Origin: Clostridia bacterium
GTDB taxonomy: Bacteria; Bacillota; Clostridia; TANB77; UBA1234
Length of the DNA stretch: 64,000 bases
Assembly (NCBI GenBank): GCA_017522765.1
Contig: JAFWYG010000005.1
Location: 138,826-202,825 of the forward strand
Reading direction: 5' to 3'
Shown: positions 1 to 64,000 of the stretch, piece after piece
Numbering within the stretch: position 1 is the stretch's first letter
How the letters are laid out: every line of letters begins with the position of its first letter
Notes under the pieces: model-generated
Told to the model about the DNA's origin: nothing
Databases searched by the model: none
Seen by the model: only the letters and a program-made list of their open reading frames with translations
Translations under genes and position numbers: made by a program

Positions 1-9497: not shown

Positions 9498-9565
9498 TGG
9501 GGGTAGTTAATATAACTTTGAACTATCTTAATATTTTATATTAGATTTAAAGGAGGAATTTTATT

Positions 9566-9970
9566 ATGGATAATGCATCAAAAGCATTGATTATGGCAGG
9601 TGCGATTCTTATATCAATCGCAATCGTTGGAGTAGGTGTTTATATATTCTCAAGCACAAGCTCATTAGGAAATACAGCAGGTCAACAAATTGACGCTACA
9701 CAAGCACAAATGACAAACTCAACATTAAGACAATATGAAAGCACAAGAGTAAAAGGTACAACAGTTAAAGAATTTTTAGGTTATGCAGATGTTTTAAATA
9801 CAAACAAAACATTACCAGTTGATTTGAAAGTTAAACTTGATGGTACAGAGTTAACAGCTCCTTTTGCATCAGCAACTGTAGTTGAAAATGCATACTATAC
9901 AATTAAAATAACAGATGATCAAATAAAGGATGGATATTTAGATACTGTAACAATTACAAAAAATACTTAA
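9566..9970 (+). CDS. Pilin-like small protein with class III (archaeal/Tad-type) N-terminal signal: MDNASKA|LIMAGAILISIAIVG
   Basis: Strong SD aaaggagg 7 nt upstream. A short polar N-terminus ends in K-A and is followed by a ~22-residue hydrophobic helix and a ~100-aa Thr/Gln-rich globular tail. It is the first gene after the assembly genes. Confidence 0.6.
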   Translation: MDNASKALIMAGAILISIAIVGVGVYIFSSTSSLGNTAGQQIDATQAQMTNSTLRQYESTRVKGTTVKEFLGYADVLNTNKTLPVDLKVKLDGTELTAPFASATVVENAYYTIKITDDQIKDGYLDTVTITKNT

Positions 9971-9993
9971 TGCATATTGAAAAATATAATATG

Positions 9994-10022
9994 AGAAATG
10001 CAATTTTAAATTGCATTTCTCT
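9994..10022 (+). terminator. Perfect palindromic hairpin between the two pilin genes (partial terminator/attenuator)
   Basis: gagaaatgcaattt-a-aattgcatttctc, followed by an AT-rich stretch. Confidence 0.45.
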
Positions 10023-10122
10023 ATATTTATAAATATTTATGATTTGTTTTTTTTATAAAGGTTAAATTTTTAAATTTTAGAAAAAAGATAAATCGTTTGA
10101 TGAAATAGAAGGGAGTGTCGCT

Positions 10123-10536
10123 ATGGAGAATGCATCTAGAGCCATGATAATGGCGGGGGGAGTGTTTATTGCGGTAGCCATCATAAGTGTTGCATTGTAT
10201 GCTTACACCAACGCAAAAGGTTTCGCACATACTTCTGAAGAGTTGCTGAGTGCGAGTCAAATTCAAAGTTTTAATAGATTTTATCTTGCGTATAGTACTG
10301 GGGTTACAAGTGAAGTTAAATGCATAGAGGCGATTAATATTTTAAATCATGCTGTTGAAGACAATGTTCAGCGCATTGAATATTCAGACAAAATTGATTT
10401 TTATATTGATCCAGTTACTTCAAAGACAATATATAAAGTTAAAGATGATAAAACAGAAAATTATATAAAAAAAGTACATTATTCTCTTTCAAGAGCTGTT
10501 GACGGAAGTGTGAATGGTGTGACAATATGGGATTAA
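10123..10536 (+). CDS. Second pilin-like paralog: MENASRA|MIMAGGVFIAVAIISVALYAY
   Basis: SD gaagggag upstream. The N-terminus has the same architecture as 9566-9970, with R-A before the hydrophobic helix. Confidence 0.6.
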   Translation: MENASRAMIMAGGVFIAVAIISVALYAYTNAKGFAHTSEELLSASQIQSFNRFYLAYSTGVTSEVKCIEAINILNHAVEDNVQRIEYSDKIDFYIDPVTSKTIYKVKDDKTENYIKKVHYSLSRAVDGSVNGVTIWD

Positions 10537-10557
10537 AAAGAAAAGGAGTGAATATGA

Positions 10558-11097
10558 ATGGATGATAATTTGTTTGAAGCCATACAAATGTCTGTATGGG
10601 TGTTCTTATTTATATTTGCTCTTTCTTTTGCGTTTATACAATATAATCGAATAAATGATGTTATCGATTTATTTGTAGAAGCCAATATGTTTGGTAGTAG
10701 AGAAGATTTCGTAGGAGTTTTCTTAGATGAATCTGAGATAGCAAGAAATACACATAGAGCAGAGGTAGTTTTATCAGTTTTAAATATTCCTGATACTGTT
10801 AGTGAGACAGGTAATTCTTCATATAAGGTAAAAATTAAAGCTGGCGGTAACGAGACTGTTTTTGAGTATTATGAGGAACTAGATGCTGGATATGTGGTTA
10901 GACAAGGTGTAAAGTCAACAGGATCTTTGTCTAAAACATATTATTTAAGAGGTGATATACCTGTTGGAGGAGGAATTAATGATTTAGAAGATCTTATTAA
11001 TGATCTAACCAATCCGGTATATGGATATGCGCCATCGGCAGCAAATCAATATTCAGTTAAATATGATGATGATGGAATATATTATACTAGAAAATAG
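10558..11097 (+). CDS. TadE-like / minor pseudopilin-like protein (N-terminal MDDNLFEAIQMSVWVFLFIFALSFAF)
   Basis: SD aaaaggag upstream. The N-terminal hydrophobic helix is preceded by an FEA motif resembling the TadE-like VEFAL region; a globular domain follows. Confidence 0.45.
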   Translation: MDDNLFEAIQMSVWVFLFIFALSFAFIQYNRINDVIDLFVEANMFGSREDFVGVFLDESEIARNTHRAEVVLSVLNIPDTVSETGNSSYKVKIKAGGNETVFEYYEELDAGYVVRQGVKSTGSLSKTYYLRGDIPVGGGINDLEDLINDLTNPVYGYAPSAANQYSVKYDDDGIYYTRK

Positions 11098-11113
11098 AAA
11101 GGAGTTGCCTTAA

Positions 11114-11614
11114 TTGGGAGATTCATTAAGTATAGTTTTTACAGTTATAGTTGCAGTTTTAATAATGTTCTTATTTCCAATGCTTGATAGTTGGGAAAGG
11201 CAAGATGACCTTTCTTACATGGCGGTATATTCAGCAACTACAGACTTTGTTGATGCAGTTAGAAATACAGGAGCCTTAACAAGTTCAATGTATAATTCTT
11301 TTTTGACTCAAATCTATGGTACTGGTAACTCGTTTGAAGTAACGTTAGAACATAGAGAGTATTTGGTGGTTCCAACTGGAGATATAAATAAGCCAACGGA
11401 AGTAGATTATTTATACCATTATACTTCAGAAATTGAATCGGCTTTAAATTCAGGAGATGTATATGCTTTTGATAAAGGTGATTTCTTCTATGTATCAGTA
11501 AAAAATACAAATAAAACACAGGCTACAATGATGAAACAAACTATCTATGGAACTTTGATGGAATCATTCTCAATTGGTGTCCCATACGGTGGACAAATAA
11601 AATCAAGTTATTAA
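11114..11614 (+). CDS. TadE-like / minor pilin-like protein
   Basis: MGDSLSIVFTVIVAVLIMFLFPMLDSW is an N-terminal hydrophobic helix; the gene sits in the pilus gene cluster, with SD aaaggag upstream. Confidence 0.4.
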   Translation: MGDSLSIVFTVIVAVLIMFLFPMLDSWERQDDLSYMAVYSATTDFVDAVRNTGALTSSMYNSFLTQIYGTGNSFEVTLEHREYLVVPTGDINKPTEVDYLYHYTSEIESALNSGDVYAFDKGDFFYVSVKNTNKTQATMMKQTIYGTLMESFSIGVPYGGQIKSSY

Positions 11615-11651
11615 AATATATGAAAAATTATAGGAAGGAGGAAATAATAAT

Positions 11652-12854
11652 TTGAAATTACAACATTTTTGTATAATATTTTTAATAATTATTCTTCCTT
11701 TTTCTATTATAGCAAGGAATACCACTAGAGAGTATATGCTAACATTAAGAGATCAAGTTCGACTAAATAACGTTATTGATAGTGCAACGCAAGATGCTTT
11801 AGATATGATTGTTGATTTAAATGATGAATTTCAATCTTTATATTTTGCACAACAATTTAATATTACTCAAAGTGTAGCTAAAGAAGCAGTAAAGAGCTTT
11901 TTCCAAACTTTAGCTATAAATTATAATATGCCATACATTGAAGGAGCTACAGAATCTTACTTTAGTACATACGTACCTGCAATTGTATTAATAGGATATG
12001 ACGGTTTTTATATTTATTCTATCAATGAAGACAATAATGGTGTTTTCGCATATCAAATGTCTCCAAAGATACCATATGCGTATGAAGAAGGAGATATGAT
12101 TGTTAATTTTACATTAGGGAATGACGTAAAGATTCTTTGTAAAAATGTATATTATGAAGGCACAATGACAGATAATTATATAAGTGATACGACGCCAAAG
12201 TATAATGAGTATTTAACTGCTTTTGGAGGAGATGCGGATAAACTTAAAACATATCTTCCTGATATAACGGATGATATGTCTTTAATAATTTATGTTTTGG
12301 ATAGAAGTTCCACTGCGACAATTCCAGATTTCTTGTATGCTAATGCTGGTGAAACACCTTTACTTCAAGATTATTCGAGAGCAAGTGGAGATTTGCCCGC
12401 TGGTAAATTCCATGAAACGCGTAGAAATGTTATTATGACTACAATTCGTGAAGTTTTACAAGAAGAAATAAACTCACATTCTGCATATGCAAGTTTGATG
12501 GGCTCTAGTTATGACTTTAGGCTTCCTGAAATTTCTAATGATGATTGGACAAACTCAATTAATGATATTTCCGTAATGGCGTTTATTCAAGGTTTACCAA
12601 TTGGTATAAATCAATATTATAACAACTATGCTCTTGGTGGTGCTAAGATTGTTAATGCAAGTTATTTGTATGGATATAAAAATGGAGCACAAATGTATTA
12701 TCATGACGAAAAATGTCCAGATGTACAAGCTTTACTTGCTTTAAATATGGATGATCCTGCAAATCAAGCTGAGATAAACAAGTGGCAAATATTTTTAAAT
12801 AGAGTTGAAGCTGCTAGTCAAGGATATTTTCCATGTAATAAATGTAAACCATAA
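11652..12854 (+). CDS. Pilus-associated protein of unknown function with N-terminal signal-anchor (possible TadG-like tip/adhesin component)
   Basis: TTG start after SD ggaaggagg. The N-terminus MKLQHFCIIFLIIILPFSIIARN is followed by a 380-aa domain ending ...GYFPCNKCKP. It is the last gene of the cluster, followed by a terminator at 12858-12887. Confidence 0.4.
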   Translation: MKLQHFCIIFLIIILPFSIIARNTTREYMLTLRDQVRLNNVIDSATQDALDMIVDLNDEFQSLYFAQQFNITQSVAKEAVKSFFQTLAINYNMPYIEGATESYFSTYVPAIVLIGYDGFYIYSINEDNNGVFAYQMSPKIPYAYEEGDMIVNFTLGNDVKILCKNVYYEGTMTDNYISDTTPKYNEYLTAFGGDADKLKTYLPDITDDMSLIIYVLDRSSTATIPDFLYANAGETPLLQDYSRASGDLPAGKFHETRRNVIMTTIREVLQEEINSHSAYASLMGSSYDFRLPEISNDDWTNSINDISVMAFIQGLPIGINQYYNNYALGGAKIVNASYLYGYKNGAQMYYHDEKCPDVQALLALNMDDPANQAEINKWQIFLNRVEAASQGYFPCNKCKP

Positions 12855-12857
12855 AAT

Positions 12858-12887
12858 AAAAGACTACTTTTAAGTAGTCTTTTTTGT
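12858..12887 (+). terminator. Rho-independent terminator ending the Tad-like operon
   Basis: aaagactactt-ttaa-gtagtcttttttg. Confidence 0.75.
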
Positions 12888-12891
12888 TGCA

Positions 12892-12927
12892 TAAAAATAG
12901 CGAATTAGAAAGTATATCTAATTCGCT
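12892..12927 (-). terminator. Terminator of murC (minus strand)
   Basis: gcgaattag-aaagtatat-ctaattcgc, with an A-run on the + strand, which is a T-run on the minus strand. Confidence 0.6.
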
Positions 12928-12932
12928 TAATT

Positions 12933-14303
12933 CTATTGTCCTAATTTTCTTCCTAAGTTTGTTACGTCGCCAGCACCAATTGTTAGCAAGATGTCACCGT
13001 GTTTCATTTTTGCTTTTAAATAAGATAAAGCTTCAGGAATAGTAGAAAGATAAACGGCATTATTTGAATGTTCATTTATTTTGGTAGCTAATTGTCTAGA
13101 TGAAACAATTCCGGTATCTTTTTCACGAGCTGCGTAAATGTCTAATACGATTACTTCGCCAGCATCTTCAAATGCAGTAACGAATTTATCAAAAAGAGTA
13201 TGAGTTCTCGAATAAGTATGTGGTTGGAATACAACCCATATTTTTTTATTGTTTATTGCTTTTGCTGTTTTTAAAGTAGCTTTAATTTCAGTTGGGTGAT
13301 GAGCGTAATCATCATATATTTTTGCACCTCTATAAGTTCCTACATATTCAAAACGTCTTTTTGCGCCACCGAATGCAAGTAGCCCTGCTATAATTGCTTC
13401 ATTTGGTAAATTATAAGATTTAGAAACAGCGATTGCAGCAAGAGCATTATATATATTGTGATATCCAAACACAGATAGTTTTACATTTAATTCTTCAGAA
13501 TCATTTTTTGCTGTGAATGAATATGTGCCATCTAGATTTTTTTGAATATTAGTAGCGGTCCAAGTTGCAGAATTATCTATTCCAAAAGTAATTAATTTAG
13601 CTTTGTGATTTTGTGAGATAGCCATGCAATCAGAATCGTCAGCATTTAGAATTATTGTACCATTTTCAGATGGAATATCTAAAAATGAATTAAATGCATT
13701 TTTGATGTCTTCTAAGTCTTTATAGCAATCTAGGTGTTCTTCTTCAATATTTAAAACAACGGCAGTTCTTGGAAAAAATTTTAAGAAACTTCTTACATAT
13801 TCACAAGCTTCAACTATAAAATAATCGCTTTTCCCAACTCTATAATTCAAGCCGTCTAAAACTGATAAATCAGCGCCAACTTGAATTGTTGGATCTGTAG
13901 CAGCTTTTAGAAAAATAGAAGAGACCATAGAAGTGGTTGTGGTTTTTCCATGAGTTCCGCTTATTGCGATAGTTTCTTTGTATAATTTTGTAAGCATTCC
14001 TAAAAAGTCAGAACGTTCTATAGTTTCTATATTTAAATTATGAGCTTCTACAAGTTCGGGATTATCTTGTTTTACAGCAGCTGTGTAAACTACAACATCA
14101 GCACCGTGAACGTTTTCAGGGAAGTGGCCTATTTTTACAGGTATTCCTTGAGTTTCTAATCTTTTTGTTATATCACTTTCGTTTGCATCAGAACCAGTAA
14201 CTGTATAACCTAAATTCATAAGAATATCTGCTATACCGCTCATACTAACTCCACCGATACCAACCATATGTATTTTCTTTGTATTATCTATATTTATGTC
14301 CAT
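12933..14303 (-). CDS. murC: UDP-N-acetylmuramate--L-alanine ligase
   Basis: MVGIGGVSMSGIADILMNLGYTVTGSD...ISGTHGKTTTTSM. Mur ligase P-loop. SD ggagg upstream on the minus strand. Confidence 0.9.
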   Translation of the reverse strand: MDINIDNTKKIHMVGIGGVSMSGIADILMNLGYTVTGSDANESDITKRLETQGIPVKIGHFPENVHGADVVVYTAAVKQDNPELVEAHNLNIETIERSDFLGMLTKLYKETIAISGTHGKTTTTSMVSSIFLKAATDPTIQVGADLSVLDGLNYRVGKSDYFIVEACEYVRSFLKFFPRTAVVLNIEEEHLDCYKDLEDIKNAFNSFLDIPSENGTIILNADDSDCMAISQNHKAKLITFGIDNSATWTATNIQKNLDGTYSFTAKNDSEELNVKLSVFGYHNIYNALAAIAVSKSYNLPNEAIIAGLLAFGGAKRRFEYVGTYRGAKIYDDYAHHPTEIKATLKTAKAINNKKIWVVFQPHTYSRTHTLFDKFVTAFEDAGEVIVLDIYAAREKDTGIVSSRQLATKINEHSNNAVYLSTIPEALSYLKAKMKHGDILLTIGAGDVTNLGRKLGQ

Positions 14304-14521
14304 TCAATAAGACCTCCAATCACTCATAATTATACCCAAATGGCAAAATAATGTCTATATTTATTATATGCAGAAAAAGGCAAAGTGATACAGTATACAT
14401 AATCATAAAGTTTAAAAAAACTTTGAAAACTAGCAGGAATTTTGAATTATTTGCAGTAATATAAATTTAGCTGACAAATGAGAGCAGCAATTACAGAAAT
14501 AAGAAAGGGCGTGCTTTTTTA

Positions 14522-14854
14522 ATGGAAATTACGGACGTAAAAGTAAAAAGAGTAAAATCTGACGGAAATATGAAAGGTATTGCTCACGTAACATTTGACG
14601 ATGTATTTGTAGTACATGACATCAAAGTTATCGTGCCAACAAATGGTAAAGAACCATTCATCGCTATGCCAAGTAAAAGAGATCCTAAAAAAGGAATCTG
14701 GAGAGACATAGTTCATCCAATCAAAGACAAAGAAAATCCAACTGCAAGAGATTTCAGAGCTGAACTTGCAAATGCTATTTTTGAAAAATTTAATGCATTA
14801 CCAGAAGACGATGCAGAAGCTATCGACGCTGAAGATGTAGATGGAATTGAATAG
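14522..14854 (+). CDS. spoVG: Septation/sporulation regulator SpoVG
   Basis: MEITDVKVKRVKSDGNMKGIAHVTFDDVFVVHDIKVI...FIAMPSKRDP is the SpoVG signature. A terminator lies at 14873-14903. Confidence 0.9.
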   Translation: MEITDVKVKRVKSDGNMKGIAHVTFDDVFVVHDIKVIVPTNGKEPFIAMPSKRDPKKGIWRDIVHPIKDKENPTARDFRAELANAIFEKFNALPEDDAEAIDAEDVDGIE

Positions 14855-14872
14855 ATAAGGGTTTTAAGAAAA

Positions 14873-14903
14873 GTCACATCAAAAGATGTGACTTTTTTCT
14901 ATT
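14873..14903 (+). terminator. Rho-independent terminator of spoVG
   Basis: aaaagtcacatc-aaaa-gatgtgactttttt. Confidence 0.8.
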
Positions 14904-14975
14904 TTTGCGGTAAAATATTGCTGTGAAAAGTACTTAGAATAAACAACAAAAATATTTTATGAAAGGACAAGGCAT

Positions 14976-16787
14976 ATGTTTGACATTCAAGAAGAACTAA
15001 AAAAACTACCAGAGAAACCAGGTGTTTATATAATGAAAGACAAAGATGACAATATCTTGTATGTTGGCAAGGCTGTTGTCTTAAAAAATAGAGTGCGTCA
15101 ATATTTCCAAAAAACGAAAAAGACTATGCGTATTCAAAAGATGGTTTCTCTTATTGACCACTTTGAATACATTGTGGTTGATTCGGAAATGGAAGCTTTG
15201 ATTTTGGAATGTAATCTTATTAAGCTTCATAGACCTAAATATAATGTACTTTTAAAAGATGATAAGATGTACCCATATATTAAATTAACAATTAATGAAG
15301 ATTTCCCAACATTAAGAGTTGTTAGAAAAAAGATTAATGATGGAGCTAAATATTATGGCCCGTATACAAATGCATTTGCTGTAAAAGATACGGTAGATTT
15401 TTTAAACCAAACATTTAAATTAAAACATTGTAGAAAGATTTTTAAGAAAGACAAAATAGAAACACCTTGTTTGAATTATCACATAAAAAGATGTTTAGGA
15501 ATTTGTGCTGGCAAGGTGACAAAAGAAGAATATGCACAAGTTATAAAACAAGTGATGATGTTTTTAGATGGCAAAGCACAAGATATATTAAAAAATTTGA
15601 AAGCAGAAATGGAAGAAGCTTCAGCAGAAATGAATTTTGAAAAAGCTGCTGCTTTAAGAGATAAAATGTATAGCATTGAAAACTTATCACAAAGGCAGAA
15701 AATTGAAAGTTATAATGAAAATGACATAGATGTAATAGGCGTAATTAAAACTTTAAATAAAGCGTCTTTAGAACTATTCAGAATACGTTCGGGTAAAATG
15801 ATTGCTGGTGAAAATTTCATTTTTGATGATGTGCAAGATATTGATGAAGGTACTTTGATTGCTGATTTTATGAAGCAGTTTTACAATGAAGAAAATGTAC
15901 CAAGCAAAATCATTTTTAGATATGAATTTGATGAAATCGATTTACTAAGAGAACGTTTGATGATGCTTAATAATGGTAAAAGTGTAGAATTTAAGATTAC
16001 TCAAAAAGGTGAGAAAATGCGCTTTATAGAAATGGCTGAAAAGAATGCATTGATTTCACTACAAAACAAATCAGATGTAATTGAAACAGAAACAAATATT
16101 AATAAATTAAAACAATTATTAGACTTAGAAAAATTACCTTTAAGAATTGAAAGTTATGATATTTCAAATATTTCTGGTACTGATACTGTTGCAGGCATTA
16201 TTGTTTTTGAAAATGGTAAGCCAAAGAAAAACGAATATCGTAGAATTAAAATAAAGACGGTTGAAGGTCAAAATGATCTAATGTGTATGAAAGAAACATT
16301 AGTTAGACGTTTTAGATATTTAGTTGAGGTTAGCGAAAAAAATCCTTTTGGTCCAGCGCCAGATTTAGTACTTATGGATGGTGGTAGTAATCAAGTTGCG
16401 GTCGCAGTTGAAGTCCTAGATGCATATGGACTTGATATTCCGGTGTACGGTTTAGTAAAAGATAACAAACATAGAACTCGTGGAATTATAACACCTGATG
16501 GTGAAGAGTTAATAATTGAAGATAAAGATATAATGAATTTCATTACATTTATTCAAGACGAAGTTCATAGAACTGCGATTGAATATCATAGAAAATTAAG
16601 AGATAAGAAAATGAAGGTTTCTATATTAGATGATATTCCAGGGGTGGGAAATAAACGTAAAGAAATTCTTTTGAAAAAATATAAATCATTAAAGAAAATT
16701 TCTGAAGCAAGTTTAGATGAATTAGAAAGTGTAGAAGGTATTGATGAAAAGACAGCAAAAGCGGTTTTTGATTTCTTTCACAACTAA
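14976..16787 (+). CDS. uvrC: Excinuclease ABC subunit C
   Basis: GIY-YIG N-terminus (PGVYIMKDKDDNILYVGKA), UvrC central region and C-terminal HhH. 603 aa. Confidence 0.9.
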   Translation: MFDIQEELKKLPEKPGVYIMKDKDDNILYVGKAVVLKNRVRQYFQKTKKTMRIQKMVSLIDHFEYIVVDSEMEALILECNLIKLHRPKYNVLLKDDKMYPYIKLTINEDFPTLRVVRKKINDGAKYYGPYTNAFAVKDTVDFLNQTFKLKHCRKIFKKDKIETPCLNYHIKRCLGICAGKVTKEEYAQVIKQVMMFLDGKAQDILKNLKAEMEEASAEMNFEKAAALRDKMYSIENLSQRQKIESYNENDIDVIGVIKTLNKASLELFRIRSGKMIAGENFIFDDVQDIDEGTLIADFMKQFYNEENVPSKIIFRYEFDEIDLLRERLMMLNNGKSVEFKITQKGEKMRFIEMAEKNALISLQNKSDVIETETNINKLKQLLDLEKLPLRIESYDISNISGTDTVAGIIVFENGKPKKNEYRRIKIKTVEGQNDLMCMKETLVRRFRYLVEVSEKNPFGPAPDLVLMDGGSNQVAVAVEVLDAYGLDIPVYGLVKDNKHRTRGIITPDGEELIIEDKDIMNFITFIQDEVHRTAIEYHRKLRDKKMKVSILDDIPGVGNKRKEILLKKYKSLKKISEASLDELESVEGIDEKTAKAVFDFFHN

Positions 16788-16873
16788 GTAAATCTATTGA
16801 CACTTTTTTTTAACAAATTTATAATTAATATGTATGAAATTAACTTTTACTTAAGATAGGAGTTGGATAATTA

Positions 16874-18430
16874 ATGGCTTATAATGGTGGGGCAACTCAA
16901 CAAGCAACGCAATTCCCAGCTATATTAACAAATGAAAAATTAGAAGCTATCTATGTAGGACTATTAATACTTAATCCAAAGGGTATTGGTATGTTCTATC
17001 TTGAGGCGCCAGAATGTCAATTTTCAGTGCCTTGGATGCTTGATGTATATAAATTAGTTTTATTCCGTGAAGGACAATCATACGCATCTGAAAATGCGAA
17101 GAAAGGTTTTTCTTTTCCAAAACTTACGGAAAAAACAGAAACATATATGGAAACTTGTAAGAAGTATGCTATTGAATCTGGATATTCAATAGAGCAAGCA
17201 TATCACGAGATAAGAAAATTATTCTTATTAAAAATGAGTTATGCAAATGCTCCAACAAAAAACATTCAAGATAAAGTAGTTAATATTAAAAGATACGCAA
17301 GATATAATGAAATGGGTATCGATGAAATCATTAGTACACTTAATGATTTGAGTTTTACAAGTAGTATTAAAGAGTGTAAATTAGAAGAAGATATTACAGA
17401 ATTTATGGTATCAAGAAGTAATAACTTAAAATCTGGTGTTCCAACACCATTCCCTGTACTTACTAAAACATTCAAGGGTTTTAGAAAAGGTGAAACTGTT
17501 TCTTTTGCGATGCCATCTAACTCGGGTAAATCAAGATTTATAACAAACATTATTACTTACCTAGTATATGCTCAAAAGAAAAAGGTTCTTCTTATTTCAA
17601 ACGAAATGACAGAAGAAAAGATGAAGCTTTGCTTAATTACAACTATTATGAATGCACCTTTTATTCAAGAACTTCATGGTAAAAAACTTCATATTAGAGA
17701 AGCTGAAATTCTTGCTCTTAAATTTTTACCTGATGAAGGCAAAGATGTAGAACTTGATGATGATGGTTTTATAAAGAGAAAAGAAGGTGAGTCAAACGAA
17801 GATTTCGTAGAAAGACTTAACGAGAACTCAACACAATTTAGAGAAGCGATTGCTGCTACTGATTGGCTAGGAGCTCAAAAAGAAGCAGGAATATTCTTTG
17901 TATATACTTCTGATCATAGTAATGATGAGTTAAGAAATATTATTATGGATTACTATTATAAAGAAGGTATTGAATATTTCTTCTATGATACATTAAAAAC
18001 AGATATTGAACATATTGGTAGTGGTGAAGAGGTTAAAAAGACAGCAACAGTTCTTTCAACATTAGCACAAAGTTTTAATTTGTTTATTGGTTCAACATTA
18101 CAGCTTAATGATAACGCAACACCACCACTTAATCTTTCTATTAATGATCTTGAAAGTACAAGAACTGTTAAAGAAGTTTTAGATACTCTTTGTTTGATTA
18201 AGACAATAAAAAGTGATACGTATGATATGTATGAATATTCTGAAAAAGAAGAGGATTTGGTATACAAAGATTTACCAGCACCTCCAACTTTGAATACAAG
18301 ATTTTATGCTTGCGTTGTTGATAAGAACAGAGCGGGTTCAAAACCAAAAGTTGTGTTTATGCTAGATCTTGACTACAACCATTGGACAGAACTTGGATAT
18401 ATAAGATTGAAACAAGATAAACCAAAATAA
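16874..18430 (+). CDS. DnaB-family helicase-like protein (RecA-fold C-terminal domain) with non-DnaB N-terminal domain
   Basis: FAMPSNSGKSRFITNI parallels DnaB motif H1 (GARPSMGKTAF). VVDKNRAGSKPKVVFMLDLDYNHWTELG parallels DnaB motif H4 (AKQRNGPTG..l.F). The first ~200 aa do not resemble the DnaB N-terminus. Confidence 0.5.
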   Translation: MAYNGGATQQATQFPAILTNEKLEAIYVGLLILNPKGIGMFYLEAPECQFSVPWMLDVYKLVLFREGQSYASENAKKGFSFPKLTEKTETYMETCKKYAIESGYSIEQAYHEIRKLFLLKMSYANAPTKNIQDKVVNIKRYARYNEMGIDEIISTLNDLSFTSSIKECKLEEDITEFMVSRSNNLKSGVPTPFPVLTKTFKGFRKGETVSFAMPSNSGKSRFITNIITYLVYAQKKKVLLISNEMTEEKMKLCLITTIMNAPFIQELHGKKLHIREAEILALKFLPDEGKDVELDDDGFIKRKEGESNEDFVERLNENSTQFREAIAATDWLGAQKEAGIFFVYTSDHSNDELRNIIMDYYYKEGIEYFFYDTLKTDIEHIGSGEEVKKTATVLSTLAQSFNLFIGSTLQLNDNATPPLNLSINDLESTRTVKEVLDTLCLIKTIKSDTYDMYEYSEKEEDLVYKDLPAPPTLNTRFYACVVDKNRAGSKPKVVFMLDLDYNHWTELGYIRLKQDKPK

Positions 18431-18443
18431 AGGAGGAAGTTTT

Positions 18444-19172
18444 ATGAAAAAGTTTGGTTTACTATTATTAACTTTAGTTTTAACTATGCAATTTGGAGTG
18501 TGCTATGCACTTGGAATTGAGTACGATATTATACCTAAAGTTGAAGTATCAGGATTAAAAACTCCGTACAACTATACTGGAATTTTAGATACAGATGTTG
18601 AACTTACAAAAGAATCTAGATCTGTTGTAAACAAAGTTGAATGGGATCGTTTAGAAAATGGTACATATGTAGTTACAATTACAGTAAGACCTGGAGTATA
18701 TGTAAAATATGATGCTAGTACGATTGCAACAGTAAATGGTAATCCTGCTGATTATGTTAGAATAAACGATAAAAACTATTTAGAAATTGTTTATACATAT
18801 CCAGACACATCATTACCAACTGATGTAAACTCATCGGTAATGACTCATGTAATAACGGTATATTACACAAAGAATGGACAAATATCTCCAAATCCAATAC
18901 GTGCTCCTCATGGAAAGAACTTTACAGTTCAAATTATTCCTGATGAAGGTTTTGAAGTTAAAGATGTAGAAGTTGATGGCGAATCAGTTGGAGCTGTTAC
19001 AGAATACACTTTCAAAAAGGTAAAAGAAACTCACAAGATAAGAGCTTCTTTTAAGCCTATTGAGGGGTACGAAAAGGTAGAAGAACCAATTGAATTTGAT
19101 AGAGAAGCGGTTGATTGGGCTGTTGATTTGGTAAGAAGCATGTTACAATCTTTTGCTAGTATAAAGAGATAA
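18444..19172 (+). CDS. Secreted hypothetical protein (signal peptide MKKFGLLLLTLVLTMQFGVCYA)
   Basis: SD aaaggagg upstream; N-terminal signal peptide; no recognisable catalytic motif. Confidence 0.5.
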   Translation: MKKFGLLLLTLVLTMQFGVCYALGIEYDIIPKVEVSGLKTPYNYTGILDTDVELTKESRSVVNKVEWDRLENGTYVVTITVRPGVYVKYDASTIATVNGNPADYVRINDKNYLEIVYTYPDTSLPTDVNSSVMTHVITVYYTKNGQISPNPIRAPHGKNFTVQIIPDEGFEVKDVEVDGESVGAVTEYTFKKVKETHKIRASFKPIEGYEKVEEPIEFDREAVDWAVDLVRSMLQSFASIKR

Positions 19173-19206
19173 GTATTAATTAGATAAAAAAGGAAATAAT
19201 AAGTGT

Positions 19207-19716
19207 ATGATTACACTTATTATTTTTTTGTCCTTAATTATAATTATTTTTTTGAGCATATCAATTATAAAAGCTCCTATAACGTTTAAATTAAAAATTG
19301 TAAATGAAAATTTGGATTTTTATTACAAAGCGTTTTTCAAAGAAAGGCACATAAAAAATAAAGTCAATAACTTTGTAAAAAGTGGAAGCGCGGAGTTTGA
19401 TAAAAATATTTTGATGGATGTTTCGGAAGTGATTGATATAGAAAAATTTGATACTAATATTATAGTTGGTACTCCATTTATACATTTAACTAATTTAGGA
19501 GTTTTGTTTTTTAGCTATCTTATTCCAAGTATATATAGATTACCTTTTAGTAAAAAGAGTGGTCTACAATTTAAAGTTGTACCACAATATAACGAATGGA
19601 AGATTCAACTTTTGGTGGATGGGAAAATACGAGTTAGTGTTATTAGTATTATTTTGATTATTTATAAAATGAAACAAAGGTTGAAATCTAAAAAAGAACA
19701 AAAAGCAAATGCATAA
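19207..19716 (+). CDS. ytfI: Small membrane protein, YtfI-like (DUF2953-type) sporulation protein
   Basis: N-terminal TM; located directly upstream of the ytfJ/gerW homolog, as in the Bacillus ytfI-ytfJ operon. Assignment is mainly by synteny. Confidence 0.45.
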   Translation: MITLIIFLSLIIIIFLSISIIKAPITFKLKIVNENLDFYYKAFFKERHIKNKVNNFVKSGSAEFDKNILMDVSEVIDIEKFDTNIIVGTPFIHLTNLGVLFFSYLIPSIYRLPFSKKSGLQFKVVPQYNEWKIQLLVDGKIRVSVISIILIIYKMKQRLKSKKEQKANA

Positions 19717-19770
19717 ATTTTCTTTAGTTTATCCAAACTATATTTAAGAAAAATTAGGAGGTAAAATTAT

Positions 19771-20244
19771 ATGAGTGAGCATCCAATTGAAAATTTAATG
19801 AATACGGCAATGAGTAATTTGAAAGAAATGATTGATGTAAATACTATAGTGGGCGAGGCGATAGAAACAACAAATGGTACAGTTATTATACCTATTTCAA
19901 AAGTGAGTTTTGGTTTTGCGGCTGGTGGTAGCGAGTTTTCTGGAGAAACGGTAGATGCATATGAAAGAGAAGGTATTGACGAAGCAATAACATACAGATT
20001 ACCTTTTGGTGGTGGTAGTGGTGCAGGTGTAAATATTGTTCCGGTCGGTTTTGTTATTGTATCTGGAAGTGATGAAAATAAGTGTCCAAAATTTATTCCT
20101 GTAGATCACTGTAATGCTGTAGATAAACTTTTAGACTATGTTCCAAACTTACTAGATAAATTAGAAACAATGTTTAAAGAAAAAGGTCCAACTTTTTCAT
20201 ATAAATATTGTAAATGTGATGGAGAAGAGAAAAAAGAAGATTAA
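19771..20244 (+). CDS. ytfJ: Sporulation protein YtfJ / GerW family
   Basis: MSEHPIENLMNTAMSNLKEMIDVNTIVGEAIETTNGTVIIPISKVSFGFAAGGSEF matches the YtfJ/GerW family signature. Confidence 0.8.
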   Translation: MSEHPIENLMNTAMSNLKEMIDVNTIVGEAIETTNGTVIIPISKVSFGFAAGGSEFSGETVDAYEREGIDEAITYRLPFGGGSGAGVNIVPVGFVIVSGSDENKCPKFIPVDHCNAVDKLLDYVPNLLDKLETMFKEKGPTFSYKYCKCDGEEKKED

Positions 20245-20303
20245 GTTTTACAACGGGGACAGTCCTTGTTGTAAAAAATTTAACAAGAAGGGGTGTCCCC
20301 ATT

Positions 20304-20337
20304 AAAAAAAGTATCACGAAACCGTGATACTTTTTTT
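20304..20337. terminator. Bidirectional rho-independent terminator (A7-hairpin-T7) between ytfJ and the convergent small acidic protein gene
   Basis: aaaaaaa-gtatcacg-aaac-cgtgatac-ttttttt. Confidence 0.8.
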
Positions 20338-20359
20338 GTTTAACAAATTATTTCATATA

Positions 20360-20692
20360 TTATTTTTTGTTAAGAATCCAAACGATTGCAACGATTGCTA
20401 CAACTATAACAACAGCTATAACAGCACCAACTACAGCGCTACCGTTTCCTTCTGTTTCATGATCATGATCATGTTCTTCACCAGAAGTTTCAACAGTTTC
20501 ACCAGAAGTAGCTGGTTCTTCAGCAGCATCATCACCAGAAACTTCAACAGCTTCTTCGCCAGATGTCTCAACAACGTCTTCAGCAGCTACTGGAGCATCA
20601 GATGTTACAACTGCATCTGATTCTGTTGCAAATACGCAAGAAATAGTAAACATCATAACTAATGAAAGTAAAAGAGCTATTTTCTTTGCCAT
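20360..20692 (-). CDS. Small secreted acidic protein with C-terminal membrane anchor and HDHDHE motif
   Basis: The start was moved to MAKKIALLLSLVMMF, with SD ggagg 10 nt upstream. After the signal peptide, the mature part is Glu/Asp/Ser/Thr-rich, followed by the C-terminal hydrophobic stretch VVGAVIAVVIVVAIVAIVWIL. The overlapping + strand ORF 20324-20620 is judged spurious. Confidence 0.55.
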   Translation of the reverse strand: MAKKIALLLSLVMMFTISCVFATESDAVVTSDAPVAAEDVVETSGEEAVEVSGDDAAEEPATSGETVETSGEEHDHDHETEGNGSAVVGAVIAVVIVVAIVAIVWILNKK

Positions 20693-20803
20693 ATTAACCA
20701 TGCCTCCTCATTAAATTTGATAATTATATTTGATTAACTATCGGGCTTATTATATAATATAAAAAGCAAAATTGTCTATATTAAAATGAAATAAGAGGGA
20801 ACA

Positions 20804-21439
20804 ATGAGACTTAAAAAGATAAAAAACGCAAAAGAAACTGTTATACAGTCAAGTTATTATGTAGACGCTCCGCAAATGAATAAAGGTCATTGGAGTGAAG
20901 TTTTTGAAAATTTAAATCCAATTCATATAGAAGTTGGAATGGGAAAAGGAAGATTTATTATTGGGATGGCAGAAGCACATCCTGATATTAATTTTATAGG
21001 AATAGAAAAATACGATAGTGTTTTAGTTAAAGCAGTTAATACTTTAGAAGGAAAAGAAAAAATATCAAATTTAAAATTATTATTGTTTGATGCAGAAGGG
21101 ATTGAAGAAATTTTTGATAGAGAAGTTTCAAGAATATATTTGAACTTTTCAGATCCTTGGCCGAAGGCTAGACATGAAAAACGTAGACTTACAAGCGAAG
21201 TTTTTCTTAAAAAGTATGACAAAATTTTTAAAGATAAAAAAGAAATTTTTCAAAAAACAGATAACAGAGATTTCTTTGATTTTTCTTTAGAAAGTATTAA
21301 GAATTATGGTTATACAATAGATGAGTGCACTTATGATTTATATGCAGAAAATGATATTACAAATATTCCGACAGAATATGAAGAAAAATTTAATTCAGCT
21401 GGAATTAATATAAATAGATTGAAAGCGCATAAAGATTAA
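20804..21439 (+). CDS. trmB: tRNA (guanine46-N7)-methyltransferase
   Basis: HIEVGMGKGRFIIGMAEAHPDINFIGIE...IYLNFSDPWPK matches TrmB motifs. Confidence 0.85.
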   Translation: MRLKKIKNAKETVIQSSYYVDAPQMNKGHWSEVFENLNPIHIEVGMGKGRFIIGMAEAHPDINFIGIEKYDSVLVKAVNTLEGKEKISNLKLLLFDAEGIEEIFDREVSRIYLNFSDPWPKARHEKRRLTSEVFLKKYDKIFKDKKEIFQKTDNRDFFDFSLESIKNYGYTIDECTYDLYAENDITNIPTEYEEKFNSAGININRLKAHKD

Positions 21440-21457
21440 ACAAAGGAGAGGATTTGC

Positions 21458-22648
21458 ATGGATGCAAAAAAATTGAAATTGTTGAAAGTTGCAGCGGTTG
21501 TTATTTTTATATTATTAGGATTTTCGCTTGTTACGACATATCTTCGTATGGCAGAAGTCGAAGAAGAATTGAAACTTGGAAAGATTAAAAATAATAATAC
21601 TTCATTTGTAGTTTATGGTGATGAAAGATTTTATTTTTCTAGTGAGATTGTCGATGGAAAACCTTCATTTAAATTAATTAATAGAAACGAAGAGTCTGAT
21701 ACTGAAAAGGTTATACAAAATTATGCAAACATTTATACAGATAGTGAAATACTAGCTAAAGATAATAAAATTTTTTATTATACAGGCGACAATACATATG
21801 TATATGATATAGCTACTGGAAAGATAACTTTATTTGCGGAAGGTAAAATGCAAGACTTAACAGATGAATGGTATATAACTTTATACGAGGGAGTTTTATA
21901 TAAGGGTATATATTATCACAATACTATGAATACAAAGGAAAGATATCCACTTACAAGTGATGGCGAGGTACAATACGCATATCAAGACGATAACAACTTA
22001 TATTATATTGCTAGAACTTCTAAAAATTATTATGCTCTAATTGGTCTTAACAAAACGGATTTAACGATAACAGTATATGATACAGTACAAGGTTATGACG
22101 AAAATTATACTCAAGTATATTCAAATAATGAATACATTTTTACTTTAGTTAACTATACTAATGATTCATCACAATACGCTCTTAGAATAATAAGAAAAAG
22201 TGACAAGAAAGATAAATGGGATGTAAAAATTGAAAAGGGTGCATATTCATATGTTTTCTTAAATGAAGAATTTATTACAGATCCAACACTTCTTGATGAA
22301 AATATCTATATGTTACGTTTTAAGACAAATGATTCTGGAGAAAAACTTCAAGATGCATATGTGAAATTTGATTTGAGTGCTGAAGAAATATCATTAGAAA
22401 AACCAGAATTAACACCTTTATGTGTGTATGAATATTCAGCAGAAATAAAAGGCGCACAATTAATTATATATAAAGACAACAAAGAGATTAATAAAGTAAC
22501 ATTGAGTGGTTTAAAAGAAGGAACCCTTCAAATAACAAATGTTTATCAAATCGATGGAGAAACTTATTACAAAGTATTAACAGATCCACAAAGAAGGATT
22601 TCAACATATATAAAAGTTGATTCAGAAAATAATGCTGAGATATATTAA
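21458..22648 (+). CDS. Membrane-anchored hypothetical protein (Tyr/Asn-rich, likely beta-rich extracellular domain)
   Basis: SD aaaggagagg upstream; N-terminal TM; no recognisable motif. A bidirectional terminator follows. Confidence 0.5.
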   Translation: MDAKKLKLLKVAAVVIFILLGFSLVTTYLRMAEVEEELKLGKIKNNNTSFVVYGDERFYFSSEIVDGKPSFKLINRNEESDTEKVIQNYANIYTDSEILAKDNKIFYYTGDNTYVYDIATGKITLFAEGKMQDLTDEWYITLYEGVLYKGIYYHNTMNTKERYPLTSDGEVQYAYQDDNNLYYIARTSKNYYALIGLNKTDLTITVYDTVQGYDENYTQVYSNNEYIFTLVNYTNDSSQYALRIIRKSDKKDKWDVKIEKGAYSYVFLNEEFITDPTLLDENIYMLRFKTNDSGEKLQDAYVKFDLSAEEISLEKPELTPLCVYEYSAEIKGAQLIIYKDNKEINKVTLSGLKEGTLQITNVYQIDGETYYKVLTDPQRRISTYIKVDSENNAEIY

Positions 22649-22650
22649 TA

Positions 22651-22684
22651 AAAAAGCTTGTCATTTTTGACAAGCTTTTTATTT
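22651..22684. terminator. Bidirectional rho-independent terminator
   Basis: aaaaagcttgtca-tttt-tgacaagcttttt, a perfect 13-bp stem. Confidence 0.85.
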
Positions 22685-24378
22685 TATTTAATTTCAATAC
22701 AATAAATTCTTTTTCCTCTAGTGCCGATTATTATTTTGTTGTCGTATATCGCAGGAGAACCTTCTATGTTTCCGCCACCAGTATTTAATGTATATAAAGT
22801 TTCACCAGTTAATGCATCTATTAATAATAGTTGACCATGTGCGTTACCAAATATGATGTAAGCATCTCCAGTTTTGGTATATATAGCAACTGGTGAACTC
22901 CATGAGTAGTAAGGCAAATTCTTTTCCCAAATTACTGAGCCATCTTCTTTATTTAAAGCGACCATTTTACCGTTTATAAATGAAGTGACTTTTGAAAAGT
23001 TGAATATCACCATATTTGAAATCTTACCTTTGCCAACAATAGGAGTAGATAGAATACCACCGTTAACATTTGAGTCATATTTACAATTTAAAGAATATTC
23101 CCAAATAACTTCGCCGGTGTATCCGTCTATTTTTCTTGCATAAGCAGGAGCGTCTTGCAGTTGTCTATCTACTTCTGAACCAGCATATAACATTACTTTG
23201 TTATTTTCTTCTTCAAGCACAATTGTAGAATCACAATCATCGCCCATATTATAATTCCAAACAACAGATAAATTATTTAAATCGATACATTGAATAATTC
23301 CATTATTATTCATAAAGTACGCATAGTGATTAAATACTGTGATTGAGTTTTCGATACCGCCGGCTTTGCCATACGTTGATGTGCGTAGGCGAGTAATAAT
23401 TGGATTAATAGAAATTGTTCCTGCAAGTTTATTATAGTTTGTATTTAACTTTACGATATAAACTAAACCGTTTTCTCCGGGAAGTATCATAGTATCTGTT
23501 TTTGAATCAATTAATGGGTTCCCGTCAAATGCACCCCAACCAAGATATGCATATGGGTCACGACCATTAATAAATAAAAGTTCTTGTCCATCTATCAAAC
23601 TAAAAATATGATATCCCATTTTCACAGATTCGCCACTTACTTCGTTTATACCTTGTCCGACATAAAGTAAAGGATAACCTCGCGGATCTATAGTTACACT
23701 TCCTTTTATCGAACTTGGTACTTCGATTGGATCACGTGACGGATGTCCTGTTTCTAAATCATAAAAGTGAATTTTACTATCTAATGCGCCATAAACGACT
23801 TCGATAAAATTTTCTTTATTTATAAATTCTTCATATAAATTCATATGAATTCTAGTTTCTTCAGGCCACTTAATTATTGCGGGTTGTCCGTTCCAACCAA
23901 CACCAGTCCAATTATCTGTTTGGCCAATCACATTTGTCCAAACTTTTGAGAGTTTCTTTTCTGAAACATCTAATTCTCCATAAAAAGCAGAGTCTCTGTA
24001 ATTGTTTCCTCTAAATGTTGTAACACCTTCGACAAGATTATAGTCTTTTGAATTTGTTAAAATAATTTCGCCAGAATAAGTTCCTGTAGGATTAGTTGTT
24101 TGAAAAGAACTTACATGTGGTAAAACATTTTTTATTAAACTTAAATCTATATCAGATATTTTGTTTTCTACTTTTGGAGGAATATCGTTAGACGGCGAAC
24201 CGTTATCTGAGTCACCAGAGCTTACAATTGCAGGTAAGATAGTTGGTGTAATAGTATTTAATTTTTTTGTTGTATTTATTATAACTAAACATGGATATAT
24301 CAAAAAAATTACAAGTAAAGTTGTAAGAATATATACCAGTTTGAGTTCAGTATTATTTTCTTTTTCTGTATGATTCAT
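22684..24378 (-). CDS. Membrane-anchored PQQ-like beta-propeller repeat protein
   Basis: N-terminal TM, followed by repeated ...G.VYAGS.DG.LYA.D..TG...W-type blades (e.g. GNAHGQLLLIDALTGETLY, DGYTGEVIWEY, EDGSVIWEKNL). Confidence 0.6.
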   Translation of the reverse strand: MNHTEKENNTELKLVYILTTLLVIFLIYPCLVIINTTKKLNTITPTILPAIVSSGDSDNGSPSNDIPPKVENKISDIDLSLIKNVLPHVSSFQTTNPTGTYSGEIILTNSKDYNLVEGVTTFRGNNYRDSAFYGELDVSEKKLSKVWTNVIGQTDNWTGVGWNGQPAIIKWPEETRIHMNLYEEFINKENFIEVVYGALDSKIHFYDLETGHPSRDPIEVPSSIKGSVTIDPRGYPLLYVGQGINEVSGESVKMGYHIFSLIDGQELLFINGRDPYAYLGWGAFDGNPLIDSKTDTMILPGENGLVYIVKLNTNYNKLAGTISINPIITRLRTSTYGKAGGIENSITVFNHYAYFMNNNGIIQCIDLNNLSVVWNYNMGDDCDSTIVLEEENNKVMLYAGSEVDRQLQDAPAYARKIDGYTGEVIWEYSLNCKYDSNVNGGILSTPIVGKGKISNMVIFNFSKVTSFINGKMVALNKEDGSVIWEKNLPYYSWSSPVAIYTKTGDAYIIFGNAHGQLLLIDALTGETLYTLNTGGGNIEGSPAIYDNKIIIGTRGKRIYCIEIK

Positions 24379-24443
24379 TTTTTTCTCCTTTTGCAGTAGA
24401 TATGATATACGAAAAATGTAAAAATATCAACGTTTATGACAAA

Positions 24444-24476
24444 TAAAAACTGCCGGGTCAAAGTGACCCGACAGCC
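24444..24476 (-). terminator. GC-rich rho-independent terminator of the ABC transporter gene
   Basis: On the minus strand, the stem cggctgtcgggtca/tgacccggcag is followed by a T-run, which reads as aaaaa on the + strand. Confidence 0.65.
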
Positions 24477-24483
24477 GCGTGTG

Positions 24484-26304
24484 TTAATTTACCGATGCAA
24501 CAGTATAAGTGTTGATGCCGGTAGGAGTGAAGGACAGTTGTTTAGTTGCTACTCGTTTGCACACCTCGATTTGGTGTGTGGAGAATAGTACAAGTTTGTC
24601 CTTGCAGTAACTTGCAATGAACTGCAACACCTGGTAGGCGATATCGTCATTGAGATTGTTAGTAGCTTCGTCAAAAGCAACAATCTGGATATCGTCACTG
24701 AGGTTGTACAAAGTTCTTGCGATTGCAAGTCTTTGAAGTTGTCCCGCAGAGAAATGCGTTTTGGTAGTAGAGTTTAAAAGTGCGAAGACATCATCATTCT
24801 TCTGGGAGAACTCATCAAGGAGATGTAGATTTTCCAGAATATAGAGAAGTTTCTCACGATCGTACTCAGGCTTACCCAAAGTGATTTCTGACAAGAGTGT
24901 TTTGGTTCCCATGGCGAGGTACACTTGATGCATGATGGATTTGGCAACACCTTCGCTTTCAGTTTCAATGGTAGGCTCAAACTTATCGGAATAAGTATTC
25001 TGAGTAACCAAGCTAAGAAGCGTTGTTTTACCAGCACCGGTTGCACCGGTGAACATTACAAAGTCGCCACAAACCAGTTGGATAGTTTGTTCGTTGATGA
25101 GTGTAAACGCTCGATTGCCGCCATCTGCTTTGTGCTGCACCTCAAAAGGATTTACGGTGAAAGTAATAAGCTTACTTGCCTTAGCGTCTTGCTTATTTTT
25201 TTCCACTTCGTAAACTGCCATGATAGCATTGAAGTCATCGATACGAATTTTTTCTTCTTCTTGAATCTCACGATAATCATAGAAGATGTCTACGAGAGAG
25301 CCAGAACGTCTGAGCACTTGGTTATAGATTGCAACAAGTGCGATTGCACTTGTGAGCGTTTCGAGGTTAGCATTCATGATGCCATTCTCTAAAAGCGTAA
25401 TTGCAATAATACCAAAGGTAACGAAGGTTAATAATACGCTCTCAATAATTCGGAAGATGTTTACCTCATGCTGAGTAGTGCGCCTTAAGTTGAAGCCCTC
25501 TGAACTAGACTTTACAAAGTTATCAATCATAAACTTCGCGTGATCGGTGTTGAAAGGTTCAACCTGAAGGATGTCTTGCAGTGCATTTTCACTAAGCAGC
25601 GACGCTTTACGAGATGCTCCGCGTCTTTTGTTTCTAATGGATACCCATTTGAAACTGAACAGCACTTTGATGCCTACACCAATAAGTGTAATAAGGTAAA
25701 ACACGAGTGTGTTTTTGACCTCAACATTAGTAACTATCACGAAGCCGATTAGCATTATTGCAGTAGATAGTACCTTGATGGCGTTTTTGAACCAAAATAG
25801 CTGCTTACTCCAGAGGAGCTGGACGTACTTTCGTAGCGTCGTCAGGATTTCGTTCGAGGTCATTTTCTCGTCGAAACCGTGTTCTTCATTGCGCTTGGTG
25901 ACTTTGCCCTTTACCAGGAATAAAATGTTGCCAGCAACTTTTCCAAGTTGAATGAGCTCAGCTTCTTCATAGATAAGCATTTGCTCTGAAAACAACGACT
26001 GGAAGAAAGCGCTTAGCGGATCTCTTGCGTGGTACAACCCAAAGATAATGAGTGCACCGATGATCACACCTTCAACAATGAGCGATTTGCTCAGCTGGAG
26101 AAGGAAGGACGTTGCGTCCATGATCATTGTTTCTGCAGCGTGTGCTAGAAGCAGGAAAAGAAAGATTTTTACCAGCTCTTTAGGAAACCGCAGAATAGGG
26201 AACTTTTGCTGAACTTGCTGTTTTTGCACTTTGGAATCACTCCTTTCAAAGATTTGTGCAAAGATTTCGATATGGTAAAAAGACACCATATCACCTAAAC
26301 TCAT
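24484..26304 (-). CDS. ABC transporter, fused permease/ATP-binding protein (exporter type)
   Basis: N-terminal TM domain. The C-terminal NBD has Walker A GATGAGKTTLL, signature LSAGQLQRLAIAR and Walker B IVAFDEAT. GC is visibly higher (~40-45% by eye) than the flanking genes. The true start may be the second Met (MVSFYH). Confidence 0.8.
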   Translation of the reverse strand: MSLGDMVSFYHIEIFAQIFERSDSKVQKQQVQQKFPILRFPKELVKIFLFLLLAHAAETMIMDATSFLLQLSKSLIVEGVIIGALIIFGLYHARDPLSAFFQSLFSEQMLIYEEAELIQLGKVAGNILFLVKGKVTKRNEEHGFDEKMTSNEILTTLRKYVQLLWSKQLFWFKNAIKVLSTAIMLIGFVIVTNVEVKNTLVFYLITLIGVGIKVLFSFKWVSIRNKRRGASRKASLLSENALQDILQVEPFNTDHAKFMIDNFVKSSSEGFNLRRTTQHEVNIFRIIESVLLTFVTFGIIAITLLENGIMNANLETLTSAIALVAIYNQVLRRSGSLVDIFYDYREIQEEEKIRIDDFNAIMAVYEVEKNKQDAKASKLITFTVNPFEVQHKADGGNRAFTLINEQTIQLVCGDFVMFTGATGAGKTTLLSLVTQNTYSDKFEPTIETESEGVAKSIMHQVYLAMGTKTLLSEITLGKPEYDREKLLYILENLHLLDEFSQKNDDVFALLNSTTKTHFSAGQLQRLAIARTLYNLSDDIQIVAFDEATNNLNDDIAYQVLQFIASYCKDKLVLFSTHQIEVCKRVATKQLSFTPTGINTYTVASVN

Positions 26305-26494
26305 ATAGTTTTGGCAATAATATTATACCACAAAAACAAATTTATGTAAACGTAAATAACTAGGGAAATAAGGATTTGCCGGTATCTTTGATAAAATTTA
26401 ACACTTTCTTCCTTTTTTATGTATTCTGTGATATAATACTTGAGAATTCGGGCAAAAGAGAGTTTTTGCTCAAAATAATACATGGAGGAAATAT

Positions 26495-27355
26495 ATGATA
26501 ATTTCTGATAAATGGAAAGATTATGAAATTTTAGATATGGCTAATGGTGAAAAGCTTGAAAGATGGGGAAATATCGTGCTTATAAGACCTGATCCGCAAA
26601 TTGTTTGGGGGAATAAACACAATCCTGCATTATGGAAAAAAGCAAATGCTCATTATCACAGAAGTAAATCTGGTGGTGGTGAATGGGAATATATCAAGAA
26701 TGTTCCAAAGTCATGGCAAATTAAATATAAAAACTTAACTTTTAATTTAAAACCTATGGGATTCAAGCATACAGGGTTATTCCCAGAGCAAGCTGTTAAT
26801 TGGGACTTTATGATGAATAAAATTAAAGATGCGAAGAGACCTATTAAAGTCTTAAACTTATTTGCTTACACTGGCGGAGCTACTGTTGCGTGTGCATCAG
26901 CGGGAGCTTCTGTATGTCATGTTGATTCTTCAAAAGGTATGACTGCATGGGCAAAAGAAAATGTTGCATCATCTGGTCTTGCTGATAGACCAGTTAGATT
27001 CATTATTGATGATGTTAATAAATTTGTTCAAAGAGAAATTAGAAGAGGTAATAGATACGATGCTATCGTTATGGATCCACCTTCATATGGACGTGGTGCA
27101 AATGGAGAGGTTTGGAATATTGAAGAAGATTTAGACCCGCTTATTAAACTTTGTACACAAGTTTTATCTGATCAGCCGTTATTCTTTTTAATAAATTCAT
27201 ATACAACAGGTCTTTCGCCAAATATTCTTGCAAATTTACTTAAAATGAACATTAAGAAAAAAGGCAAAATTAGTTGTGGTGAAGTAGGTTTGCCAATGAA
27301 AGATAGTGACATTGTATTACCTTGTGGTATTTATGGTAGATGGGAGAGTATCTAA
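26495..27355 (+). CDS. Class I SAM-dependent RNA methyltransferase (RlmI/RlmK-like catalytic domain)
   Basis: VLNLFAYTGGATVACASAGA (motif I) ... DAIVMDPPSYGRG (DPPxY/F motif IV). SD ggagg upstream. Confidence 0.6.
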   Translation: MIISDKWKDYEILDMANGEKLERWGNIVLIRPDPQIVWGNKHNPALWKKANAHYHRSKSGGGEWEYIKNVPKSWQIKYKNLTFNLKPMGFKHTGLFPEQAVNWDFMMNKIKDAKRPIKVLNLFAYTGGATVACASAGASVCHVDSSKGMTAWAKENVASSGLADRPVRFIIDDVNKFVQREIRRGNRYDAIVMDPPSYGRGANGEVWNIEEDLDPLIKLCTQVLSDQPLFFLINSYTTGLSPNILANLLKMNIKKKGKISCGEVGLPMKDSDIVLPCGIYGRWESI

Positions 27356-28020
27356 TGCTTAACGTTATTTATGAAGATAATCATATAATCGTTGTAGAAA
27401 AACCTTGTAATGTACCTTCACAAGCAGACAAGACTACAGATGAAGACATGCTTACACTTGTGAAATCATATATAAAAGAAAAATATCAAAAACCAGGAGA
27501 AGTATACTTAGGTTTAGTACATAGATTAGATAGGCCTGTTGGTGGAATTATGGTTTTTGCAAGAACATCAAAAGGAGCTTCAAGACTTTCAGAAGCAATT
27601 AGAACAAATAATTTTTCTAAGAAATATTTAGCTGTTGTTAATGGAACTTTTGATAATAAAACAGGTTCGTTTGAAGATTATTTATTTAAAGATGAAGCTT
27701 TAAATAAAAGTAAAGTAGTTTCAAAAGATAAAAAGGGAGCTAAACTTGCAAAACTTTCATACGAAGTTATTGGTGAAGCAAACGGAAACTCGTTGGTGAA
27801 GATAAATTTAGAAACCGGACGTCATCATCAAATTAGAGTTCAATTTTCAAATGCAGGACATGCTTTGGTTGGAGATCAAAAATACGGTAAATCTAATCCA
27901 GGTGTACAAATAGCTTTGTGGGCATATGAATTAGAATTTAAACATCCAACAAAAGATGAAATAATGAAATTTAATTGTTATCCAAAAAAGGTTGGCCCGT
28001 GGGCAGAGTTTGAATATTAA
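27355..28020 (+). CDS. RluA-family pseudouridine synthase
   Basis: HRLDRPVGGIMVFARTSKGASRL ... GRHHQIRVQF. The start was placed at the ATG overlapping the upstream stop (taATG), with SD gggagag 8 nt upstream. Confidence 0.75.
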   Translation: MLNVIYEDNHIIVVEKPCNVPSQADKTTDEDMLTLVKSYIKEKYQKPGEVYLGLVHRLDRPVGGIMVFARTSKGASRLSEAIRTNNFSKKYLAVVNGTFDNKTGSFEDYLFKDEALNKSKVVSKDKKGAKLAKLSYEVIGEANGNSLVKINLETGRHHQIRVQFSNAGHALVGDQKYGKSNPGVQIALWAYELEFKHPTKDEIMKFNCYPKKVGPWAEFEY

Positions 28021-28027
28021 AATTTAA

Positions 28028-28067
28028 AGTGTCCAAAGATGGGTGTTCCACTTGGACACTTTTTTTG
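28028..28067 (+). terminator. Rho-independent terminator
   Basis: agtgtccaaag-atgggtgttcca-cttggacact-ttttttt. Confidence 0.8.
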
Positions 28068-28143
28068 TCGAATGTTGACACATATAATCACTAAGTGTAA
28101 AATTATTTTGTATTTAATCAAAAGAAAAATAAGGGGGATACAC

Positions 28144-28836
28144 ATGAACGAAAATTTAAACGAAAATGTAAATCAAGAAAACGAAGAAGTAAAGACTGAA
28201 GAACTAAAGAATGAGGCAAAAGAAACTATCAATCAAGTTAAAGAAAATCTAAAGAATGTTGATGTAAAAGAAGAAGCAAAAGCAACTAAAGGATTTATCA
28301 AAGAGATGTTTAAAAATCCTTTAGATAAAATTTCAGAAATAGCAAGCGGTGCAGTTAATCTATTTAAGACAGCAATTGTTTTATTAATTGTATGGACAGT
28401 TGTTGAAATGATTGGTGGACTAGACACATTATTTAATGAGTGGGGCGAATGGCATGAAAATCTTTTTGGATTTATTAAGATTGCTTTAAGACCTGCACTA
28501 TCTGTTCTTTCAATGGCGCTTGTGTTATTCTGGTTAAACAAAAAAGAGAAAAAATCATTAACAACATACATATCAACAATAACAACTGTTAAACTTCCAA
28601 TTATAGCAGCAGATGTTATTTATCTATTAAACATGATTGGCTACAGCATGAATAAAATAACAAGCAAAGTTTATACATTCGCAACACTTATTTCTACAGT
28701 GTTAATGTTCTTTGCTATTAAAGCTTTATGCAACGAAACAGATGATAAGAGTGCATTTAGAAGATTTGCTATAGCTGAAGCTGTATGGGTTGCTGTTTAC
28801 TTTATAGTTTCATTCATGGGAATTTCATTGTCATAA
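28144..28836 (+). CDS. Hypothetical membrane protein (charged N-terminal region plus 4 predicted TM helices)
   Basis: The start was moved to MNENLNEN, with SD aagggggata upstream. The listed ORF start at 28039 lies inside the upstream terminator. Confidence 0.5.
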   Translation: MNENLNENVNQENEEVKTEELKNEAKETINQVKENLKNVDVKEEAKATKGFIKEMFKNPLDKISEIASGAVNLFKTAIVLLIVWTVVEMIGGLDTLFNEWGEWHENLFGFIKIALRPALSVLSMALVLFWLNKKEKKSLTTYISTITTVKLPIIAADVIYLLNMIGYSMNKITSKVYTFATLISTVLMFFAIKALCNETDDKSAFRRFAIAEAVWVAVYFIVSFMGISLS

Positions 28837-28843
28837 TTTAATT

Positions 28844-28876
28844 TTAGATAACGAAAAAGGTGCGATTTAATCGCAC
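28844..28876. terminator. Bidirectional terminator
   Basis: aaaaaggtgcga-tttaa-tcgcaccttttt. Confidence 0.8.
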
Positions 28877-28881
28877 CTTTT

Positions 28882-29733
28882 TTATTTTATTTTTATAGTT
28901 CTACCTGTTAAATATTCTAAGTTTCCTAAACCGCCATCAAACACAATCTTATAAGCTTCTAATTCTTGTTTTGCTAGTTTGAATTTTTTGTTAGTTTCAT
29001 TTTTTCCATATTTACCATCACCCAAGATTGGATATCCGATAAAAGCTAAATGTGCACGTATTTGATGAGTACGTCCCGTTACAAGTTGTACTTCCAAATC
29101 TGCAGTGCCATTGTTGTTATATGAAATAACTTCATATTTTGTAATTATTTCAACATAACCTTTTTTCTTTTCATTTGAAACTATTACGCGACTTGTTTTG
29201 CTATCCTTAAATAGATAAGCGGTAAGAGTTGCTTTTTTGTTTTTAGGATGGCCAATTACAGTACATCTATAAAACTTTCTAAGTAAGTGATTTTTTATCA
29301 TTTCACTCATTGATTCTTCGGATTCTTTATTTTTAGCAAATATTACAATCCCGGAGGTGTTTCTATCAATACGATGACATGGATAAATAGTATATCCTAA
29401 AAAATCTTTTGCCAACGTGTCTAAACCGGGTTCGTCGCCTTGTGATACTACAAGCATATCTTGTGGTTTATATAGAATTACAATGTTCTCATCGTCATAG
29501 ATTATGTTTTTTTCGTTAATAGATTTTGCTCCATAAAGTAAATCGTCAGTTATATATACGGTAAGCTCATCACCTTGGTTTACCATAACATTTTCTGAGA
29601 TTTTAATTCCGTTGACGCGAATGTCTTTATTTCTTAAAGCTTTATAAATTGTACCGATTTTCAGATTATTAAATTTACTTTGTAGGTAGTTAATTACCAT
29701 TACATTATTTTTATCAACAATTATCTTTTTCAT
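28882..29733 (-). CDS. RluD/RluC-type pseudouridine synthase with N-terminal S4 domain
   Basis: HRIDRNTSGIVIFAKNKESEE ... GRTHQIRAHLAFIGYPILGD; the N-terminal S4-like KALRNKDIRVNG. Confidence 0.8.
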   Translation of the reverse strand: MKKIIVDKNNVMVINYLQSKFNNLKIGTIYKALRNKDIRVNGIKISENVMVNQGDELTVYITDDLLYGAKSINEKNIIYDDENIVILYKPQDMLVVSQGDEPGLDTLAKDFLGYTIYPCHRIDRNTSGIVIFAKNKESEESMSEMIKNHLLRKFYRCTVIGHPKNKKATLTAYLFKDSKTSRVIVSNEKKKGYVEIITKYEVISYNNNGTADLEVQLVTGRTHQIRAHLAFIGYPILGDGKYGKNETNKKFKLAKQELEAYKIVFDGGLGNLEYLTGRTIKIK

Positions 29734-29899
29734 AGTGACATAATTATATATTTTTACACAAAAAATAGCAATACTTTACATAAATATATGTAAGAAAAAG
29801 GTATATTTTATTTTATTGTTCCTTTTGGGAAAAATGCTAGACTTTAGGGGTTTTTTGATATAAAATACACTCGATTGAAGATAAGGGAGAGTGTTTTTT

Positions 29900-30433
29900 A
29901 TGAATATTTGGCATGACATAAATCCAAGTAGGGTTAGACCTGAAGTTTTTACAGCGGTTATTGAAATTCCTAATGGGAGTAAAAATAAATATGAATTAGA
30001 TAAGGAAACTGGTTTATTAAGATTAGATAGAGTTTTATATACTGCGACACATTATCCTGCAAATTATGGTTTTATACCAAGAACTTATGCAGATGACAAT
30101 GATCCTCTTGATGTTTTAGTTTTATGTCAAGAAGAAATTGCTCCAATGACATTAGTTGAATGTTATCCAATTGGAATGCTTGAAATGACTGATAATGACG
30201 AACATGATGAAAAAATCATTGCCATACCTGTAAGAGAACCAAATCTTTCAGTGTATAGAGATATTACTGATTTACCATCTCATTTATCAAATGAAATTTC
30301 ACATTTCTTTGAAGTATATAAATTTTTAGAAGATAAAGAAACTGCAATTAAAGAAATGAATAATGCAGAAGTTGCAAAAGAATGCATTGCAAAATGTATA
30401 AAAGCTTATGAAGAAAAGTTTGGGAACAACTAA
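29900..30433 (+). CDS. ppa: Inorganic pyrophosphatase (family I)
   Basis: FTAVIEIPNGSKNKYELDKETG...DPLDVLVL. The start was placed at the ATG 8 nt after SD gggagag; the listed start at 29891 is a GTG. Confidence 0.85.
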   Translation: MNIWHDINPSRVRPEVFTAVIEIPNGSKNKYELDKETGLLRLDRVLYTATHYPANYGFIPRTYADDNDPLDVLVLCQEEIAPMTLVECYPIGMLEMTDNDEHDEKIIAIPVREPNLSVYRDITDLPSHLSNEISHFFEVYKFLEDKETAIKEMNNAEVAKECIAKCIKAYEEKFGNN

Positions 30434-30474
30434 AGGTAAGAATTTGTAAGAGGTTTTGAAAGGAAGCAAGTAAG

Positions 30475-31674
30475 ATGTTAATAGAAAGAATAGTTTATAG
30501 TTGTTTATGTGCTGCGTTACTAGTATACATAGCATGTAAGTACATGAAAACAAAAGAGACTCCATATATTGTGTTATTAAGTTTTCAAATAATTTCACTT
30601 ATGGTGCAATTGTTATCGCTATTTAAAGGGGTTTATCCAAACTATGCGATACAATCATTTATTTTAGTGTTTTCTGTAATTGTTCCATCAACACTATTTT
30701 TATTAGAATACATAAAAGTAGATGTTAATGAATATTTTTTAATAAAAGCAGGAGATGTTTTAGTTAAAAGAAATGATTACAACAAGGCTATAGACTTATA
30801 TAAACATGCTGCTGAGAAAAATCCTAATAATAGTGAAACATATGTTAAATTAGGTAAAGCGTATAATGCAGTTGGCGATAGAAGAACTGCGTTTGACAAA
30901 TTTGCTAAAGCGGTAGAGCTTAATAGAAATGATTACAAGTCTTATTATGAGATTGGTATAATCTTTAATGAATTAAACAAAAAGAGTGATGCACAGGTTG
31001 TGCTTGATAATGCGCTAAGAATTAAACCAGACTTTACACCGGCTTCTGAACTTTTAGCTTTAGTTCTTTGTGCTGAAAATAAATATGATGAAGCAATAAA
31101 TGTATATCAACGCGCTATTAAATATGATCAAGATAATTATGATTTATACTATAGCATGGGTATTGTAAGAACTGAACTTAGAGATTTTAATGAAGCATTA
31201 ACTTGTTATCAAAAAGCAATTGAGTTAAATCCTAAATTATTTGAGGCTCATTTTAGCATTGGACAAATTCATTTACTAAAAGGCGATTTAGAAGATGCTG
31301 CTACAGCTTTTAGAAATGCTTCTCAAAGTACAGATATTGCTGCTAAATCGTATTATCAACTTGCAAAAATTTCTATGCTTCAAAATAATGAAGTTCAAGC
31401 AATTGCATATATTGAGTATGCGATTGAAAGAGAACCAAGCTATAGATACAAAGCCGAAACGGATCCGATGTTTGCGAATGTTAAAGAATATTTAACTGGT
31501 ATGCATATGGTTTCTCAAGCTCAAATGAAATTAGAAAAAGCAATTGATGAAAAAGTTAAGAATGAATATCATAAAGAAGAAAAGAAAGAAGAAGTTAATC
31601 TTCAAAATATTGAAATTCAAGATGTAAAAGAAGAAGATGTAGAATTTAACTTTATGGATAAATATAATTTATAA
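30475..31674 (+). CDS. Membrane-anchored tetratricopeptide (TPR) repeat protein
   Basis: Three N-terminal TM helices, then about 7 TPR units (A.DLYKHAAEKNPNNSETYVKLGKAY... repeated). Confidence 0.7.
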   Translation: MLIERIVYSCLCAALLVYIACKYMKTKETPYIVLLSFQIISLMVQLLSLFKGVYPNYAIQSFILVFSVIVPSTLFLLEYIKVDVNEYFLIKAGDVLVKRNDYNKAIDLYKHAAEKNPNNSETYVKLGKAYNAVGDRRTAFDKFAKAVELNRNDYKSYYEIGIIFNELNKKSDAQVVLDNALRIKPDFTPASELLALVLCAENKYDEAINVYQRAIKYDQDNYDLYYSMGIVRTELRDFNEALTCYQKAIELNPKLFEAHFSIGQIHLLKGDLEDAATAFRNASQSTDIAAKSYYQLAKISMLQNNEVQAIAYIEYAIEREPSYRYKAETDPMFANVKEYLTGMHMVSQAQMKLEKAIDEKVKNEYHKEEKKEEVNLQNIEIQDVKEEDVEFNFMDKYNL

Positions 31675-31696
31675 AAGTGTTTACTAAGGAGGAAAA

Positions 31697-32509
31697 ATGG
31701 CAGACTTTTCAATGTTTCAAGCAATATTTTTAGGTATAGTTCAAGGTCTTACAGAATTATTACCTGTATCTAGTTCGGCACATTTAACTACTTTACCGTG
31801 GTTATTGTGGGGCATTGAAGATATTGGTGCTTTTGATGTTGCACTACATGCGGGAACATTATTAGCGATTGGAATTTTCTTTTTTAAAGATTGGATTAGC
31901 TTACTTGTTGGTGCGTGGAAGACAACTTTTAAGAAAGAAAAAAACAGGGATGGCACAGTGTTTTGGTATTTAGTTTTAGCTACAATACCTGGAGGCCTAA
32001 TTGGTTTTGTACTAGATGATATTATTGATGGATTTATTGATGCGCGTGGTGTAAAACTTGCGATGACTATTATCGCGTGTGCATTAATTTTATTGGGTAT
32101 TGTTTTATATATCGTTGATAAAAAATCAAAATCAACAACAGACTATGAACACATGACTTTAAAACAAACGTTTTTGATTGGTTTATCACAAGCACTTGCT
32201 TTTATACCAGGTGTTTCTCGTTCTGGTATAACGATGACAACAGCAAGAGCAATGGGTGTAGATAGAGAATCTGCTGCGAAGTATTCTTTTATGCTTTCAG
32301 CACCAATTGTTTTGGGAGCGGTGATTTTAAATATAACTGATTTTGTTTTTTCTGCAGCATTCTTTGCTGGTGTATTTGCAAGTTTTATCGTTGGACTGTT
32401 AGTTATTAAATTTTTACTTAAATATTTACAAAAAGGAAGCTTTAAAGTTTTTGGAATATATAGAATTGTTTTCGGACTACTTATATTAGCTAAAATATTT
32501 ATTTTATAA
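31697..32509 (+). CDS. uppP: Undecaprenyl-diphosphatase
   Basis: QAIFLGIVQGLTELLPVSSSAHL ... PGVSRSGITM. BacA/UppP motifs. Confidence 0.9.
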   Translation: MADFSMFQAIFLGIVQGLTELLPVSSSAHLTTLPWLLWGIEDIGAFDVALHAGTLLAIGIFFFKDWISLLVGAWKTTFKKEKNRDGTVFWYLVLATIPGGLIGFVLDDIIDGFIDARGVKLAMTIIACALILLGIVLYIVDKKSKSTTDYEHMTLKQTFLIGLSQALAFIPGVSRSGITMTTARAMGVDRESAAKYSFMLSAPIVLGAVILNITDFVFSAAFFAGVFASFIVGLLVIKFLLKYLQKGSFKVFGIYRIVFGLLILAKIFIL

Positions 32510-32520
32510 GGAGAGAAAAA

Positions 32521-33360
32521 ATGATTTTAATCGAAGGAAAAAAAGTAGCAGAAAAACGCAGAGAAAAAGTTATTGAAAAACTCAAAGAGTTAGGCGGAAT
32601 ACCATCTTTAGCGGTTATTAGAGTTGAAGGTGACCCAGCGTCTGAAATTTATATACGTATTAAAAGAAAGATGTGTGAAGAGCTAGGAATAAATTTCACA
32701 GAGTATCATTTAGAAAAAGATGTGACTCAAGAAGAATTGTTAAATTTAATTCATAAATTAAATGATGACAAATCAGTTAATGCAATTTTGTTACAAAGTC
32801 CAATTCCTTATCATTTAGATATTATGGAAGCTTTTGAAGCAATTAATCCAGATAAAGATGTGGATGGTTTTAGTCCTGTTAATACTGGTAGACTTGTACA
32901 AGGGCAACCTTCTTTTAAAGCGTGTACACCATATGGAATAATGATGTTGTTAGAGGAATATGGTATATCAATTGAAGGAAAGCATTGCGTCGTTATCGGT
33001 AGAAGTAATATTGTTGGTAAACCGATGGCAGAACTTTTATTAAATGCTAATGGAACAATAACAATATGTCATTCAAAAACTAAAAATTTGTCAGAGATAA
33101 CAAAGACGGCAGACATTATTGTAGTTGCAATTGGTTCTCCTAATTTTATAACAGCTGACATGATAAAAGAGGATGCGGTTGTTATTGATGTTGGAATAAA
33201 TAGAATACCAGGTACGAATAAAATCGTTGGGGATGTTGATTTTGAAAGTGCCAAAGAAAAAGCGGGTTACATTACTCCTGTTCCTGGAGGAGTTGGACCA
33301 ATGACAATTATTGCTTTAATGGAAAATGTTATTAAAGCATATGAGTTACAAAATAAATAA
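32521..33360 (+). CDS. folD: Bifunctional 5,10-methylene-THF dehydrogenase/cyclohydrolase
   Basis: AVIRVEGDPASEIYIRIKRKMCEELGI ... GRSNIVGKPMAELLL ... PVPGGVGPMTIIALMEN. Confidence 0.9.
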   Translation: MILIEGKKVAEKRREKVIEKLKELGGIPSLAVIRVEGDPASEIYIRIKRKMCEELGINFTEYHLEKDVTQEELLNLIHKLNDDKSVNAILLQSPIPYHLDIMEAFEAINPDKDVDGFSPVNTGRLVQGQPSFKACTPYGIMMLLEEYGISIEGKHCVVIGRSNIVGKPMAELLLNANGTITICHSKTKNLSEITKTADIIVVAIGSPNFITADMIKEDAVVIDVGINRIPGTNKIVGDVDFESAKEKAGYITPVPGGVGPMTIIALMENVIKAYELQNK

Positions 33361-33422
33361 AATAGTAATTAATGGGGTGTTTTGCAGATGACGCAAAGCA
33401 CTCTTTTTGTTTGGAGGTATAT

Positions 33423-34266
33423 ATGAATTATTGGATATGGTTTGCTAACATAAAAAAGCTTGGAGCGATTAGAAAATATAAATTATTGAGGGAATTTGGC
33501 TCTGTAGATGAAATTTATAATGCTAACAAAAAAGATATTTTAGATATTGAAGGTTTCGGAGAAGAAACTTGGAAAAATATTTTGCAAAGTAAAGATGAAG
33601 AAAAAATACACAAACAAGAAAAGTTTATGAAGTGCAATGATATTAAGTATATAAATTTTTACGAAGAGGGTTATCCTAAATTATTAAAAGAAATATATGA
33701 TCCCCCGGTAACGATTTTTTATAAAGGGGAGTTAAGTGTTTTAAATCAAAGTTGTATTTCTATTATTGGATCAAGAAATGCGAGTGATTATGGAATTAGA
33801 AATGCATATAATATCTCTAAGGATTTAGTAGCAAAAGGTTATACGGTGGTAAGCGGATTAGCCAAAGGAATAGATTCTTGTGCTCATCGTGGTGCAATTG
33901 ATGGGAAAGGAAAGACTATAGGGGTATTAGGATGTGGTTTAGATATTGTATATCCAAAAGAAAATTTAGATTTATATAGGGCGATTGTTAAAAACGGAAT
34001 AATAATTTCTGAATATCCGCTTGGAACAAAACCAAACCCGGAAAATTTCCCGATGAGAAATAGAATTATTAGTGGATTATCTAAGAAAATTATTGTGGTT
34101 GAGGCAGCTGAAAAAAGCGGAACTTTAAGAACTGTTGAAAGTGCACTGGAACAAGGAAGAGAAGTATTTGCAGTTCCACGGTAATATAACTTCTAATTTA
34201 AGTGTTGGTACTAATAGATTAATAAAAGAAGGTGCGGGACTATATACTGGAATATGCGATTTATAG
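33423..34266 (+). pseudogene. dprA: DNA processing protein DprA (Smf), disrupted by a +1 frameshift near the 3' end. A premature stop at 34182-34184 leaves 253 aa; the last 28 codons continue in another frame to 34266.
   Basis: The Rossmann-like DprA core (IIGSRNASDYG...VVSGLAKGIDSCAHRGA...GTLRTVE) is intact up to FAVP. The sequence then reads R-stop in frame, while the +1 frame gives GNITSNLSVGTNRLIKEGAGLYTGICDL, the conserved DprA C-terminus. The extra base is C at 34179 (cca-c-ggt). Confidence 0.75.
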
Positions 34267-34372
34267 CATGTTTGCGGTTTGTGAAAATATGTAAATAAGA
34301 TGTGAAAAAATAGTTACATGTTAGTATAAGTATGATATAATTACCTAGTAGAATTTTGAGGGAGGCGAAAAA

Positions 34373-36793
34373 ATGCCAAATAATACCAAGAAGAAAAAAG
34401 CGGATAAGAAAAACAAAAAAAGTTTTTGGAAAATATTTTTTAGAGTTATTTTAATATGTATCTTTATAGGAATTGCACTAGGTGTAGGCTTCATTGTGTC
34501 AGTATTAAATGGCGCTGGAGCATTATCAAGAGCTGATTTCGAAATTAGTAATTTATCAACTATTATTTATGATAAATACGGAAATGAATATGTAAGTTTA
34601 TATAGTTCGGAAAATAGATTGTATTCGGGTTTGGGAGAAATGTCACCATATTTACCGAAAGCTTTTATTGCAATCGAAGATGAAAGATTTGAAAAACATA
34701 TAGGTATAGATATTAAACGTACAGCAGCTGCTGTAGTTCAATTTGTATTTACAGGTGATTCAGAATTTGGTGGAAGCACAATTACACAACAGTTAATCAA
34801 AAAAGTTACTGAAGACAATGGACGTAATTGGCAAAGAAAAGCTAGAGAAATTGTTAGAGCTATTCAGGTTGAACAATGGTTAACCAAAGATCAAATTATT
34901 GAATTGTATATGAATATGATTTATCTAGGTAGTGGTGCTTATGGAGTTGAAACTGCAGCATACACATATTTTAATAAAAGTGCTGCTGATTTAGACATTG
35001 CTGAAGCTGCATTAATAGCAGGTTTAGCGCAAGCTCCTGAAGGATATAATCCTTATGTACATCCTGATAAAGCTAAAGCTCGTCAAGAATTGGTTTTAGG
35101 GAAAATGAAACAACTAGGATATATATCTGCTGAAGAATATGAAGCGGCTAAATCAAAAGAACTTGTTTATGAAAAAGGAACAATGCAACAAACATCAAGT
35201 AATTCATATTTCATTGATGCGCTTATAGATACACTTATCGCAGACTTACAAGAAGAAAAAGGTGTAACTGCTGCGATGGCAAGAAAGATGATTTATTCAA
35301 ATGGTTTGCAAATATACACAACAATTGATCCTGAGATTCAAGAAGCTATTGAAACTGTATATGTTGATGAAGCCGAAAAATATTTCAAATTAAGCAATGG
35401 TAATTATGATCCAAATCTACAATCTGCAATGGTAATTATAGATTATAGAAAAGGCGATGTTGTAGGTTTAATTGGTGGTGCTGGTGAAAAAGTTGTTCAA
35501 AGAGGATTAAACAGAGCAACTCACACATATAGAGCTCCAGGTTCAACAATCAAACCTTTAGCGGTTTATGCACCAGGTATAGATACAGAAGCTTTCACAG
35601 CAGCAACTGTGTTTGATGACACTCCTGTAACAATGCAAGTTGGGGTTGATACTTGGACACCGTCAAACAGTTATAAAGGTTATAGAGGTTTAACACCAGT
35701 AAGAAAAGCAATTGAGATTTCAAGTAATATTATTGCTGCTAAGGCATTCCAAGAAGTTGGTGCTTCTACAGCTGTTAGCTATTTGAAAAAATTCGGAATT
35801 ACTTCTATTACAAGCTCTGATGTATATCCAGGAGCACTTGCTTTAGGTGGTTTAACAAAAGGTATTTCAACTTTTGAACATGCTGCAGCTTATGGTGCAA
35901 TTGCCAATGGTGGTGTTTATGTAGAACCTAAATTATATACAAAAGTTTTGGATAATAATGAAGAAGTGATATTAGAAAAGACTAGTGAAATAAAAGAGGT
36001 TCTTTCAGAAGAATCTGCATTTATAGTAACAAGTATGCTTCGTGATGTTGTTGTAGGTATTAGTGCTACTGGTGGTGCTGCAGCTCTTCCAAATATGCCA
36101 GTGGCAGGAAAAACGGGTACAACAAATGGTTCAATGGACAGATGGTTTGCTGGTTATACACCATACTATGTTGCATCGGTATGGACTGGTTATGATGTTC
36201 AACAAACTGTAAATGCAACAGGAAATCCATCAGCTAGACTTTGGAAGGCTGTAATGCAAAAGGTTCATTCGGGATTACCTTCAAAACAATTTGAAAAACC
36301 ATCTGGTGTAGTTACTTGTGAAGTATGTTTAGATTCTGGATTGCTTGCAACAGATCTTTGCAGAAATGACAGAAGAGGAGATAGAACTACTACAGAATAT
36401 TTTACAAAAGACACAATACCTACAGAAGAATGTGGTACGCATGTAAGTATTCCTGTGTGTCCAGAGACATTTAAATTAGCAAATCCTACATGTAAATCTG
36501 CTGTGGGAACAGTAAATGTAATATTTATAGATAGAGGATACGAAGAAGCTCCTTCTGTATTACCTGCAGACTACGATTATGAAGTTCCATTAGATTATTG
36601 CGAATATCATTATTGTGAAGTTGATGAAGAAGGAAATTACGTAGGTTCAAATGAGCCGGAAAAAGATAATGATTATGAATATGAAGATCAAATGACTCCG
36701 GAAAAAATTGAACAATTAAATAAACTAGATAAAGATAAAAACAATGGGAATGTAGAAAAACCTGTTGAACAAGAAACTTTTTGGTGGGAATAA
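34373..36793 (+). CDS. ponA: Class A penicillin-binding protein (PBP1A; glycosyltransferase + transpeptidase)
   Basis: N-terminal TM. GT51 motifs FIAIEDERFEKHIGID and RKAREI. Transpeptidase motifs STIKP, SSN and KTGT. Acidic C-terminal tail. Confidence 0.9.
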   Translation: MPNNTKKKKADKKNKKSFWKIFFRVILICIFIGIALGVGFIVSVLNGAGALSRADFEISNLSTIIYDKYGNEYVSLYSSENRLYSGLGEMSPYLPKAFIAIEDERFEKHIGIDIKRTAAAVVQFVFTGDSEFGGSTITQQLIKKVTEDNGRNWQRKAREIVRAIQVEQWLTKDQIIELYMNMIYLGSGAYGVETAAYTYFNKSAADLDIAEAALIAGLAQAPEGYNPYVHPDKAKARQELVLGKMKQLGYISAEEYEAAKSKELVYEKGTMQQTSSNSYFIDALIDTLIADLQEEKGVTAAMARKMIYSNGLQIYTTIDPEIQEAIETVYVDEAEKYFKLSNGNYDPNLQSAMVIIDYRKGDVVGLIGGAGEKVVQRGLNRATHTYRAPGSTIKPLAVYAPGIDTEAFTAATVFDDTPVTMQVGVDTWTPSNSYKGYRGLTPVRKAIEISSNIIAAKAFQEVGASTAVSYLKKFGITSITSSDVYPGALALGGLTKGISTFEHAAAYGAIANGGVYVEPKLYTKVLDNNEEVILEKTSEIKEVLSEESAFIVTSMLRDVVVGISATGGAAALPNMPVAGKTGTTNGSMDRWFAGYTPYYVASVWTGYDVQQTVNATGNPSARLWKAVMQKVHSGLPSKQFEKPSGVVTCEVCLDSGLLATDLCRNDRRGDRTTTEYFTKDTIPTEECGTHVSIPVCPETFKLANPTCKSAVGTVNVIFIDRGYEEAPSVLPADYDYEVPLDYCEYHYCEVDEEGNYVGSNEPEKDNDYEYEDQMTPEKIEQLNKLDKDKNNGNVEKPVEQETFWWE

Positions 36794-36825
36794 AATTAAG
36801 TAAATAAACTAAGGAGGAAAATTAA

Positions 36826-37941
36826 ATGGTAAAGAAGGTTGGTGTTTTAACTGCTGGTGGAGATTGCCCAGGACTAAATGCTGTAATTAGAGGAATTGTA
36901 AAAACTGCAGAATATGCAGGAGTTGAGGTTTATGGTTTCTTAGAAGGATATAAAGGTTTGATAGAAAATAGATATATCAAACTTGATCCTCGTGTAACAG
37001 GTGGAATCATTTCAAAGGGTGGAACAATATTAGGCTCAAACAATAAAACAAATCCATTTGCTATTCCTGTAAAGAATGACAAAGGTGAAGTTGATTATGA
37101 AGATAAATCTTTTGAAATTGTAGAGAGATTAAAAAGAGATAACTACGATTGCTTGATTGTAATCGGTGGTGACGGTTCTTTAAAGTCTGGTAGAGATTTC
37201 ACTAGAAGAGGACTTAATGTTATTGGAGTTCCAAAGACAATTGATAATGACGTACCGCACACAGACATTACTTTTGGATTTTATACAGCGGTTGATGTAG
37301 CTACAGAGGCTATTGATAGAATTAAGACAACAGCTGAATCTCACGGTAGAGTACTTCTTTTAGAAGTTATGGGAAGATATGCTGGTTGGATTGCTTTAGC
37401 TGCTGGAATAGCTGGTGGTGCAGACACGATATTAATACCTGAAATACCATACGATTTAACTAAAGTTGCTGAAAAAATAAGACAAAGAAGAGCACTAGGC
37501 AAGAAACATAGTATTATAGTTGTTGCTGAAGGAGCTAAGCCTGTTGATGGTGAATTAATGGTAAAAGCTACTGTTGGTGATAGCCCAGATGCTGTTAGAC
37601 TTGGTGGCGCTGGAGACTATGTTGCAAGAGAAATTGAAAAATTAACAGGTATAGAAGCTAGAAATACAACACTAGGTTATTTACAAAGAGGTGGAAATAC
37701 TTGTGCTTATGATAGAATCCTTTCTACAGAATACGGTTCAATGGCAATGAAACTTGCAATCGAAGGTAAATTTAATGAGATGGTTACATTTACTGATGGG
37801 AAAATTACGCATGTGCCATTAGATGAAGTTGCTGGTAAAGAAACAAAAATTGGTGCTGCTTCATCAAATATTAAACCAGTTGATTTAGACGGTGATTGGA
37901 TAGAAACAGCTAGACGTATAGGAATATGTTTAGGTGATTAA
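36826..37941 (+). CDS. pfkA: 6-phosphofructokinase (ATP-dependent type by the GGDGS motif)
   Basis: VGVLTAGGDCPGLNAVIRG ... IVIGGDGSL ... TLGYLQRGG. Confidence 0.8.
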   Translation: MVKKVGVLTAGGDCPGLNAVIRGIVKTAEYAGVEVYGFLEGYKGLIENRYIKLDPRVTGGIISKGGTILGSNNKTNPFAIPVKNDKGEVDYEDKSFEIVERLKRDNYDCLIVIGGDGSLKSGRDFTRRGLNVIGVPKTIDNDVPHTDITFGFYTAVDVATEAIDRIKTTAESHGRVLLLEVMGRYAGWIALAAGIAGGADTILIPEIPYDLTKVAEKIRQRRALGKKHSIIVVAEGAKPVDGELMVKATVGDSPDAVRLGGAGDYVAREIEKLTGIEARNTTLGYLQRGGNTCAYDRILSTEYGSMAMKLAIEGKFNEMVTFTDGKITHVPLDEVAGKETKIGAASSNIKPVDLDGDWIETARRIGICLGD

Positions 37942-37956
37942 TTAGGAGTGAACTTA

Positions 37957-39357
37957 ATGTATAAAAACGAAAAACTTGAACAATTTAAAGAATTTATAAA
38001 AGGAAAATATGTAGCTATTATGGGGATGGGTATTAGCAATACCCCCCTTATTAGATACTTAATGGATTTAGATGCAAACATTACTGTATTCGACAAAAAG
38101 AGTGAAGAAGAACTTGGTAAAGCTTTAATTGAAGAATACACTTTACAAGGAGTTAATTTCTCTTTAGGAGATGATTATTTAGAAAAATTACGTGGATATG
38201 ACGTGATTTTCAGAACTCCTGGTATGAGACCAGACTTACCTGTTATTGAAAAGGAAGTTGAAAGAGGTGCAATACTTACTTCTGAAATTGAAATGCTTAT
38301 TGAACTTTGTCCTTCAAAGGTTATTGCTATTACTGGAAGCGATGGTAAAACAACAACTACTACACTTATACATCATATTTTAAAAGAAGAGGGTCACAAT
38401 TGTTACTTGGGTGGTAATATTGGCACACCGCTATTTGCAAGAATAGATGAAATGAAACCAGAAGATATAGTAGTGCTTGAATTAAGTAGTTTCCAACTTA
38501 TGACCTTAAAAAAGAGTCCAAGTATTGCTGTAGTTACTAATGTTTCTCCAAATCATTTAGACGTACATAAATCTTATGAAGAATATATAGAAGCAAAGAA
38601 AAATATCTTTATGACTCAAGATGAGAATGGAATTGTTGTTCTTAACTATGATAACGAAATAACAAACTCATTTTCGGATGATGTTAAAGGAGAGGTAAGA
38701 TTCTTTAGTACTAAATCAAAATTAGAAAATGGTGTAATTTTAGAAGATAGCGACATTAAAATTGTAACTGATGGAAACAAAGAAACAGTTATCAATATAA
38801 ATGATATTTCTTTGCTTGGAATGCACAATATAGAAAATGCTTGTACAGCTATTTCTGCAGTTAGAGATTTAGTTTCTATAGAATCTATTAGAAAGGTTCT
38901 TTCTTCATTTAGAGGTGTTTCACATAGAATGGAGTTTGTTAGAGAACTTGATGGAGCTAAATGGTACAATGATTCTATTGGAAGCAGTCCAACAAGAACA
39001 ATTGCCGGATTAGCTAGCTTTAAAGATAAAGTTATTCTAATTGCTGGTGGGTATGATAAGCATTTAGACTATACAGATATGGGAAGATATGTTGTTGATC
39101 ATGTTAAAAAGCTTATTTTGATGGGACAAACAAAGGATAAGATAAAAGAAGCTACTCTTAAAGAGCTTGAAAAAAGAGATGGTTCTGAATTACCTATTTT
39201 TGAGTGTTCTTCATTGGAAGAAGTTATTGAAGTGGCTAGACGTGAAGCTGTTGAAGGAGACATAATATTCTTCTCTCCAGCGAGTGCAAGCTTCGATATG
39301 TTTAGAAACTTTGAAGAAAGAGGAAATAAATTTAAAGAAATCGTAAATGGCTTGTAA
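37957..39357 (+). CDS. murD: UDP-N-acetylmuramoyl-L-alanine--D-glutamate ligase
   Basis: VIAITGSDGKTTTTTLI and Mur ligase domains. The start was placed at the ATG (MYKNEK) 6 nt after SD aggagtg. Confidence 0.85.
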   Translation: MYKNEKLEQFKEFIKGKYVAIMGMGISNTPLIRYLMDLDANITVFDKKSEEELGKALIEEYTLQGVNFSLGDDYLEKLRGYDVIFRTPGMRPDLPVIEKEVERGAILTSEIEMLIELCPSKVIAITGSDGKTTTTTLIHHILKEEGHNCYLGGNIGTPLFARIDEMKPEDIVVLELSSFQLMTLKKSPSIAVVTNVSPNHLDVHKSYEEYIEAKKNIFMTQDENGIVVLNYDNEITNSFSDDVKGEVRFFSTKSKLENGVILEDSDIKIVTDGNKETVININDISLLGMHNIENACTAISAVRDLVSIESIRKVLSSFRGVSHRMEFVRELDGAKWYNDSIGSSPTRTIAGLASFKDKVILIAGGYDKHLDYTDMGRYVVDHVKKLILMGQTKDKIKEATLKELEKRDGSELPIFECSSLEEVIEVARREAVEGDIIFFSPASASFDMFRNFEERGNKFKEIVNGL

Positions 39358-39446
39358 TATACATAATTTTTAAAATAAAACTTGCAATGTTAACCATTTA
39401 AATATAAAATATAACAAGAAATACAAAAGAGAAGGGGAAATCACTT

Positions 39447-39686
39447 ATGGGAAACGTATTTAGTAAGTTTTTTGTATCTTTTGGATTGACTAAAAAGAAT
39501 AAAGGTTTGCCAGCTCCACAAGAGTTCTCTATGGGGTCTATTGAGGGACTTGACGCGCCAAATTATTCTGTAAAGCCATACAAAACGATTGCCTCATTTG
39601 ATATTAGTATAGATGAACCTAGATATACAGGGGCGATTCCTGATGCATCAATTAAGTTTTATCCTGTAAATAAAAAGAGAAAATAA
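39447..39686 (+). CDS. Small hypothetical protein (79 aa)
   Basis: SD gaaggggaaa upstream; no recognisable motif. It occupies the position upstream of rpmF where a DUF177/YceD gene often sits, but does not resemble DUF177. Confidence 0.4.
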   Translation: MGNVFSKFFVSFGLTKKNKGLPAPQEFSMGSIEGLDAPNYSVKPYKTIASFDISIDEPRYTGAIPDASIKFYPVNKKRK

Positions 39687-39703
39687 GGATTAAATTCAAA
39701 TAC

Positions 39704-39732
39704 TTGACAAAGTAAGAAAAAGAAGATATAAT
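39704..39732 (+). promoter_or_regulatory. Consensus sigma-A promoter upstream of rpmF (TTGACA-17-TATAAT)
   Basis: ttgaca aagtaagaaaaagaaga tataat. Both hexamers match consensus with 17-nt spacing. Confidence 0.7.
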
Positions 39733-39841
39733 TTCGTACGTTGACACTTAGAGTTTAGTCGTTTTACGTGTGATGATAGAGGCTAAACACTCTTAGAAAC
39801 GCACTTACATAAAAATTACCTTAAGAGGAGGGAATAGAAAG

Positions 39842-40036
39842 ATGGCACAACCAAAAAGAAGATGGTCAAAAGCTAGAACTGGATTAAGAAGATCAACTTG
39901 GAAACTTGAAAAACCAAGCCTTGCTGAATGTTCACATTGTCACGAACCAATAGAACCACACAGAGTTTGCAAAAACTGCGGTTACTATGATGGTAAAGAA
40001 GTGAAACCTGTTAAAGCTAAAAAGACAGCTGAATAA
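39842..40036 (+). CDS. rpmF: 50S ribosomal protein L32 (zinc-ribbon form)
   Basis: MAQPKRRWSKARTGLRRSTWKL...CSHCHEP...HRVCKNCGYYDGK matches the Gram-positive L32 pattern with CxxC...CxxC. SD agaggaggg upstream. A terminator lies at 40046-40078. Confidence 0.85.
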   Translation: MAQPKRRWSKARTGLRRSTWKLEKPSLAECSHCHEPIEPHRVCKNCGYYDGKEVKPVKAKKTAE

Positions 40037-40045
40037 GAATGAAGA

Positions 40046-40078
40046 AGCAACTTAAGTTCGAATTAAGTTGCTTTTTTA
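40046..40078 (+). terminator. Rho-independent terminator of rpmF
   Basis: aagcaacttaa-gttcgaa-ttaagttgctttttt. Confidence 0.8.
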
Positions 40079-40113
40079 TTAGTTATACGAATTAACATAA
40101 CGAGGTGAGAACG

Positions 40114-41424
40114 GTGAAAAGAATATATATTAAGGATGTTATTTGTGGTTCTGCAGCAGAAGAAATGGAAATTTCTGGTGGAGATTATTTGCTAACTGTA
40201 AATGGTGTAGAAATAAATGATATATTAGATTACAAATTTCAAATATTTGACGAGTTTATTACTTTGGAAATAGAAAAACCAGATGGCGAAATATGGGATG
40301 TAGAAATAGAGAAAGAAGAAAATGAAGACATTGGTCTTGTTTTTGAAGAGCAACTTATTGATAAACCTAGAAGTTGCGCTAACAAGTGTATTTTTTGCTT
40401 TATGGATCAATTGCCACCTGATGTAAGAGAAACTTTAGTATTCAAAGATGATGATTTCAGACTTTCTTTTATGACAGGAAACTATGTAACATTTACAAAT
40501 TCTGGATATAAAGATTTAGACAGGATTATTAATTATCGTTTAAGTCCTATAAATGTTTCTGTACATGCTACAGATCCTGAAGTTAGAGCAATGATGCTTA
40601 ATAATAGAAATGCTGGAAAAATATTAGATTATATTAAGTATCTTACAGATGAGGGAATACAAGTAAATGCGCAAATAGTACTTTGCCCAGGTATAAATGA
40701 CGGCGAAATATTAGATAAGACAATAACAGATTTGTCTAAGTTTTACCCGAATCTACTATCAATAGCCATTGTTCCTGTTGGACTTTCAAAGCACAGAGAA
40801 GGCTTATATAAATTAGAAGGATTTAATAAAGAAACAGCAACAGCACTTGTTGAACAAGTTGAAAAATGGCAAAAGAAGTTTAAAACAGAAACTGGTTCGA
40901 ATTTAGTATTCTGTGCAGATGAGTTCTACGTAAAATCGGAATTGCCAATACCTGAGTACGATAGATATGAAGATTTTGATCAATTAGAAGATGGAATTGG
41001 ATTGTTGGCATATTTTACTAACAATTTTAAAAATGAGCTTGCCAGAACTGAGCCAAGACCTGTAAATAAGACTGTATCCATTGCTACGGGTAAATGTTCA
41101 TATAAATTTATAAGAGAAAAAGCGGATATTTTGGAACAAACATTTAAAGGTCTAAAGATACACGTTTATGCAATAGAAAATCTATTTTTTGGTCCAGATA
41201 TAACTGTTACAGGATTAATAACCGGTGGCGACTTAATAGAAGGTTTAAAAAACAAAGAATTAGGCGAGTGTCTACTATTATCTGATAAGATGTTAAAGGT
41301 TGATGAAGATGTATTTTTAGACAACACAACGCTAGCAGAAGTAGAAGAAAAACTTAACATAAAATGCGTAAAAACTGACTCTTTAGGATGCGGTTTTATA
41401 GCTGATATTATAGGGAAAATATAA
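40114..41424 (+). CDS. Radical SAM protein with N-terminal PDZ-like domain (DUF512-type)
   Basis: CANKCIFCF is a CxxxCxxC radical-SAM cluster motif. The architecture matches the DUF512 family commonly found near rpmF/plsX. The start is placed at the GTG 6 nt after SD gaggtg; this start is uncertain. Confidence 0.6.
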   Translation: MKRIYIKDVICGSAAEEMEISGGDYLLTVNGVEINDILDYKFQIFDEFITLEIEKPDGEIWDVEIEKEENEDIGLVFEEQLIDKPRSCANKCIFCFMDQLPPDVRETLVFKDDDFRLSFMTGNYVTFTNSGYKDLDRIINYRLSPINVSVHATDPEVRAMMLNNRNAGKILDYIKYLTDEGIQVNAQIVLCPGINDGEILDKTITDLSKFYPNLLSIAIVPVGLSKHREGLYKLEGFNKETATALVEQVEKWQKKFKTETGSNLVFCADEFYVKSELPIPEYDRYEDFDQLEDGIGLLAYFTNNFKNELARTEPRPVNKTVSIATGKCSYKFIREKADILEQTFKGLKIHVYAIENLFFGPDITVTGLITGGDLIEGLKNKELGECLLLSDKMLKVDEDVFLDNTTLAEVEEKLNIKCVKTDSLGCGFIADIIGKI

Positions 41425-41585
41425 AAAATAAATATTGAAACAAAACCCTTGAACTATATATACAAACGGATTTGCAGTTTAGAAGGCTATTTATTTCGTA
41501 AAACTACAAGGAATTATATATAGTTTAAAGGGTATTTTTATGCTTGAAAGTGCTATATATGGGCGATTTTTGCAAACTAGTTATG

Positions 41586-41614
41586 TTGACAAATATTGCT
41601 AAAAGTGATAAAAT
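41586..41614 (+). promoter_or_regulatory. Consensus-like sigma-A promoter (TTGACA-17-TAAAAT) driving the GC-rich island gene
   Basis: ttgaca aatattgctaaaagtga taaaat lies in AT-rich host-like sequence. Composition switches to GC-rich within ~10 nt downstream. Confidence 0.6.
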
Positions 41615-41800
41615 AATTATGTGCTGAATATTTCTGTGCTCTTCAAACAAAGATGCCTGGTCCTTCCGGGTATTTGCTGTTTGAAAGAATGTGACGAATC
41701 TCGTTTACGTTCATTGCTTGGAACTATTCTTTGGCCCCCGCGGTTGAACCGCATCTTCATCTGGCTGCACAAAAAAAATACAACAAGGAGGAGTAATAAG

Positions 41801-42490
41801 ATGAAGAAGAGTACGTGTAAACCCGTTTGGAAGCTGGTCACTATCGTGACTGTAACCCTGGCAGCCCTGTGGCTGGTGTCCTTGATCATCCCCGGTTTGG
41901 GTATCAAGATTGGCGCCACCCTCGGCATTATCTGCTGCGCATTCAGCGTTCTTGGCGTCATCGCCTGGAAGAAGAACGTTGGTCCCATCGCGCTGCTGGT
42001 TGCTATGGTCAAGAAACTCTTTGGCAAGGCTGCCAAGAAGTCTGAGGAGAAGCCTAAGCTTCCTCCCAAGCCCGCTCAGAACGAGGCCATGAAAAAGAAG
42101 GGTCTTGTCTGGACCTGGGACGGTAACGATTGGGTGGTTGAAAAAGACCATTCTAAGGAACCTGTTCCCGCAGGCAAGAAGTATGATGCTGAGACCAACA
42201 CTTTTGTTGATGCATCTGCACCTTCTGCTCCTAAGCCTTCCGCTGACGGTCGTCCTGAGAAGCCCGTTCTGCCAAAGTCCATGAAGGACAATGGTCTTGT
42301 TTGGACCTGGAACGGAACTAACTGGGTTCCCGAGGAAGACCACAGTACTGAGCCCGTGCCGGTTGGCAAGGTTTACGACAAGGAAACCAACACCTTTGTC
42401 GAACTGGGCGATGTCTTCACCGAGGCACAAATGACGGTCATCAAGCAGATCGTCGCTGCTGAGGTGAAAAAGGCTACAAAGAAGCCTTAA
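41801..42490 (+). CDS. Small membrane protein of unknown function (229 aa) in a GC-rich island: two TM helices, then a tandem duplicated ~40-aa module GLVWTW(D/N)G(N/T)(D/N)WV...EPVP.GK.YD.ETNTFV
   Basis: ATG at 41801 is 7 nt after SD aaggaggag. The listed ORF start at 41621 lies in the leader. GC is roughly 50-55% by eye, against ~30% for the neighbours. Codons are CTG/GCC/GGC/AAG/ATC-rich. A GC-clamp terminator follows at 42524-42553. The antisense ORFs over the island are judged spurious. Confidence 0.7.
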   Translation: MKKSTCKPVWKLVTIVTVTLAALWLVSLIIPGLGIKIGATLGIICCAFSVLGVIAWKKNVGPIALLVAMVKKLFGKAAKKSEEKPKLPPKPAQNEAMKKKGLVWTWDGNDWVVEKDHSKEPVPAGKKYDAETNTFVDASAPSAPKPSADGRPEKPVLPKSMKDNGLVWTWNGTNWVPEEDHSTEPVPVGKVYDKETNTFVELGDVFTEAQMTVIKQIVAAEVKKATKKP

Positions 42491-42523
42491 ATCCCAAGCA
42501 CATCCCCGTGGAGGCATTGCTGA

Positions 42524-42553
42524 AGCGGGGGGCCCCTTCGGGGGCTTTTTTTA
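42524..42553 (+). terminator. GC-rich rho-independent terminator (GCCCC-TTCG-GGGGC + T7)
   Basis: aagcggggggcccc-ttcg-ggggc-ttttttt. Confidence 0.85.
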
Positions 42554-42633
42554 TTGCCCAAAGGGGACAACCATCTTTGGACATTCAGAAAAATGTACAA
42601 AAAAGACATCTAACTTTGCACATTTTAAAAATA

Positions 42634-42662
42634 TTTGACTTTTTTTATAAAAGATAGTATTA
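42634..42662 (+). promoter_or_regulatory. Sigma-A promoter of the pheST operon leader
   Basis: ttgact-17-tattat. Confidence 0.55.
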
Positions 42663-42689
42663 TAGTTTTAGTTTTTGACAAAGATCACA

Positions 42690-42918
42690 TATTTAGTAGT
42701 TTACATGAGTTCTTTAAAGAAAGTGAAGGTCACCGGCTGAGAGCCTTTGCAAGATAAACGTGGAAATGAATTTCGGATGTGGGAGTCTTACTAAGAAATT
42801 AGTACGTGTGAAGAGCGTTAATCTTCCTACGAGCTGTCGATTTATAAAATCGGAAGTTGGGTGGTACCGCGAGTTAATTCGTCCCAAACACATTTAATTG
42901 TGTTTGGGATTTTTGTTT
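42690..42918 (+). ncRNA. T-box riboswitch leader (Phe-specific by context) upstream of pheS
   Basis: The conserved T-box sequence aagttgggtggtaccgcg lies at 42854-42871. A terminator hairpin gtcccaaacaca-tttaatt-gtgtttggga + T-run lies at 42880-42918. AGAGA-type stem I elements (ggctgagagcc) are present. The specifier codon is not pinned down; a ttc is present in ...gaatttcgga.... Confidence 0.75.
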
Positions 42919-42961
42919 ATATAAAAATAATTATCTTTCAAATATAAAAGGAGGAAATCAA

Positions 42962-44008
42962 ATGGAAGAGAAAATTCAACTATTGAAGAAAGAACTTTTA
43001 GAAAAATTTGATTCTGTTAAAACAATGCAAGAATTAAATGATTTAAAAGTTCAATACCAAGGAAAGAAAGGTATCATAACTGAACTTAATAGTGGTATTA
43101 AGGATGTACCTGCTGAAGAAAAGAAAGAGTATGGTATGCAAGTTAATGTATTAAGAGAAGCTTTTAATACAGGTTATGAAACTATCAAAACACGTTTAGA
43201 AGAAGAAGCTGTTAATAGAAAATTAAAAGAAGAAACTATTGATATTTCTTTACCTTCTGTAAAAAACATGAGGGGTTCTAAACATCCTTTTAATAGAATT
43301 ATTGAAGAAGTTGAAGATTTATTCGTATCAATGGGATATGATGTTGTAGATGGTCCAGAACTTGAAGATGATGAACATTGCTTCAGACTTTTAAATTATA
43401 CAGTTGGACATCCAGCTCGTGACGCTCAAGATACTTTCTATATTGACGAAGAGTATTTACTTCGTACTCAAACATCTGCATCTCAATCAAGAGTTATGCA
43501 AGCTAATACAGAAAAATCTCCAATCAGAGTTATTTGTCCTGGTAAAACATATAGAAGAGATGATGATGCAACTCACTCTCATCAATTCGGACAAGTTGAA
43601 GGTTTAGTAATTGATAAAAATATTTCTCTTGCAGATTTAAAAGGAACTCTTGAAATATTTGCAAAGAAACTTTTAGGTGAAGAAACTAAAGTACGTTTCA
43701 GACCAAGTTATTTCCCATTTACATCACCATCTTGTGAAGTTGATGTTACTTGCTTCAAATGTGGAGGTAAAGGTTGTCCACTTTGTAAGAAAACAGGTTG
43801 GATAGAATTGCTTGGTGCAGGTATGGTTCATCCTAACGTTTTAAGAATGGGTGGATATGATCCAGACAAATTCACAGGATTTGCTTTCGGTACAGGTCTT
43901 GATAGACTTGCAATGTTTAGATATGCAATTCCTGATATTCGTTATATGTATACAAACGATATTAGATTCTTAAAACAATTCGATGAAACAGACGTTGAAA
44001 ATGTATAG
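42962..44008 (+). CDS. pheS: Phenylalanine--tRNA ligase alpha subunit
   Basis: Class II aaRS motifs (FRPSYFPFTSPS, GAGMVHPNVL...GFAFGTGLDRLAM). Confidence 0.9.
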   Translation: MEEKIQLLKKELLEKFDSVKTMQELNDLKVQYQGKKGIITELNSGIKDVPAEEKKEYGMQVNVLREAFNTGYETIKTRLEEEAVNRKLKEETIDISLPSVKNMRGSKHPFNRIIEEVEDLFVSMGYDVVDGPELEDDEHCFRLLNYTVGHPARDAQDTFYIDEEYLLRTQTSASQSRVMQANTEKSPIRVICPGKTYRRDDDATHSHQFGQVEGLVIDKNISLADLKGTLEIFAKKLLGEETKVRFRPSYFPFTSPSCEVDVTCFKCGGKGCPLCKKTGWIELLGAGMVHPNVLRMGGYDPDKFTGFAFGTGLDRLAMFRYAIPDIRYMYTNDIRFLKQFDETDVENV

Positions 44009-44027
44009 AAGGGAGATATAGATTGAT

Positions 44028-46391
44028 ATGAAACTAAGTCTTAATTTTTTAAGAGATTATATAAAAGTTCCTGTTGATATGGTTACTCTTGGCGAAGACA
44101 TGACAAACATAGGAAATGAATATGATAGTGCTAAAAAACTTCTTGAAGTTGAAGGTTTAACAATTGGTAAAGTTTTAGAATGCGAAATGCATCCAGATTC
44201 TGATCACCTTCATGTATGTAAAGTTGATGTTGGTACAGAAGTTTTAAATATTGTTTGTGGTGCTCCAAATGTAAGAGTGGGTATTAAAGTAATCGTTGCA
44301 TTAGTTAATGCTAAATTGCCAGGTGGAACAATTAAAAAAGGAAAAATTAGAGGTGTAGAATCTTGTGGTATGCTTTGCTCAGTTGAAGAACTTGGTTTAG
44401 AACACAAATTCTTAAAACCTGAAGATATAGAAGGTATTGCTGAACTTGGTGATGATGCTGAAATTGGCGGAGATCCAGTTAAATACCTTGGTATGGATGA
44501 TGAAGTAATTGATTTTGAACTTACTGCAAATAGAGGTGACTTACTTTCTATTTTAGGTATGGCTTACGAAGTTGCAGCTTTATATGATTTACCAATGAAT
44601 GAAGTTGATACAAACTATACAGAATCTGATGATGATTTTTCAAAGAAATTTAATTTGAAAATCGAAACAGAAAACTGCTCATTATTCTATGCTAAAAAAG
44701 TTGAAAATGTTGTAATTAAAGAAAGTCCAAAGTGGATGCAAAATAGACTTATTGCTTCTGGCATAAGACCTATAAATAACGTTGTAGATATTTCTAACTA
44801 TGTAATGTTAGAAATTGGTCAACCTTTACATTACTATGATGCAGATAGATTAGGCGATACATTAGTTGTAAGAATGGCTGAAGAAAATGAAAAGCTTACA
44901 ACACTTGATGAACAAGAAAGAACATTATCTGTAAATGATATAGTAATTGCAGATAAAGAAAAAGCTATCGGTCTTGCAGGTGTTATGGGTGGATTATCTA
45001 CAGAAGTTGAAAATGACACAAAAAATATCGTTATAGAAGCTGCTATATTCAATCCTGTTAAAGTTAGATTAACTTCTAAGAAGATTCTAAGAAGTGAAGC
45101 TAGTAACAGATTTGAAAAAGGACTAGATCCAAAGAGAACTTTACTTGCTATTGAAAGAAGTTGCGCATTATTAGAAAAATATGCTGATGCTAAAGTCGTT
45201 GGCGGTATGTGTGAATACAACACAACAAATTCTGATGATAGAGTATTAGAATTCCCAATTCAATCTGTAAGAGATATTCTTGGAATAGATGTTTCTAATG
45301 ACACAATTTATCACATCTTAAAGAGATTAAGAATTGAAGCTGAAGCTAATAACGAGAATATAATTGTAAAACTTCCTTCAAGAAGATGGGATTTACAAAT
45401 TAAAGAAGATGTAATTCATGATATCGGTCGTTACTATGGAATGGATAATATCCAAGGAAAGAAAATGATTCTTGAAGTTACACCTGGTAGCTATGATAAA
45501 TTCAAGAGATCAGCTAGAAACAAAATGGTTGAACTTGGATTAAATGAAACTTTAAGTTATGCATTAATTCCAGTTGCTGAGGTTCCTAAATATTCAACAA
45601 CAGGTTTTGAAGTTGTAAAAATATTAGACCCAATGACAGAAGAAAGAAATGCATTACGTAATAGTTTAATTCCATCATTAAAGATGGTTTATGAATATAA
45701 CAAAGCTCGTAATGAAAAAGATATTTCGTTATTCGAAATAGGAAAGAGCTTCCACAAGATTAATGGTCAATATGGTGAACACCTATCACTTGCTGCTTTA
45801 ATGACAGGTGTATATACAGTAGGTCTTGAAAAGAAAGTAGTAGACTTCTATGTACTTAAAGGTGTTATGGAAGAATTACTTGATTACTTAGGATTCAAGA
45901 ATAGATATTCTTTAGTAGTTGAAGATATTCCTGCTGAATTACATCCGGGTCAAGCTGCAAGCATCGTAGTAGATGGTAAGAAATTAGGTATAATCGGAAA
46001 GATTCATCCAAACATAACAAAAGATAATGTATATGTTATGGAATTAAATCTTGAAGAGTTAAGTACTGCAAATCATGAGAATATGAAATATAAAGAAATT
46101 TCTAAATTCCCTAACGTCTCTAAAGACGTAGCATTCGTTGTATCTAAAGATGCTAAATCATCAGATATCGAAGCTATCATTAGAAAAGCTGCAGGTAAGA
46201 AATTAATTGGACTTGAAGTATTTGATGTTTATGAAGGTGTTAACGTAGGTGAAGGTAAAAAATCTATTGCTTATTCATTAACATTTAATGATAAAGAGAA
46301 AACTTTAAGTGATGAGGAGGTTCTTACAATATTTAATAAGGTTATTGAAAAAGTAACAAGTGAATATGAAGCAACAGTAAGAGATTCTTAA
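44028..46391 (+). CDS. pheT: Phenylalanine--tRNA ligase beta subunit
   Basis: 787 aa; tRNA-binding N-terminal domain, B3/4, B5 and FDX-ACB domains; immediately downstream of pheS. Confidence 0.9.
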   Translation: MKLSLNFLRDYIKVPVDMVTLGEDMTNIGNEYDSAKKLLEVEGLTIGKVLECEMHPDSDHLHVCKVDVGTEVLNIVCGAPNVRVGIKVIVALVNAKLPGGTIKKGKIRGVESCGMLCSVEELGLEHKFLKPEDIEGIAELGDDAEIGGDPVKYLGMDDEVIDFELTANRGDLLSILGMAYEVAALYDLPMNEVDTNYTESDDDFSKKFNLKIETENCSLFYAKKVENVVIKESPKWMQNRLIASGIRPINNVVDISNYVMLEIGQPLHYYDADRLGDTLVVRMAEENEKLTTLDEQERTLSVNDIVIADKEKAIGLAGVMGGLSTEVENDTKNIVIEAAIFNPVKVRLTSKKILRSEASNRFEKGLDPKRTLLAIERSCALLEKYADAKVVGGMCEYNTTNSDDRVLEFPIQSVRDILGIDVSNDTIYHILKRLRIEAEANNENIIVKLPSRRWDLQIKEDVIHDIGRYYGMDNIQGKKMILEVTPGSYDKFKRSARNKMVELGLNETLSYALIPVAEVPKYSTTGFEVVKILDPMTEERNALRNSLIPSLKMVYEYNKARNEKDISLFEIGKSFHKINGQYGEHLSLAALMTGVYTVGLEKKVVDFYVLKGVMEELLDYLGFKNRYSLVVEDIPAELHPGQAASIVVDGKKLGIIGKIHPNITKDNVYVMELNLEELSTANHENMKYKEISKFPNVSKDVAFVVSKDAKSSDIEAIIRKAAGKKLIGLEVFDVYEGVNVGEGKKSIAYSLTFNDKEKTLSDEEVLTIFNKVIEKVTSEYEATVRDS

Positions 46392-46503
46392 AAATATGAA
46401 GAGGCCTGTAAGATGTATAAGCGGGCTTCTTTTTATATTGATGTCTTAATATAATTGAATTAAAATAGGTTAGGCACACAATATAGAAAAGCGAGGGAAA
46501 AGT

Positions 46504-47259
46504 ATGAACAAAAAGAAAATAGGTATAATTGTTATATTGATTATTTGTGCAATTGTTGTAACAAACCAGTTGTTAAGCAAAGGCCCAGAAGAAATTTTAA
46601 ATTCAGAAGACAATTTGCACAATTCGGGTGATACTTCGACACAAAAAGATTTGGAACAATTAAATGTAATTTTGAACAATAAAGAATTGTGGTATAAAGA
46701 TGATGAGTTTGACCAATATAGTTATGCTGTTACAGATTTAGATCAAAATGGAAGATTAGAAATTATATCATCTATTTGTCAAGGGACAGGGTTATATACA
46801 TATACTACTATTTATGAAGTAAATGAAACTTTAGAGGAGTTAAATTTATGTGAGAGTAATTTGGAAGAATATGATTCACAAGCCGACATTATAAAGAAGA
46901 ACTGGATAGTATTTTATGATAAATATACAGAAAAATATTATTATGTATTAGAAGATGTGACTAGAAATGGAATGGCAGAACTTTATGAAAATAAAAGATA
47001 TTTTTGCTTATTTAATGGTGAAAGTGTTGAGGAATATTTAGTAAGAAAAAGTACTATATATCAAAATGGGATACCTGAAATTACCTTCACTGATGTGAAT
47101 GATAATATAATAAATGAAGAGGAGTACAATAAGTTTGAAAATAAATATTTTAACAGCTTTGAAAAAATGATGGTAAATATAGAATGGTTAAGTGGTTTTA
47201 CTGACATAAGTATTACCGAATTGGAAATTTCTTATAGAAATTTTAACTTAACTAAATAG
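46504..47259 (+). CDS. Membrane-anchored hypothetical protein
   Basis: SD gagggaaaag upstream; N-terminal TM helix MNKKKIGIIVILIICAIVVT; no recognisable motif. Confidence 0.5.
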   Translation: MNKKKIGIIVILIICAIVVTNQLLSKGPEEILNSEDNLHNSGDTSTQKDLEQLNVILNNKELWYKDDEFDQYSYAVTDLDQNGRLEIISSICQGTGLYTYTTIYEVNETLEELNLCESNLEEYDSQADIIKKNWIVFYDKYTEKYYYVLEDVTRNGMAELYENKRYFCLFNGESVEEYLVRKSTIYQNGIPEITFTDVNDNIINEEEYNKFENKYFNSFEKMMVNIEWLSGFTDISITELEISYRNFNLTK

Positions 47260-47415
47260 TTAAGAGATATATAAACGTGCTGAATTGGAATTTTTCCATC
47301 TTAGCACGTTGTTTTTTGTATAAATTGTTGCTTTTTGAAAATAGGTGTGGTAAAATGCGTTCATTCGTGTTTCGCGGATAAAGCTATAACTTATATAAGT
47401 GGAGGTGTTTTAGAA

Positions 47416-49667
47416 ATGAACATTACACACGACGATGAGATTGCTGAAAGAAAAAAATTAGAAAAAACAACACGTTTTATCGATCAAGAAATCAAAGAAA
47501 GTGAAGAAAGACTTGAAAGAGGCTTTGATGACTACAACTTTGATGATGATTATCAAGACGACTTTATGAAGGCAGCCCTTAAAGAAAAGTTTAACCAAAG
47601 AATTAAGAATTTAAAAATGGTTAGACGGAAAGCCATACTTTGCAAGAGTAGATTTTGTAGAAGATGGAAGTTCGACAAGGGATGCCTTTTATTTGCGGAA
47701 AAGTAATGGTCACTGACCATGATACTTTAGAGCAAATAGTTATTGACTGGAGAGCTCCGATTGCAGATTTGTATTACGAGGGACGTCTTGGTGAAGCTTC
47801 ATACGTTTGCCCTGGTGGTGAGATTAAGGGTGACATCAAATTAAAGAGACAATATTTCTTTGATGATGACGGACTGAAAGATGTGATGGATATTGATATC
47901 ACAACAAACGATGAAATGCTTCAGCCATTCCTTTCTGCAAATTCGGACACAAGACTAAAAAATATTATTTCAACAATTCAAGCAGAACAAAACAAAATTA
48001 TAAGATCCGATATGTGGCAACCACTTGTTGTACAAGGAGTTGCTGGTTCTGGTAAGACAACTATTGCGTTGCATAGAATTGCATATCTAATTTATAATTA
48101 TGACAAAAACTTTTTTCCAGAAGAATTTTTAATCATAGCACCTAATAAATTTTTCCTAAACTATATTTCAAACGTATTGCCAGACCTGGGTGTTGATAGG
48201 GTTGGACAAAGCACATATGAAGACATTGCATTTGAAGTAATAGGTAGTACATTTGAAATTGAAGAACCAAATGAAAAACTAGCAAGACTTATTAATAATT
48301 CAAAATCTGAGAAAGAAACTGAAATTTGCAAGAACATAGAAGAAGCTTCTATTTTTAAATCATCAATTAGATATAAAAATGTATTAGATGATTATTTGTA
48401 CGAAGTAGAGAAAAGAGTTTTACCTGATGAGGATTTTAAAATAGACAGATATATTTTTATGACAAAGAAAGATATTGCACATCTGTATTATAGAGAATAT
48501 GGTAATCTACCAATATGCAGACGTATTGAAGAAATATCTAAGCATATGAAGAATCAAGTAATGCTTAAAAATGGTGATATCTTAAATGATATTGAAGAAG
48601 AACGTAATTATAAAGTTGCAAAAATAAAACAAGAGGAACCAATAGAAGAAATAAGACTTGAACTTATTAGACAAGAATATGCTGAAGCAGAGAAAAAGAA
48701 AAACACAGTTACTAAAGACGTGAAGAAACATATTCAAAAGTATTTCTCTAATTTCAAAGTTTTAGAACCAATTAAATATTACAGAGAATTTATGGATCAC
48801 TACCTAGAACAATTTGCTGAAGGTAGAATTCCAAAGGAACAAATAAAATATATTAAATCTTCTTTTGAAGCTTCACAAAGAAAAGGCAAAATTGAAATGG
48901 AAGATATTGCTCCACTAATGTACATTAAATATAGAGTACATGGAGTAAAAACAAAGTTTGCACTTAAACATATAGTAATAGACGAAGCACAAGATTTTAG
49001 TGAATTCCAATTCTTTATATTTAAAAAGATTATAAATAGCAATTCGCTTACAATACTCGGAGATTTAGCACAAGGTATTTACTATTATAGAGGAACTCAA
49101 AACTGGCAAAAGACAATGAACATGGTTTTTGGAATAGACAATGAACCACAATATTTAACATTAAAGAAAACATACAGAACTACAGAAGAAATTATGAATG
49201 TGGCAAACCATGTTATAACAAACGTTATTGAAAAAATTAATTGCTCGCTTGGTGAACCTGTAATGAAGAGCGGTGAACCAGTTACAATAAAAGGTTTTGA
49301 AACTGAAAAAGATATGCTTGATCAAATTAAAAATAGAATTACAGAATTAAAAAATAGAGGTATGAAAAACATCGCACTTATATGCAAGACAGTTCCTGAT
49401 TGTCAAAAGCTTGCCGGACAACTAAGCGATTACGATAATATTCATATAATTACGGATAAAGATGCAGAATATAATGGTGGAGTAAGTATAGTACCGTCAT
49501 ATTTATCAAAAGGTCTTGAATTTGATGCGGTAATTATTACGAACGCAGATATATACAACTACACCAAATCAGAAGTTGATACAAAATTATTATATGTTTG
49601 TATAACAAGAGCGATGAATACATTAGATATTTACTATGTGAATGAATTGACAAAACTATTGGATTAA
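47416..49667 (+). pseudogene. helD: HelD-like (DNA helicase IV / UvrD-family) gene split by two closely spaced +1 frameshifts
   Basis: In frame 1, MNITHDDEIAERKKLEK...QRIKNLKMVR follows SD ggaggtg. Frame 2 continues from 47618 to a stop at 47714-47716 with the conserved block GKPYFARVDFVEDGS..AFYL (compare B. subtilis HelD SPYFGRFDFIENGE...VYIGL). Frame 3 then carries GKVMVTDHDTLEQIVIDWRAPIADLYY, Walker A GVAGSGKTT and the rest of the helicase through 49667. The extra bases are C at 47626 (aga-c-gga) and C at 47696 (ttg-c-gga). Confidence 0.75.
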
Positions 49668-49706
49668 AAAGTAAAGCCGTGGCTATAAGCTACGGCTTTT
49701 ATTTTT
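49666..49706. terminator. Bidirectional terminator between helD and the convergent nth
   Basis: aaaaagtaa-agccgt-ggctataagct-acggct-tttatttttt. Confidence 0.65.
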
Positions 49707-50330
49707 TATTGATTTATAATACTTGCAGCAGGATGAAATGGTACATTCCTCACACTTAGGTTTTCTCGCATCACAAACAGCGCGTCCGTGATAAACAAGT
49801 AAGTGATTCATTAATCTCCAATGTTTCTTTGGTATTTTCTTTAATAAGTCTTGTTCAACTTTCAGTGGATCTGATTCGTTTGAAAGTCCAAGTCTATTTG
49901 AAATTCTGTGTGCATGCGTATCAACTGCGATACCTTGACAATCATTAAATGCTTCAAGCATTATTACGTTTGCAGATTTACGTCCAATACCAGCAAGAGA
50001 AGTTAGTTCTTCCATTGATTGAGGTACATTGCCATCAAAATTTTCAATAATTTGAATTGAACATTCTTTTATGTGTTTAGCTTTGTTTCTATAAAAACTA
50101 ATTGATGATATAAGTTTTTCGATTTTCTTTATATTCATTTTTGCAAATTGTTCTGGAGTGTTAGCTACCTTAAATAAATCTTTTGTTACAATATTTACTC
50201 GGGCATCAGTACACTGCGCTGAAAGCATAACAGCAACTAGTAATTCAAAAGGTGTAGTAAAGTCTAATGAACCTTTTTCTCCATCGTAAAGTTTAGATAA
50301 TTCCGTTATTATTAAATCTATTTTCTTCAT
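49683..50330 (-). CDS. nth: Endonuclease III
   Basis: HhH-GPD LAGIGRKSANVIM, catalytic D in VDTHAHRI, and a 4Fe-4S cluster loop CDARKPKCEECTISSCC. Confidence 0.9.
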   Translation of the reverse strand: MKKIDLIITELSKLYDGEKGSLDFTTPFELLVAVMLSAQCTDARVNIVTKDLFKVANTPEQFAKMNIKKIEKLISSISFYRNKAKHIKECSIQIIENFDGNVPQSMEELTSLAGIGRKSANVIMLEAFNDCQGIAVDTHAHRISNRLGLSNESDPLKVEQDLLKKIPKKHWRLMNHLLVYHGRAVCDARKPKCEECTISSCCKYYKSIKNKSRSL

Positions 50331-50415
50331 AATTTACTCCTAAATAAAAGTATCACAATTCGTATTTTACCACATATAATATACTAAATCAAAGATGAGA
50401 GGGGATGCTGAAAAT

Positions 50416-50562
50416 TTGAATATACTAAAGAAAACGCTTGGCGTTTGTTTGATTGGATTTGGAGCGGGGAGTTTATTAGTCTTGCTTTTGCCAATAACAG
50501 GTTGGGTTTTCAGCATTGGTGTAATGACACTTTTGCTAGGTCTTGTTTGGCTATGCAAGTAG
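50416..50562 (+). CDS. Small hydrophobic protein (48 aa, two predicted TM segments), TTG start
   Basis: SD gagagggga lies 10 nt upstream of TTG. Translation: LNILKKTLGVCLIGFGAGSLLVLLLPITGWVFSIGVMTLLLGLVWLCK. The overlapping minus-strand ORF 50367-50678 has no features and is judged spurious. Confidence 0.4.
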   Translation: MNILKKTLGVCLIGFGAGSLLVLLLPITGWVFSIGVMTLLLGLVWLCK

Positions 50563-50577
50563 AAAGGTGGAGATAGA

Positions 50578-50664
50578 ATGAAAATAGTGGTGTATAAACC
50601 ATCAAATTTTATGAGAAAAATATTAAAGGTTTTGTTTAAAGTGAAAACATCAGATGTTACATAA
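50578..50664 (+). CDS. 28-aa basic peptide (MKIVVYKPSNFMRKILKVLFKVKTSDVT)
   Basis: Strong SD aaaggtggag 5 nt upstream of ATG. It follows the 48-aa sORF by 15 nt and is followed by hairpins at 50668-50697 and 50712-50745. Confidence 0.35.
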   Translation: MKIVVYKPSNFMRKILKVLFKVKTSDVT

Positions 50665-50711
50665 AAAGAGATGTCCAAAGAAGGTTGTCCCTTTTGGACG
50701 ATTTAGGAAAT

Positions 50712-50745
50712 AAAAAAAGAACTCGATTATTTGAGTTCTTTTTCT
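50712..50745. terminator. Bidirectional terminator (A7-hairpin-T5) downstream of rpmB (minus) and the sORF pair (plus)
   Basis: aaaaaaa-gaactc-gattatt-tgagttc-ttttt. Confidence 0.75.
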
Positions 50746-50748
50746 ATA

Positions 50749-50934
50749 CTATGCTCTTTCAACTTTTCCAGATCTTAAACATCTTGAACATACTGTCATT
50801 TTTTTAGATGTACCATTAACAACAGCTTTAACAGTTCTTAGATTTGGTTTAAAAGTTCTAGCAGATCTTCTATGTGAGTGACTTACTTGGTTTAAGAACA
50901 CTACTTCTTTTTCGCAAATTTCGCATTTTGCCAT
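50749..50934 (-). CDS. rpmB: 50S ribosomal protein L28
   Basis: MAKCEICEKEVVFLNQVSHSHRRSARTFKPNLRTVKAVVNGTSKKMTVCSRCLRSGKV. The start was moved to the internal ATG at 50934, with SD ggaggtg. The promoter ttgtca-17-taaaat lies upstream on the minus strand. Confidence 0.9.
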   Translation of the reverse strand: MAKCEICEKEVVFLNQVSHSHRRSARTFKPNLRTVKAVVNGTSKKMTVCSRCLRSGKVERA

Positions 50935-51145
50935 TTCTAGCACCTCCTTAAGGTTTTCTAAAATCATTCTTCGATATTTTAACACAAATAATAAGCTTTG
51001 ACAACAATTTTTACAATTTATTGAAGTCAAAACACACTAATTGGAATATACTGTAAATTACTCTCTTACGTGCACGACTAGTTTATGACTTTTAATAAGT
51101 TTTGTCAATCAAAAAAGCAATATTTAAGCATTATTTCTAAGCTTT

Positions 51146-52402
51146 TTAGATAATAGCCAAGAGTTCACCAGACCATTTTTGATACTTTTCTGGTTCGTCT
51201 CTAAAATATTCCTTTAAAAGCGGGACAACACTGTATTTTACAAGCATTTTGATTTCTGCATCTGGCATAGGTTTACAAAAATATGAATGTCCGATTTGTC
51301 TGCTTTCATCTAATTCTTTATTAATTTCTTCTATTTTTTCAATAATTGAAGTTAGGAGTGGGTTTTGCAAGTAAAACTCTTTAAATTTAGAATTGTCAAA
51401 AACTGGATTTATCGTATAGAAGCAGAATCTTCTTCTTAAAGCATAATCGGATAGGGCTAAATCTTCATCATATGTGTTCATAGTACCTATAATGTATAAA
51501 TTATCAGGCACATAGAATCTTTCTCTAGAACAAGAAAGTTCGATATAATTTTCTTTGCCACGTTTATCAATTTCAATAAGAGAGAAGGCTTCTCCAAATA
51601 TTTTTGGAATGTTTCCACGATTTATTTCGTCAATAATTACGAAGAATTTTTTGTCTGGATTATTTCTAGCTTTATTACAAATTCTCTTAAAACAACCAGT
51701 TTTATACTTGTATATACCTATATCATCTGGGCGATATCCTTCAATGAATTCATCATTTGAATACATTTCATGAAATTGTATGTTAAGCATTTGTTCATCG
51801 TCTTTTGAACCAATTATTGAAAATGCCATACGTCTTGCTATATATGTTTTACCAACTCCTGGTGCGCCTTGTAAGACTACATTTTTACGGGCTAATATTA
51901 AATCTCGAAGTTCATCATAATCTTTTTCATCAAAATAAACTTCCTTTAAGAATTCTTCCTTGTTGTAATTGTCATATAGTTGGTATTTTCTCTTAGGATT
52001 TAATTCTCTAAGCATACTGTAGATAACTTCAAATTCGCGTTTTGAAAGTTTAAATAAAGTTCCTTGCATATATCTAAAAACTTCAAGATTTGCAAGTTCT
52101 ATATGTGTTTCCATACTATATCTAGTAACAGGATCGGTAAGACCTTCAATCTTTTTTAGCATGATGTGTTCTTTATCAAGTTCTTGCACACAAACGCAAA
52201 TACCTAAGATTTGATTACTAGGTTCATTTTCGTAGGCAATTACAATTTCTCCAACTTTTATTTCAGCAAAGTTTTTATATAAGGTTCTTAAAGTACCTTG
52301 CTCTGTCATGCAAGAATAGAAAAAGTAGTCGTTTATATCTAATTCTCTAAATTTTATCATTTTTGGATTGATGCTAAGCCACCAATAATTTTTAGTTTCC
52401 AT
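51146..52402 (-). CDS. McrB-like AAA+ GTPase with N-terminal EVE/PUA-like domain; no McrC partner adjacent
   Basis: The N-terminal ~150 aa (YWWLSINPKM...EIVIAYENEP...ILGICVCVQ) looks EVE/PUA-like. The P-loop is VVLQGAPGVGKTYIARR, Walker B is FFVIIDEINRGN, the McrB signature is IIGTMNTYDEDLALSDYALRRRF (NxxD plus the RRRF arginine finger). Confidence 0.7.
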   Translation of the reverse strand: METKNYWWLSINPKMIKFRELDINDYFFYSCMTEQGTLRTLYKNFAEIKVGEIVIAYENEPSNQILGICVCVQELDKEHIMLKKIEGLTDPVTRYSMETHIELANLEVFRYMQGTLFKLSKREFEVIYSMLRELNPKRKYQLYDNYNKEEFLKEVYFDEKDYDELRDLILARKNVVLQGAPGVGKTYIARRMAFSIIGSKDDEQMLNIQFHEMYSNDEFIEGYRPDDIGIYKYKTGCFKRICNKARNNPDKKFFVIIDEINRGNIPKIFGEAFSLIEIDKRGKENYIELSCSRERFYVPDNLYIIGTMNTYDEDLALSDYALRRRFCFYTINPVFDNSKFKEFYLQNPLLTSIIEKIEEINKELDESRQIGHSYFCKPMPDAEIKMLVKYSVVPLLKEYFRDEPEKYQKWSGELLAII

Positions 52403-52572
52403 ATCAAATAGTGAAATCTAAATTTCACGTCCTCCTTTCGGATGAATTGCACGCATATATTATCACGAATTACCGTAAACTTCAAACATATTTGTAAATT
52501 CGTTGACTGAGAACAAAGGTTTGTGATAATCTAAATATCGGAAAGAAAATCAGCGCTTGGGGAGGTGAATAT

Positions 52573-54621
52573 ATGGCAGATTTAGATATGAGTTTACAAT
52601 TTCTAAAAGGTGTTGGACCGGCGAGATATGAAATACTACAAAAGCTAGGTTTAAACACAGTTGAAGATATATTAAATTATTTTCCTAGAGATTATGAAGA
52701 TAGAGGTAATTATAAAAAAATATGTGAATTAATAGATGGTGAAACTACGGCTATTAAAGCAATTGTCAAAACTAATGTTTCAGAACAAAGGATTAGACGT
52801 AATATGGCAATATACAAGGTGATAGCTGAAGATGGAACGGGCAATATCATTCTTACGTGGTTTAATCAGCCATATATTAAGAAACAACTATGTGTCGGCG
52901 AAGAGTATTCTTTTTATGGCAAAGTAAAAAATACGCTAGGAAGAATCGAAATACAATCTCCTGTATTTGAAAAGGCAGAGGCTTCAAAAAACACAGGAAA
53001 GATAATCCCTATATATCCACTAACAGCTGGCATAACACAAAACGTATTTCGTGGAATTGTAGAGCTTGCTGTAAAGTCATCGCTAGAAGAAGTACAGGAA
53101 TCGATGCCAAATTGGATTCTTGATAAATATAGATTACCAAGTTTTAAATGGGCAATGCAGAATATACATTTCCCTGAAAAATTAGAAGATTTTGAAAAGG
53201 CTCGTAAGAGAATTGCTTTTGATGAATTATTGACAATGCAACTTGCGTTATTAAGATTTAAAGAAAAAGGAAATGAAGACAGAGACGGAATATCTTTTTC
53301 TATTGATGAAAATGTAGATGAATTATTAAATACATTACCATATAAATTAACAAACGCACAGATGCGAGTTTGGAAAGAAATTGATAAAGACATGCGTAGT
53401 TCTAAATCAATGAATAGACTTGTGCAAGGCGATGTAGGTTCTGGTAAAACTGCAGTAGCTACGTTGGCTATGTTTAAAGCTGTGAAAAATGGTTACCAAG
53501 CGGCCATGATGGCGCCGACAGCAATACTTGCTAGACAACATTATGAAGGTATTAGTAAGATGCTAGCGCCATTTAATATGAATGTAGAATTATTAACTAG
53601 TGATATAACAAAGAAAAACAAAGCCTTGGTTTTAGAAAGATTAAAAAATGGTGAAATAGATATTTTGATTGGAACGCATGCTTTGTTAGAGGAAAATGTT
53701 GAGTTTAAAAATGCAGGATTAGTTATTACTGACGAACAGCATCGTTTTGGTGTTAGACAAAGAAGTGTGCTTTCTGCAAAAGGAAATTTAACGGATACTT
53801 TAGTTATGACAGCAACGCCGATACCAAGAACTTTGGCAATTATCTTATATGGCGACTTAGATATTTCTATAATTGATGAACTGCCTCCAGGACGACAAAA
53901 GATTGATACATATGCTGTTAAAAGAAATATGGATGAGCGCATCAATGCTTTTATAAATAAAGAATTAAATGCCGGCAGACAAGCATATATCGTATGCCCA
54001 TTAGTTGAAGAATCTGAACATATGGAAGGTGTTAAATCAGTTGTAGAACAATTTGAGTATTATAAAAAAGTTCTTGCTAATTATAAAGTCGAAATGTTGC
54101 ACGGAAAGATGAAGCCAAAAGATAAAGATGATATCATGCAACGCTTTAAACAAGGCGAGATTAATGCGATAATTTCTACCACTGTAATTGAAGTAGGTGT
54201 GGATGTTCCTAATTCAACACTTATGATTATTGAAAATGCAGAAAGATTTGGACTTGCACAACTTCACCAGCTTAGAGGAAGAGTTGGAAGAGGAAAACAC
54301 AAATCGTATTGCGTTTTAAAATATGAAGGAAATTCAGATATTGTAAAACAACGTATGGAAATAATGCAAAAGAGTAACGATGGGTTTGTTATATCTGAAA
54401 AAGATTTAGAGCTAAGAGGCCCGGGGGAATTTTTTGGAACGAGACAGCATGGTATTCCAGAATTCAGGGTTGCTAATCTGTTTACTGATATTCCTATAAT
54501 GAAGGTTGCGCAAGAAATTGCTAATCGAATTATTGAGGAGGATCCAAGATTGGAAAAACCAGAAAATACCATTTTGTTGAACGGTATAAATAAACTTTTT
54601 GAAGAAAAAATTTCTATATAA
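52573..54621 (+). CDS. recG: ATP-dependent DNA helicase RecG
   Basis: N-terminal wedge domain; helicase motifs GDVGSGKT, DEQHRFG, TATPIPRT and the TRG motif region. Confidence 0.9.
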   Translation: MADLDMSLQFLKGVGPARYEILQKLGLNTVEDILNYFPRDYEDRGNYKKICELIDGETTAIKAIVKTNVSEQRIRRNMAIYKVIAEDGTGNIILTWFNQPYIKKQLCVGEEYSFYGKVKNTLGRIEIQSPVFEKAEASKNTGKIIPIYPLTAGITQNVFRGIVELAVKSSLEEVQESMPNWILDKYRLPSFKWAMQNIHFPEKLEDFEKARKRIAFDELLTMQLALLRFKEKGNEDRDGISFSIDENVDELLNTLPYKLTNAQMRVWKEIDKDMRSSKSMNRLVQGDVGSGKTAVATLAMFKAVKNGYQAAMMAPTAILARQHYEGISKMLAPFNMNVELLTSDITKKNKALVLERLKNGEIDILIGTHALLEENVEFKNAGLVITDEQHRFGVRQRSVLSAKGNLTDTLVMTATPIPRTLAIILYGDLDISIIDELPPGRQKIDTYAVKRNMDERINAFINKELNAGRQAYIVCPLVEESEHMEGVKSVVEQFEYYKKVLANYKVEMLHGKMKPKDKDDIMQRFKQGEINAIISTTVIEVGVDVPNSTLMIIENAERFGLAQLHQLRGRVGRGKHKSYCVLKYEGNSDIVKQRMEIMQKSNDGFVISEKDLELRGPGEFFGTRQHGIPEFRVANLFTDIPIMKVAQEIANRIIEEDPRLEKPENTILLNGINKLFEEKISI

Positions 54622-54626
54622 AGCAC

Positions 54627-54661
54627 AAAAGACTGTCATTTAAACAAATGGCAGTTTTTTA
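54627..54661 (+). terminator. Rho-independent terminator of recG
   Basis: aaaagactgtcattt-aaaca-aatggcagtttttt. Confidence 0.7.
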
Positions 54662-54817
54662 CATTATTGACTAAAAATTTTTGATAGTATTTATGGTAAA
54701 CAAGCAGGATTTTATTTGATTAAGTCGAATTATTATAATTATGGGTTGATAAAATGAAAATTTATGCTAAAATATTAAAACATTTTTGAAACTACTATTA
54801 AAAGGTGAGTATTTAAA

Positions 54818-56653
54818 ATGGCGTTTTATTCTGATGAAATAATTGAAGAAGTTAGAGCTGCGAACGACATTATTCATGTCATTTCTCAGTATGTTAACTT
54901 ACAGCGCAAGGGCAACAGCTATTTTGGGCTTTGTCCTTTTCATCGTGAGAAAACACCATCTTTTTCTGCCACGGCTGACAAGCAGATTTTTCATTGCTTT
55001 GGATGTGGTCTTGGAGGAAATGTTATTCATTTTATTATGAAAGTTGAAAATATTGGCTTTAAAGAAGCAGTTGAATTTCTTGCAGAACGAGCAAATATTA
55101 CTTTGCCGACTGATTCTTTTGATCTAGGGATGTCACAAGATGAACTAAGAAAAAGAGAAGCAAGAAAAGCTGAGATGTATGAGATTAATAAAGTCACAGG
55201 AAGATACTTTTATGATAACATCGAAAAATCTAAGATGGCTCAAGATTATATTCAAAAAAGAAAAATAGATGCTAGGACAGTAGCAAAGTTTGGATTAGGT
55301 TTTGCTCTTGATGATAATGGTTTAGTAAAGCTATTACAAGAGAAAGGATTTAGTGAAGAGAATATACTTGCTACAGGCTTAGTTGGAAAAACAGAAAAAG
55401 GATATTTATACGATAAATTTAAAAATCGTTTTATGTTCCCAATATTTGACCTAAAGAAACATCTAATTGCTTTTGGTGGAAGAACATTAGAACCTTCTGA
55501 TGTTATGAAAGCAAAAGGAATTCCTAAATACGTGAATTCGCCGGAAAATTTAATTTATTCAAAGGGAAGACACTTATATGGATTAAATGTAGCTAAAACT
55601 TCTAATCAAAAGATGAAACGATTATTAGTAGTTGAAGGTTACATGGATGTTATATCACCGCATCAAGCGGGTGTTACAAATGTAGTTGCTTCTTTGGGTA
55701 CAGCCCTTACTGAACAGCAAGGCAGGCTTTTAAGACAATATGCAGATGAAGTTATATTATCTTATGACTCTGATGAGGCTGGTCAAAAAGCAATTCAACG
55801 TGGTATTGAAATTTTACAAGCACTTGAGGTGCCAACAAGAATTTTAAAAATGAAGGATGCTAAGGATCCTGACGAATATGTTTTAAAATTCGGACCAGAA
55901 AGATTTGAAAAATTAATTGATAATAGTATTTCACCAGTTGAATATAAAGTAGATCTTTTAAAGAAAGAATATGATTTGACAGACACATCGCAAAAAATAA
56001 CTTTTTTAACGAAGATGGCAGAAATACTATCTAAAGTAAATAACAACATAGAACGAGACATATATGTAAATAAGTTTTCAGCTGATTTAAAAGTTGGAAG
56101 AGAAGCGATAATTGCTGAAATAGAAAAACGTACTATTAGAAATACGTTCAAGACAAAAAATTGGCAAGCGCCAAGACCTATTACAGTGAAACGTGAGACA
56201 AGCTCTTCGGACAAAGAAAAAGAACAGCAGGAAGAAATTATAATATATTTACTTACACTTAAAGATAAGGATATTTTTGATAAATTATCTGAAGTGTATT
56301 CAGAAGCTGATATAGAGTCAGCAATTAATAAGAATATTATCCAGAAGTTATATAACATATACAAATCTGGAGATATTATAAATAAGGATTTAATGCTTGT
56401 ATGTGATGAAGATGAGGAGAAAAGCTTGCTTTCAAAAATCATGATGAAGATGAATACTCGTGATGACAAAGAAAGATATGCATTAGAACTCATAAGAAGT
56501 ATAAGAATAAAAAAACTACAAGCAGAAAAAGAAGAAATTTTGCAAAAGATTCAAGAACTAGACAAGTTAGAAAATACACAAAACACAGAAGATGAAAAGA
56601 GATTGCTATTAAATAGGTTGAATGAAATAATACTTAACCTAGCTAAGAAATAA
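54818..56653 (+). CDS. dnaG: DNA primase
   Basis: Zinc ribbon [12 protein letters not shown]...[11 protein letters not shown]; TOPRIM EGYMDV...DSDEAG. Confidence 0.9.
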
Positions 56654-56687
56654 TCTTTTAAAAATGTTAGGAAGGAATGTGAGTAGA

Positions 56688-64000: not shown

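Follow-up and report, generated by a model that had tools for sequence, protein, structure and literature searches.

The window analysed here is a 64-kb stretch of the chromosome of an uncultured gut Clostridia bacterium. Between a DUF512 radical-SAM gene and a T-box/pheST operon it holds a GC-rich island with one gene, referred to in the following as X. The genes around it encode PBP1, PFK, MurD, L32, DUF512, PheST, a UvrD-like helicase and an HhH-GPD base-excision repair protein. This is a housekeeping neighbourhood and, in agreement with the initial annotation, without integrase or transposase at the locus; flanking direct repeats stay at chance level, and no tRNA gene is found at the locus, elsewhere in the 64-kb window or in 21 related loci.

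X is encoded on the plus strand (41801 to 42490, ATG at 41801) and is the single gene of the island, a protein of 229 amino acids. The description of a monocistronic unit with a consensus promoter and a GC-clamp terminator proved accurate. The promoter (plus strand, 41581 to 41614) consists of TTATGT adjoining the -35 element TTGACA (41586-41591), a 17-nt spacer and the extended -10 element TGaTAAAAT (41606-41614). In the TTGACA-17-TAAAAT arrangement (41586-41614), 11 of the 12 consensus positions are matched and the TG extension is present; transcription is predicted to begin at about 41620. The pattern TTATGTTGACAAA...TGnTAAAAT is invariant in the window locus and in the related loci L011-L015 and L096, despite their differing coding sequences, and it occurs once in the window. 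A scan of metagenomes for the promoter pattern gave one match (L094), which was unrelated and attributed to chance. Downstream of the gene, the 3'UTR and intrinsic terminator (plus strand, 42491 to 42555) comprise GGGGCCCCTTCGGGGGC followed by seven T, with the stem at 42526-42540 preceding the T run. The element GGGGCCCCTTCGGGGGCTTTTTTT is kept in every inner-clade locus, whichever allele class it carries.

The leader of about 180 nt has an MFE z-score of -3.3 and falls into two parts on the plus strand. The 5' domain (41620 to 41726) is conserved and lies outside the exchangeable cassette described below. In detail, a helix formed by UUCUGUGC and GCUUGGAA closes two hairpins, P2 (41644-41685) and P3 (41687-41712). 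An RNAalifold consensus was obtained from six related sequences. In this alignment 88% of the cells are paired, against 40-49% when the partners are slid, and 11 pairs show compensatory changes; the pairing level was reached by 0 of 500 shuffles, and the covariation was measured on the same six sequences that gave the structure. In a comparison with Rfam, the window had no match at the gathering threshold, and for the leader E <= 10 returned noise alone. The 3' part of the leader (41727 to 41800) is cassette-specific and contains a hairpin CGCGGU/ACCGC(A) at about 41739-41753, an anti-start strand CAUCUUCAUCU (41752-41762), an A-rich spacer and the ribosome binding site AAGGAGG (41785-41791). 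Both in the MFE structure and in the alignment consensus, UCUUCAUCU base-pairs with AGAUGAAGA (41799-41807), the AUG included. The locus L096 covaries at this anti-start helix, where CUUCAUCAU pairs with AUGAUGAAG.

The GC-rich island of about 0.95 kb that had been reported could be confirmed. The GC content is 51.5% between 41650 and 42555 and 31.5% (sd 2.6) over the rest of the window. Likewise, a 905-nt window placed on the island reaches 0.515, against a mean of 0.315 (sd 0.026) and a maximum of 0.429 in all other windows of this length. By parts, the coding sequence (41801-42490) has a GC content of 0.525, while the 3'UTR and terminator (42491-42555) reach 0.585 and the leader (41620-41800) 0.431; values for the cassette (41727-42489, 763 nt) and the flanking intergenic DNA are 0.519 and 0.273 and 0.276, respectively. 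The previously described jump within about 10 nt of the -10 element could not be reproduced: GC content is still 0.26 at 41601-41650, and the rise begins near 41651, within the structured leader.

The anomaly extends to codon usage. Gene X has a GC3 of 0.60-0.62, compared to 0.14-0.25 in the adjoining genes; among 50 ORFs of the window the mean is 0.204 (sd 0.075), with a single further outlier at 0.46. In X, GC content at the three codon positions is 0.55, 0.41 and 0.62, and A3 is 0.09. A-ending codons are avoided 2-10 fold and C- or G-ending codons, rare in the host, are preferred. The bias is strand-specific, as A3 collapses from 0.43 to 0.09 while T3 drops mildly from 0.38 to 0.28; the four-fold boxes shift from NNA to NNC, and Lys, Glu and Gln from NNA to NNG. 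X uses CTG for 8 of 16 Leu, CCC for 9 of 19 Pro, ACC for 8 of 16 Thr and AAG for 28 of 33 Lys, whereas four neighbouring genes show CTG 0/194, CAG 0/34, CCC 1/63, ACC 3/107 and AAG 46/173. CTG, CAG, CCC, ACC and GCC are frequent in X and near-absent from these four host genes. The codon usage had been called foreign to the host: that it is atypical of the host holds (GC3 of 0.62 against 0.20), while a transferred origin is not supported, the site being occupied in all close relatives.

In the coding sequence windows, GC skew is weak relative to the flanking DNA, and G-runs or G4 motifs are absent from the window. Folding of the coding mRNA was compared with codon shuffles, giving z-scores of -4.8 for the window allele, -1.3 for L014, -0.4 for L016 and -3.3 for a pheS control. 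A selected global mRNA structure was consequently rejected, since the values are inconsistent among alleles and the AT-rich pheS control also reaches -3.3.

At the protein level, the anatomy given in the initial annotation was right as to a basic N-terminus, two TM helices and duplicated Trp-rich modules. TM1 (residues 11-29, plus strand 41831-41887) follows the basic N-terminus and leads over a short FP/IPG loop to TM2 (residues 39-56, plus strand 41915-41968). A third hydrophobic stretch (residues 61-74) is not a TM helix and is deleted in one ortholog; an amphipathic helix lies here (residues 62-74, plus strand), followed by a Lys/Pro linker. Next come repeat 1 (about 42077-42211, plus strand), a Pro-rich spacer, repeat 2 (about 42269-42403, plus strand) and a C-terminal helix (residues 205-226, plus strand 42413-42478). 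The two repeats have about 45 residues each, and their nucleotide copies (42068-42210 and 42260-42402) are 68% identical. AF2 models each repeat as a short helix with two beta-hairpins (pLDDT 75-82) and a helix at 208-226. From the charge distribution, a TM hairpin with both termini inside is predicted, leaving a cytoplasmic, modular and partly disordered tail. The dN/dS ratio is 0.047-0.062 in the C-terminal part (pS 0.44-0.51), 0.2-0.56 in the N-terminal part and 0.05 in the repeat domain. These substitution patterns establish X as a genuine coding gene under purifying selection. The suspicion of an assembly chimera can also be dismissed; all close relatives examined carry a gene at this position.

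Database searches bear out that X cannot be assigned to a family, with Pfam, NCBIfam, PADLOC and fold searches all without a match. The X family comprises 18 clusters among 5.8 billion, and the nine for which the context was checked all represent this chromosomal locus. Apart from orthologs and one mosaic allele, all that a profile search against 1.84 billion representatives turned up were motif-level matches to repeat proteins. No relative of X was detected among INPHARED phages, PLSDB plasmids or IMG/VR, and the PDB gave neither a sequence nor a fold match. In Pfam, the best hit was DUF1614 over the TM region (17.2 bits against a cutoff of 23.9), and NCBIfam gave nothing below E = 0.1 for X. 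PHROG_24912, of unknown function, matches the last 24 residues of X (E = 4e-5). Neither X nor two other allele classes nor the neighbouring gene Y gave a hit above threshold in Pfam, NCBIfam, PHROG or PADLOC, and PADLOC returned 0 families. Among known families, SHOCT, DUF2510, WW-like proteins and holins included, none gave a profile match to X above the curated threshold, and full-text literature searches did not find a description of such a locus. As judged from these searches, the X family is an orphan restricted to this lineage. Its WTW(D/N)GxxW motif gives HMMER matches (E = 1e-4 to 1e-17) to Trp-rich motifs of multi-repeat proteins, namely VLKWNGTxWxP of giant tail-fibre-like proteins and DTWTWDGTxW of Kelch proteins, and AF2 likewise models the X motif as a beta-hairpin. 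The match covers only about 12-30 residues, architecture, size and taxa differ completely, and no Pfam model matches; this is a motif resemblance and not family membership.

Testing for presence or absence of the segment in related strains had been suggested, and the gene turned out to be at the site in every close relative examined. A homologous gene is found there in all inner-clade loci (window, L011-L015, L096, L097 and L099) and in the outer-clade loci L016-L022 and L024. The site is occupied in relatives whose DUF512 identity ranges from 97% down to about 65-70%, and no empty site was seen among the loci examined. In all close relatives examined, the occupying gene is rich in GC3 and its protein combines a basic N-terminus with a TM hairpin. 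For the outermost members (L025, L026, L028 and L039), orthology is based on architecture and position only. Inner and outer clade sequences are linked by hhalign with a probability of 97% (E = 6.6e-11). At the loci of the relatives, X has a GC3 of 0.41-0.73 and an A3 of 0.04-0.22, next to a DUF512 gene with values of about 0.2 and 0.28-0.48; outer-clade members are intermediate in GC3.

Comparison of closely related species delimits an exchangeable, idiomorph-like cassette (plus strand, 41727 to 42489), which comprises the 3' leader and the coding sequence and is non-homologous between them. In the case of L099, with a DUF512 protein 97.2% identical, DNA homology to the window runs from 38800 to 41726 (90%), is missing in the cassette and returns at 42490 (91%). 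Comparison with L097 (41722) and L014 (41726) places the left breakpoint at the same spot; leader homology to the allele classes of L099, L097 and L014 extends to 41722-41726 and is lost from 41727 onward. The right breakpoint lies at 42489/42490, or at 42527 against L097; all breakpoints refer to three genomes with 92-97% identical DUF512. Across allele classes no nucleotide similarity remains in the cassette, and what the classes have in common is the TM hairpin with its FP/IPG turn and short protein modules. Alleles are mosaic with sharp breakpoints and differ by indels and module swaps. Allele class does not follow the phylogeny, here that of one flanking gene, DUF512: the window and L099 (97.2% identical) differ in class, whereas the window and L011 (94.2%) share one, as do L014 and L099 (91.5%). 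By these alignments there are at least three allele classes, which diverge deeply, have their modules shuffled and are incongruent with the species tree. Within the species of the window, 13 contigs from different samples encode an identical X protein, and exact DUF512 and PheS look-ups for allele polymorphism found the 229-aa allele alone. A second copy of any part of X, be it a silent cassette or a DGR template, is absent from the 64-kb window. Next to the locus, the T-box/pheS segment is 95-98% similar between species at the nucleotide level, with dS of 0.17-0.29.

If the composition were a remnant of transfer, it should decay. The GC3 excess is kept among orthologs with near-saturated synonymous sites (dS 0.66-1.6) and across allele classes. 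A two-state decay model using the dS of the neighbours predicts a GC3 of 0.25-0.35, against an observed 0.54-0.62. Polarised synonymous changes in X were 9 S>W and 7 W>S, whereas relaxation should give 86% S>W (P = 0.004), in a test of 16 events with a parsimony that is biased at saturated sites. This result is taken as supportive only, because the DUF512 control gave an implausible W>S excess (44 against 6) and thereby shows the bias at saturated, skewed sites. Altogether, the codon regime is apparently at equilibrium and shared by all classes rather than being a fossil, and the island is, by these comparisons, not freshly imported but an old, chromosomally fixed expression site in AT-rich gut Clostridia.

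The most obvious other reading, a recent islet in which a moron-like gene from a donor of about 50-55% GC came under a host promoter and has not yet ameliorated, is largely refuted and we consider it highly improbable. It would account for a composition and codon usage far from those of the host and for a tiny orphan family. Against it, the same site is filled in all relatives, from 97% to about 65-70% DUF512 identity, and the anomaly persists over dS values from 0.66 to above 1.5 as well as through unalignable allele classes. Furthermore, no donor and no phage, plasmid or viral relative appeared in the 5.8 billion clusters, the 1.84 billion representatives, INPHARED, PLSDB or IMG/VR, mobility genes, tRNA genes and direct repeats are absent, and the intermediate GC3 of the outer clade fits evolution in situ. 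A second reading sees in the locus a recombination hotspot, where interspecies exchange mediated by the flanks raises GC through biased gene conversion and composition is a by-product instead of codon selection. Recombination is evident from the sharp breakpoints of the mosaic alleles and could contribute GC, the allele classes conflict with the DUF512 phylogeny, and the similarity of the T-box/pheS segment (95-98%) suggests recent interspecies exchange next door. Nevertheless, we regard this as an unlikely source of the bias. Gene conversion is strand-symmetric, while here A3 falls about 5-fold and T3 about 1.3-fold, with A replaced by C and T kept in the four-fold boxes. The apparently recently exchanged pheS/T-box segment has the lowest GC3 (0.14), and the recombining flanks (5' leader domain and intergenic DNA) are not GC-rich outside stems. 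Protein modules are shared between classes without nucleotide similarity, so these exchanges must be old. Finally, GC-biased gene conversion in bacteria is reported to account for a few GC3 points, not 40.

The initial annotation had likened X to phage-exclusion or abortive-infection effectors, immunity proteins or anti-sigma-like sensors; PADLOC, Pfam and fold searches gave no hit in favour of any of these. The allele classes also raise the question of a component of conflict or recognition, such as a superinfection exclusion protein, an Abi sensor, an immunity protein or a self/non-self factor, with a phage or toxin partner imposing balancing selection on ancient classes. Non-homologous classes at one locus that cut across the phylogeny are compatible with this, and the shuffling of modules among alleles, purifying selection inside a class with very large divergence between classes, and the small membrane-anchored architecture point the same way. 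On the other hand, PADLOC, Pfam and PHROG lend no support, X is present in every relative instead of being patchy, the neighbours are housekeeping genes and not a defence island, prediction puts the variable domain in the cytoplasm, one allele is found in the species of the window (13 contigs) and the cassette holds no partner gene. Such a role, which can coexist with the explanation preferred below, is possible but rather doubtful. By comparison, that the plus-strand ORF is incidental to a structured non-coding RNA or to a real gene on the antisense strand (41711-42517, minus) is already refuted and has next to no likelihood. GC-rich tracts in AT-rich Firmicutes are often structured RNAs, and the minus-strand ORF of 268 amino acids covers the whole coding sequence, with the equivalent frame open in 12 of 18 cassettes; this frame is open because TTA, CTA and TCA codons are absent. 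The sense frame has a dN/dS of 0.05 with half of the synonymous sites changed, and as these changes hit antisense first codon positions, an antisense product is not conserved. It is the plus strand that carries promoter, ribosome binding site and terminator, and neither an Rfam match nor a consistent excess of mRNA structure speaks for a non-coding RNA.

Comparison with known systems helps to place the locus. Like acquired islets and ORFan 'morons', X is one small orphan gene that has a promoter and a terminator to itself and shows a sharp anomaly of composition and codon usage. Unlike these, X sits at a fixed, syntenic site that is filled in all relatives; its anomaly is kept over saturating divergence, and mobility signatures or an external gene pool are missing. 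Of the features of a genomic island, X shows the composition but not mobility, patchy presence or a donor pool. Closer in organisation are idiomorph or specificity loci such as fungal MAT idiomorphs, staphylococcal agr and streptococcal com groups, which like X have dissimilar sequences at one locus between conserved flanks, classes that cut across phylogeny and purifying selection within classes. Non-homologous alleles between conserved flanks are found at X, as is phylogenetic incongruence with respect to a one-gene phylogeny. Unlike these loci, the X cassette holds a single gene without a signal, receptor or regulator partner, within-species polymorphism was not found, and a shared host-atypical codon regime is added. 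The comparison with relatives covered about 10 kb around the locus, and the cassette contains no neighbour that co-varies with the allele.

In the case of Borrelia vlsE, cassettes of about 50% GC reside in a 28% GC genome, and X is likewise a GC-rich hypervariable gene in an AT-rich genome, its variable centre lying between conserved ends. Unlike vlsE, X has no silent donor copies in the 64-kb window, no G-runs or G4 motifs and only weak GC skew; its variable part is predicted to be cytoplasmic and its alleles are stable within a species. Antigenic variation of the cassette type (vlsE- or pilE-like) therefore does not describe X, as judged from the 64-kb window and the 13 contigs with identical protein. 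A DGR target is not indicated either, as there is no second copy of X in the window and the differences between alleles are indels and module swaps rather than A-site substitutions. Genes gated by rare codons are known from the bldA/TTA regulon of Streptomyces, and X is similarly built from codons rare in the host, as sampled in four neighbouring genes. Because these codons are near-absent from the four neighbours, translation of X would depend on minor tRNAs. X is a mirror image of that regulon, with GC-ending codons in an AT-rich host, and the whole gene instead of single codons being affected. The leader resembles riboswitch platforms and RNA thermometers in having a structured 5' domain, then a helix pairing with the start codon or SD, and covariation; unlike in these, the occluding helix sits in the variable cassette and differs by allele class, and there is no Rfam match. 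Class II holins (below about 150 aa, with two TM helices, a charged C-terminus and a lysis cassette) share the two TM helices and the charged tail, whereas X has 229 residues, contains folded repeat modules and lies near neither a lysin nor a phage gene. Known defence and Abi systems are not a good fit, given 0 PADLOC families, the housekeeping context and the universal presence in the clade.

As a whole, the explanation that we hold to be moderately probable is that of a vertically inherited expression unit with a swappable cassette, a selected codon regime, a gated leader and an adaptor-like protein. Promoter, structured leader, coding sequence and terminator form a single unit at a fixed site, in which the 3' leader and the coding sequence behave as a swappable cassette and the promoter, 5' leader domain and terminator are conserved. 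The codon regime is read as the result of selection on the mRNA or its translation, because a strand-specific bias outlasts saturating synonymous divergence. Such maintenance could stem from a minor tRNA subset that makes decoding slow or conditional, from an mRNA more stable and more structured than the AU-rich messages of the host, or from the avoidance of spurious AT-rich signals. Post-transcriptional gating would come from the leader, which may occlude the start codon and, in one allele, the SD. X itself acts, as our best guess, as a membrane-tethered cytoplasmic adaptor or specificity determinant, and it would bind, by way of its Trp-zipper-like beta-hairpin modules and its C-terminal helix, a partner that drives the diversification of allele classes. 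A more specific version, which is speculative and improbable as it stands, regards X as a 'codon-insulated' gene. By keeping NNC and NNG and shunning NNA, it would draw on a tRNA subset distinct from that of the proteome, which together with the start-occluding leader would make output conditional, the idiomorphic tail setting partner specificity. Shortage, lack of modification or cleavage of the major U34 tRNAs, as under attack by a phage or toxin anticodon nuclease or under nutrient stress, would then be the conditions in which X is made or spared. Such an arrangement would join an allelic specificity locus to a mirror image of bldA/TTA control.

In practice, horizontal transfer is routinely recognised by atypical GC content and codon usage, and the X locus is a clean counter-example. 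The gene looks maximally foreign, with a GC3 of 0.6-0.7 in genomes of GC3 0.2, but is fixed by vertical inheritance at a single site throughout the clade, and its anomaly survives saturating divergence and wholesale allele replacement. Island finders based on composition will mislabel such loci. For uncultured gut Clostridia, the locus adds a cassette site of idiomorph-like type; it also brings a structured leader, a candidate new element that is predicted to occlude the start codon, and an orphan membrane-protein family without relatives among billions of sequences. If the codon regime is indeed selected, it would offer a natural system for the roles of synonymous sites in an AT-rich bacterium, such as tRNA partitioning, mRNA stability and the avoidance of AT-rich signals.

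The GC-rich island reported in the initial annotation was present at its place in the composition profile. A 905-nt window over the island had a GC content of 0.515, against a mean of 0.315 (sd 0.026, maximum 0.429) for the remaining 905-nt windows of the 64-kb sequence. Segment by segment, the 5' leader (41620-41800) had a GC of 0.43, the CDS (41801-42490) one of 0.525 and the 3'UTR with the terminator (42491-42555) one of 0.585, the intergenic DNA on both sides being at 0.27. The third-position GC content (GC3) of the gene for X, the 229-aa orphan membrane protein encoded at 41801-42490 (+), was 0.60-0.62, compared to an average of 0.204 across the window's 50 long ORFs. The sole other outlier among these ORFs was an ABC-type gene at 24484-26304 (-) with a GC3 of 0.46 (GC 0.42, A3 0.24, background GC3 ~0.2). 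This second compositional outlier of the window encodes a 606-aa fused permease/ATPase exporter, with CydC/CydD-like matches far under their cutoffs. Around X, the consensus promoter (TTGACA-17-TAAAAT with a TG extension) and the GC-clamp terminator were found as described, and AAGGAGG precedes the start codon at 41801. The GC content does not, however, jump within 10 nt of the -10 element as had been claimed; its rise starts near 41651, within the leader.

To judge from sequence comparison, X is a genuine protein-coding gene. The identical protein was found on 13 independently assembled contigs, the longest of 766 kb, in all of which it sits between the DUF512 radical-SAM gene and pheS; these exact copies with constant neighbours rule out an assembly chimera. 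Three orthologs (88%, 71% and 63% identity) occupy the same site, one of them annotated too short (true ORF at the related locus L012:1413-2144). In the repeat domain dN/dS was 0.047-0.062 with 44-51% of the synonymous sites changed, and in the TM and linker part it was 0.2-0.56. An antisense ORF of 268 aa (41711-42517, -) shares the exact codon register of X, and in 12 of 18 related cassettes this frame likewise stays open from end to end of the CDS. It is open because X is devoid of TTA, CTA and TCA codons. As a gene it was rejected: synonymous changes in the sense frame are non-synonymous in the antisense frame and would alter the antisense product. The ORF is therefore a by-product.

The codon usage of X, initially called foreign-looking, indeed departs from that of its neighbours. 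Third-position A drops from 0.43 to 0.09 in X (0.04-0.22 over the clade) and T from 0.38 to 0.28, while C and G each increase three- to four-fold. In four-fold boxes NNC chiefly replaces NNA and NNT is kept; for Lys, Glu and Gln, NNG takes the place of NNA. Five codons that are major in X are all but unused in four neighbouring genes: CTG 0/194, CAG 0/34, CCC 1/63, ACC 3/107 and GCC 3/96. The GC enrichment of X is asymmetric between the strands.

GC3 was 0.54-0.62 in all four orthologs and 0.14-0.20 in MurD, L32, DUF512, PheS and PheT. With the DUF512 protein as query, 80 loci were obtained from the GTDB species representatives, and tblastn detected an X relative in none of them. Yet the position after DUF512 is occupied in every one of the ~16 closest species (DUF512 identity 64-93%) by a gene of the X kind. 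The encoded proteins start with a basic stretch and a TM hairpin that ends with an FP/IPG turn, continue with a linker that is either acidic or rich in Pro, and vary in their tails; GC3 of the genes is 0.41-0.73 next to ~0.2 in the adjoining DUF512 gene. Across the hairpin, the proteins of the inner clade (the window's own locus, L011-L015, L096, L097 and L099) were linked to those of the outer clade (L016-L022, L024 and more distant loci) by profile-profile comparison (E = 6.6e-11, probability 97%). Where DUF512 is at most 52% identical, the relatives show the usual DUF512-der-plsY order without an X-like gene, and intermediate genomes carry small membrane proteins after DUF512 with GC3 just mildly raised. 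With the X-like gene limited to close relatives and GC3 milder in the intermediates, the compositional trait looks like one that arose in situ in a single clade of uncultured Clostridia of the gut, whose MAGs come from ruminants, deer, rabbit and human.

Other small genes were noted at or near these sites. In the intermediate relatives L030:7437-7658, L032:7406-7642, L037:7460-7717 and L038:7409-7660, the gene after DUF512 encodes a single-TM protein of 73-85 aa in which a Cys motif (CYHTxxDCExC...C) is conserved. In some relatives a second orphan gene follows X (L016:8315-8983, L017:8158-8826, L022:9307-9984 and the ORF downstream of X in L020); it encodes 222-225 aa ('MEIAAMMDYSEMDKNYQ...'), has a GC3 raised to 0.45-0.57 and has no match in Pfam, NCBIfam or PADLOC. 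Between murD and rpmF, a conserved 79-aa ORF (39447-39686, +) is called in all related contigs and belongs to no Pfam or NCBIfam family.

Whatever the protein class, all inner-clade loci conserve the promoter (TTATGTTGACAAA...TGnTAAAAT), the leader over its first ~105 nt, and the terminator (GGGGCCCCTTCGGGGGCT7). Compared with L099, the closest relative (DUF512 97.2% identical), DNA homology is unbroken over 38800-41726, is then lost and returns at 42490, precisely with the stop codon; comparison with L097 (41722) and L014 (41726) puts the left breakpoint at the same place. These breakpoints therefore define, within a fixed expression site, an exchangeable cassette at 41727-42489 (+), consisting of the 3' leader with the RBS and the CDS. 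At least three mutually divergent allele classes were distinguished, plus mosaics. The window's class has two WTW(D/N)GxxW...YDxETNTF modules, the L014 class combines a poly-Asp tract with different beta-hairpin modules and has three helices at its C-terminus, and the L015 class is a third type; the mosaic P0007/L096 joins a window-like hairpin to an L014-like tail, and the mosaic P0031 has a zinc-ribbon-like tail. Measured against DUF512 identities, allele class is incongruent with phylogeny: the window and L099 share 97% identity yet differ in class, whereas the window and L011 (94%), and likewise L014 and L099 (91.5%), are of the same class. Modules common to different classes have no nucleotide-level similarity, and the classes are therefore old. 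Only one allele was seen in the window's species, and neither silent cassette copies nor G4 motifs were found within the window. A GC-rich palindromic unit of ~30 nt (consensus ..GTCCAAAnnGGGACGTCCnnnnTTGGAC..; 42556-42625, L096:1105-1190, L012:2225-2300, L014:8475-8500) separates the X terminator from the T-box promoter. It occurs in one or two copies by species, is degenerate in the window and, among 101 loci, was found only at this site.

The ~180-nt 5'UTR of X folds more stably than shuffled controls (z = -3.3). In the consensus leader, a closing helix UUCUGUGC/GCUUGGAA encloses two hairpins, and in a predicted downstream helix UCUUCAUCU (41753-41761) pairs with AGAUGAAGA (41799-41807), burying the start codon. 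In an alignment of six sequences, 88% of cells were paired compared to 40-49% with the partners slid, and 11 pairs had compensatory changes (0/500 shuffles reach this), in a small sample from which the structure itself was derived. The occluding helix covaries in L096 (CUUCAUCAU with AUGAUGAAG), and in L013 the SD is buried instead of the start codon. The leader matches no Rfam family and is unique within the window. Altogether, the predicted folds suggest that X expression is probably gated after transcription. In some allele classes the leader contains tiny upstream ORFs, such as ATG-CCT-AAG-ATA-TAA ending at the RBS (L014:7625-7645) and 'MSD*' (L021:7520-7535), which occupies the ancestral start while the new start lies farther downstream. 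Outer-clade promoters of the orthologous gene (L018-L028; e.g. L020:7385-7425, L022:8390-8435, L024:5270-5310) have TTGAC(A/T)-(A/T)TTTACATAA(T/A) in the -35/spacer, and often, 10-25 nt upstream, a second box, ACATAAT; the reverse complement of this motif, TTATGT, abuts the -35 in the inner clade. The shared motif is a candidate operator for a regulator.

Downstream, a T-box leader precedes pheS at 42672-42889 (+; 85.7 bits, E = 9e-19). Its score is just below the Rfam gathering score of 93, and a default Rfam scan therefore gives no RNA family window-wide. Comparing the window with L011, L012, L014, L015 and L096, the T-box and pheS (42630-44008) were 94-98% identical in nucleotides between species (pheS dS 0.17-0.29), whereas DUF512 (40105-41424), only 1.5 kb upstream, was 83-85% identical (dS 1.0-1.9). 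Such a contrast suggests either that pheST recently swept or was exchanged between species, or that synonymous sites there are under unusually strong constraint.

Regarding the protein, both termini are predicted to be cytoplasmic from the charge distribution: basic residues crowd the N-terminus and return after TM2, with a single Lys in the loop between the TM helices. A third hydrophobic segment falls short of TM-helix length and is deleted in one ortholog. In the AF2 model each repeat (pLDDT 75-82) forms a short helix and two beta-hairpins, and an amphipathic helix follows at the C-terminus; a model of the L014 type is built alike, and no PDB structure resembles either. From anatomy and evolutionary behavior only, X could be read as a membrane-tethered cytoplasmic adaptor or specificity determinant. 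The early guess of a phage-exclusion or abortive-infection effector has no direct support (PADLOC gave no family for X), although the allele classes would fit a role in conflict or recognition.

The interpretation as a foreign island was not borne out, as the anomaly persists through the expected decay time, across classes and without outside relatives. Under a two-state decay model (host equilibrium GC3 0.20; pairwise dS of neighbours and X 0.66-1.35), an ancestral GC3 of 0.62 is predicted to be 0.25-0.35 now; the four lineages in fact all remain at 0.54-0.62. When synonymous changes of the repeat domain were polarised with an outgroup, 9 were strong-to-weak and 7 weak-to-strong, while relaxation would give 86% strong-to-weak (P = 0.004). 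This test counts few events, and the DUF512 control shows a bias of parsimony at saturated sites. A stronger argument against a transfer fossil is that allele classes without residual sequence similarity all retain the anomaly. Searches gave no relatives outside the locus: of 5.8 billion clusters, 4 and then 18 matched, and the nine of these checked for context all lay at this site; HMMER, reading 1.84 billion representatives exhaustively, gave orthologs, one mosaic allele and motif-level matches only, and phage, plasmid and IMG/VR collections gave none. In agreement with the initial annotation, the locus has no mobility genes or flanking repeats, and tRNA genes are absent from the window and from 21 related loci.

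As the main rival, a recombination hotspot with biased gene conversion could explain the composition. Two observations weaken it: the A/T asymmetry, and the adjacent pheS segment, apparently a recent exchange, whose GC3 is very low. Like foreign ancestry, biased gene conversion as a double-strand process is a poor fit to a strand-specific, codon-position-specific bias. A bias that is also long stable points instead to selection on the mRNA or on decoding; mRNA folding beyond composition was inconsistent from allele to allele. As a whole, the best-supported reading is a vertically inherited, idiomorph-like cassette locus, at which a host-atypical codon regime would be actively maintained.

Follow-up and report, generated by a model that had tools for sequence, protein, structure and literature searches.

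The stretch of DNA analysed here, called the window throughout, is 64 kb long and comes from a metagenome-assembled genome (MAG) of a Clostridia bacterium. Its minus strand carries a complete open reading frame (ORF) of 418 amino acids (positions 51146-52402, stop codon at 51146-51148) in which an EVE domain precedes an McrB-type motor. The features of this gene described below all lie on the minus strand. The encoded protein is identical to NCBI MBR3888247.1, recorded as 'AAA family ATPase [Clostridia bacterium]'. An earlier reading of the DNA made without database searches, referred to here as the sequence-only reading, had identified the ORF but extended it to 52440; the ORF is real and ends at 52402, and the extra 38 nt are a noncoding leader with a Shine-Dalgarno sequence. 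This 5' leader (52411-52436) consists of AGGAGG at 52436-52431 and a 7-bp hairpin, GTGAAAT-TTAG-ATTTCAC, at 52428-52411, located 8 nt before the ATG. The hairpin is confined to the lineage of the window. It was considered as a regulatory element and rejected, as its fold z-score against shuffled sequences is only -1.1 and it is unconserved in relatives.

The neighbours are as the sequence-only reading described them, i.e. rpmB with a terminator on one side and divergent recG on the other. The rpmB gene (L28; 50749-50937, minus strand) has its own promoter-like site at 51004-50976 and a hairpin terminator downstream at 50710-50747. The recG gene (52573-54621, plus strand) begins 170 bp from the EVE-McrB gene. 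The intergenic flanks of the EVE-McrB gene are only 208 bp and 170 bp long and thus leave no room for a lost partner gene. The interval had been called a common integration neighbourhood. This description does not fit, since the locus contains no integrase or att-like repeat and in other sub-lineages the gene sits at chromosomal sites unlike this one. No tRNA gene, island gene, meaningful flanking direct repeat, GC shift or Rfam element was found at the locus, no other cargo was found at the rpmB-recG interval, and no integration hotspot is evident there. No cluster of defence genes surrounds the EVE-McrB gene within the 64-kb window, and PADLOC returned only generic REase_II (McrB-like) matches over the NTPase region of the protein.

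The absence of McrC next to the gene, noted in the sequence-only reading, was confirmed with a jackhmmer profile seeded with a bona fide McrC, the subunit in which a DUF2357 finger is joined to a PD-(D/E)xK nuclease. The profile has no match among the ORFs of at least 60 amino acids in the 64-kb window, and none in 24 context loci of related genes (0/24) that represent at least five context types, so that the absence recurs in many independent assemblies. These homologues without McrC, referred to here as orphans, are proteins of 417-434 amino acids from MAGs of gut and rumen Clostridia, and the frame is full length in 86 homologues. They are monophyletic in 200 of 200 neighbour-joining bootstraps of the NTPase and lid region. 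At least eight contigs, assembled independently from different samples, carry the gene of the window with identical sequence and context. The McrC-linked relatives used for comparison were collected by a family-alignment scan of genome contigs and, among the matches listed, are all at most 45% identical; McrC lies directly downstream, overlapping or abutting, in 78 of 80 related loci among the matches listed, as well as in locus L006. The relatives nearest to the orphans share 35-50% identity among the matches listed.

An all-vs-all BLAST of ORFs within 4 kb of the orphan gene at 24 loci found no neighbour gene conserved across the clade, only sub-lineage-specific ones. ORFs of about 310 amino acids upstream of the orphan gene in loci L194 and L004 were considered as a shared partner and rejected, as they are mutually unrelated and have no Pfam match. 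No clade member was found in IMG/VR, in INPHARED/GenBank phages or among PLSDB plasmids, where the best matches are at most 44% identical. Some members have mobile-looking settings: at L004 the gene is accompanied by a TraG-like coupling protein and by an SbcCD-like pair, and at L095 Bro-N and HTH genes are close by. A description of this clade was not found in the literature; the published McrBC census used validated pairs and largely omitted orphans. The best explanation is that the clade goes back to ordinary EVE-McrB/McrC type IV systems, that the nuclease subunit was lost a single time, and that the gene has been retained as a single-gene unit ever since.

The N-terminal EVE (PUA-like) domain comprises residues 1-137 (51992-52402). 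It had been asserted from the letters of the sequence and is now supported by a family profile and a predicted fold. The Pfam EVE model (PF01878) matches 20 of 21 aligned family members (best E 5e-12); the copy in the window taken alone reaches E 0.0064 and 16.9 bits, under the cutoff of 23. A search of the PDB with the family profile retrieves 2ar1, 2gbs and 1zce, the structures on which the EVE family was founded, with E values from 1.6e-4 to 1.3e-2. The AlphaFold2 (AF2) model of the domain (pLDDT 91) has the EVE beta-barrel fold, and its best Foldseek match is 2gbs (E 9e-8, TM 0.77). Further top PDB matches are 2ar1, 1zce, THYN1 with 5mC DNA, VcaM4I and 2eve, all of them EVE proteins and all ahead of YTH and ASCH. 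The core residues W7, W8, P13, Y29, Y57, K84, E107 and F117 are shared with McrC-linked relatives. Two basic residues fixed in those relatives, K38 and R40, are lost, and binding to nucleic acid may therefore be altered. The putative ligand is a modified base.

The motor is of the McrB type. Residues 144-415 match the NCBIfam model PRK11331 (McrB) at E 1e-69; as the match is confined to the NTPase half, its 235 bits fall short of the equivalog cutoff of 637. For Pfam AAA_5 the match is at 2e-18 with 67 bits, above its cutoff of 22, and the E. coli McrB chains 6hz4 and 6ut6 match at E 4e-71. The AF2 model of the whole protein (pLDDT 89, pTM 0.85) contains no coiled-coil segment. All four motifs named earlier were located: GAPGVGKT at residues 179-186 (Walker A, 51845-51868), DEINRGN at 258-264 (Walker B region, 51611-51631), IIGTMNTYDED at 304-314 and RRRF at 323-326 (51425-51436). 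The last of these comprises sensor 2 and the arginine finger (E. coli R348/R349). Neither GAPGVGKT nor DEINR (258-262, including D258, E259, N261 and R262) varies among 87 orphans and, among the matches listed, 74 linked relatives. Also invariant are R323, R324, R325, F326, D319, R262 and E277, which include the equivalents of the E. coli D343-R283 trans pair and of E298. Catalytic residues and residues of the hexamer trans-interface are invariant in orphans and linked relatives alike. E. coli "Phe428", described as a trans contact, is unmapped on the alignment; by count, the 6ut6 chain has Ile at position 428.

The linker and pre-AAA+ segment (residues 138-172, 51887-51991) was placed by alignment, with roles taken from published structures (PMC7680126; PMC6624300). 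Its pre-AAA+ loop aligns with the guanine-reading E. coli residues 165-180, where recognition is by main-chain atoms, and GTP is probably the bound NTP. Promiscuous nucleotide use is known from PcdA (PMC10602043) and the R2 proteins (bioRxiv 10.64898/2026.08.31.748284). The AAA+ small subdomain, or McrB lid (residues 336-418, 51149-51397), is helical in the model, with helices at 338-417, and the record of the identical protein lists PF28529 McrB_lid. Outside the catalytic residues, orphans differ from linked relatives at several places. The W-F-D motif of linked relatives in the lid (400-402) is F/Y-K/R-x in orphans, and position 266, Ser in 100% of linked relatives among the matches listed, is P, A, I or T.

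The largest loss of constraint lies in the consensus (signature) loop L3, MNTYDEDLALSD (residues 308-319, 51446-51481), which corresponds to E. coli 332-343 and is the loop contacted by McrC (PMC6624300; PMC7680126). In McrB-family NTPases this loop, MNxxDRS, replaces sensor 1. The sequence-only reading had reported an McrB-type core, and its motifs are present; it overlooked that the MNTYDED loop is eroded relative to MNTADRS. In McrC-linked relatives MNTADRSLA is 97-100% fixed, and MNTADRS 100%, among the matches listed. The window protein reads M-N-T-Y-D-E-D, which retains N309 and D312 and has neither the Arg nor the Ser. Entropy at positions 310-318 is 1.78 bits in orphans versus 0.29 in linked relatives, whereas N309 and D319 are invariant in orphans. 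Across the orphan clade the Asn of L3 is kept in 100% and the Asp equivalent to E. coli D336 in 82%. The Arg equivalent to E. coli R337 and T. gammatolerans R414, which hydrogen-bonds to McrC (PMC7680126), is absent from nearly all orphans and kept in a few basal members such as P0075 and P0081. The break in the motif is sharp, as it is degenerate in P0001-P0089 and reads MNTADRSL in all of P0090-P0120.

An unbiased scan in windows of nine alignment columns placed the peak of relaxation at 310-318, i.e. in L3, and the greatest gain of constraint in orphans relative to linked proteins at 226-234 and 280-295. The first of the two gains falls in the helix-2-insert beta-hairpin (residues 221-239, 51686-51742; AF2 strands at 221-225 and 231-235), the most constrained segment of orphans relative to linked proteins. 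D226, D227, I228, Y231, K232, Y233, C237 and K239 are invariant only in orphans, and where linked relatives have the aromatic Y239, 100% of orphans have Lys. Aromatic residues of the helix-2 insert cradle the tip of the McrC finger (PMC7680126); their positions here were mapped onto the T. gammatolerans structure by sequence alignment and are accordingly putative. The second gain falls in the pre-sensor-1 beta-hairpin region (residues 280-297, 51512-51565), in which K283, E288, R295 and Y297 are invariant specifically in orphans and the model places a second hairpin at about 286-297.

The history of the locus was followed through related genomes. Among three syntenic lineages EVE-McrB is 80/75/73% identical, compared with 74/74/76% for RecG and 76/69/68% for DnaG, and its dN is 0.16-0.19 with saturated dS. 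The gene is under purifying selection and vertically inherited. Adjacency to recG is kept in 5 of 5 examined lineages whose RecG is at least 72% identical; relatives whose RecG is 66-68% identical do not have the gene. In one relative, with RecG 68% identical, nth-rpmB adjoins recG and nothing lies in between, an empty site that bears out the earlier description of the gene as inserted between rpmB and recG and indicates an old single-gene insertion. Such a patchy spread across relatives is often seen with defence genes. Within each sub-lineage the chromosomal context is stable: recG/dnaG, DsbD-thioredoxin-SMC, YhbY or a deoxyribosyltransferase-like gene. The neighbourhoods recG/dnaG, smc and yhbY/metG hint at a possible role in chromosome or RNA transactions.

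Several known systems resemble the window protein in part. The EVE-McrB/McrC type IV systems of Bacillota and Bacteroidota (PMC7641849; PMC11090510) have the same EVE module immediately upstream of NTPase and lid, and examples such as L006 (P0101) and L007-L086 share 35-46% full-length identity together with the EVE core and the catalytic residues. Compared with them, the window protein has no McrC, an eroded MNTADRS and remodelled hairpins, and has lost S266, L272 and W400-F401-D402. It is also minimal at 418 amino acids, whereas most relatives reach 550-1100 through extra N-terminal domains. E. coli K-12 McrB (EcoKMcrBC) uses DUF3578 as its reader instead of EVE. The equivalents of its N282, R283, E298, N333, D343 and R348/R349 and of Walker A and B are present in the window protein, whereas those of R337 and S338 are E313 and D314, and the window has no mcrC.

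PcdA of S. aureus, an McrB co-opted for division-plane selection in a non-restriction role, likewise combines EVE with an McrB-family motor, does not have McrC and is chromosomally fixed in a narrow Bacillota lineage (PMC10602043). However, PcdA carries two EVE domains in tandem, its Walker A is degraded and its Walker B lacks the Glu, and one Arg finger and the lid have been lost; in the window protein EVE is single, and Walker A and B, RRR and lid are intact. On these published features the window protein is best read as analogous to PcdA and outside the PcdA family, with kinship claimed at the level of the McrB family. The LlaI/BsuMI R2 proteins are McrB motors that depart from the E. coli paradigm in nucleotide and partners (bioRxiv 10.64898/2026.08.31.748284); they differ from the window protein in having no fused reader and a separate R1 and McrC-like R3 encoded in adjacent partner genes. 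The CoCoNuT/NxD branch of McrB similarly has an altered signature motif and altered relations with McrC (PMC11090510). Its shortened NxD is strictly conserved, it carries coiled-coil fusions and it retains McrC homologues, whereas the window protein keeps NxxD spacing (N309...D312) with drifting residues, and has neither coiled coil nor McrC.

The reading tentatively preferred here is that of an McrC-independent EVE-McrB reader-motor, a single-gene unit most likely co-opted for a cell-intrinsic role. For the EVE beta-barrel, the putative ligand would be a modified base flipped out of its nucleic acid. Binding of NTP (probably GTP) would assemble a hexameric ring, as suggested by intact Walker A and B, N261/R262, the sensor-1 residue N309, E277, D319 and R324/R325. 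Hydrolysis would proceed through the intrinsic basal machinery; stimulation by McrC is not expected because the McrC-contact loop is eroded and the partner gene is missing. In a ring without the McrC finger, the remodelled and newly constrained pore-side hairpins may engage nucleic acid or protein, and in place of DNA cleavage the output would be mechanical or regulatory: a clamp, a remodeller or a switch gated by NTP. Such a role would parallel the exaptation of McrB as PcdA in Staphylococcus, the gene having been inserted long ago between rpmB and recG. Its core-gene-like retention suggests that a part of a restriction system probably now does a non-cutting job. The mobile-looking settings of some members, the gaps among relatives with less similar RecG and the loss of K38 and R40 count against this reading. 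A bolder and rather doubtful form of the proposal sees McrB exapted independently for a second time, apart from PcdA and with its motor fully active. A chromosomal protein of gut Clostridia would then read the cell's own modified DNA or RNA through EVE, and a ring assembled under NTP, its pore free and remodelled, would act on chromosome or RNA transactions.

Nuclease-free, single-gene defence against phages or plasmids is an unlikely alternative, in which EVE would recognise modified invader DNA and the ring would clamp or translocate, so that replication or transcription is blocked or growth arrest is triggered with no dedicated nuclease. Ancestry in type IV restriction fits this proposal, as the closest relatives among the matches listed are all McrBC and share the EVE core, and so do the mobile-element-like surroundings of some clade members, the patchy occurrence among related lineages and the sub-lineage-dependent chromosomal sites. 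However, conservation on a par with RecG and DnaG and synteny over about 25% RecG divergence are unusual for defence genes. The absence from phage, viral-contig and plasmid collections, the lack of clustered defence genes in the window and the merely generic REase_II match also speak against it. Quite improbable is a restriction subunit whose nuclease, an unlinked McrC or a replacement effector, is encoded elsewhere in the genome. Although an intact NTPase core with newly constrained pore hairpins would suit a new protein partner, the adjoining McrC in 78 of 80 related loci among the matches listed indicates that unlinked partners are rare in this family. The degenerate, still drifting McrC-communicating loop and its Arg count against a partner of McrC type, and no gene family recurs beside the orphan across context types. 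Of the two options in the sequence-only reading, a standalone sensor of modified DNA and what is left of a larger island, the first is preferable, as a remnant does not fit a full-length, conserved gene under purifying selection at a site free of island genes, tRNA, repeats or GC shift. That an McrBC island is decaying here, or that McrC was dropped in assembly, could be suspected from the eroded signature loop and the MAG source, but is effectively refuted by full-length homologues with invariant catalytic residues and low dN, by identical contigs from independent samples and by the short flanks, in which no frameshifted McrC fragments were found.

In the accepted view, McrB is a GTPase that relies on McrC both for its activity and for its biological output. 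To our knowledge, PcdA is the only McrC-less relative that has been studied, and its motor is largely degenerate. The present clade keeps the catalytic residues, has lost the McrC-facing surfaces and persists in core-gene fashion, which makes it a natural experiment on a lone McrB ring. Loss of ADRS from the signature loop together with the Tyr to Lys change in the helix-2 insert provides an annotation rule for McrC-independent McrB. The clade could also bring to light a modified-base reader put to non-nucleolytic use in Clostridia that abound in gut and rumen.

The EVE-McrB gene of the window (51146-52402, minus strand) is intact, a single unbroken ORF encoding 418 amino acids. The sequence-only reading had recognised this ORF but ended it at 52440, which takes in 38 nt of leader; all the motifs it quoted are present, i.e. 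GAPGVGKT (residues 179-186), DEINRGN (258-264), IIGTMNTYDED (304-314) and RRRF (323-326). Its McrB assignment is borne out, as both PRK11331, a curated McrB model (E 1e-69), and Pfam AAA_5 are matched over residues 144-415, which also align end-to-end with the E. coli McrB chains 6hz4 and 6ut6 (E 4e-71). The full-length AlphaFold model (pLDDT 89, pTM 0.85) has the two beta-hairpin inserts and helical lid expected for McrB. An identical protein, encoded on a MAG contig of 766 kb, is deposited as MBR3888247.1 (NCBI, "AAA family ATPase [Clostridia bacterium]"). The same protein, with the same neighbours, recurs in eight or more contigs assembled independently, so the lack of a partner gene is not due to an accident of assembly.

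The N-terminal domain had been proposed to be an EVE domain, and family matches, PDB profile matches and Foldseek agree. The window copy alone scores below the Pfam EVE cutoff (E 0.0064, 16.9 bits; cutoff 23); EVE is matched by 20 of 21 aligned homologous modules (best E 5e-12), and a profile of the module retrieves the founding EVE structures 2ar1, 2gbs and 1zce. The AlphaFold model of residues 1-142 (pLDDT 91) has 2gbs as its best PDB match in Foldseek (E 9e-8, TM 0.77), followed among the top matches by 2ar1, 1zce, human THYN1 with 5mC DNA, the EVE-HNH enzyme VcaM4I and 2eve. EVE proteins outrank YTH and ASCH domains in this list.

Homologous proteins fall into two groups with a sharp gap between them. 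P0001-P0089 share 50-93% identity with the window protein (full-length members 417-434 aa), and from P0090 onwards identity is at most 46% and length 436-684 aa. With the McrC of locus L006 as seed, a jackhmmer profile detects McrC directly downstream of 78 of the 80 related McrB genes among the matches listed in species-representative genomes. The same profile has no match in the 64-kb window, in keeping with the sequence-only reading that no McrC-like gene is adjacent, and none at the loci of the short group. Scanning metagenomes for the group-specific motif DDIGIYKYKxGCFK added 17 loci, whose complete genes encode 417-428 aa and none of which has McrC (0/17). The short group is monophyletic in 200/200 neighbour-joining bootstraps of the NTPase and lid alignment, and the window gene is a member of this McrC-less clade. 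Among 1.84 billion 50%-identity representatives the group collapses to one, P0277, all other strong matches being long multi-domain forms or short forms with an intact MNTADRS loop. Searches of IMG/VR, GenBank phages and PLSDB plasmids turned up no member of the clade.

These orphans retain the catalytic and ring-interface residues of McrB. Walker A, Walker B, N261, R262, E277 (E. coli E298), sensor-1 N309, D319 (E. coli D343), R323-R325 and F326 are invariant in both orphans and McrC-linked relatives, a set described as sufficing for basal hydrolysis and hexamer-dependent catalysis (Niu et al., PMC7680126; Nirwan et al., PMC6624300). The McrC-contact elements are selectively eroded. Column entropies compared over sliding 9-column blocks, with no region chosen beforehand, show the single largest relaxation in orphans at residues 310-318 (1.78 bits vs 0.29 in linked relatives); outside this segment the orphans are the more conserved set (0.91 vs 1.33 bits). 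These residues correspond to loop L3 (E. coli 333-343), the contact site for the McrC helical bundle (PMC6624300). Its Asp (E. coli D336) receives a hydrogen-bond network from McrC Lys/Arg, and its Arg (E. coli R337, T. gammatolerans R414) bonds McrC main-chain atoms, mutation raising basal GTPase threefold (PMC7680126). Linked relatives carry MNTADRSLA at 97-100% (n=74), whereas the orphan consensus (n=87) is N (100%), T (58%), F or Y, D (82%), then E, D, K or Q, and K, N or E, with Arg at the R337 position in only a few basal orphans. The basal orphans P0075 and P0081 retain MN(M/I)ADR, and the loop is shortened in P0277, the most divergent, a pattern that looks like progressive erosion following one loss of McrC.

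The pore-side hairpins are newly constrained. The same scan places the largest gains at 226-234 (helix-2 insert tip) and 280-295 (pre-sensor-1 hairpin), and D226, D227, I228, Y231, K232, Y233, K239, K283, E288, R295 and Y297 are orphan-specific invariant hairpin residues. Conserved helix-2-insert aromatics cradle the McrC finger tip in the archaeal complex (PMC7680126); Y239 of linked relatives, judged by alignment, is probably one of these, and all orphans have Lys there.

Downstream of the gene, 208 bp away on the same strand, is rpmB; on its other side, at 170 bp, is the divergent recG. rpmB is equipped with a promoter-like site and a terminator of its own; its mechanical ORF (50749-51030, minus strand) has a TTG start and 93 aa, and translation almost certainly begins at the ATG at 50937, preceded by GGAGG and an extended -10 promoter-like site (51004-50976), giving 61-62 aa as called in relatives. 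No tRNA, flanking repeats or GC shift was found at the EVE-McrB locus. All five lineages examined that have RecG of 72% identity or more preserve the recG adjacency, including those with a different far flank. RecG is 68% identical in a lineage from the Hadza human gut (loci L196 and L197, 3241-7046), where nth-rpmB adjoins divergent recG across 186 bp and the McrB-like gene is absent; thyX and clpB-like genes lie beyond. A relative with 66%-identical RecG has ftsH-recG instead. Since adjacency is kept in some relatives and the site is empty in another, the gene is an old, single-gene insertion, in keeping with the earlier description of it as inserted. Identities among three syntenic lineages are 80/75/73% for EVE-McrB, 74/74/76% for RecG and 76/69/68% for DnaG, and EVE-McrB dN is 0.16-0.19 with synonymous sites saturated. 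The gene is under purifying selection and has long been resident vertically.

The leader has one strong Shine-Dalgarno sequence (AGGAGG, 52436-52431, minus strand), ~28 nt upstream of the ATG, with a perfect 7-bp hairpin between the two (GTGAAAT-TTAG-ATTTCAC, within 52411-52436, minus strand). Relatives' leaders have a normally spaced Shine-Dalgarno and lack the hairpin. Folding may draw the Shine-Dalgarno close to the ATG (a "split SD"), or the hairpin may be an operator; the fold is no better than that of shuffled sequence (z -1.1). Nearby on the plus strand, a HelD gene (NCBIfam HelD_BACSU, E 1e-136), encoding an RNA polymerase recycling motor, is split (47335-47706 and 47664-49667). The 667-aa ORF covers only model positions 124-771, the N-terminal part being encoded by a second ORF that overlaps it in a different frame. 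The split recurs in independent contigs L087 and L088 (653 + 96 aa), which share the identical McrB-like gene and gene order, and is placed differently in related lineage L001 (416 + 276 aa); it could be a frameshift, pseudogene, recoding event or true split gene. A 251-aa ORF with a hydrophobic N-terminal segment (46504-47259, plus strand) has no significant match in Pfam, NCBIfam or PADLOC, and its position is conserved in L087/L088.

Other sub-lineages carry the gene at different chromosomal sites, each internally stable, e.g. beside a DsbD-thioredoxin pair near smc. Elsewhere yhbY, a CRS1/YhbY RNA-binding-domain ribosome-assembly factor, lies directly downstream (L091, 4123-4410; L179, 1448-1741), no more than ~70 bp away (L091: 7 bp, with tatD and metG close by). 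These neighbours and the rpmB of the window are translation-related, a pattern inconsistent across the clade. Throughout one sub-lineage the gene is constantly paired with a small, divergent nucleoside 2-deoxyribosyltransferase-family gene (PF05014; L095, 2241-2744; L178, 5062-5478; L180, 1485-1901; L193, 3702-4118). DNPH1-type dNMP hydrolases also belong to this family, and the pairing may be linked to modified-nucleotide metabolism. The one clearly mobile-looking context is that of P0062 (68% identical), a T4SS/SbcCD-like island (L004, 2029-7876) comprising a coupling protein of TraG/TrwB type, a Metallophos and AAA_23 pair resembling SbcCD and a 311-aa ORF that lacks annotation. No neighbour family common to all clade contexts was found.

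A co-opted, cell-intrinsic role is tentatively favoured, at somewhat under even odds, because of core-gene-like conservation, core-genome neighbourhoods and the precedent of PcdA, the S. aureus division-plane protein (PMC10602043). The EVE domain would still read a modified base, the protein would form an NTP-dependent ring hydrolysing NTP at the unstimulated rate, the pore, no longer plugged by McrC, would serve a new ligand, and the output would be mechanical or regulatory, not nucleolytic. The main rival, nuclease-free single-gene defence, is in keeping with the ancestry of the clade, its patchy distribution and the few contexts that look mobile, and is rather unlikely. A nuclease acting in trans fits poorly with a McrC-contact loop that is still drifting and is improbable. 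The remnant once suggested, like an assembly artefact, is effectively excluded by an intact gene, purifying selection and the same locus in independent contigs.

PcdA has two EVE domains and degraded Walker motifs, arginine pair and lid, whereas the window protein has one EVE domain and all of these intact, and it is not a member of that family; nor does it belong to the NxD/CoCoNuT branch. The large McrBC census rested on validated McrB-McrC pairs, and the papers searched contain no description of this clade. The window protein descends from the EVE-McrB components of type IV restriction systems and would work like them. Such systems are defined by an adjacent McrC and conserved McrC-contact elements, and the window protein has neither, so annotation as a restriction subunit should be avoided. 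The anatomy is clear and testable.
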